From Octopus sinensis (taxonomy: Eukaryota), in NCBI RefSeq assembly GCF_006345805.1, contig NC_042998.1, forward strand, positions 115,568,001-115,632,000: a stretch of 64,000 bases of DNA, given 5' to 3'. Within the stretch, counting starts at the first letter, position 1. Every line of letters begins with the position of its first letter. Shown in pieces: positions 1 through 64,000 of the stretch. The notes beneath the pieces were generated by a model. The model worked only from the letters and a program-made list of their open reading frames with translations. It was not told where the DNA came from and searched no databases. The position numbers were made by a program, and so were the translations under genes.

Positions 1-34
1 GACATGACAGATCAATAGTGATGTTTGTGTGAAT

Positions 35-355
35 GCGCGTGGCTTAGTGGTTAGGGCATTCGACTCACGATTGTAAGGTTGTGATTTCAATTCCTGGACG
101 TGTTGTGTCTTTGATCAAGACACTTTATATCACGTTGCTCCAGATCACTCAGCTGGCAAAAATGAATTGTACCTGTATTTCAAAGGGCCAGCCTTATCAC
201 ACCTTGTGTCTTGCTGAATCTCCCAGAGAACTACGTTAGGAGTACACGTATCTGTGGATTGCTCAGCCAGTTGCACGTTAATTTCACGAGGAGGCTGTTC
301 CGTTGATCGTATCAACTGGGACCCTCGTCGTCGTCGTAACCTACTGAGTGCTCCT
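35..355 (+). mobile_element. tRNA-derived SINE (family C)
   Basis: Pol III A box TGGCTTAGTGG (40-50), B-box-like TTCAATTCC (86-94), then GTGTCTTTGATCAAGACACTTTA central domain; related partial copy near 14190-14470. Confidence 0.65.
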
Positions 356-1049
356 TTAAGATGTGTTTGTGACTTACCAAAAAGTATTTTCGTTACTTTG
401 TTGTGATTGTTTTGTGGGAGTTGTTCTTCTTATTTAGCCCTAGATCATATATAATCAGTTTGATTATGGATGGTGCTGGGATAAACTACAACAGAGTAAT
501 CAAAAGAATGTTGTAACAAGAATATTGTTTCATCAGTCACGAACACATCACCATTAACAAACCTGTGCTATAATAACTTTCCAGCCGTGACTCTACCCTA
601 TCGTACTTACATCCATCCATCCATCCACCCATCCATCCATCAATCCATTTATCCATCCATCCATCCATCCATCCATACGTACATACATACATACAAACAT
701 ACATACATACATACATACATACATACATACACACACACATACATATATATCTTTAATCAAATATATTCAATCAGAATATAATATACTGAATGTCTAATAA
801 GTGCTCTTGGTAGGGAAATATGTAAAACATTAATGATGTCGAAACGATAGTGATATTTTTTTTAAAGTTTAAAAGTTTAAACTTTTAAACTTTTTAAATA
901 ATCATACTTTACATTATCTATTAATACAATATTATTTTGGACGTATATTATTTTGATGAATTTTGAGGTAATTTTCCTGCTCTTAATTTATAAATTTCTT
1001 GATTTTATTTTATGTGATTCCCTGCCCGTAATTTCGCTAACCACGAAAC

Positions 1050-1217
1050 CTTTTTCTATTTTCTCTCCCTGTTTATTTCTGTGTTCCTTTCTGTCGAAGA
1101 GCGTAGGCTTGAAATGTAAAAGACTTTCTCACTTGCCGAGCGTTAAACTAATACATATGTTTGTTGTTTACACACCCGTCTTCGTTTGTATTTTTTTTCT
1201 TTTGTAAATTCTCACTA
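1050..1217 (+). mobile_element. Short non-coding element with variant minimal hammerhead motif, ending in (TA)n
   Basis: Homologous to 21250-21428; contains cttt CTGTCGA agagc gtag gctt GAAAT GTA aaag (1087-1122). Confidence 0.6.
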
Positions 1218-1758
1218 TATGTATATATATATATATCAAATGGATGTGTTATAAAATTATTCCGCACATACAATAACAGCCGTACCCACAATCCAACATA
1301 ACTCCATCATCAGCTGCCCTAAGGATATCACTATGGTTTCGACACCTGAGCAGAACCATTCAATCCGGCGCTATCGCGGTGTCAACAGCACTAAAATAAG
1401 TGTTGATTAGGAACAAACATACATTAGACATCACTACATTCATTCAATCTTAATTCTAGAAAGGATTAAACACTAACGTTATTTATTAAGCTACAACAAA
1501 GAGACACATTTACCCTAAGTACAAATATATATACATATGTGTGTGTATGTATGTGTGTGTGTGTGTGTGTACTTTTAAAATTCGTTCAAGCTAACATTAG
1601 CGTATGCAAATAAAGTTCCTAGTTCATTGTGCCGGCTATCGTCTAATGCTGACTAATAAGTCAGATTTTCGAGTTTGCAACATGGTAATACCGATATAAT
1701 GTAGGATAGATATAACAATAACAATAATTCTTGGCTGGAATTTATAAATATTTAATTC

Positions 1759-1890
1759 ATCGCGACGAACGTTTCCACAAATCACGTGATTTTGACACGA
1801 GAGTCGATATCCTTGGTATTAGTACAGTATAGTTCTTATTTCGGTGGGCATGCGGTTAATCATCATCATTGATTCATTTTATCAGGCGAT
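1759..1890 (-). ncRNA. Type-I hammerhead ribozyme relic with ~100-nt stem II insertion
   Basis: Minus strand: atcgc CTGATAA a-atgaatca...tgatttgt-g GAAAC gttc GTC gcgat; 5-bp stem I, 8-bp stem II base, core G8>A. Confidence 0.55.
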
Positions 1891-1955
1891 ACTGCATTAG
1901 TGGATGAATCGCAGAGGGATATTTATCCCTTGTTTCCGATCTGAAAGCCACTACA

Positions 1956-2002
<47 letters not shown>

Positions 2003-2026
2003 TCTATCTATCTATCTATCTATCTA

Positions 2027-2091
<65 letters not shown>

Positions 2092-2115
2092 TATATCTAT
2101 CTCTCTCTCTCTCTC

Positions 2116-2155
<40 letters not shown>

Positions 2156-2462
2156 TATATATGTATAGCAGTGCATCAATGCCACGCCCTGATGACGTGG
2201 CTGGTACACCGCTTCTGGATCATATTTATTTATGTAATTACTTATATAATAATCTATATAATAGTATGATATGGAAAACTCAACAACTAACAGCTGTACC
2301 ATTGCACTGAAACAATTGTTGTGTTTTGTAAATAAAGCGTGTTCATTCAGTCTTGTTTGCTTTATATATATACATACATACCCGCATACATTCATACATA
2401 CATACATACATACATACCTACATACATACATACATACATCCATACATACATGCAGCCTACCT

Positions 2463-2562
2463 NNNNNNNNNNNNNNNNNNNNNNNNNNNNNNNNNNNNNN
2501 NNNNNNNNNNNNNNNNNNNNNNNNNNNNNNNNNNNNNNNNNNNNNNNNNNNNNNNNNNNNNN
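2463..2562. other. Assembly gap (100 N) between (TACA)n and (GAA)n repeats
   Basis: Run of 100 n. Confidence 1.
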
Positions 2563-3411
2563 GAAGAAGAAGAAGAAGAAGAAAGAGAGAAGAGAAGAAG
2601 AAGAAGAAGAAGAAGAAGAAAGAAGAAGAAGAAGAAGAAGAAGAGAAGAAGAAGAAGAAGAAGAAGAAGAAGAAGAAGAAGAAGGGTGAAGTTGCAGAAA
2701 AAAAGGAAGAAAGAGAAAAAAGGATATGACGAATTAAATAAAGAAAATAAAGACAAAGTTAACGGAAGAGCATGAGAACAACAATAATATAAGAAGAAAA
2801 AGACAGCAAGAGAAGAGCAAAAAAACTAAGAAAATCAACTTCAGTGTAGTATAAAAAGAAAAAGGACAAGATGAGAGACTGAAGAAGGAATGTGTAGTGG
2901 AGCTGAAAGAAAAAATAAAACCAAATATAAAGCAAAATAGCAAAACCACCGACACAAAACAAGAACAACAATAACAATAACAAAAACAGTAACCTAAAAA
3001 TGGTGGTAGCAGCAGCGACAATAAGCTCAGTAAAATAGAAAACAAACAAACAAAGAAAAAAAAAAGAAAATCGGAATAATTATGGAGCCCGATATCAAAG
3101 ACAAACAAAAACAAAGAGACGAAACGAAAGAGATGTTTAGAGCTTAATATACTGGTAGATTTTAGAAATCCCAGGATAAATGTCTATACACATATACGTA
3201 TGTATATATATACATATATGCATATATATCTAAATACACATACACATATACATGCACATACGTACATCCATCCATACATACACATGTGCATATACATATC
3301 TGTGTATATACATATATATATATATGTATGTATGTATGCATATATTTATGTATATACACATAGATTCATATATGTATACATTCATACACACACACACACA
3401 CACACACATAT

Positions 3412-3470
<59 letters not shown>

Positions 3471-3943
3471 GTAGAAATTCCCTTGACAAAAAAGAAAGTT
3501 GTCTGCCGTTTTATTTTTTAAAATCAAAAACCCGTTTAAAACTTAATATACGTGAGGGAAATATATGAAAGAAGAAAAGTAAAAAAAATATCGAAAATCA
3601 AAAATTCGAGTCAGTCGAAAAGTTATATAGAAAACCAAGAAAACCAATTCGAAGAAGAGTCTTCAGTATGTGATATTATACAAATATGTGGAAAATCAAG
3701 AAAAATAGCAAGATTATATCGTAAACTACGCACACTTGGTCAACTGAGACAAACTACATTGCTTATTTATTAGAGATAGAGCAGGAAAAATAGAATAGGA
3801 AAAAGATTTCAATTATCAGGAGAGACAAGAAGAAAATCCTATAAAATAATAAAAATAATAATAAAAGAATAAAGTTCGTCTTTATTTAGAAACAAGCATA
3901 AATTAGTGCAATCATTAGCACAGAAAATGGTGACAGTTTCATC

Positions 3944-3991
<48 letters not shown>

Positions 3992-4102
3992 TATTATTAT
4001 TATTGTTGTTGTTGTTGTTGTTGTTGTTGCTGCTACTGCTGCTGCTGTTGTTGTTGTTGTTGTTGTGTTGTTATTGTTGTTATTATTATTATTATTATTA
4101 TT

Positions 4103-4174
<72 letters not shown>

Positions 4175-4272
4175 TTCTATTCATTTCCTTCATGTTGCTG
4201 TTTGGTAATATTTGTCTTTCGAATAGTATTTTCTCGTCTGAGTGAATGTATGTGTGTGCTACTTGTATATTC

Positions 4273-4359
<87 letters not shown>

Positions 4360-4417
4360 GCATGAACGCGTCTATGTACACCCACACATAACACGCACGC
4401 ACACACACAAACACGCA

Positions 4418-4449
<32 letters not shown>

Positions 4450-4745
4450 TACACACACATATTTGTGTATGTGTGCCTGCGGTAGTACTATCATAATGAT
4501 TATACGTATTACTATTGATACAGCGTTCATTACGTTAGGCTTTGCTCCACCAGAATCACCTTTGTATATAAGCTGCATTTCTACGTATATTTTAGTCGTT
4601 TCTGAAGAGATGAGAGTCGTAACATCTGGCCATGGTTTTAAAGAAAACTAACAAGTGTCCCTATTCTAATTGTAACATTGTGTTCTTCCATATTGGTGTG
4701 TGGAAAAATAACTCTTCCCCCGTATATAATGTACCTATGTTTGCA

Positions 4746-4903
4746 AGAGTGGCTGTGTTGTAAGTAGCTTGCTAACCAACACATGGTTTCGGGTTCAGTC
4801 CCACTGCGTGGCACCTCGGGCAAGTGTCTTCTACTATAGCCTCAGGCCGACCAAAGCCTTGTGAGCGGATTTGGTTGACGGAAACTGAAAGAAGCCCGTC
4901 GTA

Positions 4904-4964
<61 letters not shown>

Positions 4965-5178
4965 GTGTGTGTTTGTGTGTCTGTGTTTGCCCTCCTAGCA
5001 TTGGTTGACAACCGATGCTGGTGTGTTTATGTCCCCGTCACTTAGCGGCTCGTCAAAAAGAGACCGATAGAATGAGTACTGGGCTTACAAAGAATAAGTC
5101 CTGGGGTCGAGTTGCTCGACTAAAAGGCGGTGCTCCAGCATGGCCGCAGTCAAATGACTGAAACAAGTAAAAGAGTAA
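4746..5178 (+). mobile_element. tRNA-derived SINE (family A, CORE-like, internal (TA)n/(TG)n), full length
   Basis: Head GAGTGGCTGTGTTGTAAG...GGTTCAGTCCC, CORE-like CCTCGGGCAAGTGTCTT, tail GGCGGTGCTCCAGCATGGCC...GTAAAAGAG; near-identical to 30807-31261 and 42630-43012. Confidence 0.85.
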
Positions 5179-5830
5179 GGCAGTTTATTTATGTTTTCTT
5201 TTTCCGAAGTTAAGACTCCACTTCATCGTTTACAGTTCGTTTTTTACACCGATGTACATAAATCTTCAGCATGAATAGAAAAAAAAAACTCTACCACAAA
5301 ACCACAAAACTTGTTCGCATGTCATCCGATTGTTTATTACACACACATACACACACAAAACCGCTCATGCATATTTCTTACACGTAATTTTTGCTTAGGT
5401 CTCTGTTATTTTATTTCATTTTACTCCAAAGATAATTTTTAACTCTCTTAAATGAGTCAATGCTTTCATAAATATATTGAGTGAAATGCCCTGATGGAGT
5501 AATTACATTTAGAATAAGACAAAATATAACAATCCAGAAAAACATAACCAATTTATTTTGACTCATATATTTCGTGTCTGTATCTGTGTATCTGTAAACA
5601 CATATGCAAGCAACTCGTATATATATATATATATTATATATATATATGTGTGTGTGTGTGTGAAGAAAATAGTTATAATAACAATAAGAAACTCATGGTT
5701 TTCGCTGGTATGTCTTTAATTAAATAGATAAAAACAAGGAAGAAGCAGAGATGAGGGTAGCTAATAGCCGGGAGTGGCTCTGGATTTAATTATCCCTTAG
5801 ATGCATTAAACCCCATTTACTTGATACCTA

Positions 5831-5898
<68 letters not shown>

Positions 5899-6198
5899 GT
5901 ATGTATGTATATATATAACAAGCAAAAAAGCTAGTTCTAATTTTTTTAAAGAGATGAACGTAGTAGTTGTACTTGCAATTAATATTCGTAGCCACCTCAA
6001 CATGGCCGCTCCGCTCGACCGGACCCTACTGCGATTTTTAACCCCAGAAGGACATCTCATCCAGTTGGTTAATGATGCACAGCTGCATCCAATGTATTGC
6101 GAGCAGGGGAGCGAACCCTTACTCCCTTCTAGCGACGAGACCAGCAGACCAGCCTAGTTTTGGGCTATTTCTGCCTCTCTTCAATACTCTTCAACACC

Positions 6199-6369
6199 TC
6201 AGTACCAGTGTTGCTAGAAATAAGAGTCAAAACAACTCAATAGCTACAGAATCTCTATAGTGCTATATCTGCTGCCGTAGGGAGCTTGCCTCCCTTGTCA
6301 ATCAATAAGATAGTGCTTCTGTGGCTATTGAGTTGTTCTGACTCTTATTTCTAGCAATACTGGTACTGA
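6199..6369. repeat. Inverted repeat, 53-bp arms (6199-6251 / 6317-6369)
   Basis: Direct reverse-complement match with 3 differences. Confidence 0.9.
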
Positions 6370-6989
6370 TTAGTGACCTTTGTCACTTTAGTGACGTATA
6401 TATTTCTGCCCTTAGACTGTATAATTCCGAAATAGCCACAAATAATATATACACACGTTTATGTGTGTATGTTTGTATATATATATGAGTGTGTGTATAT
6501 GCATATGTATGTATGTAAGCATGGTTATCGTTGCATGCCTAGATCTCGATGCATTTCTTCAGCCTCTATGCATATATATATATATATGTATGTTTGCATC
6601 TCAACTTATTTGTAAATGGATTTATGACATACTAAACTTCTGGAATATTTTACGTATTTACACAATTGCTGTAATTCAGTTTGTATCCACTTTGACTTGA
6701 GAGGCCCTACGTCTCAGTAGTGATGGAACGTCTGTTTTTTTTTTAATATGCCATATTAGTCACGGTTTGAACGCCATTCATCACTGTTTACCAGAGTTAT
6801 AAATAACGTTGCAGTGACACATCAACTACAAGAATAAAAAAATGAAGTAGGATGCATGTTTTTATTTGCGTACATCTGTGAGCATTTGTGTGTGGTTGAG
6901 TGAATGTGTATATGTATGAACATACGTATTTTTGTGCGTTTGCATGTTTGTATTCATATTTTAAAATATTTTTGTTTATTGTATGTTTC

Positions 6990-8990
6990 CTTGAAAAGGA
7001 ATTCTCCACCCGCTACGATACGACGTCGAAAATCTCAATAAAAAATAGACGGTAGATATCAGTAACAGGTTCGAAACGCTACTCAAGATGCAAGAAGGGA
7101 AAAGCGCACACGATATGTGGCAATTGAGGGAAAAGGAAATTCTTGAATCTGCCGAAATACACTTACGGAAAAGAAAGAATATCAAAAAGCGGTCATGGAT
7201 AACCGTACCAACTATGGTGCTTTTTGGAAAAGGGAGGGCATTAAAAAAGATCAACAAATAAGTTAAACAAGAATATCTGAACGATAAAAGCACTTACATA
7301 AACAATTTGTGCGAAAATCTAGACGAACAAGCAAAACGCAATAACTCGAAATGTCTTTTCCAATAGATGAAGAAATTCAAATGATAATACACTGAAAAGA
7401 CAGGCAGAATCAAATCACAAGATTCCTAACAGGAGCACGACAGGTAAGGCAATGACGGTTAGAGTACACCAAGAATTTGTATGACAGGGATCCAAATGTC
7501 GGTACGGTTGATACAGATTTAAGGTATGAGAAAGAACCTGAACTACTAAGAGGTGAGGTAGAAAGAGCTCTGGAAAAGATAAAGAACGAGGAAGCACCAG
7601 GTCTAGTTGTAGTACCAACCGAAGCGATTAAGGTTGCAGGAGATAATGCCGTAATAATACTCTACAACCTCTGCTGCGAGGTCTTGAGAGGAGAAATGTA
7701 GCCGTCAGACTTGTGCACAGCAGAATATGTATAAATGCACAAAGACGGACACCTACTTGTGTGTGAGAATTATCGAACGATCGCTCTGATACCACATGCA
7801 AGTAAAGTACTGTATCAAAAACCTAGAACGTTTGAAACCGTCCCTCGAACAGGAACAGACAAATGAACAGGTTGGCTTTAGAAGCGGACGTGGCACAAGA
7901 TATCATTTGCACAATCACCATACAATTTTACGAAAAACATGAGCACACAACCTTACAACTTTTCCTTTGCTACATTGAATACAGAAAGGCCTTTGACTTT
8001 GCAATCTATATCCACATGTAGCGCGGCATTCCAAAATAAATTATTAGGTTCATGAAGCAGCTTTACATTTAGCATTGGTCCTGTATTCGAATAAGTAATG
8101 AAAACACAAGAAGTTCAAAAATGGGAACGAAGTTCTTCAGGGCTGTATTTTTTTCTCTCCATGTTTGTTCAGCATCTACACTGAATAGATAATGCGAGAA
8201 GCCATACAGGAAGAAGTTGACATCAAAATACATGGCTTGCCTATTTCTAATACAAGGTATGCAGATGATACTGCTCTACATGCCAAGACTGAAGACGGAT
8301 TACAAAAGATGATAGAGTCGAGAAGATATCAAATAAGTATGGTCTTTATCTCAACCATAAGAAAACAAAAGTCATATTAGCTGGAAAAGAGAAAGAAAAT
8401 ATTAACATCAAACTGGACAGTAACAGGTTTGAACAGGTTGAATTGTACAAGTACCTTGGAGCCCAAACCTCTGATAAAGCCATATGGAAGAAAGAAATTA
8501 GGAAACGGCTAGCCAAGGCAAGAATGTTCATGGAAAAGATTAATAACATCTAGACCAGCAAAAGTTTTGCAACTAAGTTGAAGTCAAAGCTAGTGCCAAC
8601 GATCATTTGACCAATAGGTATTTATGCTTGCGATGCATGGAGTCTGGACAATTCTGAAGGCAACATAATCACTGCGTTTTAAATGTAGGTGTATAGGAGA
8701 ATGTTACAAGCCTTGTATAATGATCATCAAACAAAAGAAAGGGTGATGCAAATAGGTGAAAGACAACAACTTCTGAATGTTGTGAAAAAACAAAAGCTCA
8801 TTTATCATGGCCATACTTGAAGAAGCAGAAGTTTGGGAAATATAGATCAAGAGGCAAGCAAAGAAAGCATTTGATGGACAATATCAAGAGTTGTTTGGAC
8901 AAATGTGGCAAGGCATCTGGAGAAATCGTGTTTAATCGAGTAGACTTTCATGGTAGCGTCATCAATGCGCTGCTGGCGTACGATACATGA
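6990..8990 (+). pseudogene. Degraded RTE-clade LINE reverse transcriptase
   Basis: Motifs across frames: EAPGLVVVPTEAIK, CENYRTIALIPHASKVL, EQVGFRSGRGTR, YRKAFD, QGC..SPCLF, RYADD (8255-8269), YKYLG, EIRKRLAKAR; many stops and frameshifts. Confidence 0.85.
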
Positions 8991-9198
8991 CGATGACGTA
9001 TGTTTTTATGTGTGTGAGAATAATTTTTATATGTATGTATATATGTGTGTGTGTGTATGAGTGTATGAATTCGCATATTTGTTTGTATGCAGATATTTGT
9101 GTGATTTAAAAAGTGTTTTATCAATGTTTTCATGTTTGTATATATATATATATATATATATATGAGTGTATGTGTATACACACACACATACAGACACG

Positions 9199-9259
<61 letters not shown>

Positions 9260-10104
9260 ATATATATGTATGTATGTATGTATGTATATATGTATACATG
9301 CATACATGCATATATATAGGCGTATGTCAAAGAGAAAGATATGGCGATAAAGAGTGAGAGACTGAGGGAAAGACAGAGAGAGAGAGAGGAGAGAGAGAGA
9401 GAGTAGAAAAAGAAAGATTGATGAAATAGAAAGCAGAGAATAAGGAGAGACAGACAAAAATATAGACAGACAGACAAGTAGTCAGATAGACAGACAGCCT
9501 AAAACTAACAACGATTACAAATGAATAAATGGATAACTAAGTAAATAAATAAATGAAATAATTTGAATAAATGTATAAATAAATAAACACTGCAGTACAG
9601 TAAAGAAAAAGAGGATGTGAGGTAGATGTGAGATACATGTTGTGGTAGGGTCGCTGGATTGGATTGGAATAATTAGAAAGGATAGATGAGAAGAGATGAG
9701 ACAGGACTGATGGTTGGATGTACGGATGGAAAGATGGATGCTGTGGAGCCGGTGCTAGATGTGTGTGTGTGTGTGGTGGGGGGCATAATGTAGATGGGTG
9801 GTTGGAGGGAGATATGAGGTGCGGTGCTGGAGATGTGGTGTACATGATAAAATAAGCATGGATTTAATGGGTGAGGTGGTGATGATGGTGGTGGTGGTGG
9901 TGGTGGTAGTGGTGGTGGTGGGTGGAAGTGTTAGAAAATGAAGTGATAGTAAGAGGTATGTGGTTACTTAACGACGGAAGCAATCAACTTAGCCATGAAT
10001 ACGTCTCCGAGAAACACTAAAAGGTAGAATCACTTTTAATCAAATATTAACAGTATTATCAACATTATTGCTGCTATTATTTTTTTATATCAGAAAGACG
10101 ATGC

Positions 10105-10143
<39 letters not shown>

Positions 10144-10160
10144 CATTATTATTATTATTA

Positions 10161-10229
<69 letters not shown>

Positions 10230-10530
10230 TATTGGTGTTGTTATTTTTATTTTAGTTTTACTATGATGAGTATTAGCTTTTCTTGTTCATTTTATTTAAT
10301 AACATTAATATGATGGTTGTTGTTGCTGCTGTTGTTGCTATTGTATGTTTTGTTTTGTTTCTTTCTTCGAGTAATGGGCGATATGTTTAGATGTTGCTTT
10401 GGCTTTTGTCAATTGGTTTCGTTCGAAAACAAGCATAGTGTAGGGTGTATACACAAGACAGAAAGGAAGCACAACACAGAAATACACAAACGCACAAACT
10501 CGTGCATAGACACACACACACACACACACA

Positions 10531-10610
<80 letters not shown>

Positions 10611-10620
10611 TAATATATAT

Positions 10621-10798
10621 TTCTACTCTAGGTACAAGGACCGACATTTTGGGGGAGGGGATCAGTCGATTAGACTGACCCCGAAAGAATGAAAGGCAAA
10701 GTCGACCTCGGCGGAATTTGAACCCAGGACGTAAAGACAGACGAAATACTGCTAAACATTTCGCCCGGCGTGCTAATGTTTCTGCCAGCTCGCCGCCT
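10621..10798 (-). mobile_element. tRNA-derived SINE (family B, Meta-like central domain)
   Basis: Reverse complement of GGCGGCGAGCTGGCAGAAAC...TTCAAATTCCGCCGAGGTCGACTTTGCCTTTCATTCTTTCGGGGTC. Confidence 0.8.
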
Positions 10799-10905
10799 TA
10801 TATATCTCCAAATATAATAATGAGCGTACTGTTTTTATATACTTGTATATATATGTGCCCCAGCATGGCCACAGCTCATGAGCTGAAACTAGAATCAATC
10901 AATCA

Positions 10906-10943
<38 letters not shown>

Positions 10944-11057
10944 CAAAATCACAGAGCAGGAGTAGGCAGGAGTACGAGAAAGAGTAGTAGAAGTGAAGAG
11001 AGAGGAGAGAAAATAGTAATTCAGTGAAGAAGTAGTGAGCTTAATAGCCCTGACTGG

Positions 11058-11103
<46 letters not shown>

Positions 11104-11545
11104 GGGGTGATAGATGTAAAAGGAATGAAGGGATGTAAAAAAAAATCAGCATTTCAAATCTGTGTGACTGCATGTGTGTGTGTGTATGTAAAAGAGAGGT
11201 ATGTGAATGTTTGTGTGTATGTGTGTGGCGGGGTACAATGGAAATGGAAGAGTGAACGTTCAACGCTGAAAAGAAAAATCAAACAGCATTTCAACTCTGA
11301 GTATATGTGTGTGCGTGTTCAAGAGAAGTATATGAATGTTTGTATCTGTGATAATTATGCAACTTAATTTATACCTTATTTGTATATATAAAATACTACA
11401 ATTAGTCTTCATTTTTGACGACACAGGGTCAGTATGTGTGTGTGTCTAGGCGCAGGCGTGACTGTGTGGTAAGAAGCAGGCTTCCCAACCATATGGCTCA
11501 GGGTTCAGTCCCTCTCCGTGGCTTCTTGAGCACGTGTCTTCTACT

Positions 11546-11597
<52 letters not shown>

Positions 11598-11799
11598 CAG
11601 TAATGGTAGTAACCCTTAAATTAATGCCGGATGTCTGAGAGTTTGTGTACATAACTCTCAGCTGCTGTTATAAGCCATTCACGATCTGTTGGACACTGTC
11701 AAAGGAATCACCGACTCAACTCCGATCGACTGTTAATTTTTCGCTTTGAGGCGGTGGATCAGCAGATCTTCTTTTATAAGTAAATTGCCGGTGTTATTC

Positions 11800-12560
11800 C
11801 CAGAGACCAGTATGTAGGCGTCTATCTTCTTCGTGGTGTTCCCACATCGGGTCAGGTGTTTGCGGAAAGGAGACGCGGTGGTAGAGAGATATTCCTTAAT
11901 TCGGACATGGAAGCATATGTTAGTCAGTTCCTAAAGATACTTGGGACCAACGGATACCATAGTCCGTTCCTAACTCCATACAGCAATACAGGGCAGTTAA
12001 ACATCGCAAGTGGGATCTCTCTAAAGCCTGTTTCCTGAAGATTCCCCACTTCAATGAGAAGACCACCACTGCTATCTACAAGGCTATTCGCAAGGAAGGA
12101 CACGACATTCAGTTGACCCATCCAGGACCGTTCCTTTGCAAACACCTATCAAGGAAGTAGTCACACGCAGTAGAGCAGTACGGATCACTAACGGACTTCC
12201 CCATTCGCGACACTGTCATATACTTACGTACGCGCGTGGTATACCAAATGTGATGCTCCAAATGCAAGAACCATTACATTGGTAGCACAACACATCCACT
12301 CCACATCTGAATTAAGGAGCATCTCAATACCAAATGTATCCTTCTTCCGCAAAAACCTGATCAGATGTGGCAACACCACCAAAGAGCTAGACGGCTCCAT
12401 ACCAGCCTCTGAGAATACACATGCCACACGCTATTTCCCTTGGCTCATTTTCGTTTCCTTTATGCAAATTACTTAAGCTTTAAACGTGTTTTACAATTTT
12501 CTGCTGGAGAAAAAGCAACTAATGTGCTGATGATGCTTATGCAGGAAGAGACATATTCAA
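11800..12560 (+). pseudogene. Penelope-like element 3' relic: RT thumb, GIY-YIG endonuclease and decayed hammerhead
   Basis: FLKILGTNGYH; FLKIPHFNEKTTTAIYKAIRKEG; VVYQM*CSKCKNHYIGSTTHPLHI*IKEH from 12236; aatgtg CTGATGA tgc ttat gca ggaagaga catatt at 12521-12557. Confidence 0.8.
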
Positions 12561-12860
12561 AGCTGTCAGCTTGTATCCAGACAATCAAACTACCTCTTTC
12601 TTAACGGCATATCAAGTTCAGATAATTTCGATATTTCAAAATATCTCCCGTTCTTATGTGGAACTTGTCACTATTGCCACCAAACGATTGTTGTATCGTC
12701 ATTAGACACTGATATTATTTCAATAAATCAACAATTTATATTGCATTGCTGTTCAAATACATGCCGCTGATCACTCTGAGTTACTTCTCTCACCTGATTT
12801 CCTTTTCATTTATGCTCATGTGTGTGTGTGTGTGTGCATGCATATGTGTATGTAAGTATG

Positions 12861-12945
<85 letters not shown>

Positions 12946-13303
12946 TATATATACACACACACATACACACCATTCTTATATAAGCCACGTAGCTGTTTAA
13001 TTCAATACGTGAACGTGTGTACACCAAACCACACGTGTATGTATGCTTACATCTCCATGGATGCTTGTATGAGCGAGTGTAAATGCGCCATGCAACTTGC
13101 ATGAGGGCGTTTATACATTCATATCTGTTAACGGTTATTATTAATACATTTCTCGCTGCATCGCTTGTTCGTTATGTATCCGAGGCCAAATTATTCAAGC
13201 ATCCCAAGTATGAAAGCAATTCACGCTACCATTTTCTCAGAGGACTATTATATATATAATAAATCTTAGAGAGAGTTATAAACAGTAGCTGCAACACATC
13301 GTG

Positions 13304-13580
13304 ACGTATATTTGCCATTTAAATATGGCTAAACCCTAAGGGTGGATGCTACTGTAGTTTGTAGCCTCAGGATTGTCACACGCCGATGACGGGTCAATAC
13401 CCAGAAACTTGAGTCCGTGTGTATCATAAGTCGGAGACGGGAAGGATGGCTTCCCTTTGCAAATACTGATAGGGCACAGAAAGTGTGTCTATAGCCAGCT
13501 GGAGGAGGTGTCCTCCAGGGGCTACAAACTACAGTAGCATTCACCCTTAGGGGTTAGCCATATTTAAATGGCAAATATAC

Positions 13581-13582
<2 letters not shown>
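13304..13582 (+). mobile_element. Fold-back element: 63-bp inverted arms enclosing a hammerhead, next to (TA)n
   Basis: Arms 13304-13366 / 13520-13582 with 2 mismatches. Confidence 0.8.
13377..13421 (+). ncRNA. Minimal type-I hammerhead ribozyme (U4>C variant)
   Basis: cacacg CCGATGA c gggt caat accc a GAAAC ttga GTC cgtgtg: 6-bp stem I, 4-bp stem II, GUC site. Confidence 0.75.
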
Positions 13583-13617
<35 letters not shown>

Positions 13618-13663
13618 TACAGTTCACAAAAGTCGGGATACATGGCCTTCAGTTATTCCATAA

Positions 13664-14168
13664 ATGAGAAATGAATTAAATTCTACAAAACGTACACTTA
13701 GGAGTGACACGAGGACCTTAATTCTTCCTCAGTAATCGACCCCAAATACTTAAACCCAGTTTCGGGCCTTTAACCATAAAAGTAGGAACTTATACTGGTG
13801 GCACCCGCAAGATTTTCTGGTCAAGTTTTTCTCCTTTCTCACTAATTCTGCTTTTATATCCATTTGAAGATTTCCAGGCGTTAATCCATAATTCTCGTGT
13901 TTGCATGAAAGGCTCTTTTTATTATTATATACGTCTATCGTTTCAAATTACATTTGTTTACTTTCGTACGTCTACCCTGAATTGTTTTGTTTGCTGAAGC
14001 CCTAATTCTACACAAATCTTGCGGTTGCCGCCGATATACGAAGTTCCCAGTCTTAACGTTAAAGGCACGTAACTGGGTATAAGTATTTTTAGTCGATAAC
14101 TGAAGAAGAATTATGGTTCTTGTGTCTGCCCTACCTGCATGTTTTGTAGTATTTAATGCATTTTTCAT
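13664..14168. repeat. Old inverted repeat (~150-bp arms, 13664-13815 / 14014-14168) with decayed hammerhead
   Basis: Arms align in reverse complement at roughly three-quarters identity by eye; flanked by (TA)n. Confidence 0.7.
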
Positions 14169-14189
14169 ATATATATATATATATATCAT

Positions 14190-14470
14190 GAGGTAGTGAT
14201 TTCGATTCCAAGACCATGCTGTGTGTGTGCGTTGTGTGTTATTGAGCAAGACACATTATTTCACATGCCCCAATCCACTCCACTGTAGAAATGAGCTGCA
14301 ACGTCACTGGTGCAAGGGTGTATCGGCCTTTTCCTTGGATAATATCGGTGATGTGGAGTGCGGAGACTGGTATGCATGGGCGACTGCTGGTCTCTATAAA
14401 CCACCTTGTGCCTCGGTAGGTAACTTTCTAGGTGCAATCCTATTTTCATTCACGACCAAAGGGGCTTTTT
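14190..14470 (+). mobile_element. SINE family C, partial
   Basis: TTCGATTCC B-box-like and GTGTTATTGAGCAAGACACATTATTTCAC, similar to 35-355. Confidence 0.55.
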
Positions 14471-14476
14471 ATTCTT

Positions 14477-14520
<44 letters not shown>

Positions 14521-14799
14521 ATTATTCAGTTTATTTCAAGATTTCTTGCCAAACCGGTTTCGAACCTAGATCCAAGGTTCCTTCGTTGGAATTTCAACAT
14601 CAGCAACAGGGTAATTTTGTTTGTTTGTATGTATGTATATATGTTTGTATGTATGTATGTATGTATGTATGTATGTATGTATGTATGTATGTATGTATGT
14701 ATGTATGTATGTATGTATGTATGTATGTATGTATGTATGTATGTATGTATGTATGTATGTATGCATGTATGTATGTTTTATGTATGTATTCTCCTGCAT

Positions 14800-15925
14800 A
14801 TAGTTATATATCTAGACATGCTCATGTATATTTAAATGATAAACTACTGCAAAGTTTTACAGATGTCTACAGTTCCAGTGATGGATTGGATCTGTAGTCT
14901 TCGAATTAGCATTCTCCTTTCTGGTTTTGAGAAGCCTAATTCCTCAAGATTGGCATTTAGGCAGTGTGTTATACATCCTAGGGCCCCAATACTTACCTGA
15001 ACATGTAATCTGGATAGAGTAACTTCAGATTTCTCAATAGTTCAGTGTAGGTATTCTCTTTTTTCACTGACCTTCAGCTTTATGTTAAAATCCGTTGGGC
15101 AGCTAATTTCCACAACTGTTCACAGTTTCTCTTCTCTGTCCCAAATCCTTATATCAGATCTGTTCTGCTTACATTTTATTGAGGTTTTCGCTGGTACATG
15201 CCACCAGTATTCCTTTTTATTATGAGTGGCTATGAGTGGCTTCTACCATATTATGGGGTTTTATTTCTTTGTCCTCGGGATTATCCTTCCAACGGATTTC
15301 ATTAAATCATTATAGAGTGTCCTAGGTACAACGTCACGTCTAATCGGTAGATGATACCGTGATAACATTTTCGGACAACTGCTTATGATGTGTGTGATAT
15401 CTTCAGTGTGAACTCCAGAAAGTCTGCATCGGTTGTTACATTTTACGGCTTTTTCTGCATCTCTATCTCTTTTGTGCATCAGGTACTTGGATGGTATTTC
15501 CTGTTCCTGGATTGCAAACGCGTACCCTCCAAAGTGGGTGGTAGTAATCCGGCTATTCGTCCATAATAAACTGCTTGATGTTACTATCATCAACATATCC
15601 ATGCATAGTCTTCTGCTCATATAGGCTTATCCTTTCATCTGATGAAACGTTGCGGTAGAGTCGTGTGACTTCTTTGGGTAGGTATTCTAGGTTACCAGAC
15701 AAAGAGTGTTGCTCAAGGAGTTGCCTTCCAAATCTTATGATGTTATCAGCCTCATGTATGCAAACTTGGTCAAGGGATGCACTTCGACAGTTGGTGGTTA
15801 AAAGATATTGCTGCAGGGATATGATGTGATTATTCAGAGGCATTTTGGATCGACGTGAAGCCTCTGGCGCCTTGTTTTCGTTTTAGGTAGATGCGGTCTA
15901 CGTCACTGTTTATGTGGAAATTATG
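14800..15925 (-). pseudogene. RLE-type (R4/Dong/NeSL-like) LINE 3' relic
   Basis: DRIYLKRKQG, FAIQEQEIP, zinc knuckle CRL...EDITHIISSC, NRSDIRIWD..VEISCP endonuclease region. Confidence 0.8.
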
Positions 15926-16509
15926 TACGTATGTATTATGTATACGTGTGTATATGTTTATGAATTTAATAATCTACGAATGTTTATGAAAAGTGTTTTG
16001 AATCTGCTTATTCGCGCCCGTGTACAAATCAGAAAAACAATCTATAGACTATAGTAAGACAGAGCTGGTGGGTATGTTAATTGCCGCATTTCCTTTAACT
16101 ATTAAGGAGAGTTCATAAAGAAATCAAATGTTAGAAACCAATTCCATAACAGGCTGCTGCTGCTGCCATAACTGCCGCTTCTGTCACAGCCGATACGTCT
16201 ACCACTGCAGCTCAACTGCCACTCCTGTTCCTATTGTTAAGAGTTTTACTTTTATTAAAGACAAGATGGTGGCGGAAGTTCTCTGACAAGTAGAGTGCTT
16301 TGCTTTTAAACGACTGTTTGATTATCTAAAATGGCCGCTACTTCAGAAAAACGTCCGACTTACTTTACTTTATTTTCTTTATGTAATTTATTATTTTATT
16401 TGTTATTTTGGTCTATTACTTACTTTATACACATTTATGTATATATTAATGTATGTATTTATATATGTGTCTGCGTGTGTGAGTGTGTGCGCATGCCCTT
16501 CTTCCTAGA

Positions 16510-16552
<43 letters not shown>

Positions 16553-16591
16553 ATATGCATGTATGTATACACACACACTCACACACACACA

Positions 16592-16639
<48 letters not shown>

Positions 16640-16659
16640 GATAGATAGATAATACATAC

Positions 16660-16742
<83 letters not shown>

Positions 16743-17340
16743 TGCGTATATGCGTGTGCGTGTATGTAAATATTTGTATATACGTGTATTGGTTTTTGTA
16801 ATATGCTTGAAGTGTGGTCGACTCGGGCAGACGATATTCGTACGAACTAATGAGATTTTTTCGACATTACAGTAATTGGTCACATCAAGAATGGTATGGG
16901 GATATTCTATGGTTGTAGTTGTTTCGGTGGAGGGGATTGTGTTAGGATAAGGGTGGTATTTAGAGCGGTGATGTTGCTTATGGTGGTAGTTTTGACAGTG
17001 GTCAAAGGGTAGGTAATGCTTGTTATGGTGGAAAGTGGTGGCGGTGTTGATGTTTTTGTACGTGTTAATGGTGGTACCGATGGTAGTATTGGTCTCTGTG
17101 GTTGTGATGGTTGTGGTGGAGATGATGGTGATTGTGGTAGTTGTTGTGTTTTTGGTGGAAGTGATACATTCAGGGGTGTGATGCCGGTGATTGTGGCATT
17201 CCTGATTATGGAGGTGTAGGAAATATTGTAATCAAAATTTGAAAGACAGAGTGTGAAATAGTGTTGTGAATAATATTTAGTTATATTTATGAAGGGCAGG
17301 AAGAGAGAAAGAGAGAGAGAGAGAGTGAGAGAGAGAGAGT

Positions 17341-17376
<36 letters not shown>

Positions 17377-17774
17377 GAGTGAGGGATGGAAAGAGGGAGA
17401 GAGACGAAGAAGTAAAGATTAAGTGTATTTCTGTGTGTAACTCTTTGTGTGTGTATGCGTGCGCGCGCATGAAGATAGTGTGGATATTTAGATATTAAAC
17501 GTATGTTCTCGTTTCAGTCTCACAGTGTGTTATGTGTATATTTGTATGTAAGAAGATATAAAAGATAAGCTATGATCTGAGGGAATTGGGTTACAATTCA
17601 CATCAGACAAACGGTGGCGATGGTAGTGGTAATGGTGGTGGTGGCGGGGTCCCAAAGACAAACATCCATTTCCGATAATTTGTAGAAAATAAGGATGTAA
17701 ATTTTAAAGTAGAATTGAAGTAATTATCATGATCACCCTAAACGCCATCAACAACAGCTCCAACAATATCGATT

Positions 17775-17983
17775 TCAAATTTTGGTACAAGGCCAGCAAT
17801 TTGAGGGAAGGGGATAAGTCGATTACATCGACTCCAGTGTCCAGCTAATGCTTATTTTATCGACCCGAAAGGAGAAAAGGTAAAGTCGACCTTAGCGGAA
17901 TTTGTTCTCATAACGTAAAGACGGGGGAAATAACGCCAAACATTTTGCCCGGCATGCTAACGATTCTGCCAGCTCGCCGCCTT
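17775..17983 (-). mobile_element. SINE family B
   Basis: Match to other family B copies. Confidence 0.8.
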
Positions 17984-18920
17984 AATTGCTACAACAATAT
18001 CAACACCATCACTGCTACCCAACAACTACTGCTACTACTACCACCGCAACAACCATCATCCCAATCACAGTCACAACCATAACCATATTTACCACTACCA
18101 CCACACAACAACATTACCGTATTTACCATCAACAATAACAGCCATATTGGATAACAACTGCATAACCAATATCACCATAACATGCTTGGTCAACACCAAC
18201 ATCAATATAATCAAAGTCACTATCGACTTAACCGACACTAACACCATCCCACCGTGCTGCAATAATACTGTCGTAGAATCTATTATAATCAATGCTATAA
18301 CGACACGATCCAGATAATACCACAATTACCAACAAAAATAACTGATCACCTTTTTAGATCATCTTGAAATAATAGCTACATCAACCTTATTTTGAAACCT
18401 AAAGTTTTGTAAAATAGGAAAGTCATGATTCATAACATTGTGCAAGATTTGCCATGACCCACATAAAGACTTAATCGACAAAGCTGGAACATTTACGACA
18501 ATATGTCTGATGAATCAGGTGTCACAGACGATAAACAAAAGCAACAATTATAATTATTGTAACTAAACATAAATTAACACATCATATCATAACGTCATGC
18601 TTTAAGGGCACTTTATTGGCAACTGATATTTGGTGTTATTTGTTCCTGCTCTTTACGTTCCGAGTACGGATCTTGTCGCTATCAAATTTACCTTTCATCT
18701 TTCAATGACCAATAATAGAAAAGAATTGAGTACTGGGTCGATATGATCGAATCTTTTTAAAATTTTTTTTCCGTAAATTTGAAATCTTGTTTCTGTGTAA
18801 GAAATTTTAATGTTACAATCAATTTAATTTTATGATATAACAAATATATTATATTGCATTTAATTTCTTTTGCTATTGCGCTTTATAAATTTATGCAAAT
18901 ATACATATATATATTATATA

Positions 18921-18969
<49 letters not shown>

Positions 18970-19022
18970 TGTATATATATATATATATATATAATACATA
19001 TATGTCTATTTTCTCTCTCTCG

Positions 19023-19083
<61 letters not shown>

Positions 19084-19159
19084 ATATACATAAATATATG
19101 TATATATATATAATATATATTATACATACATATATGTATATATACATATACATTACATA

Positions 19160-19263
<104 letters not shown>

Positions 19264-19956
19264 GTTACATATCTTTTAATTTGCGTTTATCATAACATTT
19301 AGACTTTACTTTTTAACGTTTTATCGTTATATGTATTACTATTCTAGTGTTTTTATGAAATATTTTATTATGTTATTTGTTGATATTCTCCTTCATCTTT
19401 TCAAATTCAGTTTTCTTCGTAAACAAATCTGTTTCAGGTAATAAAAAAACATGAAAAATACTCCATTTTCTCAATTTATTGCAAATTTCCATTTAGACTT
19501 TTTCATTTTATTATGGGGCAATGAATGAAATTTTTATTTGAAAATCAAAGAATAAAAAAAAAAGACGTACACGCGCACGCGCACACACATACGAACACAC
19601 ACATGCGTTTATTGTCACGAACATACAAACATATACAGTTAAAAGTAAATTTTTAAAAGATTTCTAAAACTTACACTAATAGCGCAAACACAGACATGCA
19701 GAAACTATATATGCACAAACACACATACACGAAAGCATAAATATATATGAAAAGTCACGCATACACACACTTATAAATATCAACACAAAAAATAACACCC
19801 TTATATGTACACGTATACACAGACATAATTTCTTAGACATACGTACACATATGTAATCAAACGCATATCATACGCTTATGCATGTGTGTATGTATGCATG
19901 TATGCATGCATGTATGCATGTATGTACATATGTATGTATATATGTATGTATATATG

Positions 19957-20016
<60 letters not shown>

Positions 20017-20160
20017 GCAAATATACGTGTATGTATGTACATATGTTTGGATGCATGTATTTGTTTATACAAACACAAATATATATATATATATGTATGT
20101 GTGTGCGTGCGTGTGTAGGTCTCAAGCTCGCTGTCTATTGTCTGTTTGTCTGTCTCTGTA

Positions 20161-20217
<57 letters not shown>

Positions 20218-20265
20218 GAGTGTCTATGTGTACGTATATATGTATACATACCTGTTTATGTGTGT

Positions 20266-20316
<51 letters not shown>

Positions 20317-21049
20317 CACATATATATATGTATGAATACATACATACATCTTACTGCATATATACATTATGCATACATACATATATACATACATGCATTC
20401 ATATGTGTGAGGAAGCGTTTGCGTATATAATTGAGTGTCATTTCATATACGAGTGCGTGAGTGAGTGTGTGCGGGTGGATGTGCATGCATATCCACTGTG
20501 CGCGTATGTGCATACGTGTGCGCGTGTATCTTTGTATATATCTGTATTTGAGTGACTATGTACCTTCTTAAGATATTATTATTTCATCAATACACACGCA
20601 CGCACATCCACCCTACTCACCTAACAATTGGGATCCACGCCGCCGCTCAAAATAAAGAATAGAGGAGAGATAGAAATAAACACTTAATCTTTTAGCATTA
20701 TTAAATTGCCCTATTTTTTTCTCATCTTTACAGTAAAAAGCAGAAGAAGAAAAACGAGGAGAGAGGGTAGGAGGAAGAGGAGGTGGAAGAGAATAATTGT
20801 GCATCATTGTTGATGTTGTTGTTTGTTGTAGTTGCTGTTGCATTTAAAGGACGTTCTTTATTTCAATCATTTAATTGATAAACACTCTGAAAAGCTTGAA
20901 AATAATACGTGACTCGTTGTTTATATATATATATACATATACATATGTGTGCGCGCACCTGTGTATTTGTGTGTGTGTGCGCGTGTGTGAATGTACGTCT
21001 GTGTATTGTGTGTATCTCTATACACTGACAAACACACACACACACACTG

Positions 21050-21185
21050 ACGTGTCTGTGTAGTAAGAAGTTTGCTTCTCAACCACATGATTCAATAGTC
21101 AGTACCACTGAATTATAGCTTTGTGCCACCCAATGTCTTCAGTGTGGATTTTGTCGACTGAAACTGAAGAAAAGATCCGTCGTAT
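21050..21185 (+). mobile_element. SINE family A 5' half running into (TA)n
   Basis: CTGTGTAGTAAGAAGTTTGCTTCTCAACCACATG...GAAACTGAAGAAAAGATCCGTCGTATA. Confidence 0.7.
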
Positions 21186-21249
21186 ATATATATATGTATA
21201 TATATATATATGTATATACATATATGTATGTATATATATATATGTATAT

Positions 21250-21428
21250 ATTTCTCTCCTTGTTATTGTCTCTCCTTGTTTTTTCTGTGTATCTTTCTGT
21301 CGAAGAGCGTAGGCTCGAAATGTAAAAGACTTTTTCTATTTCTATTCCTGAGCGCTATACTAATACATTTGTTTGTTTGTACTCCACCTGCCTTCGTCTT
21401 TCGTTTGTTTTCGTAAACCTTCACGTTA
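21250..21428 (+). mobile_element. Short element with variant minimal hammerhead motif, inside (TA)n
   Basis: tcttt CTGTCGA agagc gtag gctc GAAAT GTA aaaga (21292-21329); homologous to 1050-1217. Confidence 0.6.
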
Positions 21429-21488
21429 TATATGTGTATATATATGTATATATATATGTGTGTGTGTGTGTGGTGTGTGTGTGTGTAT

Positions 21489-21557
<69 letters not shown>

Positions 21558-21559
<2 letters not shown>

Positions 21560-21720
21560 AAGGGCTTCTTTCAGTTTCCGTCTACCAAATCCATTTACAA
21601 GGCTTCGGCCGGCCCGAGGCTATAGCTGGAGACACTTACTCCTTACTCAAGGTGTCACTCTGTGGAACAGAACCCGGAAGCATGTGGTTGGGAAGCAAGC
21701 ATCTTTCCACACAGCCACAT
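21558..21720 (-). mobile_element. SINE family A 5' half
   Basis: Reverse complement match to family A head and core. Confidence 0.75.
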
Positions 21721-21825
21721 ATATATAATATATAAATATTATGCGTGTGTGTGTATGTGCGTGTGTGTGTGAATGTGTGTGTGTTTGTGTGCGTTTATGA
21801 ATGTGTGTGTGTAAGTGCTTGTATC

Positions 21826-22262
21826 TGCGCAAGAAGTTTGCTTCGAAACCACGTGGTTCCGAATTTAGTCCAACTGCGTAGCACCTTGTTCTACTACTAC
21901 ATATTCTACCACTAAAGCCACGGGCCGACCAGGTGATATATATTTTACCGATTATATTTTACTTGTTTCAGTCATTGGACTGAGGCTAGGCTGGGGCACT
22001 GCCATGAAAAATTTCAATCGAACGAATAAACCACAATACGTATTTTAAAAACACAACGCTAAATTATGAGGACGTAAACACACTAACACCAGTTGTCTAG
22101 CGGTGGTGGTTGACAAACAAAGACACACATAGACTCATACATATGATAGGCTACTAACAAGGCTTTGGTCAGGCCGAGGCTACATTAGAGACCATGTGCC
22201 CAAGATGCCAAACACTGGAACTGAACCCCAAAACAATGTGGCTGGGAAACAAATTCCTTGTG

Positions 22263-22326
<64 letters not shown>

Positions 22327-22530
22327 TTTGGTGCTTGTGTTTGTCCCACATCACAATCACTTGGCAACCGGTGTTGGTTTGTTTAACCGAGCTTTTCGGC
22401 AAAAGGGATCGATGAAATAAGTACAAGGCTTCAAAAGTTAAGTACTGGGCTCGATTTACTCGACTAAACCTTTTAAGGCGTTGCCCCTACATGGTCACAG
22501 TGCAACAACTGAAACAAAAGAGTAAAGAAT
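21826..22530. mobile_element. Cluster of SINE family A fragments in both orientations
   Basis: Head (+) 21826-21935, copy (-) about 21955-22255, tail (+) about 22330-22530. Confidence 0.7.
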
Positions 22531-22710
22531 ATATATATATACATATCTTGTAAAGGCGATTTAGCTTCTTTCATTTTCCCTTATATACATACTATACATA
22601 CATACATACATACATACATACATACATACATACATACATACATGCATACATATATACATACATATATACATACATACACACACACACAAATATATGTATA
22701 TATATATATT

Positions 22711-23553
22711 GAAAGCTATAATGGATAAACGTTCTAATCGGTCAAAACAGCATTATATCATTCCCAAAAGATAAATCAAATATAAATATATATTAAAATA
22801 ATAGTGCACCCAATGGTAAAACCCGACAGTATAAAATATGCACACATACACGAATAAGAGGTGATAAAACCTAAAAGGGTAATATGAGTGAAGTTGAATG
22901 AAGAAAAATATATGGAATAAATTAATGCATATTAAAGGCGACTACAAATTTAATGGCTCTGAAATATAAATATAAATATATCAAAATAAAACAATGTAAA
23001 TATAAAAAATAAGATGTATGGTAACCAAAACAGAGTCCATTCAAGCCCATCTAAACGATCGTTTCAAAGGACGTTGCTTCAATAGATGCAATGTAATAAC
23101 CAGAAATGTGAAGCCTTTGAAAGTTTTCTCCTGATGAAAAGGTGTTGCCGTTGGATTTCCTCAATGGATTTTACATTAACGCTGTTAAGCAGCATCCTTT
23201 GAAACGATCGTACAGTTGGGCTTGAATGGATTCTTTTCTGGTTATCTTACACTTTATTTTTTATATTTATACTCTTGGGTATTTATATATTTATATCTAT
23301 ATTATTTTAGCTCCATTGCTTGAAATTTTTAGTCGCCTTTATTATGCATTAATTTATTCCATATATTTTTCTTCATTCAACTTCACTCATATTACTCTTT
23401 TAGGTTTTATCACCTTTTATTCGTGTATAAATGCATATTTTATACTGTTGGGTGCCCTGTAGCTTTAATACATATTTATATTCGATTTTTGATAATTTGT
23501 GAATGATATAAAACTGTTTTGATTGATTCGAGTGTTTATTCATTATACCTTTC
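22711..23553. repeat. Large imperfect inverted repeat (~390-bp arms, ~60-bp loop) with hammerhead at the turn
   Basis: 22711-23102 is the reverse complement of 23165-23553, e.g. aatatgagtgaagttgaatgaagaaaaatatatggaataaattaatgcata versus its exact reverse complement. Confidence 0.92.
23128..23215 (+). ncRNA. Type-I hammerhead with intact core and branched 63-nt stem II
   Basis: CTGATGA (23131-37) aaaggtgttgc...gcagcatccttt GAAAC GATC GTA; palindromic stem III ACGATCGT; stem I weak (ctc/cag). Confidence 0.7.
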
Positions 23554-23773
23554 GCCTCGGTGTCACCTCAGCACTTCCAGCTGCGGTCCTACTTTTACTT
23601 TTGTTCTTGTGTTTAATGAAATTGCGTTACGGTTTATAAAATTATAAGTTATAGGATAATCCTCTTAAACACACACACACACCACACACACACACACACA
23701 CACACGTCCTTATATTTTTGAGCAAGGGAGTTCAATGTCTCAACTCAGCTCTAAAGCAATATCTTTGTACAAA

Positions 23774-23912
23774 TTTCAAATTCCGCCGAGGTCGACTTTG
23801 CCTTTCATCCTTTCGGGGTCGATAAATTAACTATCAGTTGTGTACTGGGGTCGATCTAATCCACCGGCCCCTTCCTCCACAATTTTCGGCCTTGTGCCTA
23901 GAGTAAAAACGA
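23774..23912 (+). mobile_element. SINE family B, 5'-truncated
   Basis: TTCAAATTCCGCCGAGGTCGACTTTGCCTTTCATCCTTTCGGGGTCGATAAA. Confidence 0.8.
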
Positions 23913-23996
23913 ATATCTGAGTGCAAATTGTATCTGGGTTATTCCCCTTCATCAGCACTGAATAACTGCTCGGCTAGAAATAATGACACCAAACTC

Positions 23997-24029
<33 letters not shown>

Positions 24030-24064
24030 CATACATACATACATACACATACATACATACATAC

Positions 24065-24102
<38 letters not shown>

Positions 24103-25673
24103 ATACATATATATATACACATACATATATACATATATGTATGTATACATATGTATATTCAAGTATATATATGTATATATATATGTACATACTTATATAT
24201 ATTTATGTATGTATGTATGTATGTGTGTTTATAAAGAGAGAGAGAGCGATAAAGAAAGATGGCTTGATAGGCATACATACAGACAGCAGACAGACAAACA
24301 GACAGATGGATAGCTATTCATCTGAAACTTGGAAAAGTATCAATTTACGGCATTAGATTAACAACAGGCAATACGCAACTGCATATTAACCTCATTATCA
24401 TGATCCGTTTTTGTATTCCAATGCATTCCAGTGCATTCTGTTATGTGCTTTGCTTTCTTTTTCTTTCCGATGTCTTCTCTATCGCTCTCAGTTATTTTCA
24501 GCCATTATTCGCCAGGAGATCAGCGATTGTCTTTTACTCTTCATTTGTTTGCTTTCCGAAACATCCCTCTAGTCTTTTTCAGGCATAGTATACCCAGCTC
24601 ATTTTACAGTTCCCTTTTGTTGACTGATGGGTTCCTACGTGGCTTGGGCTCTTAAAGACTTGGTTGCTCACATTTTGTAGATTTTACTCAGCTCTGAGTG
24701 CATTGTTTCTATTTAGCGGGAGATGAAAGTTTATAAAGTTGATCACATAATTCCTGTCAGTCAATAATTAATATCACACGCATACATAACACACACACAT
24801 ACACACACACATACATACACACACTCACACACATACTCACATGTATGTTTGTATGTATATGCATGCATATATATATACATACATACATATATACATACAT
24901 ATATATATATGCATATATGTATATACGAACATGTGTGTGCGTATAAATGCATTTACATATGTATGCCTATAAGAGCGCGTGTGTATGTGCAAGTGTACAC
25001 ATACACACACTCAGAAACACTCGCACACCCACAACGATAGCTCAACTTAGATGTATGGAAATTATACCCTTTCATTGCCATCTCTATTCTCATTACTTCT
25101 CGTTATGTATCATTCTTTCATATAATTGTTATACTTGTTATACCTGCAGAAATGTTAAGAGATGTATCTACACTTGAAATGGAATATTGAAATTGTGGCG
25201 GTGTGCAGATGGCCCATCCATGAAACTTAAGTAGCATGTGCGATATCTTAAGTACGATATAAAAATCACGTCTAATTCTGCCAGAGGTATTGTGTTCTAT
25301 CTACTTGTTCAGTATTCATCTTGTAACAGGTAAATATCTGTGCGTATTTATATAAGTTCGTATTGTCTACCCCCCAGTGTCTCTAGCTATGTACCTGTGA
25401 TTTTATGTATTTGTATATATGTATGAGCGTATGTGTGTATTTTTCTTTTTTAGCAGGATTTCTGGTTAGGAAGTCATTCATATTTGTGGTTGCCTGTTGT
25501 GTTATTCTTGCAGTCGTAGTCGTAGTTCTTCAGCTATGATAAAATTAGTGATGCTGTTTAGCTTCCATAATGTTCCTTCGTTGCCAAATTGATTTCATTA
25601 TATTTCAAACTATTTTCCTTTTTGTCTAATTTTTATGCTTGTATTGAATGGTGTCTATTTAAATTTTTTTAGC

Positions 25674-25739
<66 letters not shown>

Positions 25740-25893
25740 TATTATTATTATATCATTATTATTATCGAAATGCACAAACATTAACAGATGTAATTCTCTG
25801 CAAATTTACGCTAATAGATTATCTTTACTAAAATAAACTTCAATCTATTAATTTATATTCTTGTTGTTTATTGTAACAATAATAATAATAATG

Positions 25894-25926
<33 letters not shown>

Positions 25927-25947
25927 GTAATAATAATAATAATAATG

Positions 25948-25986
<39 letters not shown>

Positions 25987-27503
25987 TAATAATAATAATA
26001 ATCTTTTTTTATTAGTAGTACTATCATCATTATCGTCATCATCATCATCACTATTATTATTATTATTATTATTATTATCATTATCATTGTATGTTGTGAT
26101 GCTTATTAGTTTTGCGATTGTTTTTTTTTGTTTTCTTATTATATGTAGTATGGTATCTATTGTTGTTATTATTCTTTCTTCTATTTTCACTATCTCTTTC
26201 TATCAGTCTCTCTCCCTTCTCCCCTTCTCTCCTTCCCTCTTTCTTTCTTTCTTTCTTTCTCTGTCTGTCTCTCTTTTCTCTCTCTCTCTCTCTCTTCCTC
26301 TCCCTCACTCACGCATATTCAAGCACGTATGCACACAGACACACATCTTTCTCTTAATAGGTCTCATGCCCTCCCATTCTGCATCAAAACTTCTTTATTT
26401 ATTCATTCATTCATTTATTTATTCATCCATTGCTCTTTATCAATATTTATAAATTTGTTAGCCAACTTCGCCGAAACAACGCAACCGGAAGCTGAGCCAT
26501 CAGCGATATTGCTTCCGTTTTTCTCAAATCGTCTCCTCCCATGCCTTCGCTACAGCGCTCTTCACGTCTTTGCCAACCTATCCTCCACCATTTCCGATGA
26601 CTGAAACCCCATCTGCCACCAACCACAACCAATACCCTACAACCAGCTAACTCTACCACATCATCTTCTACACCCACGCACAAAATATTCTGCATCTTTT
26701 CGTTTGCCAATAACATCTATGCCCACGAAGTCTGTAGATCTCTACGGCACCGAAGCCCCACATTGTTGTTCTGTCCGTTATTCATGGTGTTACTACTGTC
26801 GATTTTGTTGTTATTACTGTTGCTTCCTGTTAGTATCGTTGTTGATGTTGATGATGTTAGTGATTATATTTCTCTTTCTGTTTTTACTCTTAGCGTCGGC
26901 TCTTATTGCTCTGAATACCGTCATAGTGAATTATAGTTATTGTTGATGCTGTTGTTGTTGTAGATGCCGTTTCTGTCCATATTATTATTTTTATGTGATT
27001 ATCATTGAAGTTGTTGTTGATGCTGCTGTTGTTGATGGCAACAATGCTGATACTGATGTTGATTCTGATCATGATGATCATGATAATAAAATAGTGAGTA
27101 TAATGACGATAATGATAATAATGAGGTTGATGCTACATTGAGCAAACTAAAGATGATGATGATGTTGGTGGTCGGATCGTGTTGGTGGTGGCGGTGACGA
27201 AGGTGGTGATAATTACGATGACTGGTAAATAGATGATGATGAAAAGGAGAAGAGTGATGACTATAGCGTTACTGACACACATGATGAAGATCGTGATGAT
27301 ATTTGCAATGGCGGTGCCATGGTGATGATGCTGAATATTTAAAATTACAAACAGTATGAAGTGGAAGGTGAAGATGATGGTGCTTATGATGATGATGATG
27401 ATGAGTATGGTGATGTTAATGATGGTGGTAGTATGGAGGTGGGCGGGCTTTTGGCGGCGGTGCTGCTGTCGTCTTGACGATGCTACTATTTTTGCAACTG
27501 ATG

Positions 27504-27569
<66 letters not shown>

Positions 27570-28206
27570 ATGATGGTGATGGTGATGGTGATGATGATTA
27601 TGGTAAGGAGGAGGAGGTGGTGGTGACTTTACTAGACATCGTAATTATCCCCACCACCGCCATCACCAGAAACCACCACCACCACCTTCATCACCATCCT
27701 CCTCCTTTTCATCGTCGTCGTCGTCGTCATCATCAACGTGATGAAGGCGACGACGACTGATAACTATTATCATGTTTATTTTGACATTAGAGTAATTACG
27801 CGAGTTCAACGCTTTTGTTGCTCTCCTGGTGTTGTTTTTGTGAAATTTATTGCTGCTCCTGCTGTTGGTGGTGGTGGTGGTGGAGGTGCTATTAATTTAT
27901 TTGCAAATTCGTGGTTTTACAGTCACTTTCTCCTACTGAACATATTGTTTAGTTGTTATGATTGTTGTTGTTGTTATTATTGTTCTGTATCTCATACTAA
28001 TGTTATTACACCTTACTTTGTTATTAATGTTTTTCTTATTACAGATGTTGTTCTTGTTGCTATTGTTATTGTCATTGCGTATACTTCCACCGGTTTTTTG
28101 GGGGGGCGGGGGGGGTCGACTCTGTGAATTCACTTCATTCTTAAGTCAGCCTGTTGATAAATGAAGAAATCATCATGATCATTATCATCGTAGTCGTCGT
28201 CATCGC

Positions 28207-28237
<31 letters not shown>

Positions 28238-28288
28238 GTTATTATTATTATTATTATTATTATATTATTATTATTATTATTATTATTA

Positions 28289-28340
<52 letters not shown>

Positions 28341-28399
28341 CATCATCATCATCATTTCATTTCAAAGTATGGATATAAAATACTGGTGTTGGGTGTTTT

Positions 28400-29460
28400 T
28401 TTTTTTATTCTTCATGTTAACTGGGAATTCTTAATGAAGGTCACAAATCTGATTGATATACAAGCGTTCTTGGTACCATGATAAATTTTAGTCGAGATTG
28501 AGCCTAATACTCCTATAATAACTAGTTCAACTTGCATTTTTTGCTGCTGGGCATCCTACATTCATGATATGTTTACTGTTAAATGACACATTTCGAGAAT
28601 ATTTCTAGTTTCTTGTCCGCAATATTTTTGTCCGAAGGTATTGGAACATCTGGTCATGAGAATTATATTGGTGCTGAGGTCATCAAAAGCATCTGTTAGC
28701 ACTTCTTTGAGGAGAAAGAATTTACCTTAAAAGATCCCCCATTTTCTATGCGAAAGTAATTTACAGATTCTTAAATTTCTTCTCTGATCTTAATCTAAAC
28801 GACCTCTTTCGGCTTCTCTCTGCTTCCATTCTTGAACTCTCACTTCGTCTATATATTTATGAATAATTCTTCTCTGACTCAGAAAATTTCAAAAGTTCGC
28901 TGCTGTCATTTCTCGCAACCATGAACTATTATGAGTCCTAGTTGTCTTCCTCTCTCTAGAAACTTTCAGATTGGTCAGGTTTTTGTTTCTTTTCTTTTCT
29001 TCTTCGAAACCGACCGACAGAGACCGTCAGTCTCTTTTTGATTTCCATCCATGAACGTTGATCATCTGGTATTGCTATGATGGGGTTTCGATGGTTTAGT
29101 CTTTCCTGCTTCTTCCTCTGTGGTTACTGGCGGTGCTGATGAGTTGTCCGACATGCCTGCTACTACAAACGGTGATGCAACTGAGGATGAATTAAAGATA
29201 GCAGAAACCGGTGCCTGCTCATTTCGACCACACTCCTTTTTACCCCGGTCATTGCAGTTCCTCGAAGATGAAACATCTCAAGTTGTTAATGCAAATGTAA
29301 CACCTTGGCTTTCTGCATTTCACCTCTTGTCCATTTATGTCCATGCCACTAAGGTGAGACACAGCTAGAGGATGGCTCCATGATCATGAAGTCTCATTAG
29401 AATTTCAAACCCTTGCTCATCTCTCCCGCTTATATGTTCCTCGCCCCTGTGTTAGAGTCT
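28400..29460 (-). pseudogene. Highly decayed, internally deleted RLE-type LINE
   Basis: DVPIPSDKNIADKKLEIFSKC and VELVIIGVLGSISTK (RLE C-terminus) at about 28490-28660; SQRRIIHK N-terminal-like motif near 28870. Confidence 0.5.
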
Positions 29461-29599
29461 GTCTTACCATCAACATTCTCGACTGTACCAAGCTTTTTAC
29501 CGTTATAACGTTCCTCAAACGATATTTTCTTTCTTTATTTTCTTTATTTTATTTGTTATGTTTTGGGCAGGGGTCACTCCATATCACGAATATAAAATA

Positions 29600-30670
29600 T
29601 AATTGTAAAATAATAACATCCTTTTCAGTAATGATACCATATGCGACTGATGGTGCTCCATGTATGTCAGGGTACCACACTGGTCTGCTGTCATATTTAA
29701 TCTACTCACAATTTACTATGTGATCCATCATCAACATATGTCCAAATGATTTAGTGAGCGACAATTTTCATCATTTGCCTTAGTAAGTTTTGCTGTTTAT
29801 AAAATCAAAGTTGGTTCTTAAACAGCAGGTTATTCTATGGGTTATGCAAATAGATTTAAGCAACATTTTGCCAGGCTATTTCATTACACTGTAATACACT
29901 AAAATGGCTTTCTGTGAAAGAATTCTTTCTGCTTTAAAATAACTGTCATTGAAATTCTATTTGTAAAGCATGATGATCAAGGAGAAAAAAATATTCCTCA
30001 TATTCCTGAAGAAGCCACTCACATAACTGGTATTTATGAAACTATGAACAACCTGATTTTGTAACTGTGACGGAAAAATTTTAATTTAATACAAACCAGA
30101 ATGCAACCAATTGCTTTATGAGCAAAATTAAATTGTACAAGCAAAATCTTGTCAGAAGAGAAATATATCACATCGCATCTATGAACAGCATTTCATAATT
30201 ATTTACAGATGACCCTCTGAGGATTCACTATGCGCATCTAAATCAAGTGAAGGATGAGCTTGAGATAGCATATAATGAAATCATTTATTTGATTATTCTT
30301 GAGTGAATAAATAAAAGCTATTTGTGTGGAAAATATAACAAAATATTTGAATTGCAGGAGACCGTAATGGAGCTATAAAACGTCAAATATGCAAAGCTGA
30401 TTTTTGAAAATCAAATTTTGTATGAAATTTGGTTACAACGCAGTACAAAATATCCTTTAGTGAGCATTGAAAGCAAGCCAATTTATATAATTTCTGTCAT
30501 CCTATGTTGACGATAAAGTTTTTAAGTCAGTAACCCATTTTCTGACAAAGAATAGAGAGCCGAAAATAGTTGTGCCACGTAGAGGTTAATAATTTCATTT
30601 ATCAGATTTGGAACTAAAAATTGAAAAACTCGCTGTTGGTCATCAGCAACAAAGGTTACCCCACTAAACT
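29600..30670 (+). pseudogene. Degraded hAT (Charlie/Buster-like) transposase
   Basis: YATDGAPCMSGYHTGL followed by VIHHQH (CxxH region); EIWLQRSTKYP-like dimerisation-domain remnant near 30424. Confidence 0.65.
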
Positions 30671-30806
30671 TCTAAACTACTAAACAATGCATGCTATATT
30701 AATTCTTCCTATTGATATCTATCAATAAACGATATCAATTATTGTATTAAATATATTTTAATCATCTTAGGAAACAATGAAACATTAAAAGTTAAATCAT
30801 GAAATT

Positions 30807-30966
30807 AGGAGTGACTGTGTGGTAAGTAGCTTGCTTACAAACCACATGGCTTCGGGCTCAGTCCCACTGCGTGACACCTTGAGCAAGTGTCTTCTACTAC
30901 AGCCTCGGGCCGACCAAAGCCTAGTGAGTGGATTTGGTAGACGGAAACTGAAAGAAGCCCGTCGTA

Positions 30967-31051
<85 letters not shown>

Positions 31052-31261
31052 TTATGTGTCTGTATTTGTCCCCCCGACATCGCTTGACAACCGAAGCTGG
31101 TGTGTTTACGTCCCCGTAACTTAGCGGTTCGGCAAAAGAGAACGGTATAATAAGTACTAGGCTTACAAAGAATAAGTTCTGGGGTCGATTTGCTCGACTA
31201 AAGGCGGTACTCCAGTATGGCCACAGTCCGATGACTGAAACAAGTAAAAGAGTAAAAGAGT
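30807..31261 (+). mobile_element. SINE family A, full length
   Basis: Head, CORE-like domain, internal (TA)n, tail ending (GTAAAAGA)2. Confidence 0.88.
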
Positions 31262-32329
31262 ATTTATTTTAAGTTTAATTACAGCCATTATATTTATTAA
31301 ATAAGAGCAGAAGGAGGGTGGGGTTCTACTAATTATCGAAAATTATCCAAGTGTTTGGTGGACGATCAAACCTCAACTCCGCCGCCCCCCCCCCCCGAAA
31401 ACAGAAGGAAAAATAAGAAAGGCAGTTCTTCGGCTTCGGTTTTGTGATTCGATTTGATTACATTTTAAAATCTGTCTCAAATAACGTTGAAACAGAGTAA
31501 AGTAGCGGCAGTAGCAAGAACAGCGCCAATATTAATTATAATAATGATGTTGATGATGATGACAACGACGATGACGATGATGATGATGTTGATGATGATG
31601 ATGAGAGACAATTGCTATAGCTGCATATGTACAGTAATACCTGTCCACGCTGCTACTGATGCCAATCTCCTGATTGACTTGTTGTTTTCCTTCCTGTTGT
31701 CTTCGTTTCCAATTATTTATTTATTATTTATTTGTTTTTTACTACTTTTGCTGTTACTTATGTTTTTGGTGTTGTTTTGCTGCTGCCATTGCTGCTATTA
31801 GCGTCGCTATTGTTGTTGTTCCTGTTGTTATTGTTGCTGTTTACATCGGGAATATAAAGCAATTTATCTGTCAAGTGTCAGGCCTGGACTTGGTTTACGG
31901 GCAGTTTGTTGTAGTGAAATAATCACTATGTCACGGCTGATGAAACAGCTTGTGTCATGATGTCGGGACAATGAATCTTAACCTTTTATCAGTTTAACGC
32001 CTCTCCCATTTCTCTCGACATTTCACCGCAAACTACAACATTGACAGCTTCTTCCTCTTCTTTATGCTACAAATGTTGCTGGTGTTGTTATTGTTGTTGC
32101 TATTGAAACTGCAATTGTTGTTGATGCTATTGTAGCTGCTTTTTGTTGGTAATGTTATTTTTGCAGTTTAGCCTCATATCAGCTCTGATACGCGAAAGCT
32201 ACGTTGTTATCCTCATTCCGTAAACGTTGGCTTTTAACGGGTGGAGAGCCGAACCATCCTGAGGCACAGAGGATTCGCAATCTAGACTAGGATCTGAAAG
32301 TTTACCATACCATAGTGGGTTACACCATG

Positions 32330-32754
32330 GTTGCTCTGCTTTGTGGCAGAAGTAGGAAGAAAGAGTACAGCGGGATTCATCCTCCCCATCCCCGCCGGAG
32401 CCTCGTGGAGCTTAGGTGTTTTGCTCAATAAACACTCACAATGCCTGGTCTGAGGAATCAAAGCCGTATTCTTATTTCTTTATTGCCCACAAGGGACTAA
32501 ACATAAAGGGGACAAACAAGGACACACAAACGGATTAAGTCGATTACATCGACCCCAGTGCGTGATTGGTACTTAATTTATCGACCCCGAAAGAATGAAA
32601 GGCAAAGTCGACCTCGGCGGAATTTGAACTCAGAACGTAGCGGCAGACGAAATACCGCTAAGCATTTCGCCTGGCGTGCTAACGTTTCTGCCAGCTCACC
32701 GCCTTCTTACGACCGTGAGTCCGCTGCCCTAACCACTAGGCCATTGCGCCTCCA
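32330..32754 (-). mobile_element. tRNA-derived SINE interrupted by a family B SINE (32470-32704, minus)
   Basis: Head GGAGGCGCAATGGCCTAGTGGTTAGGGCAGCGGACTCACGGTCGTA at 32708-32754 resumes below 32469; TTCTTA on both sides of the insert. Confidence 0.75.
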
Positions 32755-32960
32755 CTCGCTGTTGTTGTTGTCTTCGTTTTTGTTTATGATGTTCTTACTG
32801 TCGATATGTTTTCAATTTCATTCAGTGCTGATATACAAAAAAATTCTTGATATTGTTTGGCGTTTATGATGCTGTTCTTATCGTTCTTTCTAGTATTGTT
32901 ATTGCTGGTATTGTAGTTTTTATACATTTTTGTTGTTGTTGGCTGTATTTTAAATAATTA

Positions 32961-33009
<49 letters not shown>

Positions 33010-34302
33010 TTTTTGTTGTTTTCGATGATGTTTTTGTGGTCTTGTTGTTGTTGCTTGTCTTTCACATAATTCCATTTGTTTGCTTGATATTCTAATCGCT
33101 GTTGCTGCTGTTGTTATTGTTTACATTAGACATTAATAATAGTAATTAATTTATCTCAGGCTGTAATTGCTGTTATTGCCAACATTGTTGTTGTACGTGC
33201 TATTTTTCTTGTTGTTGCTATTGCTATTACAGTAATTCATTCTCCTACTTCTTGACAGTTATCGTCGTGGTTGCTCTTGCACTTAAGTGAACACTTGTTG
33301 CTAAAATCAAAAAATAGTGACCACAATGATGCTCATAATAGCTGCTACTGCTACTGATGATGATGATGAGGAGGAGGAGGAGGAGGAGGATATTGTCAAT
33401 ATCATCATCGACAACATTATCAAGGCAACAAAACAAATCATAAAAACTGACATGCGTTAATAAAAACACTCTTGCATCCAGAAACAGAAATCCAAATATG
33501 TACATTGATACAGTTATTAACTTGGCGACACGAACATTTTCTCCACCCGCTTCCATTTTTCTATGATCAGTATCATTCTGAAGTCTGGGTCTTGGCTTCC
33601 TTTTGCTCACATTCCTGCGTTGCTTATACTAGTTTTTAAAACTTTTTTTTGCGAAGAATTTTACGGCTCAATTTGTTGCGGACGCTGCTGCATTGAATTT
33701 TGAGTGCACGAGTAAGAATTCTCAAGATTTCATTATTCCTCTACCAATATTCTGCAAAGGTTGTCTTGCATATTACCATAATGTTTCTATGAGGCATAGC
33801 TTTCAACTGACTCTTTTCAAAAAAGTTAGCATATTTCCCGGCATACAAACCGTGCAGGGCAAACATTCAGACATCGTCACTGTTGCATTTGACAAGGAGT
33901 TTTTGTCCTCCAAAGTCGTCTTGGTGTAAAAGTTGACATACATTTTTTTTTAATTGTAAATTTGGTAAAATAGAATTGTATGTCAGAAATTATGGTATGT
34001 CACTTGAGTCACGCTTGCGAAACTTCTCTGTAAATTGAAGTACAGCATACATCGAAAACAATAGTGATTTCGTTTCCCACCAAAAGGCTCCGCAATAACT
34101 TTCTGCACTTAGTCGTCCCCTGCGTTGCTTTGTTCATCACTATTCTATCTCCACTCCTGCATTCGCCAACATTAAAGTATGTTCATTTGGTAACCATAAG
34201 GGCCACTGTAAAATGACAGCATACTAAACACAGACTTCAAAAATCATACCTATCTTGCCTTAATGACACTGTTTCTTTTAAAATATATGTATGCATAAGT
34301 AA

Positions 34303-34512
34303 AGGCGGAGTGCTGGCAGAATCGTTAGCACTCCGGACAAAATGCTTAGCGGCATTTCGTTTATCTTTATGTTCTGAGTTCAAATTCCACCGAGGTTGAT
34401 TTTGCCTTTCATCCTTTTGGGGTTGATGGAATAAATACCAGCTGCACGCTGGGCTCGATGAAATCGATTTAGCCTCTACAACCCAGAAATTTCTGGCCTT
34501 GCACCATAATTA
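34303..34512 (+). mobile_element. SINE family B
   Basis: GGCGGAGTGCTGGCAGAATCGTTAGCAC...GTTCAAATTCCACCGAGG. Confidence 0.8.
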
Positions 34513-36147
34513 TAAACCAATGTATGTATGCATATATATATGAGAAGGCGTGTGTGTACGTGTAGATACGTGTCTTTATATATATAATAGATACATATAT
34601 ACATACACATATACATACTTAGATACATATGTGCGTGTGTATGTGTGTGTATGCGCACGCTTGTGTATGTATGTATGTATGTATGTATGTATGTATGTAT
34701 GTATGTATGTATGTATGTTTGTATGTGTGTATGTATGTATGTATGTATGAACACACACATTAATGACCCAGAAAATGTACTGTTCATTTTGTGTTTTTGT
34801 TAATCAATAATAGTGTCCATCATAAGGTTTCGAATACAGTCTCTCCATACTGTCGACACTGTGTTACTAACACAGAATACGATGAAAATCAGTTAATGGT
34901 AAGATCTTATAACCGTTACTTTTTTTCTTTTTGCAAAGCAGGTACGTTACTTGTAGTTTGATATACCAAGAAAATATTGTATAGGCAATTGTTTTTTGTG
35001 TGAGAGTGACTTTTTATATAATTTGAATCTCAAAAAAATAATGTAGTAATGACTCAAAAGTACAAAAAAAAAAGAGCAAGCCAACAAGAAACAAACAAAA
35101 CAACAATAACAACAACAATAGTCAAGCATCCAATGTTTCAGAAAGTAAAAGAGAGAAAAGCATGGAGGCTTTTGAAAAAAAATAACTAGGATAAGCGACA
35201 CAGGAATGTGAGCAAAAGGAAGTCAAGACCCAGGCTTCAGAATGATACAAATTTTCAAGAGATGCTGTTAATTTATGTCTGACTGCACTGCAGATGCACA
35301 ACGAAAATTTTAAGTCCTGCTGGCAGTATTATAGGGAAAGAACTGAAACGTGAATGTAACAATTTGTGTGAGGTTTTAAAAGGATAAAATGGTACTTCTT
35401 TGATATGAATGCTTTAGTTTCAACTCATCATCTCAATTTTTTTCATAGTGTCATACGCACATCATGCTGCCCAGTTTAATACCATTCTTAGTTGTATTTA
35501 GCAGAGTTCATTTTGTTATAAGTTTCCGAAGCAAGCTCACAAAATCAGGTTATCTTAGCCACAAGATGAACCAGCAGAATCCATGTGCTCTAGATATTTT
35601 AAGCTTAAACTTAGCTCACTCAACAATTGTTCCTCATCTCTCAAATTCGCGAACTTGGGTTGTTGCCTTTTATAGTATCAATTCATATTTCGAAAACCTG
35701 TTGTTCTTTTATCAACGGTTCATTTCGACTGCTTGTTTCAGTTCTCTGCCTGGTTTTGATCGAAAAAATACTGATAACTTTGGTTTGCTTAAACTCAGGA
35801 TGGCTTCACACAAAGAGATGTTTTGGGGACCGAGAATCTTTCCACTAAGTCATAACACGTCTCTCTAACTGTTCTTCTTTTCACCGAGATGCTGCATTTG
35901 ACATGCTTTTAATAGAGATAATTTGTGTCATCCATTTCATGCGATAACAAATCTTGAATTCAAGATATAGAAAATGTTCCAAATTCACAAACATCATTCA
36001 TATCTCTACCAAAGTTATTAGATTAAGATAATGTTCAGTTTAAAACATCTTCGTTGTATGTTTAATATTGTTATCATTCCGGTAATTTTCAGTCCCTAAA
36101 ATGAACATACCCCAAATCTAGGTAGTAAAATCACATCTAGATATATA

Positions 36148-37432
36148 TCAGGTCATCCTATATGTTCTGTCCGATTTTACCCATTTTTAAAAAATTGAAT
36201 GATGTTTAATAGTATTTTAGAATGTCTAAAATTATTTTTATGCATTTGTGTACATATAAACTAATAAAATATTATATTTCAGAATAATAGAATTAAAATG
36301 TCTTTGATTAAAAACCTTTTTAACATGGAAGTATCTAAAGAGCATTCAAGGCGCATAATACTTTATGAGTACAAAAGAAGGAAACTCTGCAGTCGAAGCG
36401 ACTCAAAATATACACTCAGTTTATGGGAAAGAATGCTTGAATGAAAGAAATTGCAGGAGATAGTTTGCAAAATTCAGAAGTGGAGATTTCAGCCTTAAAG
36501 ATGAAGATCGAACAGGACGTCCAGTTGAGTTTGATGATAAGCTCCTTGAGGAATTACTTGAAGAAAATCCTACATTATCAGTTGAAGAATTGGCAATAAA
36601 GCTTAGTTTAAACCATACAACTGTTCATCATCATCTTCAAAAACTTGGAATGGTCCCTAAACTTGGAAAATGGGTGCCTCATGAATTGTCCGAAAGCAAC
36701 CGCAAATCCCGAATTGACATCTACTCTTCTCTCCATTCTTGCGAACTCATTTCAGCCTTTTTGGATAGACTTGTGACTGTCGACGAGAAATGGATCTTCT
36801 ATCGAAATGTTAAACGTCGTAAACAGTGGCTTGGTAAAAGGGAAAAAAAAACTCAACCACAACCGAGAAAGGAACTTCATGGAAAAAAGGTTCTTCTCTC
36901 TATCTGGCGGGATTGAAATGGAGTAATTCACTTTGAATTGTTACTACCTAATGCAACAATCAATGCTAAAGTCTAGTGTCAGCAATTAGAGCGTTTGAAC
37001 CAAGTTTTGAAGAAAAAAAGACCCGCTTTAGTGAATCGAAAAGGAGTGATGTTTCATCAGGACAGTGCGCGACCCCACACTGCAAAGATCAGATTACAGA
37101 AGATTGAAAAGCTTGGTTGGGAAAAAATTCCCCCTCCACCTTATTCTCCCGACCTTGCTCCTTCAGACTACCATTTGTTTCGTAGTTTATAGAACCATTT
37201 GGGAGAAATAACTTTCGCAAGCCAGGAGGAGGTCGAAACTGACATTTCAGAGTTCTCCGCTTTGAAACCAAAAGAGTTTTACATTGATGAGATTAAAAAG
37301 CCTGTAAATAGATGGAAGGAAGTCATAGATAATCAGGGAAAGTACATTGATAATCAAATTTCAATTAAATGTAACATTTGATCACATGTCTTCTTTATTC
37401 AAAATTCGGGCGGAACTTATGGGATGACCTGC
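36148..37432 (+). mobile_element. Full-length mariner (DD34D) transposon with disrupted transposase
   Basis: ~30-bp TIRs (tcaggtcatcctatatgttctgtccg / cgggcggaacttatgggatgacctgc), TA flanks, ~1.28 kb; ATG at 36325; WVPHEL, TVDEKW, HQDSARPH, YSPDLAPSDYHLF; stops and frameshifts. Confidence 0.95.
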
Positions 37433-38071
37433 TATCATAATCTAGAGGGTTAACAAAGTGTAGCTCACCTATTGATAAACTCCGTTTCTGTTTGTATATT
37501 CAGTTGTTTTCGTACACGTTTCCATACAAGAACTGCCACCGACACATTCATGATACATTCATAAATAAAATAAAATGAAATATTTGACATTGAATTGTTT
37601 GGAGGGACTCCTCATTCTCCTCATAACCCTATTCCATTGCGTAAAACTGTAGGACTTGGATCTCAGAGCAAAATATTTCAAGCTCAATGAAAAGTTATCA
37701 AAGACACACAAACATTTTTACTTTAGAAGTATGTGTGTGTTCAAAGAGAGTGGTTGTATCACTGAGGTAAGCGCTTGTGTTTCCTTAACTTCAAACTAGC
37801 TCTCACTTGTGAGAGAGAAACTAAAGCATGCGTAGCAGAAACGCTACGGGTGATGTTTTGAGAACCGGACTAAACGAATTAAAGGCGGCTGACCAGTGTC
37901 AAAGCCTCTATAAAGTAAGGAATAACAGCACTAGAATGCAAGGACAGGTGCAACAGCCAAAAATGTATTTTTACAAGCGTTATGGGAGGGTAAGGATGCA
38001 GAAATACTCAGAGCAGGTCCTGGCTATCCAATAAGCACATATGTGGTCACTCAATTGTCTAAAATAATCGA

Positions 38072-38300
38072 CGAGCTGGCAGATTCGTTAGCACGGCGGA
38101 CGGAATGCTTAGCGGTATTTCATCTGCCGCTACGTTCTGAGTTCAAATTCCGCCGAGGTCGACTTTGCCTTTCACCCTTTCGGGGTCGATAAATTATGTA
38201 CCAATTACGCACTGGGGTCGATGTAATCGACTTAATCCGTTTGTCTGTCCTTGTTTGTCGCCTCTATGTTTAGCCCCTTGTGGGCAATAAAGAAATAAGA
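38072..38300 (+). mobile_element. SINE family B with target-site duplication
   Basis: AATAATCGACG at 38063-38073 and 38300-38310. Confidence 0.88.
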
Positions 38301-38964
38301 ATAATCGACGTGATGTTTCTCATTACACAAGCTACCGTTTTTAAAAAAACAGCACTTTGAATAAAGTCATTGTAAGTTACCTGAAACAAAACACATGATG
38401 GTCATAAAACAACTAATGCAACTATAGCGCCTGTATCAAATTTGGGGTGAGAATGTGAGGTTGTCTTCAAGGAAATTGCCTATTTAAATTCAGTTCAATT
38501 ACGATTCTTAGCATCAAATACTTTTCTTAAGCCCATTAACCACTGGATGGACAGACTAAAATACAGAACGTCAAACAGAACGTCAGAAGAAATAACAAAA
38601 TATCCAAGGGAGAGAACTGCAGCTTAAATCTGAAGAGTGATCTCCCTTGAAAGTTAATACTGCTCTTTTTCTATTTTGTAATTTGGGTTTTTCATAATAA
38701 TACGAAAAAGGAGAAAGAAAAGAAAATCGATTCATCTTACGGAATAATGTCTATAGAATTTACTTTATATTGACAGTGAAGACAGAACTGATCTTCTGAG
38801 CGAATTGGACCCAAAGGAAATACAATGAAGTATTGCAAACCAGGATACATAATTCTATTTCTCACACACGCCAGCGAACTCACACATATAAATACATATA
38901 CATGCATATACATACCCGCGCGCGCTCACACACGCACAGACGCAAAGACACACACACTTATCTT

Positions 38965-39335
38965 TTTATTTCTTTCAGTCGTGAGACTGCGGCCATGCTG
39001 GGGTACTGCCTTGAAGAATATTTAGTCGAATGAATCGACTCCAGTAGTTTTTTTTTGAAATTCTGTTACTTATTGGATCGCTGTTCTTTTGCCGAACCGC
39101 TAGATTAAGGGACATCAATACCGGTTTTCAAGCGATGGTGAGTGATAAATACACACACACACGCGCACACACATGCATACACGCGCGCGTACACACACAC
39201 TCACACATATATATATATATACGACAGGCTTCCTTCAGTTTCCGTTTACAAAATCCACTCACAAGGTTCGCCTCTGGAACAGACTGCCAAGTGCCGTGCA
39301 GTGGGACTGAACCCAACGCCATGTGGTTGGGAAAG
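38965..39335 (-). mobile_element. SINE family A
   Basis: Reverse complement of tail, internal microsatellite and head. Confidence 0.75.
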
Positions 39336-39689
39336 AAGCTTCTTTACCCACAGCTTCTTTACCCACAGCTACACCTTCACGCACACACACGCGCACGCGC
39401 TCATATAATGTACAAATGTATACGACGGACTTCTTCAATTTGTCAAGCTTTGGCCGGCTACAGGCTATGGTAGAAGACACTTGTTCTTACCACACACCCA
39501 CGCCAAGTCTATATATGTATGTATGTGCGTACGTACGTACGTATGTATGTATGTATGTATGTATGTATGTATGTATGTATGTATGTATGTATGTATGTAT
39601 GTATGTATGTATGTATGTGTGTGTGTGTATGTATGCATGCTTGTTCCTCGTCCCTTTTCAAATTTGAGTTAATTTCGACCACCCACCCA

Positions 39690-40760
39690 CCTGTTTCGTA
39701 GCCAAGTGCTGAATGAAAGCACGTTTGTTTCATTCATCATCTTTGAAGTCTTATATTTGCAGAATTTCATAATTTCGGATATCGTGATTGGTAGAGTATG
39801 ATTTAAGAAGTTGCCTTCTTTCCCCATGTAATTAAGTACAGCTATATTTTGCTCCTGACAGCTATATGTTGCTCCAGTAATAACAGGTGTGAAGGTGAAA
39901 GTGTATCTTGGATACTTGGTTTACAAATTCCTTATCAATGGTCCATAGACGTCCTCTTTCTCCTGTATTTTTTCCGACCACACAAGTGTCCAGCTGATTT
40001 CTAGAACAGTGCCAGATGTCTCATAAAGCAATATCTGGCTGGTTGTGTTTTAGTTTGGTGTCTGTGTTTAATTTTAAGTTCCACCACTATTCTTATTGGC
40101 CTCAATATACTCAACACTGTCTGATCGTGTTTTACTCTCTTTTCTCTTTTACTCTTTTACTTGTTTCAGTCATTTGACTGCGGCCATGCTGGAGCACCGC
40201 CTTAAATCGAGTAACTCGACCCCGGGACTTATTCTTTTGTAGGCCCATTTAATTTTTATTTCTTTTTTTTTTTTTTGTTATTCATTTCCAAAGTGTTTTG
40301 ACTACCACATCATGATTCATGGGAAGATTATATCTTGAAGACATTCACTCACAGTTGACAATAATGTAGTTGATGACGGCAGTGAGCTGGCAGAATCGTT
40401 AGCACGCCAGGCGGAATGCTTAGCGTTATTTCGTCTGCCGCTACGTTCTGAGTTCAAATTCCACCGAGGTCAACTTTGCTTTTCATCCTTTCGGGGTCGA
40501 TGAAATAAGTACCAGTTAAGTGCTGGGGGTCGATGTAATTGATTAGCTCCCTTCCCCCAAAAGTTTCAAGTCCTTGTGCCTAGAGTAGAAATAATAATGT
40601 AGTGGATGTTGCCAAGTTTATTATTTCATTACCTAGAGCTGCTGTCTGATAATGATTTCTACCTTTTGTGCTGCAGGAACTTGGTGGCGATATCTTAGAT
40701 AGAGACAGCTCCTGACGTGAGATATTTTAGATTTGTCTGGAGTCCTTGCCAAACTTTTGA
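39690..40760 (-). pseudogene. RLE-type LINE 3' relic interrupted by two SINEs (family A tail 40140-40245; family B 40377-40592)
   Basis: WWNLKLNTDTKLKHNQPDI; INYIIVNCE*MSSRYNLPMNHDVV, homologous to the 15.3-kb relic; 16-bp TSD AATAATGTAGT(T/G)GATG around the family B SINE. Confidence 0.75.
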
Positions 40761-41745
40761 TATGATCAATTCTGATCCCAGCTTTTGATATGACCAATTT
40801 CGACCCTAGTTCTCAACATGTACTTATTTTATCGACCCTAAAATGATGGAAGGCAAAGTCGACATCGGCAGAATTTGAACTCAGACCATGAACACAGACG
40901 AAATACTGCTTAGCATTTTGCTCGGCCTGCTAAAGATTCTGTCAGTCAGCTCCCCAAGCTTACAACAACGGCGACAAGGAGAAGAAGGAGAAGAAAAAGA
41001 AGAAGAAGAAGAAGAAGAAGAAGAAGAAGAACAAGAAGAACAAGAAGAAGAACAAGAAGAAGAAGAAGAAGAAGAAGAACAACAACAACAACAACAAGAA
41101 ATCGTGTGCACATTGAGGAGCAAGAATCAAAACGATGATATACATATTCATTCTTGTATGTTGCAGCAGATTTGAATATGTATCTGGAAAATGCTGTTGT
41201 ATTACACTATTGGAGAACAACTCATTTCTGACGAATGTGTGTTCATAGCACGCTTGATTCACAAGGCAAATGTACTTTGGTCAGCGGCGTTTCGACCTGT
41301 TTCAATATCTCATCAGCTGAAGCTTCCCTGACTATGGCTCGAACAAGACACTTGTTTATAAAATTTGGCACGCAAATTTCTTGCTGATGTGTATTAATGT
41401 CTGCCAACCGGTAATAAATTAAAAGTTCTAAATATTATAAATCTTTTCTGTGATAATATTTTATTGCTGACGACACTTTGTGAGTTCAAACGTTATGCTT
41501 GAAAAAAACTTATATATTGAATGAAGTCACTCACAAAATCGAAACTTATAATATGGAATGAAACAGAAGACCTAATCAAAATTTTAAACATAATGAAACA
41601 ATGTTTTGAAAATCTAAAAATTTATGCAATAAATTAAAAATAAGAGAATTTCCGTGAGTCCAGCGAGTTAACAATAATATAGTTTAGATATACAGATATT
41701 TATAGAAGGAATATAAAGCTACGATTTTTTCACTAAGCAGTTAAA

Positions 41746-42782
41746 GCGTAGGAGTGGCTGTGTGGTAAGTAGCTCGCTAACTTTCGACGTGTTCGGACGT
41801 GTTTTTTGGCTGCTGCCGGATGTCACGTCTTTCAGCGTGAATTATTGAATTTTGAGGCTCGACTACAGGTTGGTGTCTGTTGTATTTTTTTCGGGGCTTA
41901 GTGAAGTTTATTGCTCTGTATTTATTATTTTTTGGAGAGTAATAGACTCCACTTTGCTCCAGACATTTTCCTGCTTGTGGTCGAGCGTAAAGACTCACTT
42001 TGCAGTGAGAATTGTGGTTTTTGAGGAGGCGGAGCCCCTCCTCAAATATTAATTGCCTTTGTGTTGGATTTACCAAGAAGCACCAAGGATAACCAAGGAG
42101 AAACAATATGTGGTCCTCTTCTACAAAGGAGGAACGCTTTGTAGATAGGTAAAATGAGAAGGAGAGGCCAATGGGAGAGACTTCGGTCCTGCACGGAGGA
42201 CCCCGAGTGGCCTTCGGAGGTGGCTGCGGAGGTCCTATTGGATAACGATCTGTGCAGGATCGCGAATTCCTTCCCGGAGGACTCCTTTCAATTTATACCT
42301 GTATGGTACGGCCTGACAAAGAATGATTGCCTCAATGAAGCAATAGCGCTGGTCGAACGGGTGACTTGAACTTTTTGAATGTTTTAAAAAGGAAAATTGT
42401 ATCATATTGAGAAAGAGGTTCATTGCCTCATTGTGACTTTTGTGAAATTTGTGACTTTTTGAATTTTTTGAAAAAAGAACATTGTCTTAGAGAAGCGGAA
42501 GTCGGCGGGCGCTTTCGTCTTCTCCCGTCACCATCTTCGTTCCATCACCATCATTCATACCATCAATATCTACGTCCAGCCCGCAAAGCCACATCTATGT
42601 ACTGCCTTCATGGCAAATTTAATGAATAAAAGTAGCTTGCTTACCAACCACATGTTTCTGGGTTCAGTGCCACTGCATGGTACCTTGGGCAAGTGTCTTC
42701 TCCGGCCGACCAAAGCTTTGTGAGTGGATTTGGTGGACGGAAACTGAAAGAAGCCTGTCGTATATATATATATATATATATA

Positions 42783-42825
<43 letters not shown>

Positions 42826-43012
42826 TCTGTGTTCCCCCCACAACATTGCTTGACAACCGTGTTGTTATGTCCTCCTAACTTAGCGGTTCGGCGAAAGAGA
42901 CCGATAGAATAAGTACTAGGCTTACAAAGAATAAGTCCTGGGGTCGATTTGCTCGACTAAAGGCGGTGCTCCAGCATGGCCACAGTCAAATGACTTGAAA
43001 CTAGTAAAAGAG
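41746..43012 (+). mobile_element. SINE family A split by an 848-bp retroposed insert (41782-42629)
   Basis: 15-bp duplication AAGTAGCT(C/T)GCT(A/T)AC at 41767-41781 and 42630-42644; insert ends AATGAATAA. Confidence 0.85.
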
Positions 43013-43954
43013 TTGTGCGGCAGATGACAGAGACCTAATGCTGATGTTACGTTTGTAAAACGCTGTGCTTTAGATCCTACGGTGTTAAGTGGATATTACA
43101 AAAACTGCGTCGGATTTTTCGTCAAAAGTTCCGAGTTTCAGATCCATAGAAAAGCACAATAGCCGTAACAAAAAGAACAAGAGCGGCAGCAGCAGCGGCG
43201 GCAGTAGTAGCAGCAACAACAACCACAACAACAACAACAATCACGACTATACCTTGAAAACGTTTAGATTTCAAACGTTTTATGGTAATGCTGATAGGGT
43301 TTCAGGCGGGGATTACTGGTCGTTTTATTTGTTAGAAATAGCAGCCAAAACCTCGCACATTTTACACAATACCATATTTGAACAAAAATTGAAGCACGCA
43401 TTACACAAATTCTTCCTATATATTCCTACAAGAATGGACGGCCGTTTCTGGAACATTTCTTTCATCGTGGTCTTGCAGCACAAAATTTAAAATAATGATA
43501 GATAAGTAAAATAAAACAATAACAGCAGAAAAATAAGCAATGATGAATTAACTTTAAATTCCGCTTTAAGCAATTCTGGTATATCAAATCCGATTGTTTC
43601 ATAACATGATTTCTTCGGTTTTAATTGCACTTTCTTAACGATTAAAACTTATAGTTCATAGAGTTAAGAAACTACAGCGTTCAAGGGAGATAACTTTTGC
43701 AAAATTATAAGGGAGAGAACTAAGGATGCTTTAGTATGAACTAATTGTTTAGTGCTACGTTAAGTCTGATTGATGATGAAAGACATTCCTCCCATGATCA
43801 TTGCGACTTTTTGTTGAGAGATAGTATAGTCATGACTACAAACCAGTATACCTTCCTTCTTTTTCTGGGATAATAGAGTGCATTATTATTTCCAGCAGCT
43901 CCTACCATCCTTACGAAAAAGAAACTGGAAAGGAAGATATATTTTACATTTATT

Positions 43955-44292
43955 TTGTTTACGTGTTTCAGTCATTAGACTGCGGCCATGCTGTGGCATT
44001 GCCTTGAAGTAATATTTATCATTATTTACTTATTCTATCAATTTCTTTTGCCGAACCGCTTGGCTATGGGGACCTAAACACACCAACACAGGTTGTCAAG
44101 CGGTGGCGGATTACACACACGCACACACACGCATATGCGCGCGCGCGCGCGCGCACACACACATACACACACACACACTCACAGACGCACTCATAAGGCA
44201 TTAGTCGGCCCGAGGCTAAAGTAGAACACACTTACCCAAGGTGCCACACAGTGGGATTGAACCCGGGCAGAAACTCCTTACCGCAGAGCCAC
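43955..44292 (-). mobile_element. SINE family A
   Basis: Reverse complement of tail and head with internal (CA)/(CG) repeat. Confidence 0.75.
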
Positions 44293-44558
44293 AACGATTT
44301 CTAAAATTTCTAAACTCATTTCTCGATAAATAAAATGCTAGCTAAAGAATGGTATAAAATTTTGTGTGCAGAATATATGGTACGTAATTATAATTTCAGA
44401 AAATAATTTCAAGTGAATTTTAGAAATATTCTCTCACTAGCAGTATAACCCGGCCTTGCCCGGGATTAAGTTACGATTATTAAGCTAATCAAGTTCTTTA
44501 TTTCAAACCAAACTAAGTAATATCAACGTCAAATTTGGGCAAAATCCGTTGAAATTGG

Positions 44559-44620
<62 letters not shown>

Positions 44621-44626
<6 letters not shown>

Positions 44627-44810
44627 ATAGAAGGAGCTTCTACAGGACTAGAACTGTTTCATTCAAATGAAATCATCAGGAAGATGATTTCATTTGAATG
44701 AAACAGTTCTAGTCCTGTAGAAGCTCCTTCTATAAAATAAATTAATTTACTCTGCTATGTATTGAGTACCTTATTTACTGTGGTTAACCCCGACTCAACC
44801 CGGGACCTAC
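44621..44810. mobile_element. Perfect 57-bp fold-back hammerhead element inside (TA)n
   Basis: Arms 44621-44677 / 44683-44739 are exact reverse complements; loop AGGAA; (TA)n on both sides. Confidence 0.9.
44637..44683 (-). ncRNA. Type-I hammerhead ribozyme, intact core
   Basis: cttc CTGATGA t ttc attt gaa t GAAAC ag ttctagtc ct GTA gaag: stem I cttc/gaag, stem III acag/ctgt, GUA site. Confidence 0.8.
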
Positions 44811-46250
44811 ATATATATATATATATATAATATAATATAATATAATATAATATAAATATATATGGGCAACAGACACGAACACACATGTGTGCACGTACAC
44901 CTATTGCATGTTTTGTGCATGTTCATAAACAGAAATGAATGGGAAAATGTCGTTAAATTTGTAGACTAACACTCGCACGATTTTCACTAACAAAAATAAT
45001 GGGGGGGGGGGTTGCGTGGAATCAACTACTCTGGCCTCCTAATATGATACAAAACCCTTTTTGTGGTCCGTGAAACGGAGTGGGTGTGGTGGAAACCTCG
45101 GAAATGGTACCCATTTATATTGTGCAATTCACTGACAAATTGCTACTCACCTCTTTGTTTCTTTGTTGTTAAATAAATGGATTGTCAACAAAACACTTTT
45201 TTACTCGGCGTAAAATAAAAACAAAACTCTTTCGCACCCAAAGTAATGTGTGTGAGAGAGAGAGGGGGGAAGATGAACGATTTCAAATAAATAAATGATT
45301 TAAAATAAATATATTGTAATCGTTCTGAGAGAAAGTATATATAAAGTATAGTGTCTTTCAAAAACATCCTGAATTTGAACACTATATCTCGTGTTTAAGA
45401 AAAGACAAAACATTTTACATTTTATATTTTATGAACGTCGTCACTTACTCTCTCACCCTATCTCACTTTGTCTTTCTCGTGAAACTTTCTGCTTCTCTTC
45501 CACTTTTCTTTATCTTGTTTTTTTTTGTTAGACGCCGTCAAAAAGCTATGGCAGAAAAAAGATTTTTACCGCTAAAATTTATGGCTAAAAATAGATTTTT
45601 ACAGCTATCCGCGGGTTCCTCAGGAAAAAGTAAGTTGACAAAACCCAGTTAGGATGTTGACGAATGTCCTAAAATTTGAGAGACATGCGTGCTAATTCGT
45701 GGATGTGCATAAACTACAATCACGTACACACACACACACACACACGTCTTGCCGTATATATATATACAGATATATATAACTATATATGTATTCCCAACCA
45801 CATGGTTCTGGATTCAGTACTATTGCGTGACACCTTGGGCAAGTGTCTTCTGCTATAGACTCGGGTCGACCAAGGACTTGTGAGTATATCTGGTTGACGT
45901 AAACTGTAAGAAGCCCGTTTTATATATGTATATATATAATTATAGTATATTGTGTGTATATATACATACACAGATGCTCGCGTGTGCATACACACACTTA
46001 CACACATGTATACATATCTACTTACACACACACACACACGCACATCCACTCACACCATACGTATAAATATATATATTCACACACAAATTTAAAAAAGAGG
46101 AGCTTATTAGCAATTAAATAAAGGCGATTTTATAGAGGTAAAAAAAGCGACAGATGGTACTGACTAGCACAGTTTTTGTTAAAATAACTGAAAGCCACAA
46201 GAGCACTGAACTTAATGACTGATAAAGAGAGGTAAGTCCTCAGCGTGCAT

Positions 46251-46306
46251 AGCCGGATCGCAATTTCAGATTTTGATGCAGGCCATCTTAATCTTCATCA
46301 GCGACT
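46251..46306 (-). ncRNA. Type-I hammerhead ribozyme, intact core
   Basis: agtcg CTGATGA agatt aa gatg gcctg catc aa aatct GAAAT tgcg ATC cggct: 5-bp stems I and II, AUC site. Confidence 0.82.
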
Positions 46307-46474
46307 CTTAAAACCTAGAGTTAAACAAATTCAAACAATCTTTTATTAATTCATTATATTTTTGATTGAGAGTTTGAAAAAGATGCTGATATTTTGTAGT
46401 TCGTCTGAGAATGTTGATATTGAACACACACACAAATACATACATATATTTATATATACAAATATATATATATT

Positions 46475-46845
46475 TTGAAAAATTTCCCCAAAGATCCTTC
46501 AAAAATTTTTTTTTTATTTTTCAGAAATTTTGGGGAAAACTTTCAAAAAATTTTCAGAAATTTGGGGGGAAAATTTTCAAAAAAGTTTTCTAAAATTTTT
46601 GGGAAATTTTCCAAAAAATTTTGAATGACTTTTGGGTAAAATTTTTTTTTTTTCAAAAACCTTTTTCCAAAAATTTTTCAGAAATTTTTCAAAAATTTTT
46701 GGGTAAAACTTTCGAAAAATTTTTCAAAAATTTTGGTTAAAATTTTCAAAAAATTTTTCAAAAATATTGGGGAAAATTTTCAAAAAATTTTCATAAAATT
46801 TTTCAAAAATTTTTTCTAAAATTTTGGGGAAAATTTTCAACAATT
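46475..46845. repeat. Degenerate A-tract/T-tract minisatellite (TTTTCAAAAAATTTT / GGGGAAAA units)
   Basis: Visible tandem self-complementary units. Confidence 0.8.
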
Positions 46846-47556
46846 GTCAAACAATAAAAATATATACAATTAAATGAGAATGAGTGATTAACAACAAATG
46901 AAGCGGAGGACGCGGTTGACTCCACAAACCACACACTCACGCCGAAGACTTTGCTTTCTCCTTTTTTACATTCTCGTTTAAACAAGTTCTTTCACTCGCA
47001 ACATACTTGTTATATACTTCCATCTTTTACGAAACCTCACTTTGCGACAGGCATTTCTTCTCCAGCCTTATTTTCCGTTTCATGTGGAAAACGAAAAAGT
47101 CGATTAGCTCGAGACTGGAGATGAACATGTTGTAATTCCTTTCACTCTCGTCTTTCACAGCAACTACCGAGAGAAAACAGGCTCGCTCCTCCCTATTCAG
47201 GGAGGTCGGCGGAACGATCTTAATTACAGATTCGCTCGACAGTTGTACTCTTAATGAAAAAAGAGAAACAGAGAGTGCCTGTCTGTTATTGAAATTAAAT
47301 TCTGTTGACCGTGGTTGATAATTTTTAGCAACAGTAAAGCCACGATGAAAGTTATTGCACAGTCCTACCTATTTTATGTAGGACGACCACGTTCATATTA
47401 TTTGTCTGTAGTTTAATATATTTGTTTAATTGGATGAGAATTTCGTTGCAATTGAGAGCAAATGTGGTGACATATTTAGTCATTTCAAATAAGGTTTATC
47501 TAATCTCCAGTCGTTCCAATTTGTCGTCACGTATTCAGACACTCATTCACACACAC

Positions 47557-47612
<56 letters not shown>

Positions 47613-47669
47613 GTAAGTATATCTTATGTTCTATATATATATATTGGTATTTGTGTGCTATCTGAGTAT

Positions 47670-47728
47670 ATTCCACTGATGAAGGCAGAAAATTTCTTAT
47701 GCATAGCCAGAAATCCGGGATATGGAAT
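47670..47728 (+). ncRNA. Type-I hammerhead ribozyme, intact core (copy 1)
   Basis: attcca CTGATGA a ggc...gcc a GAAAT ccggg ATA tggaat. Confidence 0.8.
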
Positions 47729-48157
47729 TATACAGTAATTTTTTTGCTAGTTTATTTTGTCTCTTTGTCTTGTCTCCTGGTGCTGTATGAACATTTAATG
47801 CGATTTTAGAGTCAAGTTTTGACTGCTATTTCCAGCGTGGTTGTATCTCTTAGATACCCTAAATTATTATTTTGATAATTATTATTACCTTTGAAGGTTT
47901 TTATTCCCATGCTGGCCAACTGATCGGTATTTAAATATTGATCTTATCCTTATTTATATAAATTTATATATTTAATTCGTCATTATATATTTAATTCGTC
48001 ATTTAATTTGTCATTATATATTTATTTCGCAAATGCGGTGGTATTTTGACCATATCGCACGAGGAGTTTTAGGCTGGCAATTTAAACTGGTCGTGTGTTT
48101 ACGTGCAAGTATATGTATGTATACGTTCGTATATGTAAGTGTATTGTATGTTGTATG

Positions 48158-48190
<33 letters not shown>

Positions 48191-48235
48191 TATATAATAT
48201 ATATATATATATGTATTTATGTGCTATCTGTGTAT

Positions 48236-48293
48236 ATTCCACTGATGAAGGCAGAGCATTTCTTATGCTGAATCAGAAATCCGGATCTGGAAT
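48236..48293 (+). ncRNA. Type-I hammerhead ribozyme, intact core (copy 2)
   Basis: attcca CTGATGA aggcag agcat ttctt atgct gaatca GAAAT CCGG ATC tggaat; palindromic stem III ATCCGGAT. Confidence 0.8.
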
Positions 48294-48434
48294 TATCCAG
48301 TAATTTTTTGCTAGTTTATTTTATCTCTTTGTCTTCTCTCCTGGTGCTGTATGAACATTTAATGTGGTTTTAGAGTCACGTTTTGACTGCTATTTCCAGC
48401 GTGGTGGTATCTCTTAGATACCCTAAATTCTAAT

Positions 48435-48468
<34 letters not shown>

Positions 48469-48908
48469 ATATATGTATATATAAACACAAACATACACAC
48501 ACACATACACGCGCACACGGACATGTAGATAGTTTGATGAATAGATTAGTGCTTGTGGTGCATGCCCGTAACGTTAATTTACGTTCTCTTCCATTAAACC
48601 ATGAAGCCAATAATTCATGAGGTGCAGACACAATGGCAAAAGTCCAAACGAAAGCATATCTAAATCGTAATACATTTTGACAGATTTGAACTGGAATATT
48701 CAATCACTGTTTTTTTGGCGTCTTTGGAGATATCCTACCTCCCTTTAAATGTTATGTGTTCATAACAGGATTTATCGATGTAATGGGACTTCGAGACATT
48801 GCGGTGTTTTAACCTCATTTTGTGTCTTCTCTGTCAAAGGTACCCCGCCAGACCGATGAATCTTAATAAGAGCAGAAGCACTTGTTTATAGGAATCAGAA
48901 ACGAATTA

Positions 48909-49133
48909 CAGTAATCCCTCACCATATCGCAGTTCACCTATCACGTTTCGCCTATTGCGTTTATTATTTAAGCTTACGTCGATTCCGTGGTGTTGTTCTG
49001 CATTTATAATAAAATAAATATAAACAAATTATTTAAAAAAATAAAACAGTAGAGTATTGTTTCTATTTTGTGGATTTTCACCTATCGCGGGTGGTTTTGG
49101 AACAGAACACCCGCGAAAGTCGAGGGATTGTTG
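48909..49133. mobile_element. pogo/Tigger-type MITE
   Basis: TA|CAGTAATCCCTC ... GAGGGATTGTTG ends; subterminal TTCACCTATC(A/G)CG repeats and CGCGGGTG/CACCCGCG hairpin. Confidence 0.65.
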
Positions 49134-50995
49134 CATGTACCTCTGCCTGCAAATGTCTGCAAACACATAATACCCCATGCAGTATTTGGACTAGCACGTG
49201 AACTCCATGAATTATTATCTCTTTGGCAGATATCAGCAAGCTTCGACAATGGTAGCTTTGTCTGAGGAGACGCATAATGCCGTTTAAACACCCATTTCAA
49301 AAGTGAATCACACGTTAATGACCTGACATCGTCTAAAGGGAAATGGTGTTCTTCGATGATACAAGCAACTATGATCGGAGATTCACGTTCGAATCTGCCA
49401 GAACATATTAAGAATGAATGAAAATACTTGTGAAGATAATACCTTACTCGTTAAATCGTGTTCCTCCTGTTTGGGCGTTTATTGTTCAATATATTTACAC
49501 TATGTGTATGTATGTGCTTGTACACACACGCACACACACACAAATACAGACACACACACACACATACACACACAACTGTTTCTATGTATAAAGTAGTCAG
49601 TAATCGTCAGTGTATACATCCGCTCAAAAACTCATGAACGGAGACGCCTAAAGAAAAACTAAGCCCAGATTCGTTATCAGCTGGAAAAAAAATATCTAAA
49701 AGAATAAAATCGCTTGCGTCCACTATGGCCCAGAAAATTTCTCTCCCCCACCCCCAAAATCTGCTTGTGGTTATTCCAGATAACGACATGAAATTTGATA
49801 TGCCACTTAATAGTTTGCTGATAATCTAATGACTTTTTTGCTAGCCTTGTAGGTGTTCTATGTACAGAGAGAACAGAATTTTTAATAGGAGCAGAATGTC
49901 TTTAAGAGTAAAAGAATTTTTAGTAGGAGCAGACTATTTTTAAGGGGACACAGAATTTTTAGGAGATGCATAAAGTTTTCAGTAGGAGCAGAAAATTTTG
50001 TTCAGAACATTTTGAGAATGAGCAGAAAATATTTAAGAGGGTTAAAAAATCTTTTTATTTTCTATTAAGAGCAGAAAAACTTTTAAGTAGTTCCCAATTT
50101 TTGTAGGGCTTAAAACTTTTTATGTACAGACAATTTTTTACGAAGAACAAACATTTTTTAGAAAGACAAAACTTTTTATAGAAATACGTATAGAAATTTG
50201 AAAATTTGTATTTGGGGTGAGAAAATTAAAAAAAAATTTTGATTTTAAATTTGTATAAAGAAATATTATATTGATATTGATAGTGTAAATAAAGTTATTG
50301 ATTTGTTTAAAGATTTATAGTGATTTTATGCTATAGCTATACTGTTTTTTAAAAAATAAAGTTAAGAATTCAAGTTAAATCGATATCATGTGAGATAGTT
50401 TTTCATTATTTTTCTAGCATAAGTGTTTTTTTCTCATTGCTTGATTTACTTTATTGTTTTGTAAAACAAATTCTGATTTTATATATAAGTAAATTTGGTA
50501 GCTATGTCAAATAGTTTTTAAAAGATTAGATTCTATATCTTCACAAATATAAAACAATCGCCTGTGTGTGCCTGTAATCATGCGTACGTGTTCGCTCGAA
50601 AAGCTCGACAACAGGTCGCCACAGAGAACAATTAAGGCCAGATTTATAATTTGGAAATCAGATAAAACTTTTTATTCTGTTTTCAACCATGATTTCTAGA
50701 AAGAGGAGATTCTGGATTTTGAAACCTTTCATGGATTTCCAAGTTTTATCGAATGGATGCACTTCTGCATGAAATAAACGAGAGAGTAAAGTTAGTAACG
50801 AGGTCAATAAATAATAAAATTATCAGATTTAATTTATTAATAAAACAAATTTATTTAACATGGCTTAATTTTACTTTAATTAATGGTAGATGAAAATCAA
50901 ATTATTGCGGGACATTTTAATCCGGCACCAAGGGTGTATGTATGTATGCATGTATGTATGTTTATGTATATGTATGTGTGTGTGTGCGTGTATGT

Positions 50996-51046
<51 letters not shown>

Positions 51047-51524
51047 AACATATGGAACGATGAAAAAATTTAATATTCATCTTGACCCCAGAGGCACATT
51101 TAAATGCTGTTAAGCCTGGTTTCAATGACATTTACGCGACAGGGAATACAAGACACTCGTTGAAAGAGACCCCCAGTTCGTTGCTTAATGAACGGCCTAG
51201 ATGTTGCTGATAGTAACTATTAGCTGAGTTAACTGAAGCAAGGTGAAAAGAAGTACTTAACTCAAGCTAATGCACTGTTGGGCATTCTTCGACTTTTTCT
51301 ATCCAAAAGAGATTTTCAACCCTGTATTTACATGCAGTTACTTATAACTGTATGTGTGATTCGAGATTCCACTGTTTCACTCACACACACGCACACACAC
51401 ACTCATACACACATATGTATGTGTGTGTCTGTGTTTGTGTGCGTGTGTGTATTTATGTATGTATGTATGTATGTATGTATGTATGTATGTATGCATGCAT
51501 GTATGCATGTATGTATGAATAGAT

Positions 51525-51930
51525 AATTGAATTTCTACGTGAAAGATATGACATAATTTACTTATGGAAGATCCAAAAGGTCTAGTTCCTAACTTTGGAA
51601 TCGAAAGGTATACAAACCACCGAACTGGACGGCACTGCATACTACCAAAAATTCCGTCTTTTCCATCTACAATAAGGCTGCAGTTTTCCAGGCTCCACAA
51701 CTGTTCAATATTCTGTGAAACATTAGAGATTTACGAGGTTTAGATGTGTAGGTCTTCAAAGAGCGACTGGAGGAATTTTTGTCTGAGACACCAGATGAAA
51801 CCACATCGTGGAAGGAGGCACAAATAAGATGAGCTCCGTCCAACTCACTATCTCATCAAAAACTTTACAGATAAGAAACCCAAATACACTGAAAGGCTGT
51901 GCTCCAGCATGGAGTGAAGCCAGTAAAAAG
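51525..51930 (+). pseudogene. CR1/L2-like LINE 3' end
   Basis: GLVPNFGIERYTNHRTGRHCILPK, APQLFNIL, VFKERLEEFLSETPDE; 3' UTR AAAGGCTGTGCTCCAGCATGG. Confidence 0.75.
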
Positions 51931-52015
51931 TAAAATATATAGATGTATATATATCAGAAATTAAAAAGGAAAATACGCACACTTACACAGTTTTAATATA
52001 ATTTTTAATATATAT

Positions 52016-52063
<48 letters not shown>

Positions 52064-52078
52064 CACCTATATACATAC

Positions 52079-52133
<55 letters not shown>

Positions 52134-52424
52134 TATATATACATACATACATACAATCAATAACATGTATGTGTGAATGCGTGTTTATGTGTGTATATGT
52201 GCGTGTGTGCATATATGTATATAGTATTTAAGAAACATTAAACTATCATTAATTCATTTTTGATATACTCACCATTCAAATGATGAAGACTAAAAATAAT
52301 TTAAAAGTAAGTGAACGCAATAATGTAATTATCATTATTATTATTTTAAAAAACAAAGTATTCCTACCAATAGTTACACTAATCAAGCAATAAAGCCCAC
52401 CAAACATTTACATCCATCGAAAAA

Positions 52425-52732
52425 TTAACTGGCAGGACATCGGTACTTTTTGCTCAATTCATCTAATTTTCTACCGGCAAAATTTGTATAAGTCCTGTAA
52501 TATGTGTCTGATGGTAAGATTAACTGAATCTCGCGTTTTTCATGAGGATTTATGTAACCGATGACCAAATAATCTTTGCCCTTTATCAACTTGGGACAAT
52601 GGCAGCCCTTTGCCAAGTAAATGAATTCTCTCGACATCAGTGGTAAAGTGTAGCGGTAAAGTTTTCTCACGGCGACATCGTAGCGGACTTGGTTTTTCAC
52701 TTTACTCACAGACCTCACACTTATATGACTCA
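52425..52732 (-). CDS. ADAMTSL5: Terminal coding exon: NTR (UNC-6/NTR/C345C) domain, ADAMTS-like protein 5-like
   Basis: Acceptor tttcttctttcAG (AG at 52734-52733), phase 1, open to TAA at 52427-52425; RYDV..PLMSREFIY..CHCPKL..DYLVIG..QLILP..YYRTY..RCP parallels the ADAMTSL5 C-terminal NTR as I recall it; domain call firmer than orthology; upstream exons not found in window. Confidence 0.75.
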
Positions 52733-52765
52733 CTGAAAGAAGAAATAATAATAATAATAATAATG

Positions 52766-52817
<52 letters not shown>

Positions 52818-52821
52818 TAAC

Positions 52822-52856
<35 letters not shown>

Positions 52857-52857
<1 letters not shown>

Positions 52858-53068
52858 TTAGACAAATACATAACAAAAACACCAGGACTAAGAAGTATAT
52901 TGTAACATGCAGAAAATAGTACTACTAGACATCGCACACATCCTACGTAAAACACTTTCAATACAGTAAAAATAAGAGCACCACAACAAATCACAGCACA
53001 TACCCAAGGCACACAGAGTTGCGCTCGGTAATGCAGTGGAAGCACGTGGTAAATATAAGACTACTGAA
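52857..53068 (+). mobile_element. R4/Dong-like LINE 3' end inserted in (AAT)n
   Basis: DKYITKTPGL..MQKIVLLDIAHILRKTLSIQ* plus 3' UTR; (AAT)n on both sides. Confidence 0.8.
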
Positions 53069-53100
53069 TAACAACAACAACAACAACAATAATAATAATA

Positions 53101-53652
53101 CTATTTATGCCCTAATGCAATACCAGACAGTGGCTCTGATGGCTTCAGATCTTAACTGATTGGAAGTATTATCATGTACATTGTTTTGTCTTGGTATAAA
53201 AAATGGGATACAGCAAATATTCTTCTCAATACCACTGATTTGCTTGTCAGTTGTTTGATCTTAACCAGTTGAGCATGTCCCTTAGTGGCTGAGGATATGT
53301 GCATCTCTGATCACAAGCAGAAGTAGTGGGGGGGAGGCATCATAGCCATGTGTTGAAAGGAATTCCTAGAGGTTTGGATAATTCACCTTTGGAAACATGG
53401 GTGGTTCGTTCAACATCTTTAAACAATCCTTATTCAGGGACCTTTTGAGCGGGATGGGCTACTCGATCAGAAGAAAATTCTAACTGGGCCCCACCTGCAA
53501 GGTCATGCGCTGTTTATCTTGATATGAGATCACCATGTCGCGCACATATCGTTGTGATGCCTGTGCCTGGTTTACCCTTATCAGATGGGTATAGTGGGCT
53601 TTTTATATTTTGCCCTAGTGTCACTTTGATGGCATGCACTGCTCTCTCACTC
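53101..53652. repeat. Unclassified ~550-bp insertion bounded by (AAT)n
   Basis: Higher-GC block with sharp (AAT)n borders; no motif recognised. Confidence 0.35.
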
Positions 53653-53710
<58 letters not shown>

Positions 53711-54227
53711 TTGAACTCAGAAAGTTATTTAAAAAAAAAAAGAAAAAAAAATCTTCGACGAAAACATCAGATAATATGTGTGAGTGAATATACATATATA
53801 TACATATACATATGCATGTGGTGAAGAAGAAAAGAGAAAGGGGAAAAAAAAAAAAAATAAATAAATAAACGTAAACAGGTTTGACCTTTTACTGACCATT
53901 AACGTCCTTTGTCTCCACCATCTACCGTGGCTATTTATAGACCCAAAGAACATGAATTCTTTAACCACCCATTCTCCAACACAATGGAGTGTTGATGGTG
54001 GCTGTGGCTACACATTGAAGATGATGATGGTGATGGTGATGTTGCTGATGATGGTGATGGTGGTGAAGATGATAGTAATAACAATAATAACTGACAGATC
54101 CCGTCTTTTTCCCTTTCTTTTCGTTTCCTTCTCCGTATTTTATTCTCATTATTTCGAACTAATACAGACACAGTAAGCCTTGAAGAAAGGAAGAGGACGA
54201 AGGAGGGAAAAAAAAAAAAAAAAAAAA

Positions 54228-57200
54228 ATGTCCGGAGATAAAACTATCAACAAAAAAATACAGACGAATATAGATCTGCTAGTCTTAAGAAGCGGCGCTA
54301 TGAGCAATGCTTACATGTAGTGAACCCTAAACTGACAGAGCCATCTCCTAATATAAGAATGGATGCTCGTCATGCTTCAAGGTCAACAAATCAAACAATA
54401 AACCGCATTGGTCATTGCGCGGATTACAAAAGACCACGTACCCGAAAATTGAACCAAATCCTGATTGAAAAATCAGTTACTGGATCAAATCTTCCCAACA
54501 CACAGGAGCTGGACGAACCCCACAACCGGAATATTCCAACAGATGGCCATCCATGCTCATCACCAAATAATCAAAAGAAAAAGAAGGAAAAATGGTCTAG
54601 GGAAGATAATAAAGAAGTTCTAGAGGCCTTCTACCATGCCATATATTTCCCCACAGATAAGTCTAGCACTGTACAAGCATACTTAAACTGGAGACAGAAC
54701 ACCCTGAAGTAAGACCCTACATAGACAGTAACAAGCTTGCCAATGTTAGAAGAAACATTATAAAAAAGAATTACTGACTGAAGTAGAGATTGATCAGGTT
54801 AGACAAGCAATATCGGATAAAATGAACGAAGCTGCAGCTACAGAAGATAATACAGAGGAAATGATTATAGACCAGCCCAGGGCGGATAAAAACGAAGAGA
54901 GGATTGAAAGAGTTAGTATAAGTGATAGGCAAAGTGAAATACGCCCTGAACCAATCATAAACACTAAGACAGATGAGCATCAAATAGATAAAGAAAGTCA
55001 CACAAATATTGACCCAACAGAACTACATGAGCTAAAAAATCAAATCATGATTGAATGGCTGAAAATTAAAGAACCAGCATGGATGAGCGTGATACACTTC
55101 CTAAAATCCGCAACTCTAACCAAAACATGAAAATAATTGGTAAAATCCGGCTTGCACTTAAGGATATAATTTCAGTTAATGATGTTGATATCACAAACCT
55201 CAACCACCTATACTATGCATCCGCGAAAATCTCAACGATCCTATGTGGTGTAAAGATTAGAAAACGGCAACAGTCCCACAAAAAGCCTTCTTGGCAAGAG
55301 CGTCTGCAACAACAAATTAAAGTGTTTAGATCTGACATTGAATATTTGAAAAACCTTAAGGCTCACAAGACTGCCAAACCTACAAAACCCCAAAATTACT
55401 GAAAAAATACAATATGAAAACTATACTTGATATTGATGCCACCATAGAAACCATCAAACAAAAGGTATCTGCCAAAGCTGCCCGCATAGCGAGGTATGAA
55501 AAGCGTGTTAGATTTTTCAAGGACAACAACATGTTCAAAAATAACACCAAGAATTTTTACAGGAAGATAGGAAAAACAGCGTTTACTGCAGGGTCTGTAC
55601 CATCAAAAGAAGAAGTGCAGAGATTTTGGAATAAAATCTGGGCAGAAGAAAAAACACGCAACGAAAAGGCCCCCTGGATTGACAGAATATCTACAGAACT
55701 GGACCCCTTAGAAGAGCAAAAGTGGGAGGGTGTCAAGGTAGAAGATATAAGATCTGCTCTCAGGAGGTCAAGCAAATGGAAGTCTCCAGGAAAGGATAAA
55801 ATTCCTAACTTCTGGCTGAATGCCTTCCCAGAGAGCCATGAACTGCTAACAGAACTGTAAAATGATGTTTTGCAACACCCTAGTAGGATGCCTCCTTGGC
55901 TAGTTAATGGGTTAACATTCCTGCTTCCAAAAAGTGAAGAAACAAATGAACCAAAAAACTATAGACCCATAACCTGCTTAACAACTATGTACAAAACACT
56001 AACATCTGTCCTGACGGAATATACCTATAGTTTTTTAACAGACAGCAGCATATTCCCTAATGAACAGAAAGGATGTAAACGTGGATCCTACGGCTGTAAA
56101 GACCAACTACTCATCAATAAGATGATCTTAGAAGATTGTCACAAACGACACAAAAACTTATCAATAGCCTGGATAGACTATAAAAAGGCTTTTGATAGCC
56201 TACCACATAGCTGGATTAGGAAATGCCTTGAAATGTATAAGATAGCACCAACTCTGCGAAACTTCTTGACTGTAAGTATGAGATCATGGAGAACCACACT
56301 AACTCTGAACAGTGACAGTGAATCCCTAAATGCTGGTGATGTAAAAATTTCGTGTGGCATTTTCCAGGGTGACTCACTGTCACCACTCCTCTTTTGTTTA
56401 TCCTTAATACCTCTCTCAAAGCTGCTCAATGACGCGCAGTACGGGTATAAAATGTTTGATAAAAATATAAATCATCTCGTTTACATGGATGATTTAAAGC
56501 TTTTTGCAAAAAATGATCAACAACTCAAGGGCTTACTAGCGATAGTCAAACAATTCAGTGACGACATCAGAATGCAATTCGGCCTCGATAAATGTGCAAA
56601 GGCTACCTTTATCAAAGGAAAAATGACAGAAACATCTAACGTTAACCTTGACCAACAGAATGTCATTAAAGAACTAGACCCAGCGGAGAGCTACAAGTAC
56701 CTAGGGGTAATTGAAGGGAACGGAATAAGGCATTCAGAGATGAAGGAAAGGATCAGGAGAGAATGCTATCGAAGAGTGAGAGCAATACTCAAGACAGAGC
56801 TGAATGCAAGAAACAGGATCGAAGCAATCAATGCATTAGCTATACCAGTCGTGACTTACAGTTTCAATATTGTTAACTGGTCAATTACTGAAATATGTCA
56901 GCTCGACAGAAAAATAAGGAAACTGTTGACAATGCATAGAATGCACCACCCTAAGGCAGATACAGAACGACTCTATCTGCCAAGAAAAGAGGGAGGCCGT
57001 GGTCTTTTGCAACTGGCAATAACAATGAAGATTGCTACAATTGGCCTAGACACCTACCTGAAAAACTCTGAGGACTGGATGTTAAAACTTGTCTCAAAAC
57101 ATGAAAACAAGAAAGCATCATACTCAGTCACAAAACAGGCAAAGGAATATCTAAGTGAATTCCGAATACAACCAATTTCGGAATTAGAGATAGACATACA

Positions 57201-58257
57201 AGAAACAAGCACAGAAAAAGCTAGGCGCATGAAAACCCGTGCCAAAACTGCGGCCTTAGATATTCTGAATAATAAATGGCAAGAAAAACCTCTCTATGGC
57301 AAATACCCAAAGAGAGCGAATAATGCAGATATCGACAAAGCCCTGACCCATCAATGGCTAATGGCCTCTGGCTTAAAATCTGAAACAGAGGGGTTTATCA
57401 TAGCAGCTCAAGATCAATGCCTACCAACAAGAAACTACCAGGCCAACATATTAAAGATCAGAAGCAGTCCAACGTGTCGTGTATGCAAGCAACAAAATGA
57501 AACCATTGACCATGTGGTCTCCAAGTGCAGTCTTCTAGCGCCTACAGAGTATCTCAACAGGCACGATAGAGCTGCACAATATATTCACTGGGTAATCTGT
57601 AAAAACCTGGATTTGCCCCATGAAAAAAACTGGTGGGAACACAAACCACCCCCAGTGCTTGAAAATGACCACATCTCACTCCTCTGGAACTTCACCATTC
57701 AAACTGACAGGAAGATAGATGCAAATAGGCCAGACATCATATTGAAAGACTTCAAACAAAGAACATGCCTCCTCATTGATATGACTGTCCCAATCGATAT
57801 AAACGTATCTGTCAGGACCTACCAAAAACTGAGCAAATATAAAGATCTTGAAATAGAAATCAGCAAAATGTGGAAGCTGAAGACTAAAACAATACCTGTT
57901 GTCATAGGTGCCCTGGGAATGATAGCAAAAGGGGCTGATAGCTACCTAACTCAGATACCAGGAAACCCAAAAATGGCAGAAGTTCAAAAGATAGTGCTCA
58001 TGGGAACTGCTCATATCCTACGCAAAATACTCTCTATGTAACCTCAAGGTTTAAAACAACCATAATTTTCGGTTTAAAAAAAAAAAAAAAAAAAAAAATT
58101 TTTTTTTTAGACATTCATTAGTACAACATCCCCACCCCCCAAATATATGGCACACTAGGCATAACAACAACATGAACTTCCAACCCTGTTGTCCCTTGAG
58201 GTCTCTGGGTGAGACTTGGAGCCAACTTGTACAAATATAAAGCAAAAGTCAAACATA

Positions 58258-58288
<31 letters not shown>
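54228..58288 (+). mobile_element. Near full-length R4/Dong-clade RLE non-LTR retrotransposon
   Basis: N-terminal KWSREDNKEV / KLANVRRNI, long RT-RLE ORF, 3' UTR and (AAT)n tail; several frameshifts and a stop upstream of 55870. Confidence 0.92.
55870..58041 (+). CDS. Reverse transcriptase + CCHC zinc knuckle + restriction-like endonuclease (uninterrupted 723-aa part of the element ORF)
   Basis: NYRPITCL, IDYKKAFDS, GIFQGDSLSP, YMDD, YKYLG, CRVC..ETIDHVVSKC, RHD, NRPDII..LIDMTVP..KLSKY. Confidence 0.93.
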   Translation: MQHPSRMPPWLVNGLTFLLPKSEETNEPKNYRPITCLTTMYKTLTSVLTEYTYSFLTDSSIFPNEQKGCKRGSYGCKDQLLINKMILEDCHKRHKNLSIAWIDYKKAFDSLPHSWIRKCLEMYKIAPTLRNFLTVSMRSWRTTLTLNSDSESLNAGDVKISCGIFQGDSLSPLLFCLSLIPLSKLLNDAQYGYKMFDKNINHLVYMDDLKLFAKNDQQLKGLLAIVKQFSDDIRMQFGLDKCAKATFIKGKMTETSNVNLDQQNVIKELDPAESYKYLGVIEGNGIRHSEMKERIRRECYRRVRAILKTELNARNRIEAINALAIPVVTYSFNIVNWSITEICQLDRKIRKLLTMHRMHHPKADTERLYLPRKEGGRGLLQLAITMKIATIGLDTYLKNSEDWMLKLVSKHENKKASYSVTKQAKEYLSEFRIQPISELEIDIQETSTEKARRMKTRAKTAALDILNNKWQEKPLYGKYPKRANNADIDKALTHQWLMASGLKSETEGFIIAAQDQCLPTRNYQANILKIRSSPTCRVCKQQNETIDHVVSKCSLLAPTEYLNRHDRAAQYIHWVICKNLDLPHEKNWWEHKPPPVLENDHISLLWNFTIQTDRKIDANRPDIILKDFKQRTCLLIDMTVPIDINVSVRTYQKLSKYKDLEIEISKMWKLKTKTIPVVIGALGMIAKGADSYLTQIPGNPKMAEVQKIVLMGTAHILRKILSM

Positions 58289-58289
58289 T

Positions 58290-58541
58290 CTTTCTACTGG
58301 AGGCACAATGCCTTCAATTTTAGAGGATGGTACTTGTCGATTACATCGACTCCAGCGTTAAACTGGTACTTAATTTGTAAACCGCGAAAGGATGAAAGGC
58401 AATGTCGACCTCGGCGGAATTTGAACTGAGAAGGTAACGACGAGTGAAATACCGCTAAGCATTTCGTCTAGCGTGCTAACGAAATGCTTAGCCGTATTTC
58501 TCCCGTCGCTACGTTCTGAGTTCAAATTCCACCGAGGTCGA
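58290..58541 (-). mobile_element. SINE family B with inverted duplication of its 5' part
   Basis: 58405-58467 is the reverse complement of 58479-58541. Confidence 0.8.
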
Positions 58542-58578
58542 ATAATAATAATAAAAATAATAAAAATAATAACAATAC

Positions 58579-58619
<41 letters not shown>

Positions 58620-58691
58620 TGGCGGTGCCCCAGCATGGCCACAGCTCATTAGCTGAAACTGGAAAAATCAAAATCAAAAATAATAATGATG

Positions 58692-58746
<55 letters not shown>

Positions 58747-59107
58747 TAATAATAATAATAATAATGATAATAATAATAATAATAATAATGATAATAATAA
58801 CGATAATAATGATGATGATGATAATGATGATGATGATGATGATTATGATGATGATGATTTCTTTTTTAACCACAAGGGTTTATATTGAGAAAAACATTAT
58901 GGACAGTACAGGATAAAACAAAGAATGTGTGTGTGTATGTATGTAAGCTTCTGTAGTTGTGAGGGTTTTGCGTGTAAACAAGACTAGCAAAATTAAAAAG
59001 AAATAGAAAAAGAAATCAACAATGTGTAATCATCAGTAAGGAGGACACATTCAAAGGCTGCTCATGGAAAAGTTCCATAAAAAAAAAGGTATAAAACCAA
59101 GTTTAGC

Positions 59108-59235
59108 ACAAACAGATGGATAAAGGAAATAGGCATAAAACCCAGTTTAGTACAGCTCCAGAAAACAGTGTTATTAGAGATAGACAGGATACTTAGGAGG
59201 GTTCTTGGCATCTTAAGTTACTTGCTGTAACCCAA
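59108..59235 (+). mobile_element. R4/Dong-like LINE 3'-terminal fragment
   Basis: WIKEIGIKPSLVQLQKTVLLEIDRILRRVLGI. Confidence 0.65.
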
Positions 59236-59309
59236 TAGGAGAGATCTTGGTATCTAAGACTACTTTTAGAATTCTTTTCTTTTTCTGTGAAATTATGTGA
59301 GATCCTACG

Positions 59310-61645
59310 GAAACATCTGACTGGTTAGTAAGAGTTATTACTTACCTACGCCCCAAGAATAATGAAACCAAATGTTCCCCAAACTATCGGACCATGACAT
59401 GTCTGTCTACCACGTCTAAAATTTTAACATCCATCCTCGTAGAGAAAACATACTAATATATGGAACAGAACGATATTTTCTCCGCTGAACATAAAGGGTG
59501 CCGACGCGACTCATATGGATGCAAAGACCAACTCTTAATCAATCGCATGATCCTTGAGAATTGTCATCACAAACGCAAAAATCTCAGCTCTACATGGATT
59601 GATAATAAAAAGCTTTTGACAGAATGCTGGATATTTTCATAATTTCTCCAGTGATTTCAAATTTCCTGAAGCACAACATGTCAGTGTGGAATACGAATCT
59701 CCAGTTATACCACTCTAATGAAGTACTGACCACAAAAGATATTAGTATCAACTGCGGCATTTTCCAAGGTGACTCACTTTCACCTTTAATCTTTTGCATA
59801 GCCCTAATACCCCTTACAAGTGAGCTTAACAGAACAGGGTGTGGATATAAAATTGGCGACAAGAAAATAAGTCATCTATTTTATATGGATGACTTAAAAC
59901 TAGGTGTCAAAGATGATAATGAACTTGAAGGACTACTACGTACTCTGATAGCATTCAGTGATGATATCGGGATGGAATTTGGTCTTGATAAATGTGTCAA
60001 GGCCACTTTCCAGAAAGGGAAATTGAAGACCTCACATTCAGTGGTGTTGGATGTTGGCACAGTCATAAAAGACTCGAACAGGAACAAACTTACAAATACC
60101 TCGGAATAAATGAGGGCTCTGGCATTCAACATGCAAACATGAAAGAGAAGATCAAGAAGGAATGTTACAGGAGCGCTCGAGCAGTCTGGAAATCTGAGTA
60201 CAATGCACGTAACAAGGTGTTAGCTATAGATTCCTTAGCGGTTCCGGTTGTTATTTAATTTCAATGTATTGAATTGGAATATCAGCGAAATAAGGACGAT
60301 TAACAGGAAAATCCGTAAGCCGCTGACATACAAATGATGCACCACTCAAAGGCAGATGTAGATCGTCTTTACCAGAGCTCAAAAAGGTCGCGGCTTCATC
60401 CAATTGGAAATCTCTTACAAAACCACTACAATTGGACTGGCAAAATATCTTGAAACATTTAACGACTGGATGCTAAAGATCGTTGAAAACTACAAGAGAC
60501 GTAAGAAGCTTCATTTGTTATGAAGGAGAGCAAAAAATCAGTTAGTGAGTTTAGGCATAACAGACAGATTAAACAGCATGATGGAAGTACGACAACTGTA
60601 GTTGCAGGGGTGAAATCAATAGTAAAGCAAAATGCGTTTGAACAATTGGCTGATAGATGGGAATAAAAACCGCTGCATTGCAAATATGTGGTTCGAAGGA
60701 AACAAGCCGATGTAGACCAGAAGTACACCCATCAGTGGCTACGGAGTTCAGGGCTAAGAGCAGAGCACGAAGGCTTTATTTTGGCTGCTCAAGATCAGAG
60801 CATATTGACCTGGAACTATCAAGCCAATGTGATGAAAAATGTAGTAGACTCAAGAAGGAACGTTGGGTTTGAAACAGTGAACAACCTAATCTCTGGGTAT
60901 AAGGTTTTAGCACCTATAGAGTACAAATCAAGACATGACAGAGTTGGCCAAAATCTACATTGGATAATGTGCCGGCATTATAAAATCAAGACCCCTAACA
61001 AATAAGTCGGCATTATAAAATCAAAACCGCTGACAAATGAGGCTGTAGCTGAGGGAGAAATTATAACGTTTATTTGGGACTTTCCAGTAGGTACAGACCA
61101 GACCATCAAAGTAAATAAACCAGATATTGTTGTGAAAGACTAAAACAATAAAGTCTGTTTATTGATTGATATGAGCTTACCTTATGACCATAATATCTCA
61201 GCAAAACCGCTTGATAAGCTCAGAAAATATAAAGATTTGGCAATCGAAATTAAAAAGATGTGGCATCTCAAGACGGCTACAATACCAATGATTGTAGGAG
61301 CACTGTGAATGATCAAAAAAAGAACTGAATTTTTTTAAGAATGATCACTGGCTTACTATCCATACAGGAAGAGCAAAAGATTGTCTTAAGTGGTACGTCA
61401 CACGTAGTGAGAAGAGCATTGTCGCTGTGAATTTTCTTTCCTTTTGTTCCCTTTATTTTTCTTTTTACTTTTATATATTTAATTATTTTCCTTTTCTCTC
61501 TGTCTTACTTCCCCTTTTTCTCTATCACACGACTTTGTAAATGAACAATTTTGTGTGATTCTTTTAATGGCCAGCCAATATATACAGTGCGTTTGCCCTT
61601 GGTGTCAGGAAGACACACGGCAAGAAATGGAAGCAAAACTGAAAG
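59310..61645 (+). pseudogene. Second, decayed 5'-truncated R4/Dong-like LINE
   Basis: GCKDQLLIN, GIFQGDSLSP, FYMDDLKL, YKYLG, EGFILAAQDQ, RHD, NKPDIVV; many stops; (AAT/GAT)n tail. Confidence 0.9.
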
Positions 61646-62916
61646 ATGATAATGAAGATAATAATGATGATGTTAATGATGATATCGACGACGATGATGA
61701 TCATAATGATTTCTTTTATTGGCAACAAGGGCCCAAGTCATGGAGGACGATATCAAAGGACAAGTTACGACACACAAAAGCAAAAGTAAAAGCAAAAATA
61801 AAAACTGGTGCGGGGAGCTTACGCCGATCAAAGAGAGACAATAACACATTAAAAGATATAATAAATGATATATAACAGAAGTGAGAGAAATAATAAATAA
61901 ATAAATAAATAAATAATTAGGACCCCAATAGCGGGGCAGTCCCAGATTACTCTGCCATCTCCAAGGCATAGAAAAGTGCCGTTTTCCAGTTTCTTACCAC
62001 TTACTTAGAAAAGTATATTCAGAGTTGATCCATTTAGTCTCATCAGTCTTGCCGCCAATAGCAATAAGAATCCTTCTACTATAGGCACAACGCCTGGAAT
62101 TTTGTGGGAGAGGGATACTCAATAGTGTTAACAACAGTTATAATAAAACTGGCAACATCAATAACGATAATAGCTACATTAATAATAACAACTAGGAAAC
62201 AACAGCCAAAATAGTAAAAGAGATTATCTATGCATGTGTTTGACCTTAAATTAAACAGTGGTATCTTAAAAAAAAACGACTTGCACATTGGATGATTAGC
62301 CTTGGATATAAGATGTAGAAGTGTAAAAGGAGAGTTTATCGATAAGCACGACTTACACTGACTCCAGCTCATCATAAAGCTGTTCAACCGTGGTCAATGG
62401 GTGGCTTAACAATAACAATACAATAAAACCTGCAACAAGCAATACTAGTGAATAACATATTTTTTAGCCCGAAGAGAAGGCTTTCATTGTATTTGACAGT
62501 CCGAGAGTGAAAATGAAGCGTGTAATATCCCGCATCACCAGAATCAGATGATACAATCCACGGTGAACTGATGATATTTGAATATATGGTCAGACTTCCA
62601 ATCTTAAATATCCCAGATACATTAGAAATGTCGTTGTGAATGGGAAAAAAATACTGTTCCATCGTACACGAATATATCTCAAATACTTTCTACTCGAAGC
62701 CAAGACTACAACAAAATAATTGAAGAAAGAGAAGCCAACTCTGATCTGAGAGTTCCTTTGAATCCCAATGAAGTCATTAATTTTTGAAGGTACATTTTCA
62801 TGAAATCACTTATAGAAATATAATACATAAAAGAAGACAAAATACGTGTAGGAAATGCCCCCAAGGAACAAAAATCTCAAAACAAAAATGAATCATTACG
62901 GCTATAACTATTGCTT

Positions 62917-63103
62917 TCAAGTTTGGCACAAGGCCAGCAAGTTTGGGGATAAGTCGATTAGATCGTCCGCAGTGGTACTTATGTTATCGACTCCGAAAGG
63001 ATGATTGGCAAAGTCGACCGCGGCGGCATTTGAACTCAGAGCGTAAAACAGACGAAATATCGCTAAGCATTTTGCTCGGAGGCTAACGATTCTACCAGCT
63101 CGA
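62917..63103 (-). mobile_element. SINE family B
   Basis: Match to other family B copies. Confidence 0.78.
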
Positions 63104-64000
63104 GCAACAGAAACCTAACCAAAAACACACAAAGGAAAATATTTATAGATAGAAGATTGTAAAGGTGGAAATTTTAGATAAGACAATGATTCAAAAGTGG
63201 AAATAAAAATATTTAACCAAAAAGGAGATATTCATATAAATGCACTAAATGCACCGACAGTGATAAAACCTATCTGCAAATAAGAAAGAAAAATAAGCTG
63301 GTCATCTTTGTCTTAGAAAAAACAGATACGGGCATCAATATGACCAGGATAAATAAAATAAAACATGCAACAGTAACAGAAATCCTAAGGAAAAATAAGT
63401 ATTTTCTCATGGATGTTCATACAGAGATATCAAAAACCCAGCAAAATACGTAGAAAGCAAATATAGCAAACGAAGCAAAATAAAAGTAGACATTTTACAA
63501 TTAAGTGAAAAATAAATGGAATATTGAAATAAATTAATTTAAATAATACCTGAGACAAAATATCTTATTAAATCACAGAGAATATGTTGTTATAGATAGC
63601 GAAAAGGAAAGGATTCCTTGGGCATTACAAAGTGTCTACATGAAGACGAAATCACGTTACCAGGAACGACGTAAAAATAAATGGCAAATCAAAGCAATGG
63701 AAAAGATGTAGAATAATTTTACTTGGCGGTCTATTGACTACTGTGTAAACTGACACGAATGAGAAAGTTCAACACAGGTGCAGCAGTAGCAAAATTGTGA
63801 GAAATGATTGAAGTGATAGGATGATGCAAAAAAAAAAACTGGAAAAAAAAATAATGATAAAACCGCTGGGTGAAATATTTAGCAAGTACACATAAGATAC
63901 ACTTACACTGAAAGATGATATGTGTAAAAAACAAAAACAAACATAGCTGCAAACATGTGTGTGTGTGTGTGTTTGTGAATAAATATATATATATTATATA

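What the first reader, a model, noticed from the sequence alone, without database searches (positions are those of the whole stretch)
22711..23553. 840-bp hairpin with a branched-stem-II hammerhead at its apex
The ~390-bp arms surround an intact core CUGAUGA...GAAAC GAUC GUA with palindromic stem III ACGAUCGU, which is dimer-competent. Stem II is 63 nt: an 11-bp basal helix carrying two inner hairpins (ccgttgg/tcaatgg and ttaac/gttaa). Stem I is imperfect, so this copy may be inactive. It is the largest predicted dsRNA in the window.
Basis: partly seen in the sequence, partly recalled or inferred. Interest (0 to 1): 0.72.

Follow-up and report, generated by a model that had tools for sequence, protein, structure and literature searches.

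The report
Head-to-head hammerhead retroelement copies
The 840-base hairpin is two copies of an old interspersed repeat lying head to head in a microsatellite, a layout that Penelope-like jumping genes likely produce, and the hammerhead ribozyme motif it carries is inherited from the repeat family and is probably dead in this copy.

Summary
The hairpin and the hammerhead core are real. Arms 22704-23081 and 23187-23553 fold at -409.6 kcal/mol (z -28.9). CUGAUGA, a 63-nt helix II, GAAAC, GAUC and GUA lie at 23131-23212.

It is not a single-copy RNA gene. The motif belongs to a repeat with at least 40 copies in this 2.72-Gb animal genome. Here a full unit (23089-23667, +) abuts an inverted, 5'-truncated second copy (22704-23081, -). 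Both 3' ends point outward into microsatellites. The same head-to-head layout occurs in 14 of 40 loci. This matches published insertion signatures of Penelope-like elements (PLEs), whose RT/GIY-YIG genes are abundant in this genome. No autonomous parent was found.

The hammerhead is not a free module at the apex. Its 3' half, including the cleavage site, lies inside the right arm and pairs with the left arm in the full fold.

Family copies keep the proposed pairing (89% of cells, against 38-49% for slid controls) but show no covariation. This copy has lost 2 of 4 proximal stem I pairs.

Cleavage, transcription and editing were not tested. The scan has reported this kind of element in other genomes. 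It is a new member of a known kind, of low to moderate interest.

The parts
22560..22703 (.). Left flank: compound microsatellite (ACAT)n, (AC)n, (AT)n. Presumed part of the insertion target.
   Evidence: Sequence; tandem families D1/D2.
22704..23081 (-). Left arm: inverted copy of the repeat unit. It is 5'-truncated, lacks about the first 98 nt of the unit including CUGAUGA, and ends outward at the family's short-form 3' end directly against (AT)n.
   Evidence: Matches the same part of the unit in other loci in reverse orientation. 9.6% different from the family majority.
23040..23081 (-). Minus-strand relic of the 3' half of the hammerhead in the left copy (helix II 3' strand, GAAAC GAUC GUU). 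It has no CUGAUGA partner.
   Evidence: ACGATCGT at 23055. Own-genome match of 23026-23102 (-) to the motif's 3' half.
23082..23088 (.). Junction of about 7 nt between the two copies.
   Evidence: Gap between the two blast matches (gap of 11 nt by the script's measure).
23089..23667 (+). Right copy: complete short unit of the family with the long-form 3' end, followed directly by (AC)n. A 17-nt deletion relative to other copies lies at about 23553.
   Evidence: alignment of 22 copies. 9.0% different from the family majority.
23100..23241 (+). Hammerhead domain: distal helix CCAGAA/UUCUGG closing stem I, then stem I, the core, helix II and helix III.
   Evidence: distal helix formed in the MFE of 27 of 41 copies.
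23131..23137 (+). Core box CUGAUGA (positions 3-9).
   Evidence: Intact CUGANGA in 27 of 41 copies.
23138..23200 (+). Helix II, 63 nt: an 11-bp basal helix with one bulged U and an A-U closing pair at 10.1-11.1. The inner part has uncertain structure.
23201..23212 (+). GAAA box, 2-bp helix III with loop GAUC (8-nt palindrome 23204-23211), and GUA. The predicted cleavage site lies between 23212 and 23213.
   Evidence: GAAA in 40 of 41 copies and the palindrome intact in 17 of 41. The two CpGs decay fastest.
23213..23223 (+). 3' strand of stem I. This copy reads CAGU where the family majority reads GAGA, which breaks 2 of the 4 proximal pairs.
23668..23706 (.). Right flank: (AC)n microsatellite.

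Best explanation
The hairpin is a head-to-head pair of copies of a non-coding interspersed repeat that carries a hammerhead motif, and it was likely laid down in one retrotransposition event by a Penelope-like element (PLE) reverse transcriptase/GIY-YIG endonuclease.

Shown: a full unit (23089-23667, +) abuts an inverted, 5'-truncated copy (22704-23081, -). Both 3' ends face outward into microsatellite DNA. The same layout recurs at other loci of the family. The hammerhead motif is a family feature.

Inferred: the enzyme cut a microsatellite target and both DNA ends primed cDNA synthesis on the element's RNA, starting at one of two alternative 3' sites. The two cDNAs met in the middle, which left one complete and one truncated copy. 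The family would be a gene-less passenger of PLEs that kept the PLE-type hammerhead with a short palindromic helix III. That hammerhead would cleave, if at all, only as a dimer of two RNAs.

In this copy the ribozyme is predicted to be inactive. Two stem I pairs are lost. In a transcript spanning both arms, the 3' half of the core would be locked in a duplex of about 375 bp.
For: Repeat family. The own-genome search gave 56 matches (40 of 76 candidates scored) and a second search gave 48. The unit runs from 23089 to about 23553 or 23667.

Head-to-head layout. 14 of 40 loci, the window included, have an inverted copy within 60 nt of the 5' end of the motif-bearing copy. The inner ends vary (reference positions 2 to 445). 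The outer ends fall at the two family 3' ends (about 453-473 or 550-564).

Target. In the 22-copy alignment 10 copies end at the long form, 10 at the short form, and 2 are cut earlier. By eye, at least 14 of the 20 ends run directly into (TA)n, (CA)n or (TATG)n-type repeats.

Arm age. The arms are equally old, 9.0% and 9.6% from the family majority.

Published PLE signatures. [quoted passage not shown] PMC11167929 (passages) reports that a PLE protein cleaves and extends both strands and uses two RT start sites. PMC4209133 describes PLE hammerheads with a short palindromic helix III and a long helix II, pairs on opposite strands 100-700 bp apart, and most copies occurring as single truncated elements.

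PLEs in this genome. PF01541 gave 147 matches over cut-off from 5029 candidates (150 scored). ORFs of 775-883 aa carry RVT_1 plus a C-terminal GIY-YIG domain.

Other hammerhead motifs of the same build in this genome. L090 has a 54-nt helix II and GAAAC AUAU GUC, and its element ends in (TA)n. L039 is a 436-bp palindrome with GAAACGAUCGUA on both strands inside (AT)n. L089 has the pLTR-ORF-pLTR layout with a minimal motif in both repeats.

Motif significance. Sequestration of the core in the hairpin. Stem I loss.
Against: No sequence link to an autonomous PLE was found. The unit matched none of 30 GIY-YIG loci (1.5-kb flanks) or 4 larger PLE loci. The ORFs next to two family copies are LINE-type.

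The gap between the two 3' ends is about 115 nt, not the published 30-40-bp tail.

The arms share only 4 non-majority bases, against 1-3 expected by chance. A common template is therefore not shown, and two separate hits in a hot target are not excluded.

The closing pair of helix II is A-U, and there is no extra base after A9. PMC4209133 reports a highly conserved G10.1-C11.1 and an extra base there.

No Rfam hammerhead model matches, even at E up to 10. The same models also miss every other motif tested here, including those in the repeats of a complete PLE.

No covariation was seen. The core is barely better conserved than its surroundings (0.951 against 0.92-0.93 identity to the majority).

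No copy begins at the predicted cleavage site: 0 of 47 non-self matches.
Confidence: 0.72

Rival explanations
1. Two independent insertions of the same repeat landed in opposite orientation in the same microsatellite hot spot. Alternatively, a later local inverted duplication produced the hairpin by accident.
For: The target is a compound microsatellite, which the family favours. The arms share only 4 non-majority bases against 1-3 expected by chance, so a common template is not demonstrated.
Against: The inverted partner abuts the 5' end of the motif-bearing copy within 60 nt in 14 of 40 loci, and within 21 nt in 12 of them. That is far more regular than independent hits would give. In every such pair the 3' ends point outward. 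Both arms are equally diverged.
Confidence: 0.1
2. A DNA transposon of the MITE or foldback type, in which the arms are terminal inverted repeats bound by a transposase.
For: Long inverted arms with a short central loop.
Against: 26 of 40 loci hold a single arm only. The partner arm is truncated at a different inner position in each pair. The outer ends are the two alternative 3' ends of one asymmetric unit. Copies show graded 5' truncation. No target duplication is evident in the window's flanks.
Confidence: 0.04
3. A host RNA element kept at this locus for its own sake, such as a long double-stranded RNA precursor (editing or small-RNA substrate) or a regulated ribozyme.
For: Very stable predicted hairpin. 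The core, helix II and the helix III palindrome are intact in this copy.
Against: Both arms have drifted about 9-10% from the family majority, like other copies. Stem I is broken. There is no A-to-G bias in either arm. No RNA holder was available to test expression.
Confidence: 0.05
4. The hammerhead-like motif was never catalytic, even in the family's source copies. It would be a relic or mimic carried along from a PLE end, possibly kept as a protein- or RT-recognition structure.
For: The closing pair at 10.1-11.1 is A-U instead of the G-C reported as highly conserved. Metazoan PLE hammerheads show low activity in vitro (PMC4209133). In the anole PLE, cleavage was not needed for insertion in vitro and no RNA-seq read ends were seen at the site (PMC11167929). 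Here 0 of 47 copies begin at the predicted site. There is no covariation.
Against: All core boxes, a 4-bp proximal stem I and a palindromic helix III coincide in the family majority. Shuffles never give such a motif (0 of 200). Five 5'-truncated copies start within 17 nt of the site (23202, 23205, 23216, 23218, 23229). That cluster could equally reflect RT stalling.
Confidence: 0.3

Closest known systems
Insertion units of endonuclease-bearing Penelope-like elements: pseudo-LTR, adjacent inverted 5'-truncated copy, optional tail, microsatellite targets (Craig et al. 2021, PMC8557442; passages read)
   Same: An inverted 5'-truncated copy directly abuts the 5' end of a fuller copy. 3' ends point outward. 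Copies show graded 5' truncation. There are two alternative 3' ends. Insertion is into (TA)n/(CA)n-type repeats. A hammerhead motif is present.
   Different: The element has no RT/GIY-YIG ORF (a unit of 0.47-0.58 kb, with a form of about 1 kb carrying an extra 5' part). No head-to-tail partial tandem was seen in 40 loci. The alternative 3' ends are about 115 nt apart rather than 30-40. No autonomous parent was identified.
Minimal/dimeric type-I hammerheads of metazoan PLEs (Cervera and De la Pena 2014, PMC4209133; main text parts 1-2 read)
   Same: A type-I layout with CUGANGA and GAAA boxes. Helix III of 2 bp with a 4-nt loop forms an 8-nt palindrome. Helix I is short and helix II is longer than usual. 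Pairs occur on opposite strands a few hundred bases apart. Most copies are single and truncated.
   Different: Helix II is 63 nt and possibly branched, against the 7-8 bp reported. The closing pair is A10.1-U11.1 instead of G-C. There is no extra base between positions 9 and 10.1. Stem I can be closed by a distal helix.
Non-LTR retrozymes of animals: tandem hammerhead repeats, proposed to be non-autonomous PLE derivatives (bioRxiv 10.64898/2026.07.22.740005; abstract only)
   Same: A non-coding, hammerhead-bearing element that is probably dependent on PLEs.
   Different: No head-to-tail tandem arrays were seen here (0 of 40 loci), so no cis dimer and no obvious route to a circular RNA. Circular RNA was not testable.
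Twin priming of LINE-1 (recalled from memory, no call)
   Same: Both ends of the cut target prime reverse transcription, which gives an inversion.
   Different: In twin priming the inverted part is a different segment of one template, and there is no duplicated arm. Here the same 3' segment is present twice.

Membership tests
Hammerhead ribozyme, type I (metazoan/PLE kind) | Core boxes CUGANGA ... GAAA ... and UH at the cleavage site, in that order | tested here: met
   23131-23137, 23201-23204, and U23211 A23212. Among family copies, CUGANGA is intact in 27 of 41 and GAAA in 40 of 41.
Hammerhead ribozyme, type I (metazoan/PLE kind) | Helix II closes directly on the core, with G10.1-C11.1 (reported as highly conserved) and, in PLE motifs, an extra base after A9 | tested here: not met
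   An 11-bp helix closes on the core, but the closing pair is A23138-U23200 and there is no extra base. The feature list comes from PMC4209133.
Hammerhead ribozyme, type I (metazoan/PLE kind) | Short helix III with a palindromic sequence (dimer-competent) | tested here: met
   ACGAUCGU at 23204-23211. The palindrome is intact in 17 of 41 copies, and losses are at its two CpGs.
Hammerhead ribozyme, type I (metazoan/PLE kind) | Helix I of at least 4-5 bp flanking the cleavage site | tested here: not met
   The window copy has 2 of 4 proximal pairs. The feature is met in the family at large: at least 3 of 4 in 36 of 41 copies.
Hammerhead ribozyme, type I (metazoan/PLE kind) | Match to a curated covariance model (Rfam hammerhead families) | tested here: not met
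   No hammerhead hit at gathering score or at E up to 10. The models also miss the motifs in L003, L015, L039, L089 and L090 and at 46150-46400, so the test has little power here.
Hammerhead ribozyme, type I (metazoan/PLE kind) | Site-specific self-cleavage | not testable with these tools
   No RNA run was available. 0 of 47 genomic copies start at the site.
PLE-type insertion (EN+ Penelope-like elements) | Inverted 5'-truncated copy immediately adjacent to the 5' end | tested here: met
   The window plus 13 other loci, of 40.
PLE-type insertion (EN+ Penelope-like elements) | Insertion bias for microsatellites | tested here: met
   Window flanks. By eye, at least 14 of 20 complete 3' ends run into simple repeats.
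PLE-type insertion (EN+ Penelope-like elements) | Optional 30-40-bp tail / two RT start sites | tested here: inconclusive
   Two discrete 3' ends are present (10 short and 10 long of 22 copies), but they lie about 115 nt apart. A 5' extension of 25-45 nt is seen in 7 of 29 copies.
PLE-type insertion (EN+ Penelope-like elements) | RT plus GIY-YIG ORF in the element, or sequence identity with the end of such an element | tested here: not met
   The unit has no ORF. It gave no match to 34 PLE loci sampled, out of 5029 candidates, so the parent may simply not have been sampled.
Non-LTR retrozyme | Head-to-tail tandem repeats, each with a hammerhead | tested here: not met
   0 of 40 loci show a direct tandem. 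Same-strand pieces are single copies split by insertions.
MITE / foldback DNA transposon | Terminal inverted repeats in all copies, and target-site duplication | tested here: not met
   26 of 40 loci have one arm only. No duplication is visible at the window's ends.

The most novel reading that the evidence does not exclude
The family carries a new structural variant of the Penelope-type hammerhead: a 63-nt, three-way-branched helix II closed by A10.1-U11.1, set in a domain closed by a distal stem I helix. This domain, rather than simple decay, shapes the copies. Most copies begin about 11 nt upstream of the domain, and truncated ones cluster within 17 nt of the cleavage site. The ribozyme domain would then act as a processing or RT-stop signal for a gene-less parasite of PLEs.
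Probability: 0.1. Interest if true: 0.5.

Novelty: new member of a known kind. Interest (0 to 1): 0.25.

Why it matters
The finding is mainly a matter of correct annotation. A striking hairpin carrying a ribozyme core is a retro-insertion scar, not a dedicated RNA gene.

It adds a gene-less, hammerhead-bearing repeat family with an unusually long helix II to the catalogue of PLE-type elements.

It also gives a set of natural two-armed insertions (14 of 40 loci) with defined inner and outer ends. These could be used to study how PLE enzymes start and finish copying.

If such hairpins are transcribed, they are ready-made long double-stranded RNAs. That would matter for editing and small-RNA surveys in this genome, but it was not tested here.

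Tried and rejected
Rfam scans gave no hammerhead hit anywhere, including in the repeats of a complete PLE. I rejected this as a useful test.

Sequencing runs: no RNA holder was listed. Laying DNA contigs of four runs on 22300-24000 gave only short fragments from many paralogues. No contig spanned the locus, so there was nothing to use for dating or orthology. Expression, editing and read ends at the cleavage site therefore remain untested.

Search for the autonomous parent:
- The unit was compared with 30 GIY-YIG loci and 4 full PLE loci, with no match.
- The 10-kb flanks of the two longest copies hold only LINE pieces.
- ORFs beside another copy are APE+RT LINE ORFs.
- 12-nt motifs of the family do not occur in the held supplement of PMC8557442.

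The extra 5' part of about 415 nt seen in some copies belongs to a repeat of about 0.9 kb that ends about 29 nt into the unit at two loci. Its relation to the unit was not resolved.

Covariation and RNAalifold gave no support beyond common descent.

Shared private mutations between the arms and the A-to-G spectrum gave no signal.

The test for 5' ends at the cleavage site found none exactly at the site.

A literature search for hammerheads in cephalopods (listing only) found nothing beyond PMC8557442. The host's taxon was not determined.

Full report
**What is there.**
The window lies at C2:115568001-115632000 of a 2.72-Gb assembly in 13,516 contigs. The region 22704-23553 is a long imperfect inverted repeat. 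The ungapped blocks are 171 nt at 85% and 117 nt at 82% complementarity. As RNA, 22700-23560 folds at -409.6 kcal/mol against -160.0 +/- 8.6 for shuffles (z -28.9). It is the longest inverted repeat within 3 kb in the window.

- CTGATGA at 23131-23137
- a 63-nt helix II at 23138-23200
- GAAAC at 23201-23205
- GATC at 23206-23209
- GTA at 23210-23212
- the palindrome ACGATCGT at 23204-23211

I scanned with a hammerhead descriptor: core boxes, at least 5 bp of helix II on the core, a short helix III and UH. It finds this site and one other in the window. In 200 dinucleotide-preserving shuffles the mean is 0.07 hits, and none has a palindromic helix III. The motif is therefore not a chance match.

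The ribozyme is not a module sitting in the loop. The right arm begins at 23187. The 3' strand of helix II, the GAAA box, helix III, the cleavage site and the 3' strand of stem I are all part of the arm. In the minimum-energy fold, 23186-23232 pair with 23034-23081. Only CUGAUGA and the 5' part of helix II lie in the apical region. The 141-nt domain on its own is no more stable than shuffles (z -0.28). No Rfam family reaches threshold, and no hammerhead model matches even at E up to 10.

**It is a repeat family.**
A 201-nt query across the motif found 56 matches in the own genome, with 40 of 76 candidates scored. A second query found 48. These counts are lower bounds.

In other loci both arms of the window match one and the same stretch, in opposite orientations. 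The family unit is therefore asymmetric. It starts at window 23089 and ends either near 23553 (short form) or at 23667 (long form).

The window holds a complete unit on the + strand (23089-23667). A second copy on the - strand (22704-23081) lacks the first 98 nt or so, including CUGAUGA, and ends outward at the short-form end. Each arm differs from the family majority by 9.0% and 9.6%. They share 4 non-majority bases, against 1-3 expected by chance.

**The layout recurs.**
By script, 14 of 40 loci (the window included) have an inverted family copy within 60 nt of the 5' end of the motif-bearing copy. The partner's inner end varies from reference position 2 to 445. Its outer end falls at one of the two family 3' ends. 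One further locus (L029) looked the same by eye but did not pass the script's thresholds.

In the alignment of 22 copies, 10 end at the long form, 10 at the short form, and 2 are cut earlier. By eye, at least 14 of the 20 ends run straight into (TA)n, (CA)n or (TATG)n-type repeats. The window's flanks are (ACAT)n/(AC)n/(AT)n on the left and (AC)n on the right.

Copies show graded 5' truncation with a mode at 23089. Seven of 29 copies carry 25-45 extra bases upstream. At least 5 loci carry about 415 extra bases.

**Comparison with what is known.**
Craig et al. 2021 (PMC8557442; passages read) describe PLE insertions with these features:
- they are strongly 5'-truncated
- they carry an optional 30-40-bp tail
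- they show a strong bias for microsatellite targets
- hammerhead motifs occur in the pseudo-LTRs of canonical clades

A 2024 study of an anole PLE (PMC11167929; passages) found that the protein cleaves and extends both DNA strands and starts reverse transcription at two sites. Hammerhead cleavage was not needed in vitro.

Cervera and De la Pena 2014 (PMC4209133; main text parts 1-2) describe the PLE hammerheads as type I, with a short palindromic helix III. These are thought to act as dimers and have a longer helix II and low activity in vitro. They occur mostly as single truncated copies, or as pairs on opposite strands 100-700 bp apart.

The window's structure fits all of this. PLEs are abundant in this genome. 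The GIY-YIG model gave 147 matches over cut-off from 5029 first-look candidates, 150 of them scored. ORFs of 775-883 aa carry RVT_1 followed by a C-terminal GIY-YIG domain.

**Other motifs of the same build in this genome.**
- L090 holds CUGAUGA, a 54-nt helix II and GAAAC AUAU GUC, with a 5-bp stem I. The element ends in (TA)n and lies 1.3 kb upstream of a 775-aa PLE ORF. It may be a separate insertion.
- L039 holds a 436-bp palindrome (94.6%) with GAAACGAUCGUA motifs on both strands inside (AT)n.
- L089 is a pLTR-ORF-pLTR element with a minimal motif in both repeats.

Rfam's hammerhead models miss all of these. Their silence at the finding is therefore not diagnostic.

**The hammerhead in the family.**
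I aligned 41 copies of the domain (alignment A1). The proposed structure has a distal helix, stem I, an 11-bp basal helix II, two inner hairpins and helix III. It has 89.4% of cells paired, against 38-49% when the partners are slid by 1-3 columns. No measure exceeds column shuffles: 185 of 500 shuffles reach the observed pairing and 170 of 500 reach the covariation score. RNAalifold predicts no consensus pairs. This is what a set of neutrally decaying copies of one structured ancestor would give. It neither proves nor disproves function.

The family majority favours a different 5-bp hairpin (95.0% against 77.0% of cells).

In single-copy MFE folds the basal helix II appears in 12 of 41 copies, the first inner hairpin in 4 of 41 and the second in 7 of 41. 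The branched helix II is therefore weakly supported.

Core positions are only slightly better kept than the rest (0.951 against 0.92-0.93 identity to the majority). The two CpGs of the palindrome decay fastest.

Fifteen of 41 copies still meet all criteria. The window copy fails only stem I, with 2 of 4 proximal pairs (CAGU where the majority has GAGA).

Two features depart from the published PLE hammerhead. The closing pair of helix II is A-U rather than G-C, and there is no extra base after A9.

**Was the RNA ever cleaved?**
If cleaved RNA were copied, copies should begin at 23213. Of 47 non-self matches to a query spanning the site, none begins there. Closer inspection of five truncated copies puts their starts at 23202, 23205, 23216, 23218 and 23229. 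This is a loose cluster around the site. It could reflect RT stalling at the structured core as well as trimmed cleavage products. I leave it open.

**What could not be tested.**
No RNA run was listed for this stretch. The DNA contigs laid on it were fragments of many paralogues. Transcription, editing and small RNAs from the hairpin are therefore untested. Neither arm shows an A-to-G excess relative to the family majority.

The autonomous parent was not found among the 34 PLE loci sampled. ORFs next to family copies are LINE-type. I read only the abstract of the 2026 preprint that derives animal retrozymes from PLEs. Its supplements are closed. I only keyword-searched the supplement of PMC8557442. 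It lists cephalopod Naiad and Hydra families that insert in (TA)n, one of them marked HHR_half_core. I did not establish the host taxon of this window.

**Verdict.**
The reading as a hairpin built around a ribozyme should be replaced by this one: a PLE-type two-armed retro-insertion of a gene-less, hammerhead-bearing repeat, old (about 9% decayed), with a probably dead ribozyme in this copy.

Earlier agents of this scan reported the same kind of structure in other genomes.

Novelty is limited to a new family with an unusually long helix II. Interest is 0.25.

Noticed in passing
window 46240-46301 (- strand): A second, unrelated hammerhead-like motif: CUGAUGA, a 27-nt helix II (AGAUU/AAUCU plus GAUG/CAUC), GAAAU UGCG AUC, and a stem I of 5 bp. 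Microsatellite lies about 120 nt upstream. Together with the finding it makes 2 descriptor hits, against 0.07 expected. Rfam has no hammerhead hit there.
   Followed up: partly
L039 742-1177 (G000:C6:110417809-110418244): A 436-bp palindrome (94.6%) of another short family, with complete hammerhead motifs (GAAACGAUCGUA, 39-nt helix II) on both strands about 30 nt apart at the centre. It is flanked on both sides by (AT)n, and a GIY-YIG fragment with 2 in-frame TGA lies about 320 nt away.
   Followed up: partly
L090 about 7270-7416 (- strand): A hammerhead motif with a 54-nt unbranched helix II, a G-C closing pair, GAAAC AUAU GUC and a 5-bp stem I. It lies 1.3 kb upstream of a 775-aa RT/GIY-YIG ORF and ends in (TA)n. 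Long helix II seems common among such motifs in this genome.
   Followed up: partly
L089 584 and 6519; ORFs 1174-2610 and 2532-4874: An apparently complete PLE: direct repeats, each with a minimal hammerhead-like motif, flank a 479-aa ORF1 and a 781-aa RT/GIY-YIG ORF2. Many genomic copies share the 781-aa open frame.
   Followed up: partly
window 23089; L008 1087-1500; L096 7126-8001: Most family copies start at the same base (23089), 11 nt before the hammerhead domain. Some carry 25-45 or about 415 extra bases upstream. That upstream part belongs to a repeat of about 0.9 kb, which at two loci ends about 29 nt into the unit. The relation of the two repeats is unresolved.
   Followed up: partly
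L091-L095: Five 5'-truncated family copies start at 23202, 23205, 23216, 23218 and 23229 in window numbering. They cluster loosely around the predicted cleavage site (23212/23213) and none is exactly on it.
   Followed up: partly
window 23553: The right copy lacks 17 nt that other copies have between two direct CCTTTC repeats. This looks like a slippage deletion.
   Followed up: no
window 23775-23895: A piece of an extremely abundant repeat. Summed contig depth reaches tens of millions in all four DNA runs laid, and it is also present near many family loci.
   Followed up: no
window 55861-58041 (+) and 52425-53060 (-): A 726-aa open frame with RVT_1 (E 4e-28) and zf-RVT, which is LINE-type. 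A 211-aa open frame carries an NTR module (E 7e-9), probably an exon of a host gene about 29 kb from the hairpin.
   Followed up: no
window 25830-26002 / 28232-28401; 32536-32705 / 34302-34471; 38076-38221, 40387-40528 / 40800-40945: Other inverted repeat pairs of 100-170 nt, 0.3-2.6 kb apart. They were not examined.
   Followed up: no

Follow-up and report, generated by a model that had tools for sequence, protein, structure and literature searches.

The tandem hammerhead pair described here is likely a mutated 1.4-unit copy of a dispersed non-coding repeat family that carries one hammerhead ribozyme per ~480-495-nt unit. A Penelope-like element (PLE) likely supplied the enzyme that inserted this copy, which is probably inactive now. 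All coordinates are positions in the window, the 64-kb stretch of Octopus sinensis DNA analyzed in this study (forward strand), and genome-wide statements refer to the 2.72-Gb, microsatellite-rich assembly.

The ribozyme pair in the window

Two same-strand repeats (47632-47871 and 48198-48435) were 90.8% identical over 240 columns, TA lead-in included, and each contained a CUGAUGA...GAAA core, at 47676-47713 in copy 1 and at 48242-48279 in copy 2. Cleavage was predicted after 47722 (AUA; AUC in the family) and after 48287 (AUC), 565 nt apart, and no stop-to-stop frame of at least 110 aa was found within the cut-to-cut interval. In these respects, the reading of the first-pass annotation, which had described two same-strand repeats with two predicted cuts and no ORF between them, was borne out. 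The cut-to-cut unit (47723-48287, + strand) was non-coding, with a GC content of 28%. No Rfam family reached its gathering score in the window, and at E ≤ 10 no hammerhead family was matched within 47550-48500, where the weak matches were microsatellite-driven only.

Both copies carried the type I core (CUGANGA, GAAA, and UH) and three helices, open at helix I, which was 6 bp in each. Hammerhead 1 (47670-47728, + strand), a PLE-like minimal form, comprised helix I (47670-75/47723-28), the core (47676-82) with an extra A (47683), helix II (47684-47708), a second extra A (47709), GAAA (47710-13), and a near-palindromic helix III (47713-21); the proximal 3 bp of helix II were whole and its distal part was broken at 47690-91. 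Hammerhead 2 (48236-48293, + strand) comprised helix I (48236-41/48288-93), the core (48242-48), helix II (48250-74), GAAA (48276-79), and helix III (48279-86); the third proximal pair of helix II was broken and the second was G.U. Helix II pairs numbered 3+2 in copy 1 and 2+4 in copy 2, compared with 3+4 in the family. The earlier description of an intact core with a 6-bp stem I is therefore correct as regards the letters of the core and helix I, whereas helix II is damaged in both copies. Helix III was 2-3 bp or dimeric. A perfect 8-nt palindrome, which had been claimed for stem III in general as suited to a dimer, was restricted to copy 2; copy 1 and most family copies had a 9-nt near-palindrome with a central G.G, yet dimer pairing was still possible (-9.4 kcal/mol when the two window copies pair; range -9.4 to -10.9). 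An A on each side of helix II placed A.A at the usually paired 10.1-11.1 position in the window motifs.

Copy 1 differed from the column majority by 11 substitutions, including the change from AUC to AUA and two that broke distal helix II, and copy 2 by seven, including the loss of the third proximal helix II pair. On the 3' side of its cut, copy 1 also has a private A at 47732. The hammerhead-shaped fold reached -3.9 and -3.3 kcal/mol in the window copies, compared with -9.2 in two intact relatives, and was never the lowest-energy fold in either the window copies or the relatives. In one viroid study (PMC1636495), AUA occurs naturally as a slower triplet, so this change alone does not kill copy 1. 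The window pair is probably inactive, although its core letters and helix I are intact and the energy models ignore tertiary contacts.

The surroundings of the pair followed the layout of a repeat unit. At the 5' boundary, a (CA)n and (TA)n microsatellite (47548-47644) adjoined a copy that was truncated at the unit's own TA tract, which makes a target-site duplication unreadable there. Downstream of the first cut, on the + strand, a hairpin (47843-57) preceded the family's preferred 3' end 1 (~47865-73; feature 47843-47873), and a second hairpin preceded preferred 3' end 2 (~47955-66; feature 47922-47966); we infer that these are reverse-transcription starts 1 and 2. A short locus-specific duplication just past end 2 (47964-48029) added 41 alignment columns relative to eight other units. 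It was followed by the 3' part of the unit (48030-48153, modules D1 and D2), which many other copies carry 5' of the ribozyme, and by the internal (TA)n tract (48154-48220), expanded here and short in several other units. The terminal partial repeat (48288-48435, + strand; hairpin at 48406-22) ended at preferred 3' end 1, directly followed by a (TA)n tract (48435-48483) that presumably served as the target.

Other features were recorded in the window. A non-LTR retrotransposon (54242-58041, + strand) retained a 726-aa open reverse transcriptase (RT) frame that matched Pfam RVT_1 (E 4e-28) and zf-RVT; a related but broken element lay at 59609-61005 (+ strand). The C-terminus resembles that of elements with a restriction-like endonuclease. 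A Mariner-type transposase fragment (Pfam Transposase_1) was found at 36464-36916 (+ strand), a low-complexity 11/23/34-nt repeat of T and A runs at 46449-46850, a degenerate 20/38-nt repeat at 49866-50200, and a 67-nt inverted repeat (94% complementary, 5-nt spacer) at 44611-44749. A bacterial promoter scan was disregarded as irrelevant for an animal host.

A dispersed family of non-coding units

The repeat and the spacer together form a single non-coding unit (477-497 nt elsewhere; 565 nt in the window) of a dispersed family; the stretch between the two repeats belongs to this unit and is not unique DNA. Exact genome counts were 103 for a 23-mer, 357 for the helix I plus core pattern, and 544 for a 16-mer, compared with 0, 0, and 2 for the reversed controls, which also places the hammerhead pair above chance. 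Similarity searches yielded 2603 (repeat), 1995 (spacer), and 3327 (full unit) first-look candidates, with the best 40 scored in each, so that young copies may be missed. The family comprises at least hundreds of copies and probably one to a few thousand.

Five modules mapped onto the loci gave a periodic unit, ribozyme-B-C-D-(TA)n-ribozyme, with many different 5' entry points. Copies longer than one unit were collinear and permuted, with periods that clustered at 477-497 nt (overall 477-596 nt), and the 477-497-nt period recurred at unlinked loci in both subfamilies. The 565 nt of the window result from the 41-column local duplication and the TA expansion. The predicted 565-nt monomer thus corresponds to one whole unit, although its length is a local accident.

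In 170 locus records, some of them overlapping and many picked through spacer or full-unit queries, two same-strand ribozyme pieces were found at 17 distinct loci. Thirteen of these, the window counted, were collinear units with the pieces 477-763 nt apart (both motifs full length in eight), and the remaining four comprised one case of deletion, one with later insertions, one local duplication, and one pair that is unrelated. The repeat-spacer-repeat layout, for which the first-pass annotation had suggested looking elsewhere, therefore recurs, and its concern that other copies might always be solo did not hold, although solo truncated copies still prevail (50/51 unselected insertions). Two-ribozyme loci are rare (1/51, a frequency that rests on this 51-locus sample), and no three-ribozyme locus or trimer was found in the 170 records, in which few copies exceed one unit. 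An apparent young subfamily of 10 loci proved to be one segmental duplication, and nine of these loci were removed before counting. This duplication (L128, L146, L147, L163, L177, and L180-L184) is multi-kilobase, with 92-98% identity and five copies on contig C29, and it amplified one element copy bearing a 30-nt deletion. At another locus (L045, C4:76521884-76525107), a 1.9-unit family copy was split by two subsequent insertions, of which one had terminal inverted repeats and the other a different hammerhead-like core.

In the family, helix II consists of three pairs, a 3x3 internal loop, four pairs, and a 5-6-nt loop. Among 109 copies not selected by core pattern, 106 had an A before G12, and an extra A after A9 was present in one subfamily (71 of the 94 copies with an intact core) and missing from another (the other 23). 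The minimal form of PLE hammerheads has been described as having a long helix II, an extra nucleotide between 9 and 10.1, a G-C closing pair, and a short palindromic helix III (Cervera 2014, PMC4209133); the family shows seven helix II pairs, the extra A, the G-C closing pair, and a near-palindromic helix III. The base pair that adjoins the core at 10.1-11.1, which is demanded by the filter of Perreault 2011 (PMC3088659), is replaced by A.A in the window motifs. U.U is reported to be tolerated at this position (PMC7229834, PMC3088659), and other PLE hammerhead candidates in the same genome had U.U, C.A, or U.C at the helix II base.

Common variants affected N7, the A9b indel, the internal loop, loop 2, a wobble, and a loop 3 CpG, and left the core unchanged, which suggests selection on the ribozyme in past source elements; two common variants did break helix pairs (47706 G>T and 47724 G>A, 10/109 each). 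Among 47 copies, decay from the column majority was 4.8% (17% at CpG columns versus 4.5%). The core was no better kept than the rest (3.1% versus 4.0%), nearest-neighbor copies were at least 3.3% apart, and the tree was star-like, with 85% of its length on terminal branches. Judged from these substitution patterns, the genomic copies are decaying neutrally. All helices and AUC were kept in 46/110 copies, and neither window copy was among them.

No description of the family was found in the literature searched; Lunse 2017 (PLE hammerhead variants), Repbase, and the figures and supplements of Cervera 2014 may cover the family or the variant. As far as the available portions of these texts go, the family is not described in a review (PMC6765202) or in an octopus repeat annotation (PMC13282606), the latter of which does not mention ribozymes.

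Autonomous PLEs were present in the genome. Their open 775-781-aa frames contain RT and GIY-YIG domains, with a Cys motif ahead of the endonuclease like that reported for Neptune (PMC8557442), and they have 3' hammerhead candidates of their own with (TA)n after them. The element itself has no RT plus GIY-YIG frame, and tblastn with PLE frames gave no match in the window. No sequence common to the family and an autonomous PLE was found at the 66 GIY-YIG loci compared (66 of 150 listed; 5029 candidates), and tblastn with two PLE frames against 120 + 20 element loci revealed no autonomous partner. PLE fragments beside element copies resembled unrelated neighbors, and the outward flanks shared on either side among 168 insertions resembled other repeats, with no partner among them. 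It is very improbable, in our view, that the copies are truncated terminal repeats of an ORF-bearing PLE that were locally duplicated, the 480-nt unit never having been mobile alone. PLE hammerheads in animal genomes are indeed mostly solo remnants (PMC4209133), and local amplification of terminal repeats has been proposed (Li 2026); however, wherever a copy exceeds one unit, the upstream sequence re-enters the 5' modules of the unit itself and contains no ORF, no linked RT frame was found in the 4.5 kb upstream of ~80 further copies, and the characteristic period is repeated at unlinked loci of both subfamilies.

The PLE families with open 775-781-aa RT and GIY-YIG frames were seen at L091-L096 (C6, C10, C8, and C1). 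Many GIY-YIG endonuclease matches had identical scores, suggesting a recent burst. The hammerhead candidate of one PLE family had a U3-A8 core swap and that of another had U.U at the helix II base, each followed by a tail and (TA)n. Hammerhead candidates near further GIY-YIG loci (L073, L075, L102, L120, and L122) had a 1x1 mismatch at the helix II base and a 6-nt palindromic helix III.

Insertion marks and the template RNA

Insertion boundaries were scored at 51 loci, namely 60 of the 100 listed 23-mer matches (chromosomal, new loci) minus nine segmental-duplication copies. The 3' ends fell at 47862-85 (end 1) in 23 cases and at 47950-66 (end 2) in 12, with 15 elsewhere and one in a second unit. 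These two fixed 3' ends, ~145 and ~240 nt past the cut, together account for 35/51 insertions; each is preceded by a small hairpin, the tail between them is ~95 nt, and a TA-like tract follows in 27 of the 35. A head-to-head inverted 5' piece was present in 15/51 insertions, and 14 of these 15 pieces ended at the same two sites. TA runs lay within 40 nt of 143/336 flanks, compared with 6% of window 40-mers, an excess partly due to the unit's own TA tract.

The family thus displays partial tandems with terminal redundancy, 5' truncation, an inverted 5' segment, and two fixed 3' ends, as a non-autonomous PLE would. For PLEs, the marks reported are insertion as partial tandems, with inverted 5' pieces and a tail, at (TA)n targets (Craig 2021, PMC8557442); PLE tails have been given as 30-40 bp, shorter than the ~95 nt found here. 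A PLE enzyme is reported to cut AT-rich DNA, including its own terminal repeat (Frangieh 2024, PMC11167929), and to begin reverse transcription at two stem-loops that lie within the RNA, 3' of the ribozyme, and define the tail; its main substrate is uncut RNA, and its ribozyme cleaves only with the protein (PMC11167929). We infer that a PLE mobilized the family. A PLE reverse transcriptase-endonuclease would nick a (TA)n tract, copying would begin inside the RNA at one of the two hairpin-flanked sites, ~145 or ~240 nt past the cut, and reverse transcription would proceed 5', past the cut and on into the unit before it. The majority of copies would halt within one unit, and the window copy would have reached the previous ribozyme. 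The ribozyme of the source elements was likely functional, as a slow, dimer- or protein-assisted cutter, and has likely decayed in the window copy.

The state of the template was approached through the cut site. The four bases on the 5' side of the cut were retained next to 436 of the 544 exact 16-mers that lie immediately 3' of it (80%, where decay of 5% predicts ~81%), and none of the first 30 insertions inspected started at the cut. The absence of a pile-up implies that the template RNA was continuous across the site, whether uncut, re-ligated, or bridged by a jump, and that a cut linear monomer would not be the usual substrate of insertion. We lean toward an uncut read-through RNA of a partial tandem as the template. 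A re-ligated circle is a tentative second option, and re-ligation of PLE hammerhead RNA has been proposed (PMC4209133); bridging by a template jump seems doubtful.

The circular option can be extended to the movement of the family as a whole, which may possibly, although we hold this with reserve, have proceeded via a ~480-495-nt circular monomer copied in rolling-circle fashion, with the window representing 1.4 turns. Such a route has been proposed for non-LTR retrozymes, and circles have been demonstrated for coral, mussel, and axolotl retrozymes (PMC7229834). It agrees with the copies being circular permutations continuous over the cut, and with the repeats of one locus usually sharing subfamily variants (47688 in 10/11 tandem pairs and 47818 in 18/19), because one molecule read twice, in a circle or by a jump, would yield shared variants. 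The lack of a three-ribozyme locus in the 170 records speaks against it with little power, and the unit fold lends it no support from covariation (double changes in 4/115 pairs; covariation term +2.5). A further objection comes from site 47707 (47707/48273 in the window), a non-CpG C/T site in both subfamilies that forms G-C or G.U in helix II. This site was discordant within the locus in 13/28 pairs, the same rate as among unrelated copies, which is not explained by one nucleotide being read twice.

The discordance at 47707 was found in 6/13 tandem and 7/15 inverted pairs, compared with ~16% and ~12% at other non-CpG polymorphic columns, a signal that was noticed after the fact among 20 scored columns. 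T upstream and C downstream occurred in 10 pairs and the reverse in one, the window; three further discordant pairs had another base or unclear polarity. Hypermutability of AGCCA/GCC as a cause was unsupported, as 47822 was stable within loci and the GCC background was 7-8% (31 and 79 sites). It is conceivable, although we think it unlikely, that cleavage activity persists, through dimerization or with the help of PLE protein, in the hammerhead variant whose general base G12 always has an unpaired A next to it, that surviving two-ribozyme copies release a 480-500-nt circular RNA in the octopus, and that the polarized C/T difference at 47707 between the two ribozymes of one insertion records how the PLE enzyme reads its template. 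If true, the linear-versus-circle question for PLE transposition would be testable from genomes.

The window locus itself likely arose in one insertion event. The first-pass annotation had raised two independent insertions as a caveat, on account of the TA tracts; the collinear interior, with no module missing or doubled, favors a single event, and the distance between the repeats fails to support it. The window repeats differ by 7.5%, no less than unrelated copies do (ranks 22 and 50 of 108), whereas two pairs that clearly stem from a single event have ranks of 0-2; the star-like tree, however, gives distance little power. A two-step origin within the same family, in which a second, 5'-truncated copy was inserted at the AT-rich 3' end of the first, would also fit the locus-specific 41-nt duplication just past preferred end 2, the reported cutting of AT-rich DNA by the PLE protein in its own terminal repeat (PMC11167929), and the window being the only one among 11 pairs in which, at 47707, the upstream copy has C and the downstream copy T. 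We nevertheless regard two steps as rather unlikely, given that both repeats share the subfamily state at 17/20 polymorphic columns, including the minor A at 47822, and that this layout is repeated at 12 further loci.

Release of a self-excised 565-nt circle by the window locus, as originally predicted, is possible but unlikely: both ribozymes are mutated, nothing points to transcription, and none of the 30 copies inspected started at the cut. In its full form, with the locus transcribed, both hammerheads cutting as a dimer, and a 565-nt monomer released and likely circularized, this reading is improbable. It can draw on the core letters, helix I, and dimer-type helix III present in both copies, on an interval of one full unit, and on the axolotl retrozyme, which tolerates a helix II base mismatch and cleaves better as a dimer (PMC7229834). 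However, helix II is damaged in both window motifs, the 11 and seven substitutions are as in other decaying copies, and 8/9 Xenopus dimers failed to cleave in vitro (Li 2026). The z-score of the 565-nt circular fold (-8.2) was equaled by unrelated TA-containing controls (-4.4, -8.7, and -5.0) and was rejected as evidence, being a TA artifact. The TA-free part did beat shuffles (z -4.9 sense and -2.7 antisense; six controls -2.7 to +0.9), with covariation absent. The nearest gene piece found, the last coding exon of an NTR/C345C gene (52425-52740, - strand; Pfam E 1e-9), lies on the opposite strand, so read-through from this gene would be antisense to the ribozymes. Assembled contigs from 4/24 runs, none on record as RNA, contained family-level pieces only and none that spanned the stretch, which is no evidence either way, and no splice-like joint was found in them at a suspected donor near 47735. 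The window copy is probably a fossil.

Relation to retrozymes and Penelope-like elements

The family behaves as a non-autonomous PLE and fits a wide definition of animal non-LTR retrozymes. It shares with the latter (Cervera and de la Pena 2020, PMC7229834; Li, Clavereau and Pollet 2026, bioRxiv 10.64898/2026.07.22.740005) a non-coding, low-GC sequence, one type I hammerhead per head-to-tail unit, a short palindromic helix III suited to a dimer, co-occurrence with autonomous PLEs, and the lack of a protein. Retrozyme RNAs are given as 170-400 nt (PMC7229834) and units as 51-972 bp (2026 preprint), compared with 480-565 nt here; the family period of 477-596 nt falls within the wider range of the preprint. 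In contrast, canonical hammerheads with loop 1-loop 2 contacts, in units of 150-450 bp and long arrays, are not seen in the family, which has a minimal PLE-type ribozyme, dispersed copies mostly shorter than one unit, at most two ribozymes, and no arrays. Expressed linear and circular monomer RNA is a retrozyme feature, whereas the family is known here from genome sequence alone.

Neptune-type PLEs with their pLTR hammerheads (PMC4209133, PMC8557442, PMC11167929) resemble the family in their partial tandems and 5' truncation, in a 5' piece that is inverted, in having two fixed 3' ends beyond the ribozyme and (TA)n neighbors, and in a long helix II and an extra nucleotide after A9. They differ in that the family has no RT-endonuclease frame, a tail of ~95 rather than 30-40, a constant unpaired A before G12, and no partner PLE identified. 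Chlamys PLEs such as MRC1 are likewise reported to have short non-autonomous derivatives, pLTRs, and head-to-tail insertions (PMC8557442); that clade is mostly without hammerheads and its derivatives share 3' sequence with known autonomous families, whereas the octopus family is from an animal and has a hammerhead, with no partner found. Plant LTR retrozymes, as summarized in PMC7229834 and the 2026 preprint, also have two ribozymes in direct repeats, a non-coding middle, and a monomer near 600 nt; they carry a type III ribozyme, true LTRs, a 4-bp target duplication, and a GC content above 55%, in contrast to the type I ribozyme, 28% GC, and permuted units of the window element. The type I ribozyme and the GC content rule out a plant-type LTR retrozyme, and the layout is that of a PLE-type partial tandem rather than of an LTR retrozyme.

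A retrozyme layout and Penelope-like insertion scars are thus joined in one family, which supports the proposal that animal retrozymes are parasites of PLEs. The ribozyme variant, which has an unpaired A before G12 and may or may not have the extra A that follows A9, lends itself to a simple assay, and the hundreds of copies offer a genomic test of the nature of the PLE template.
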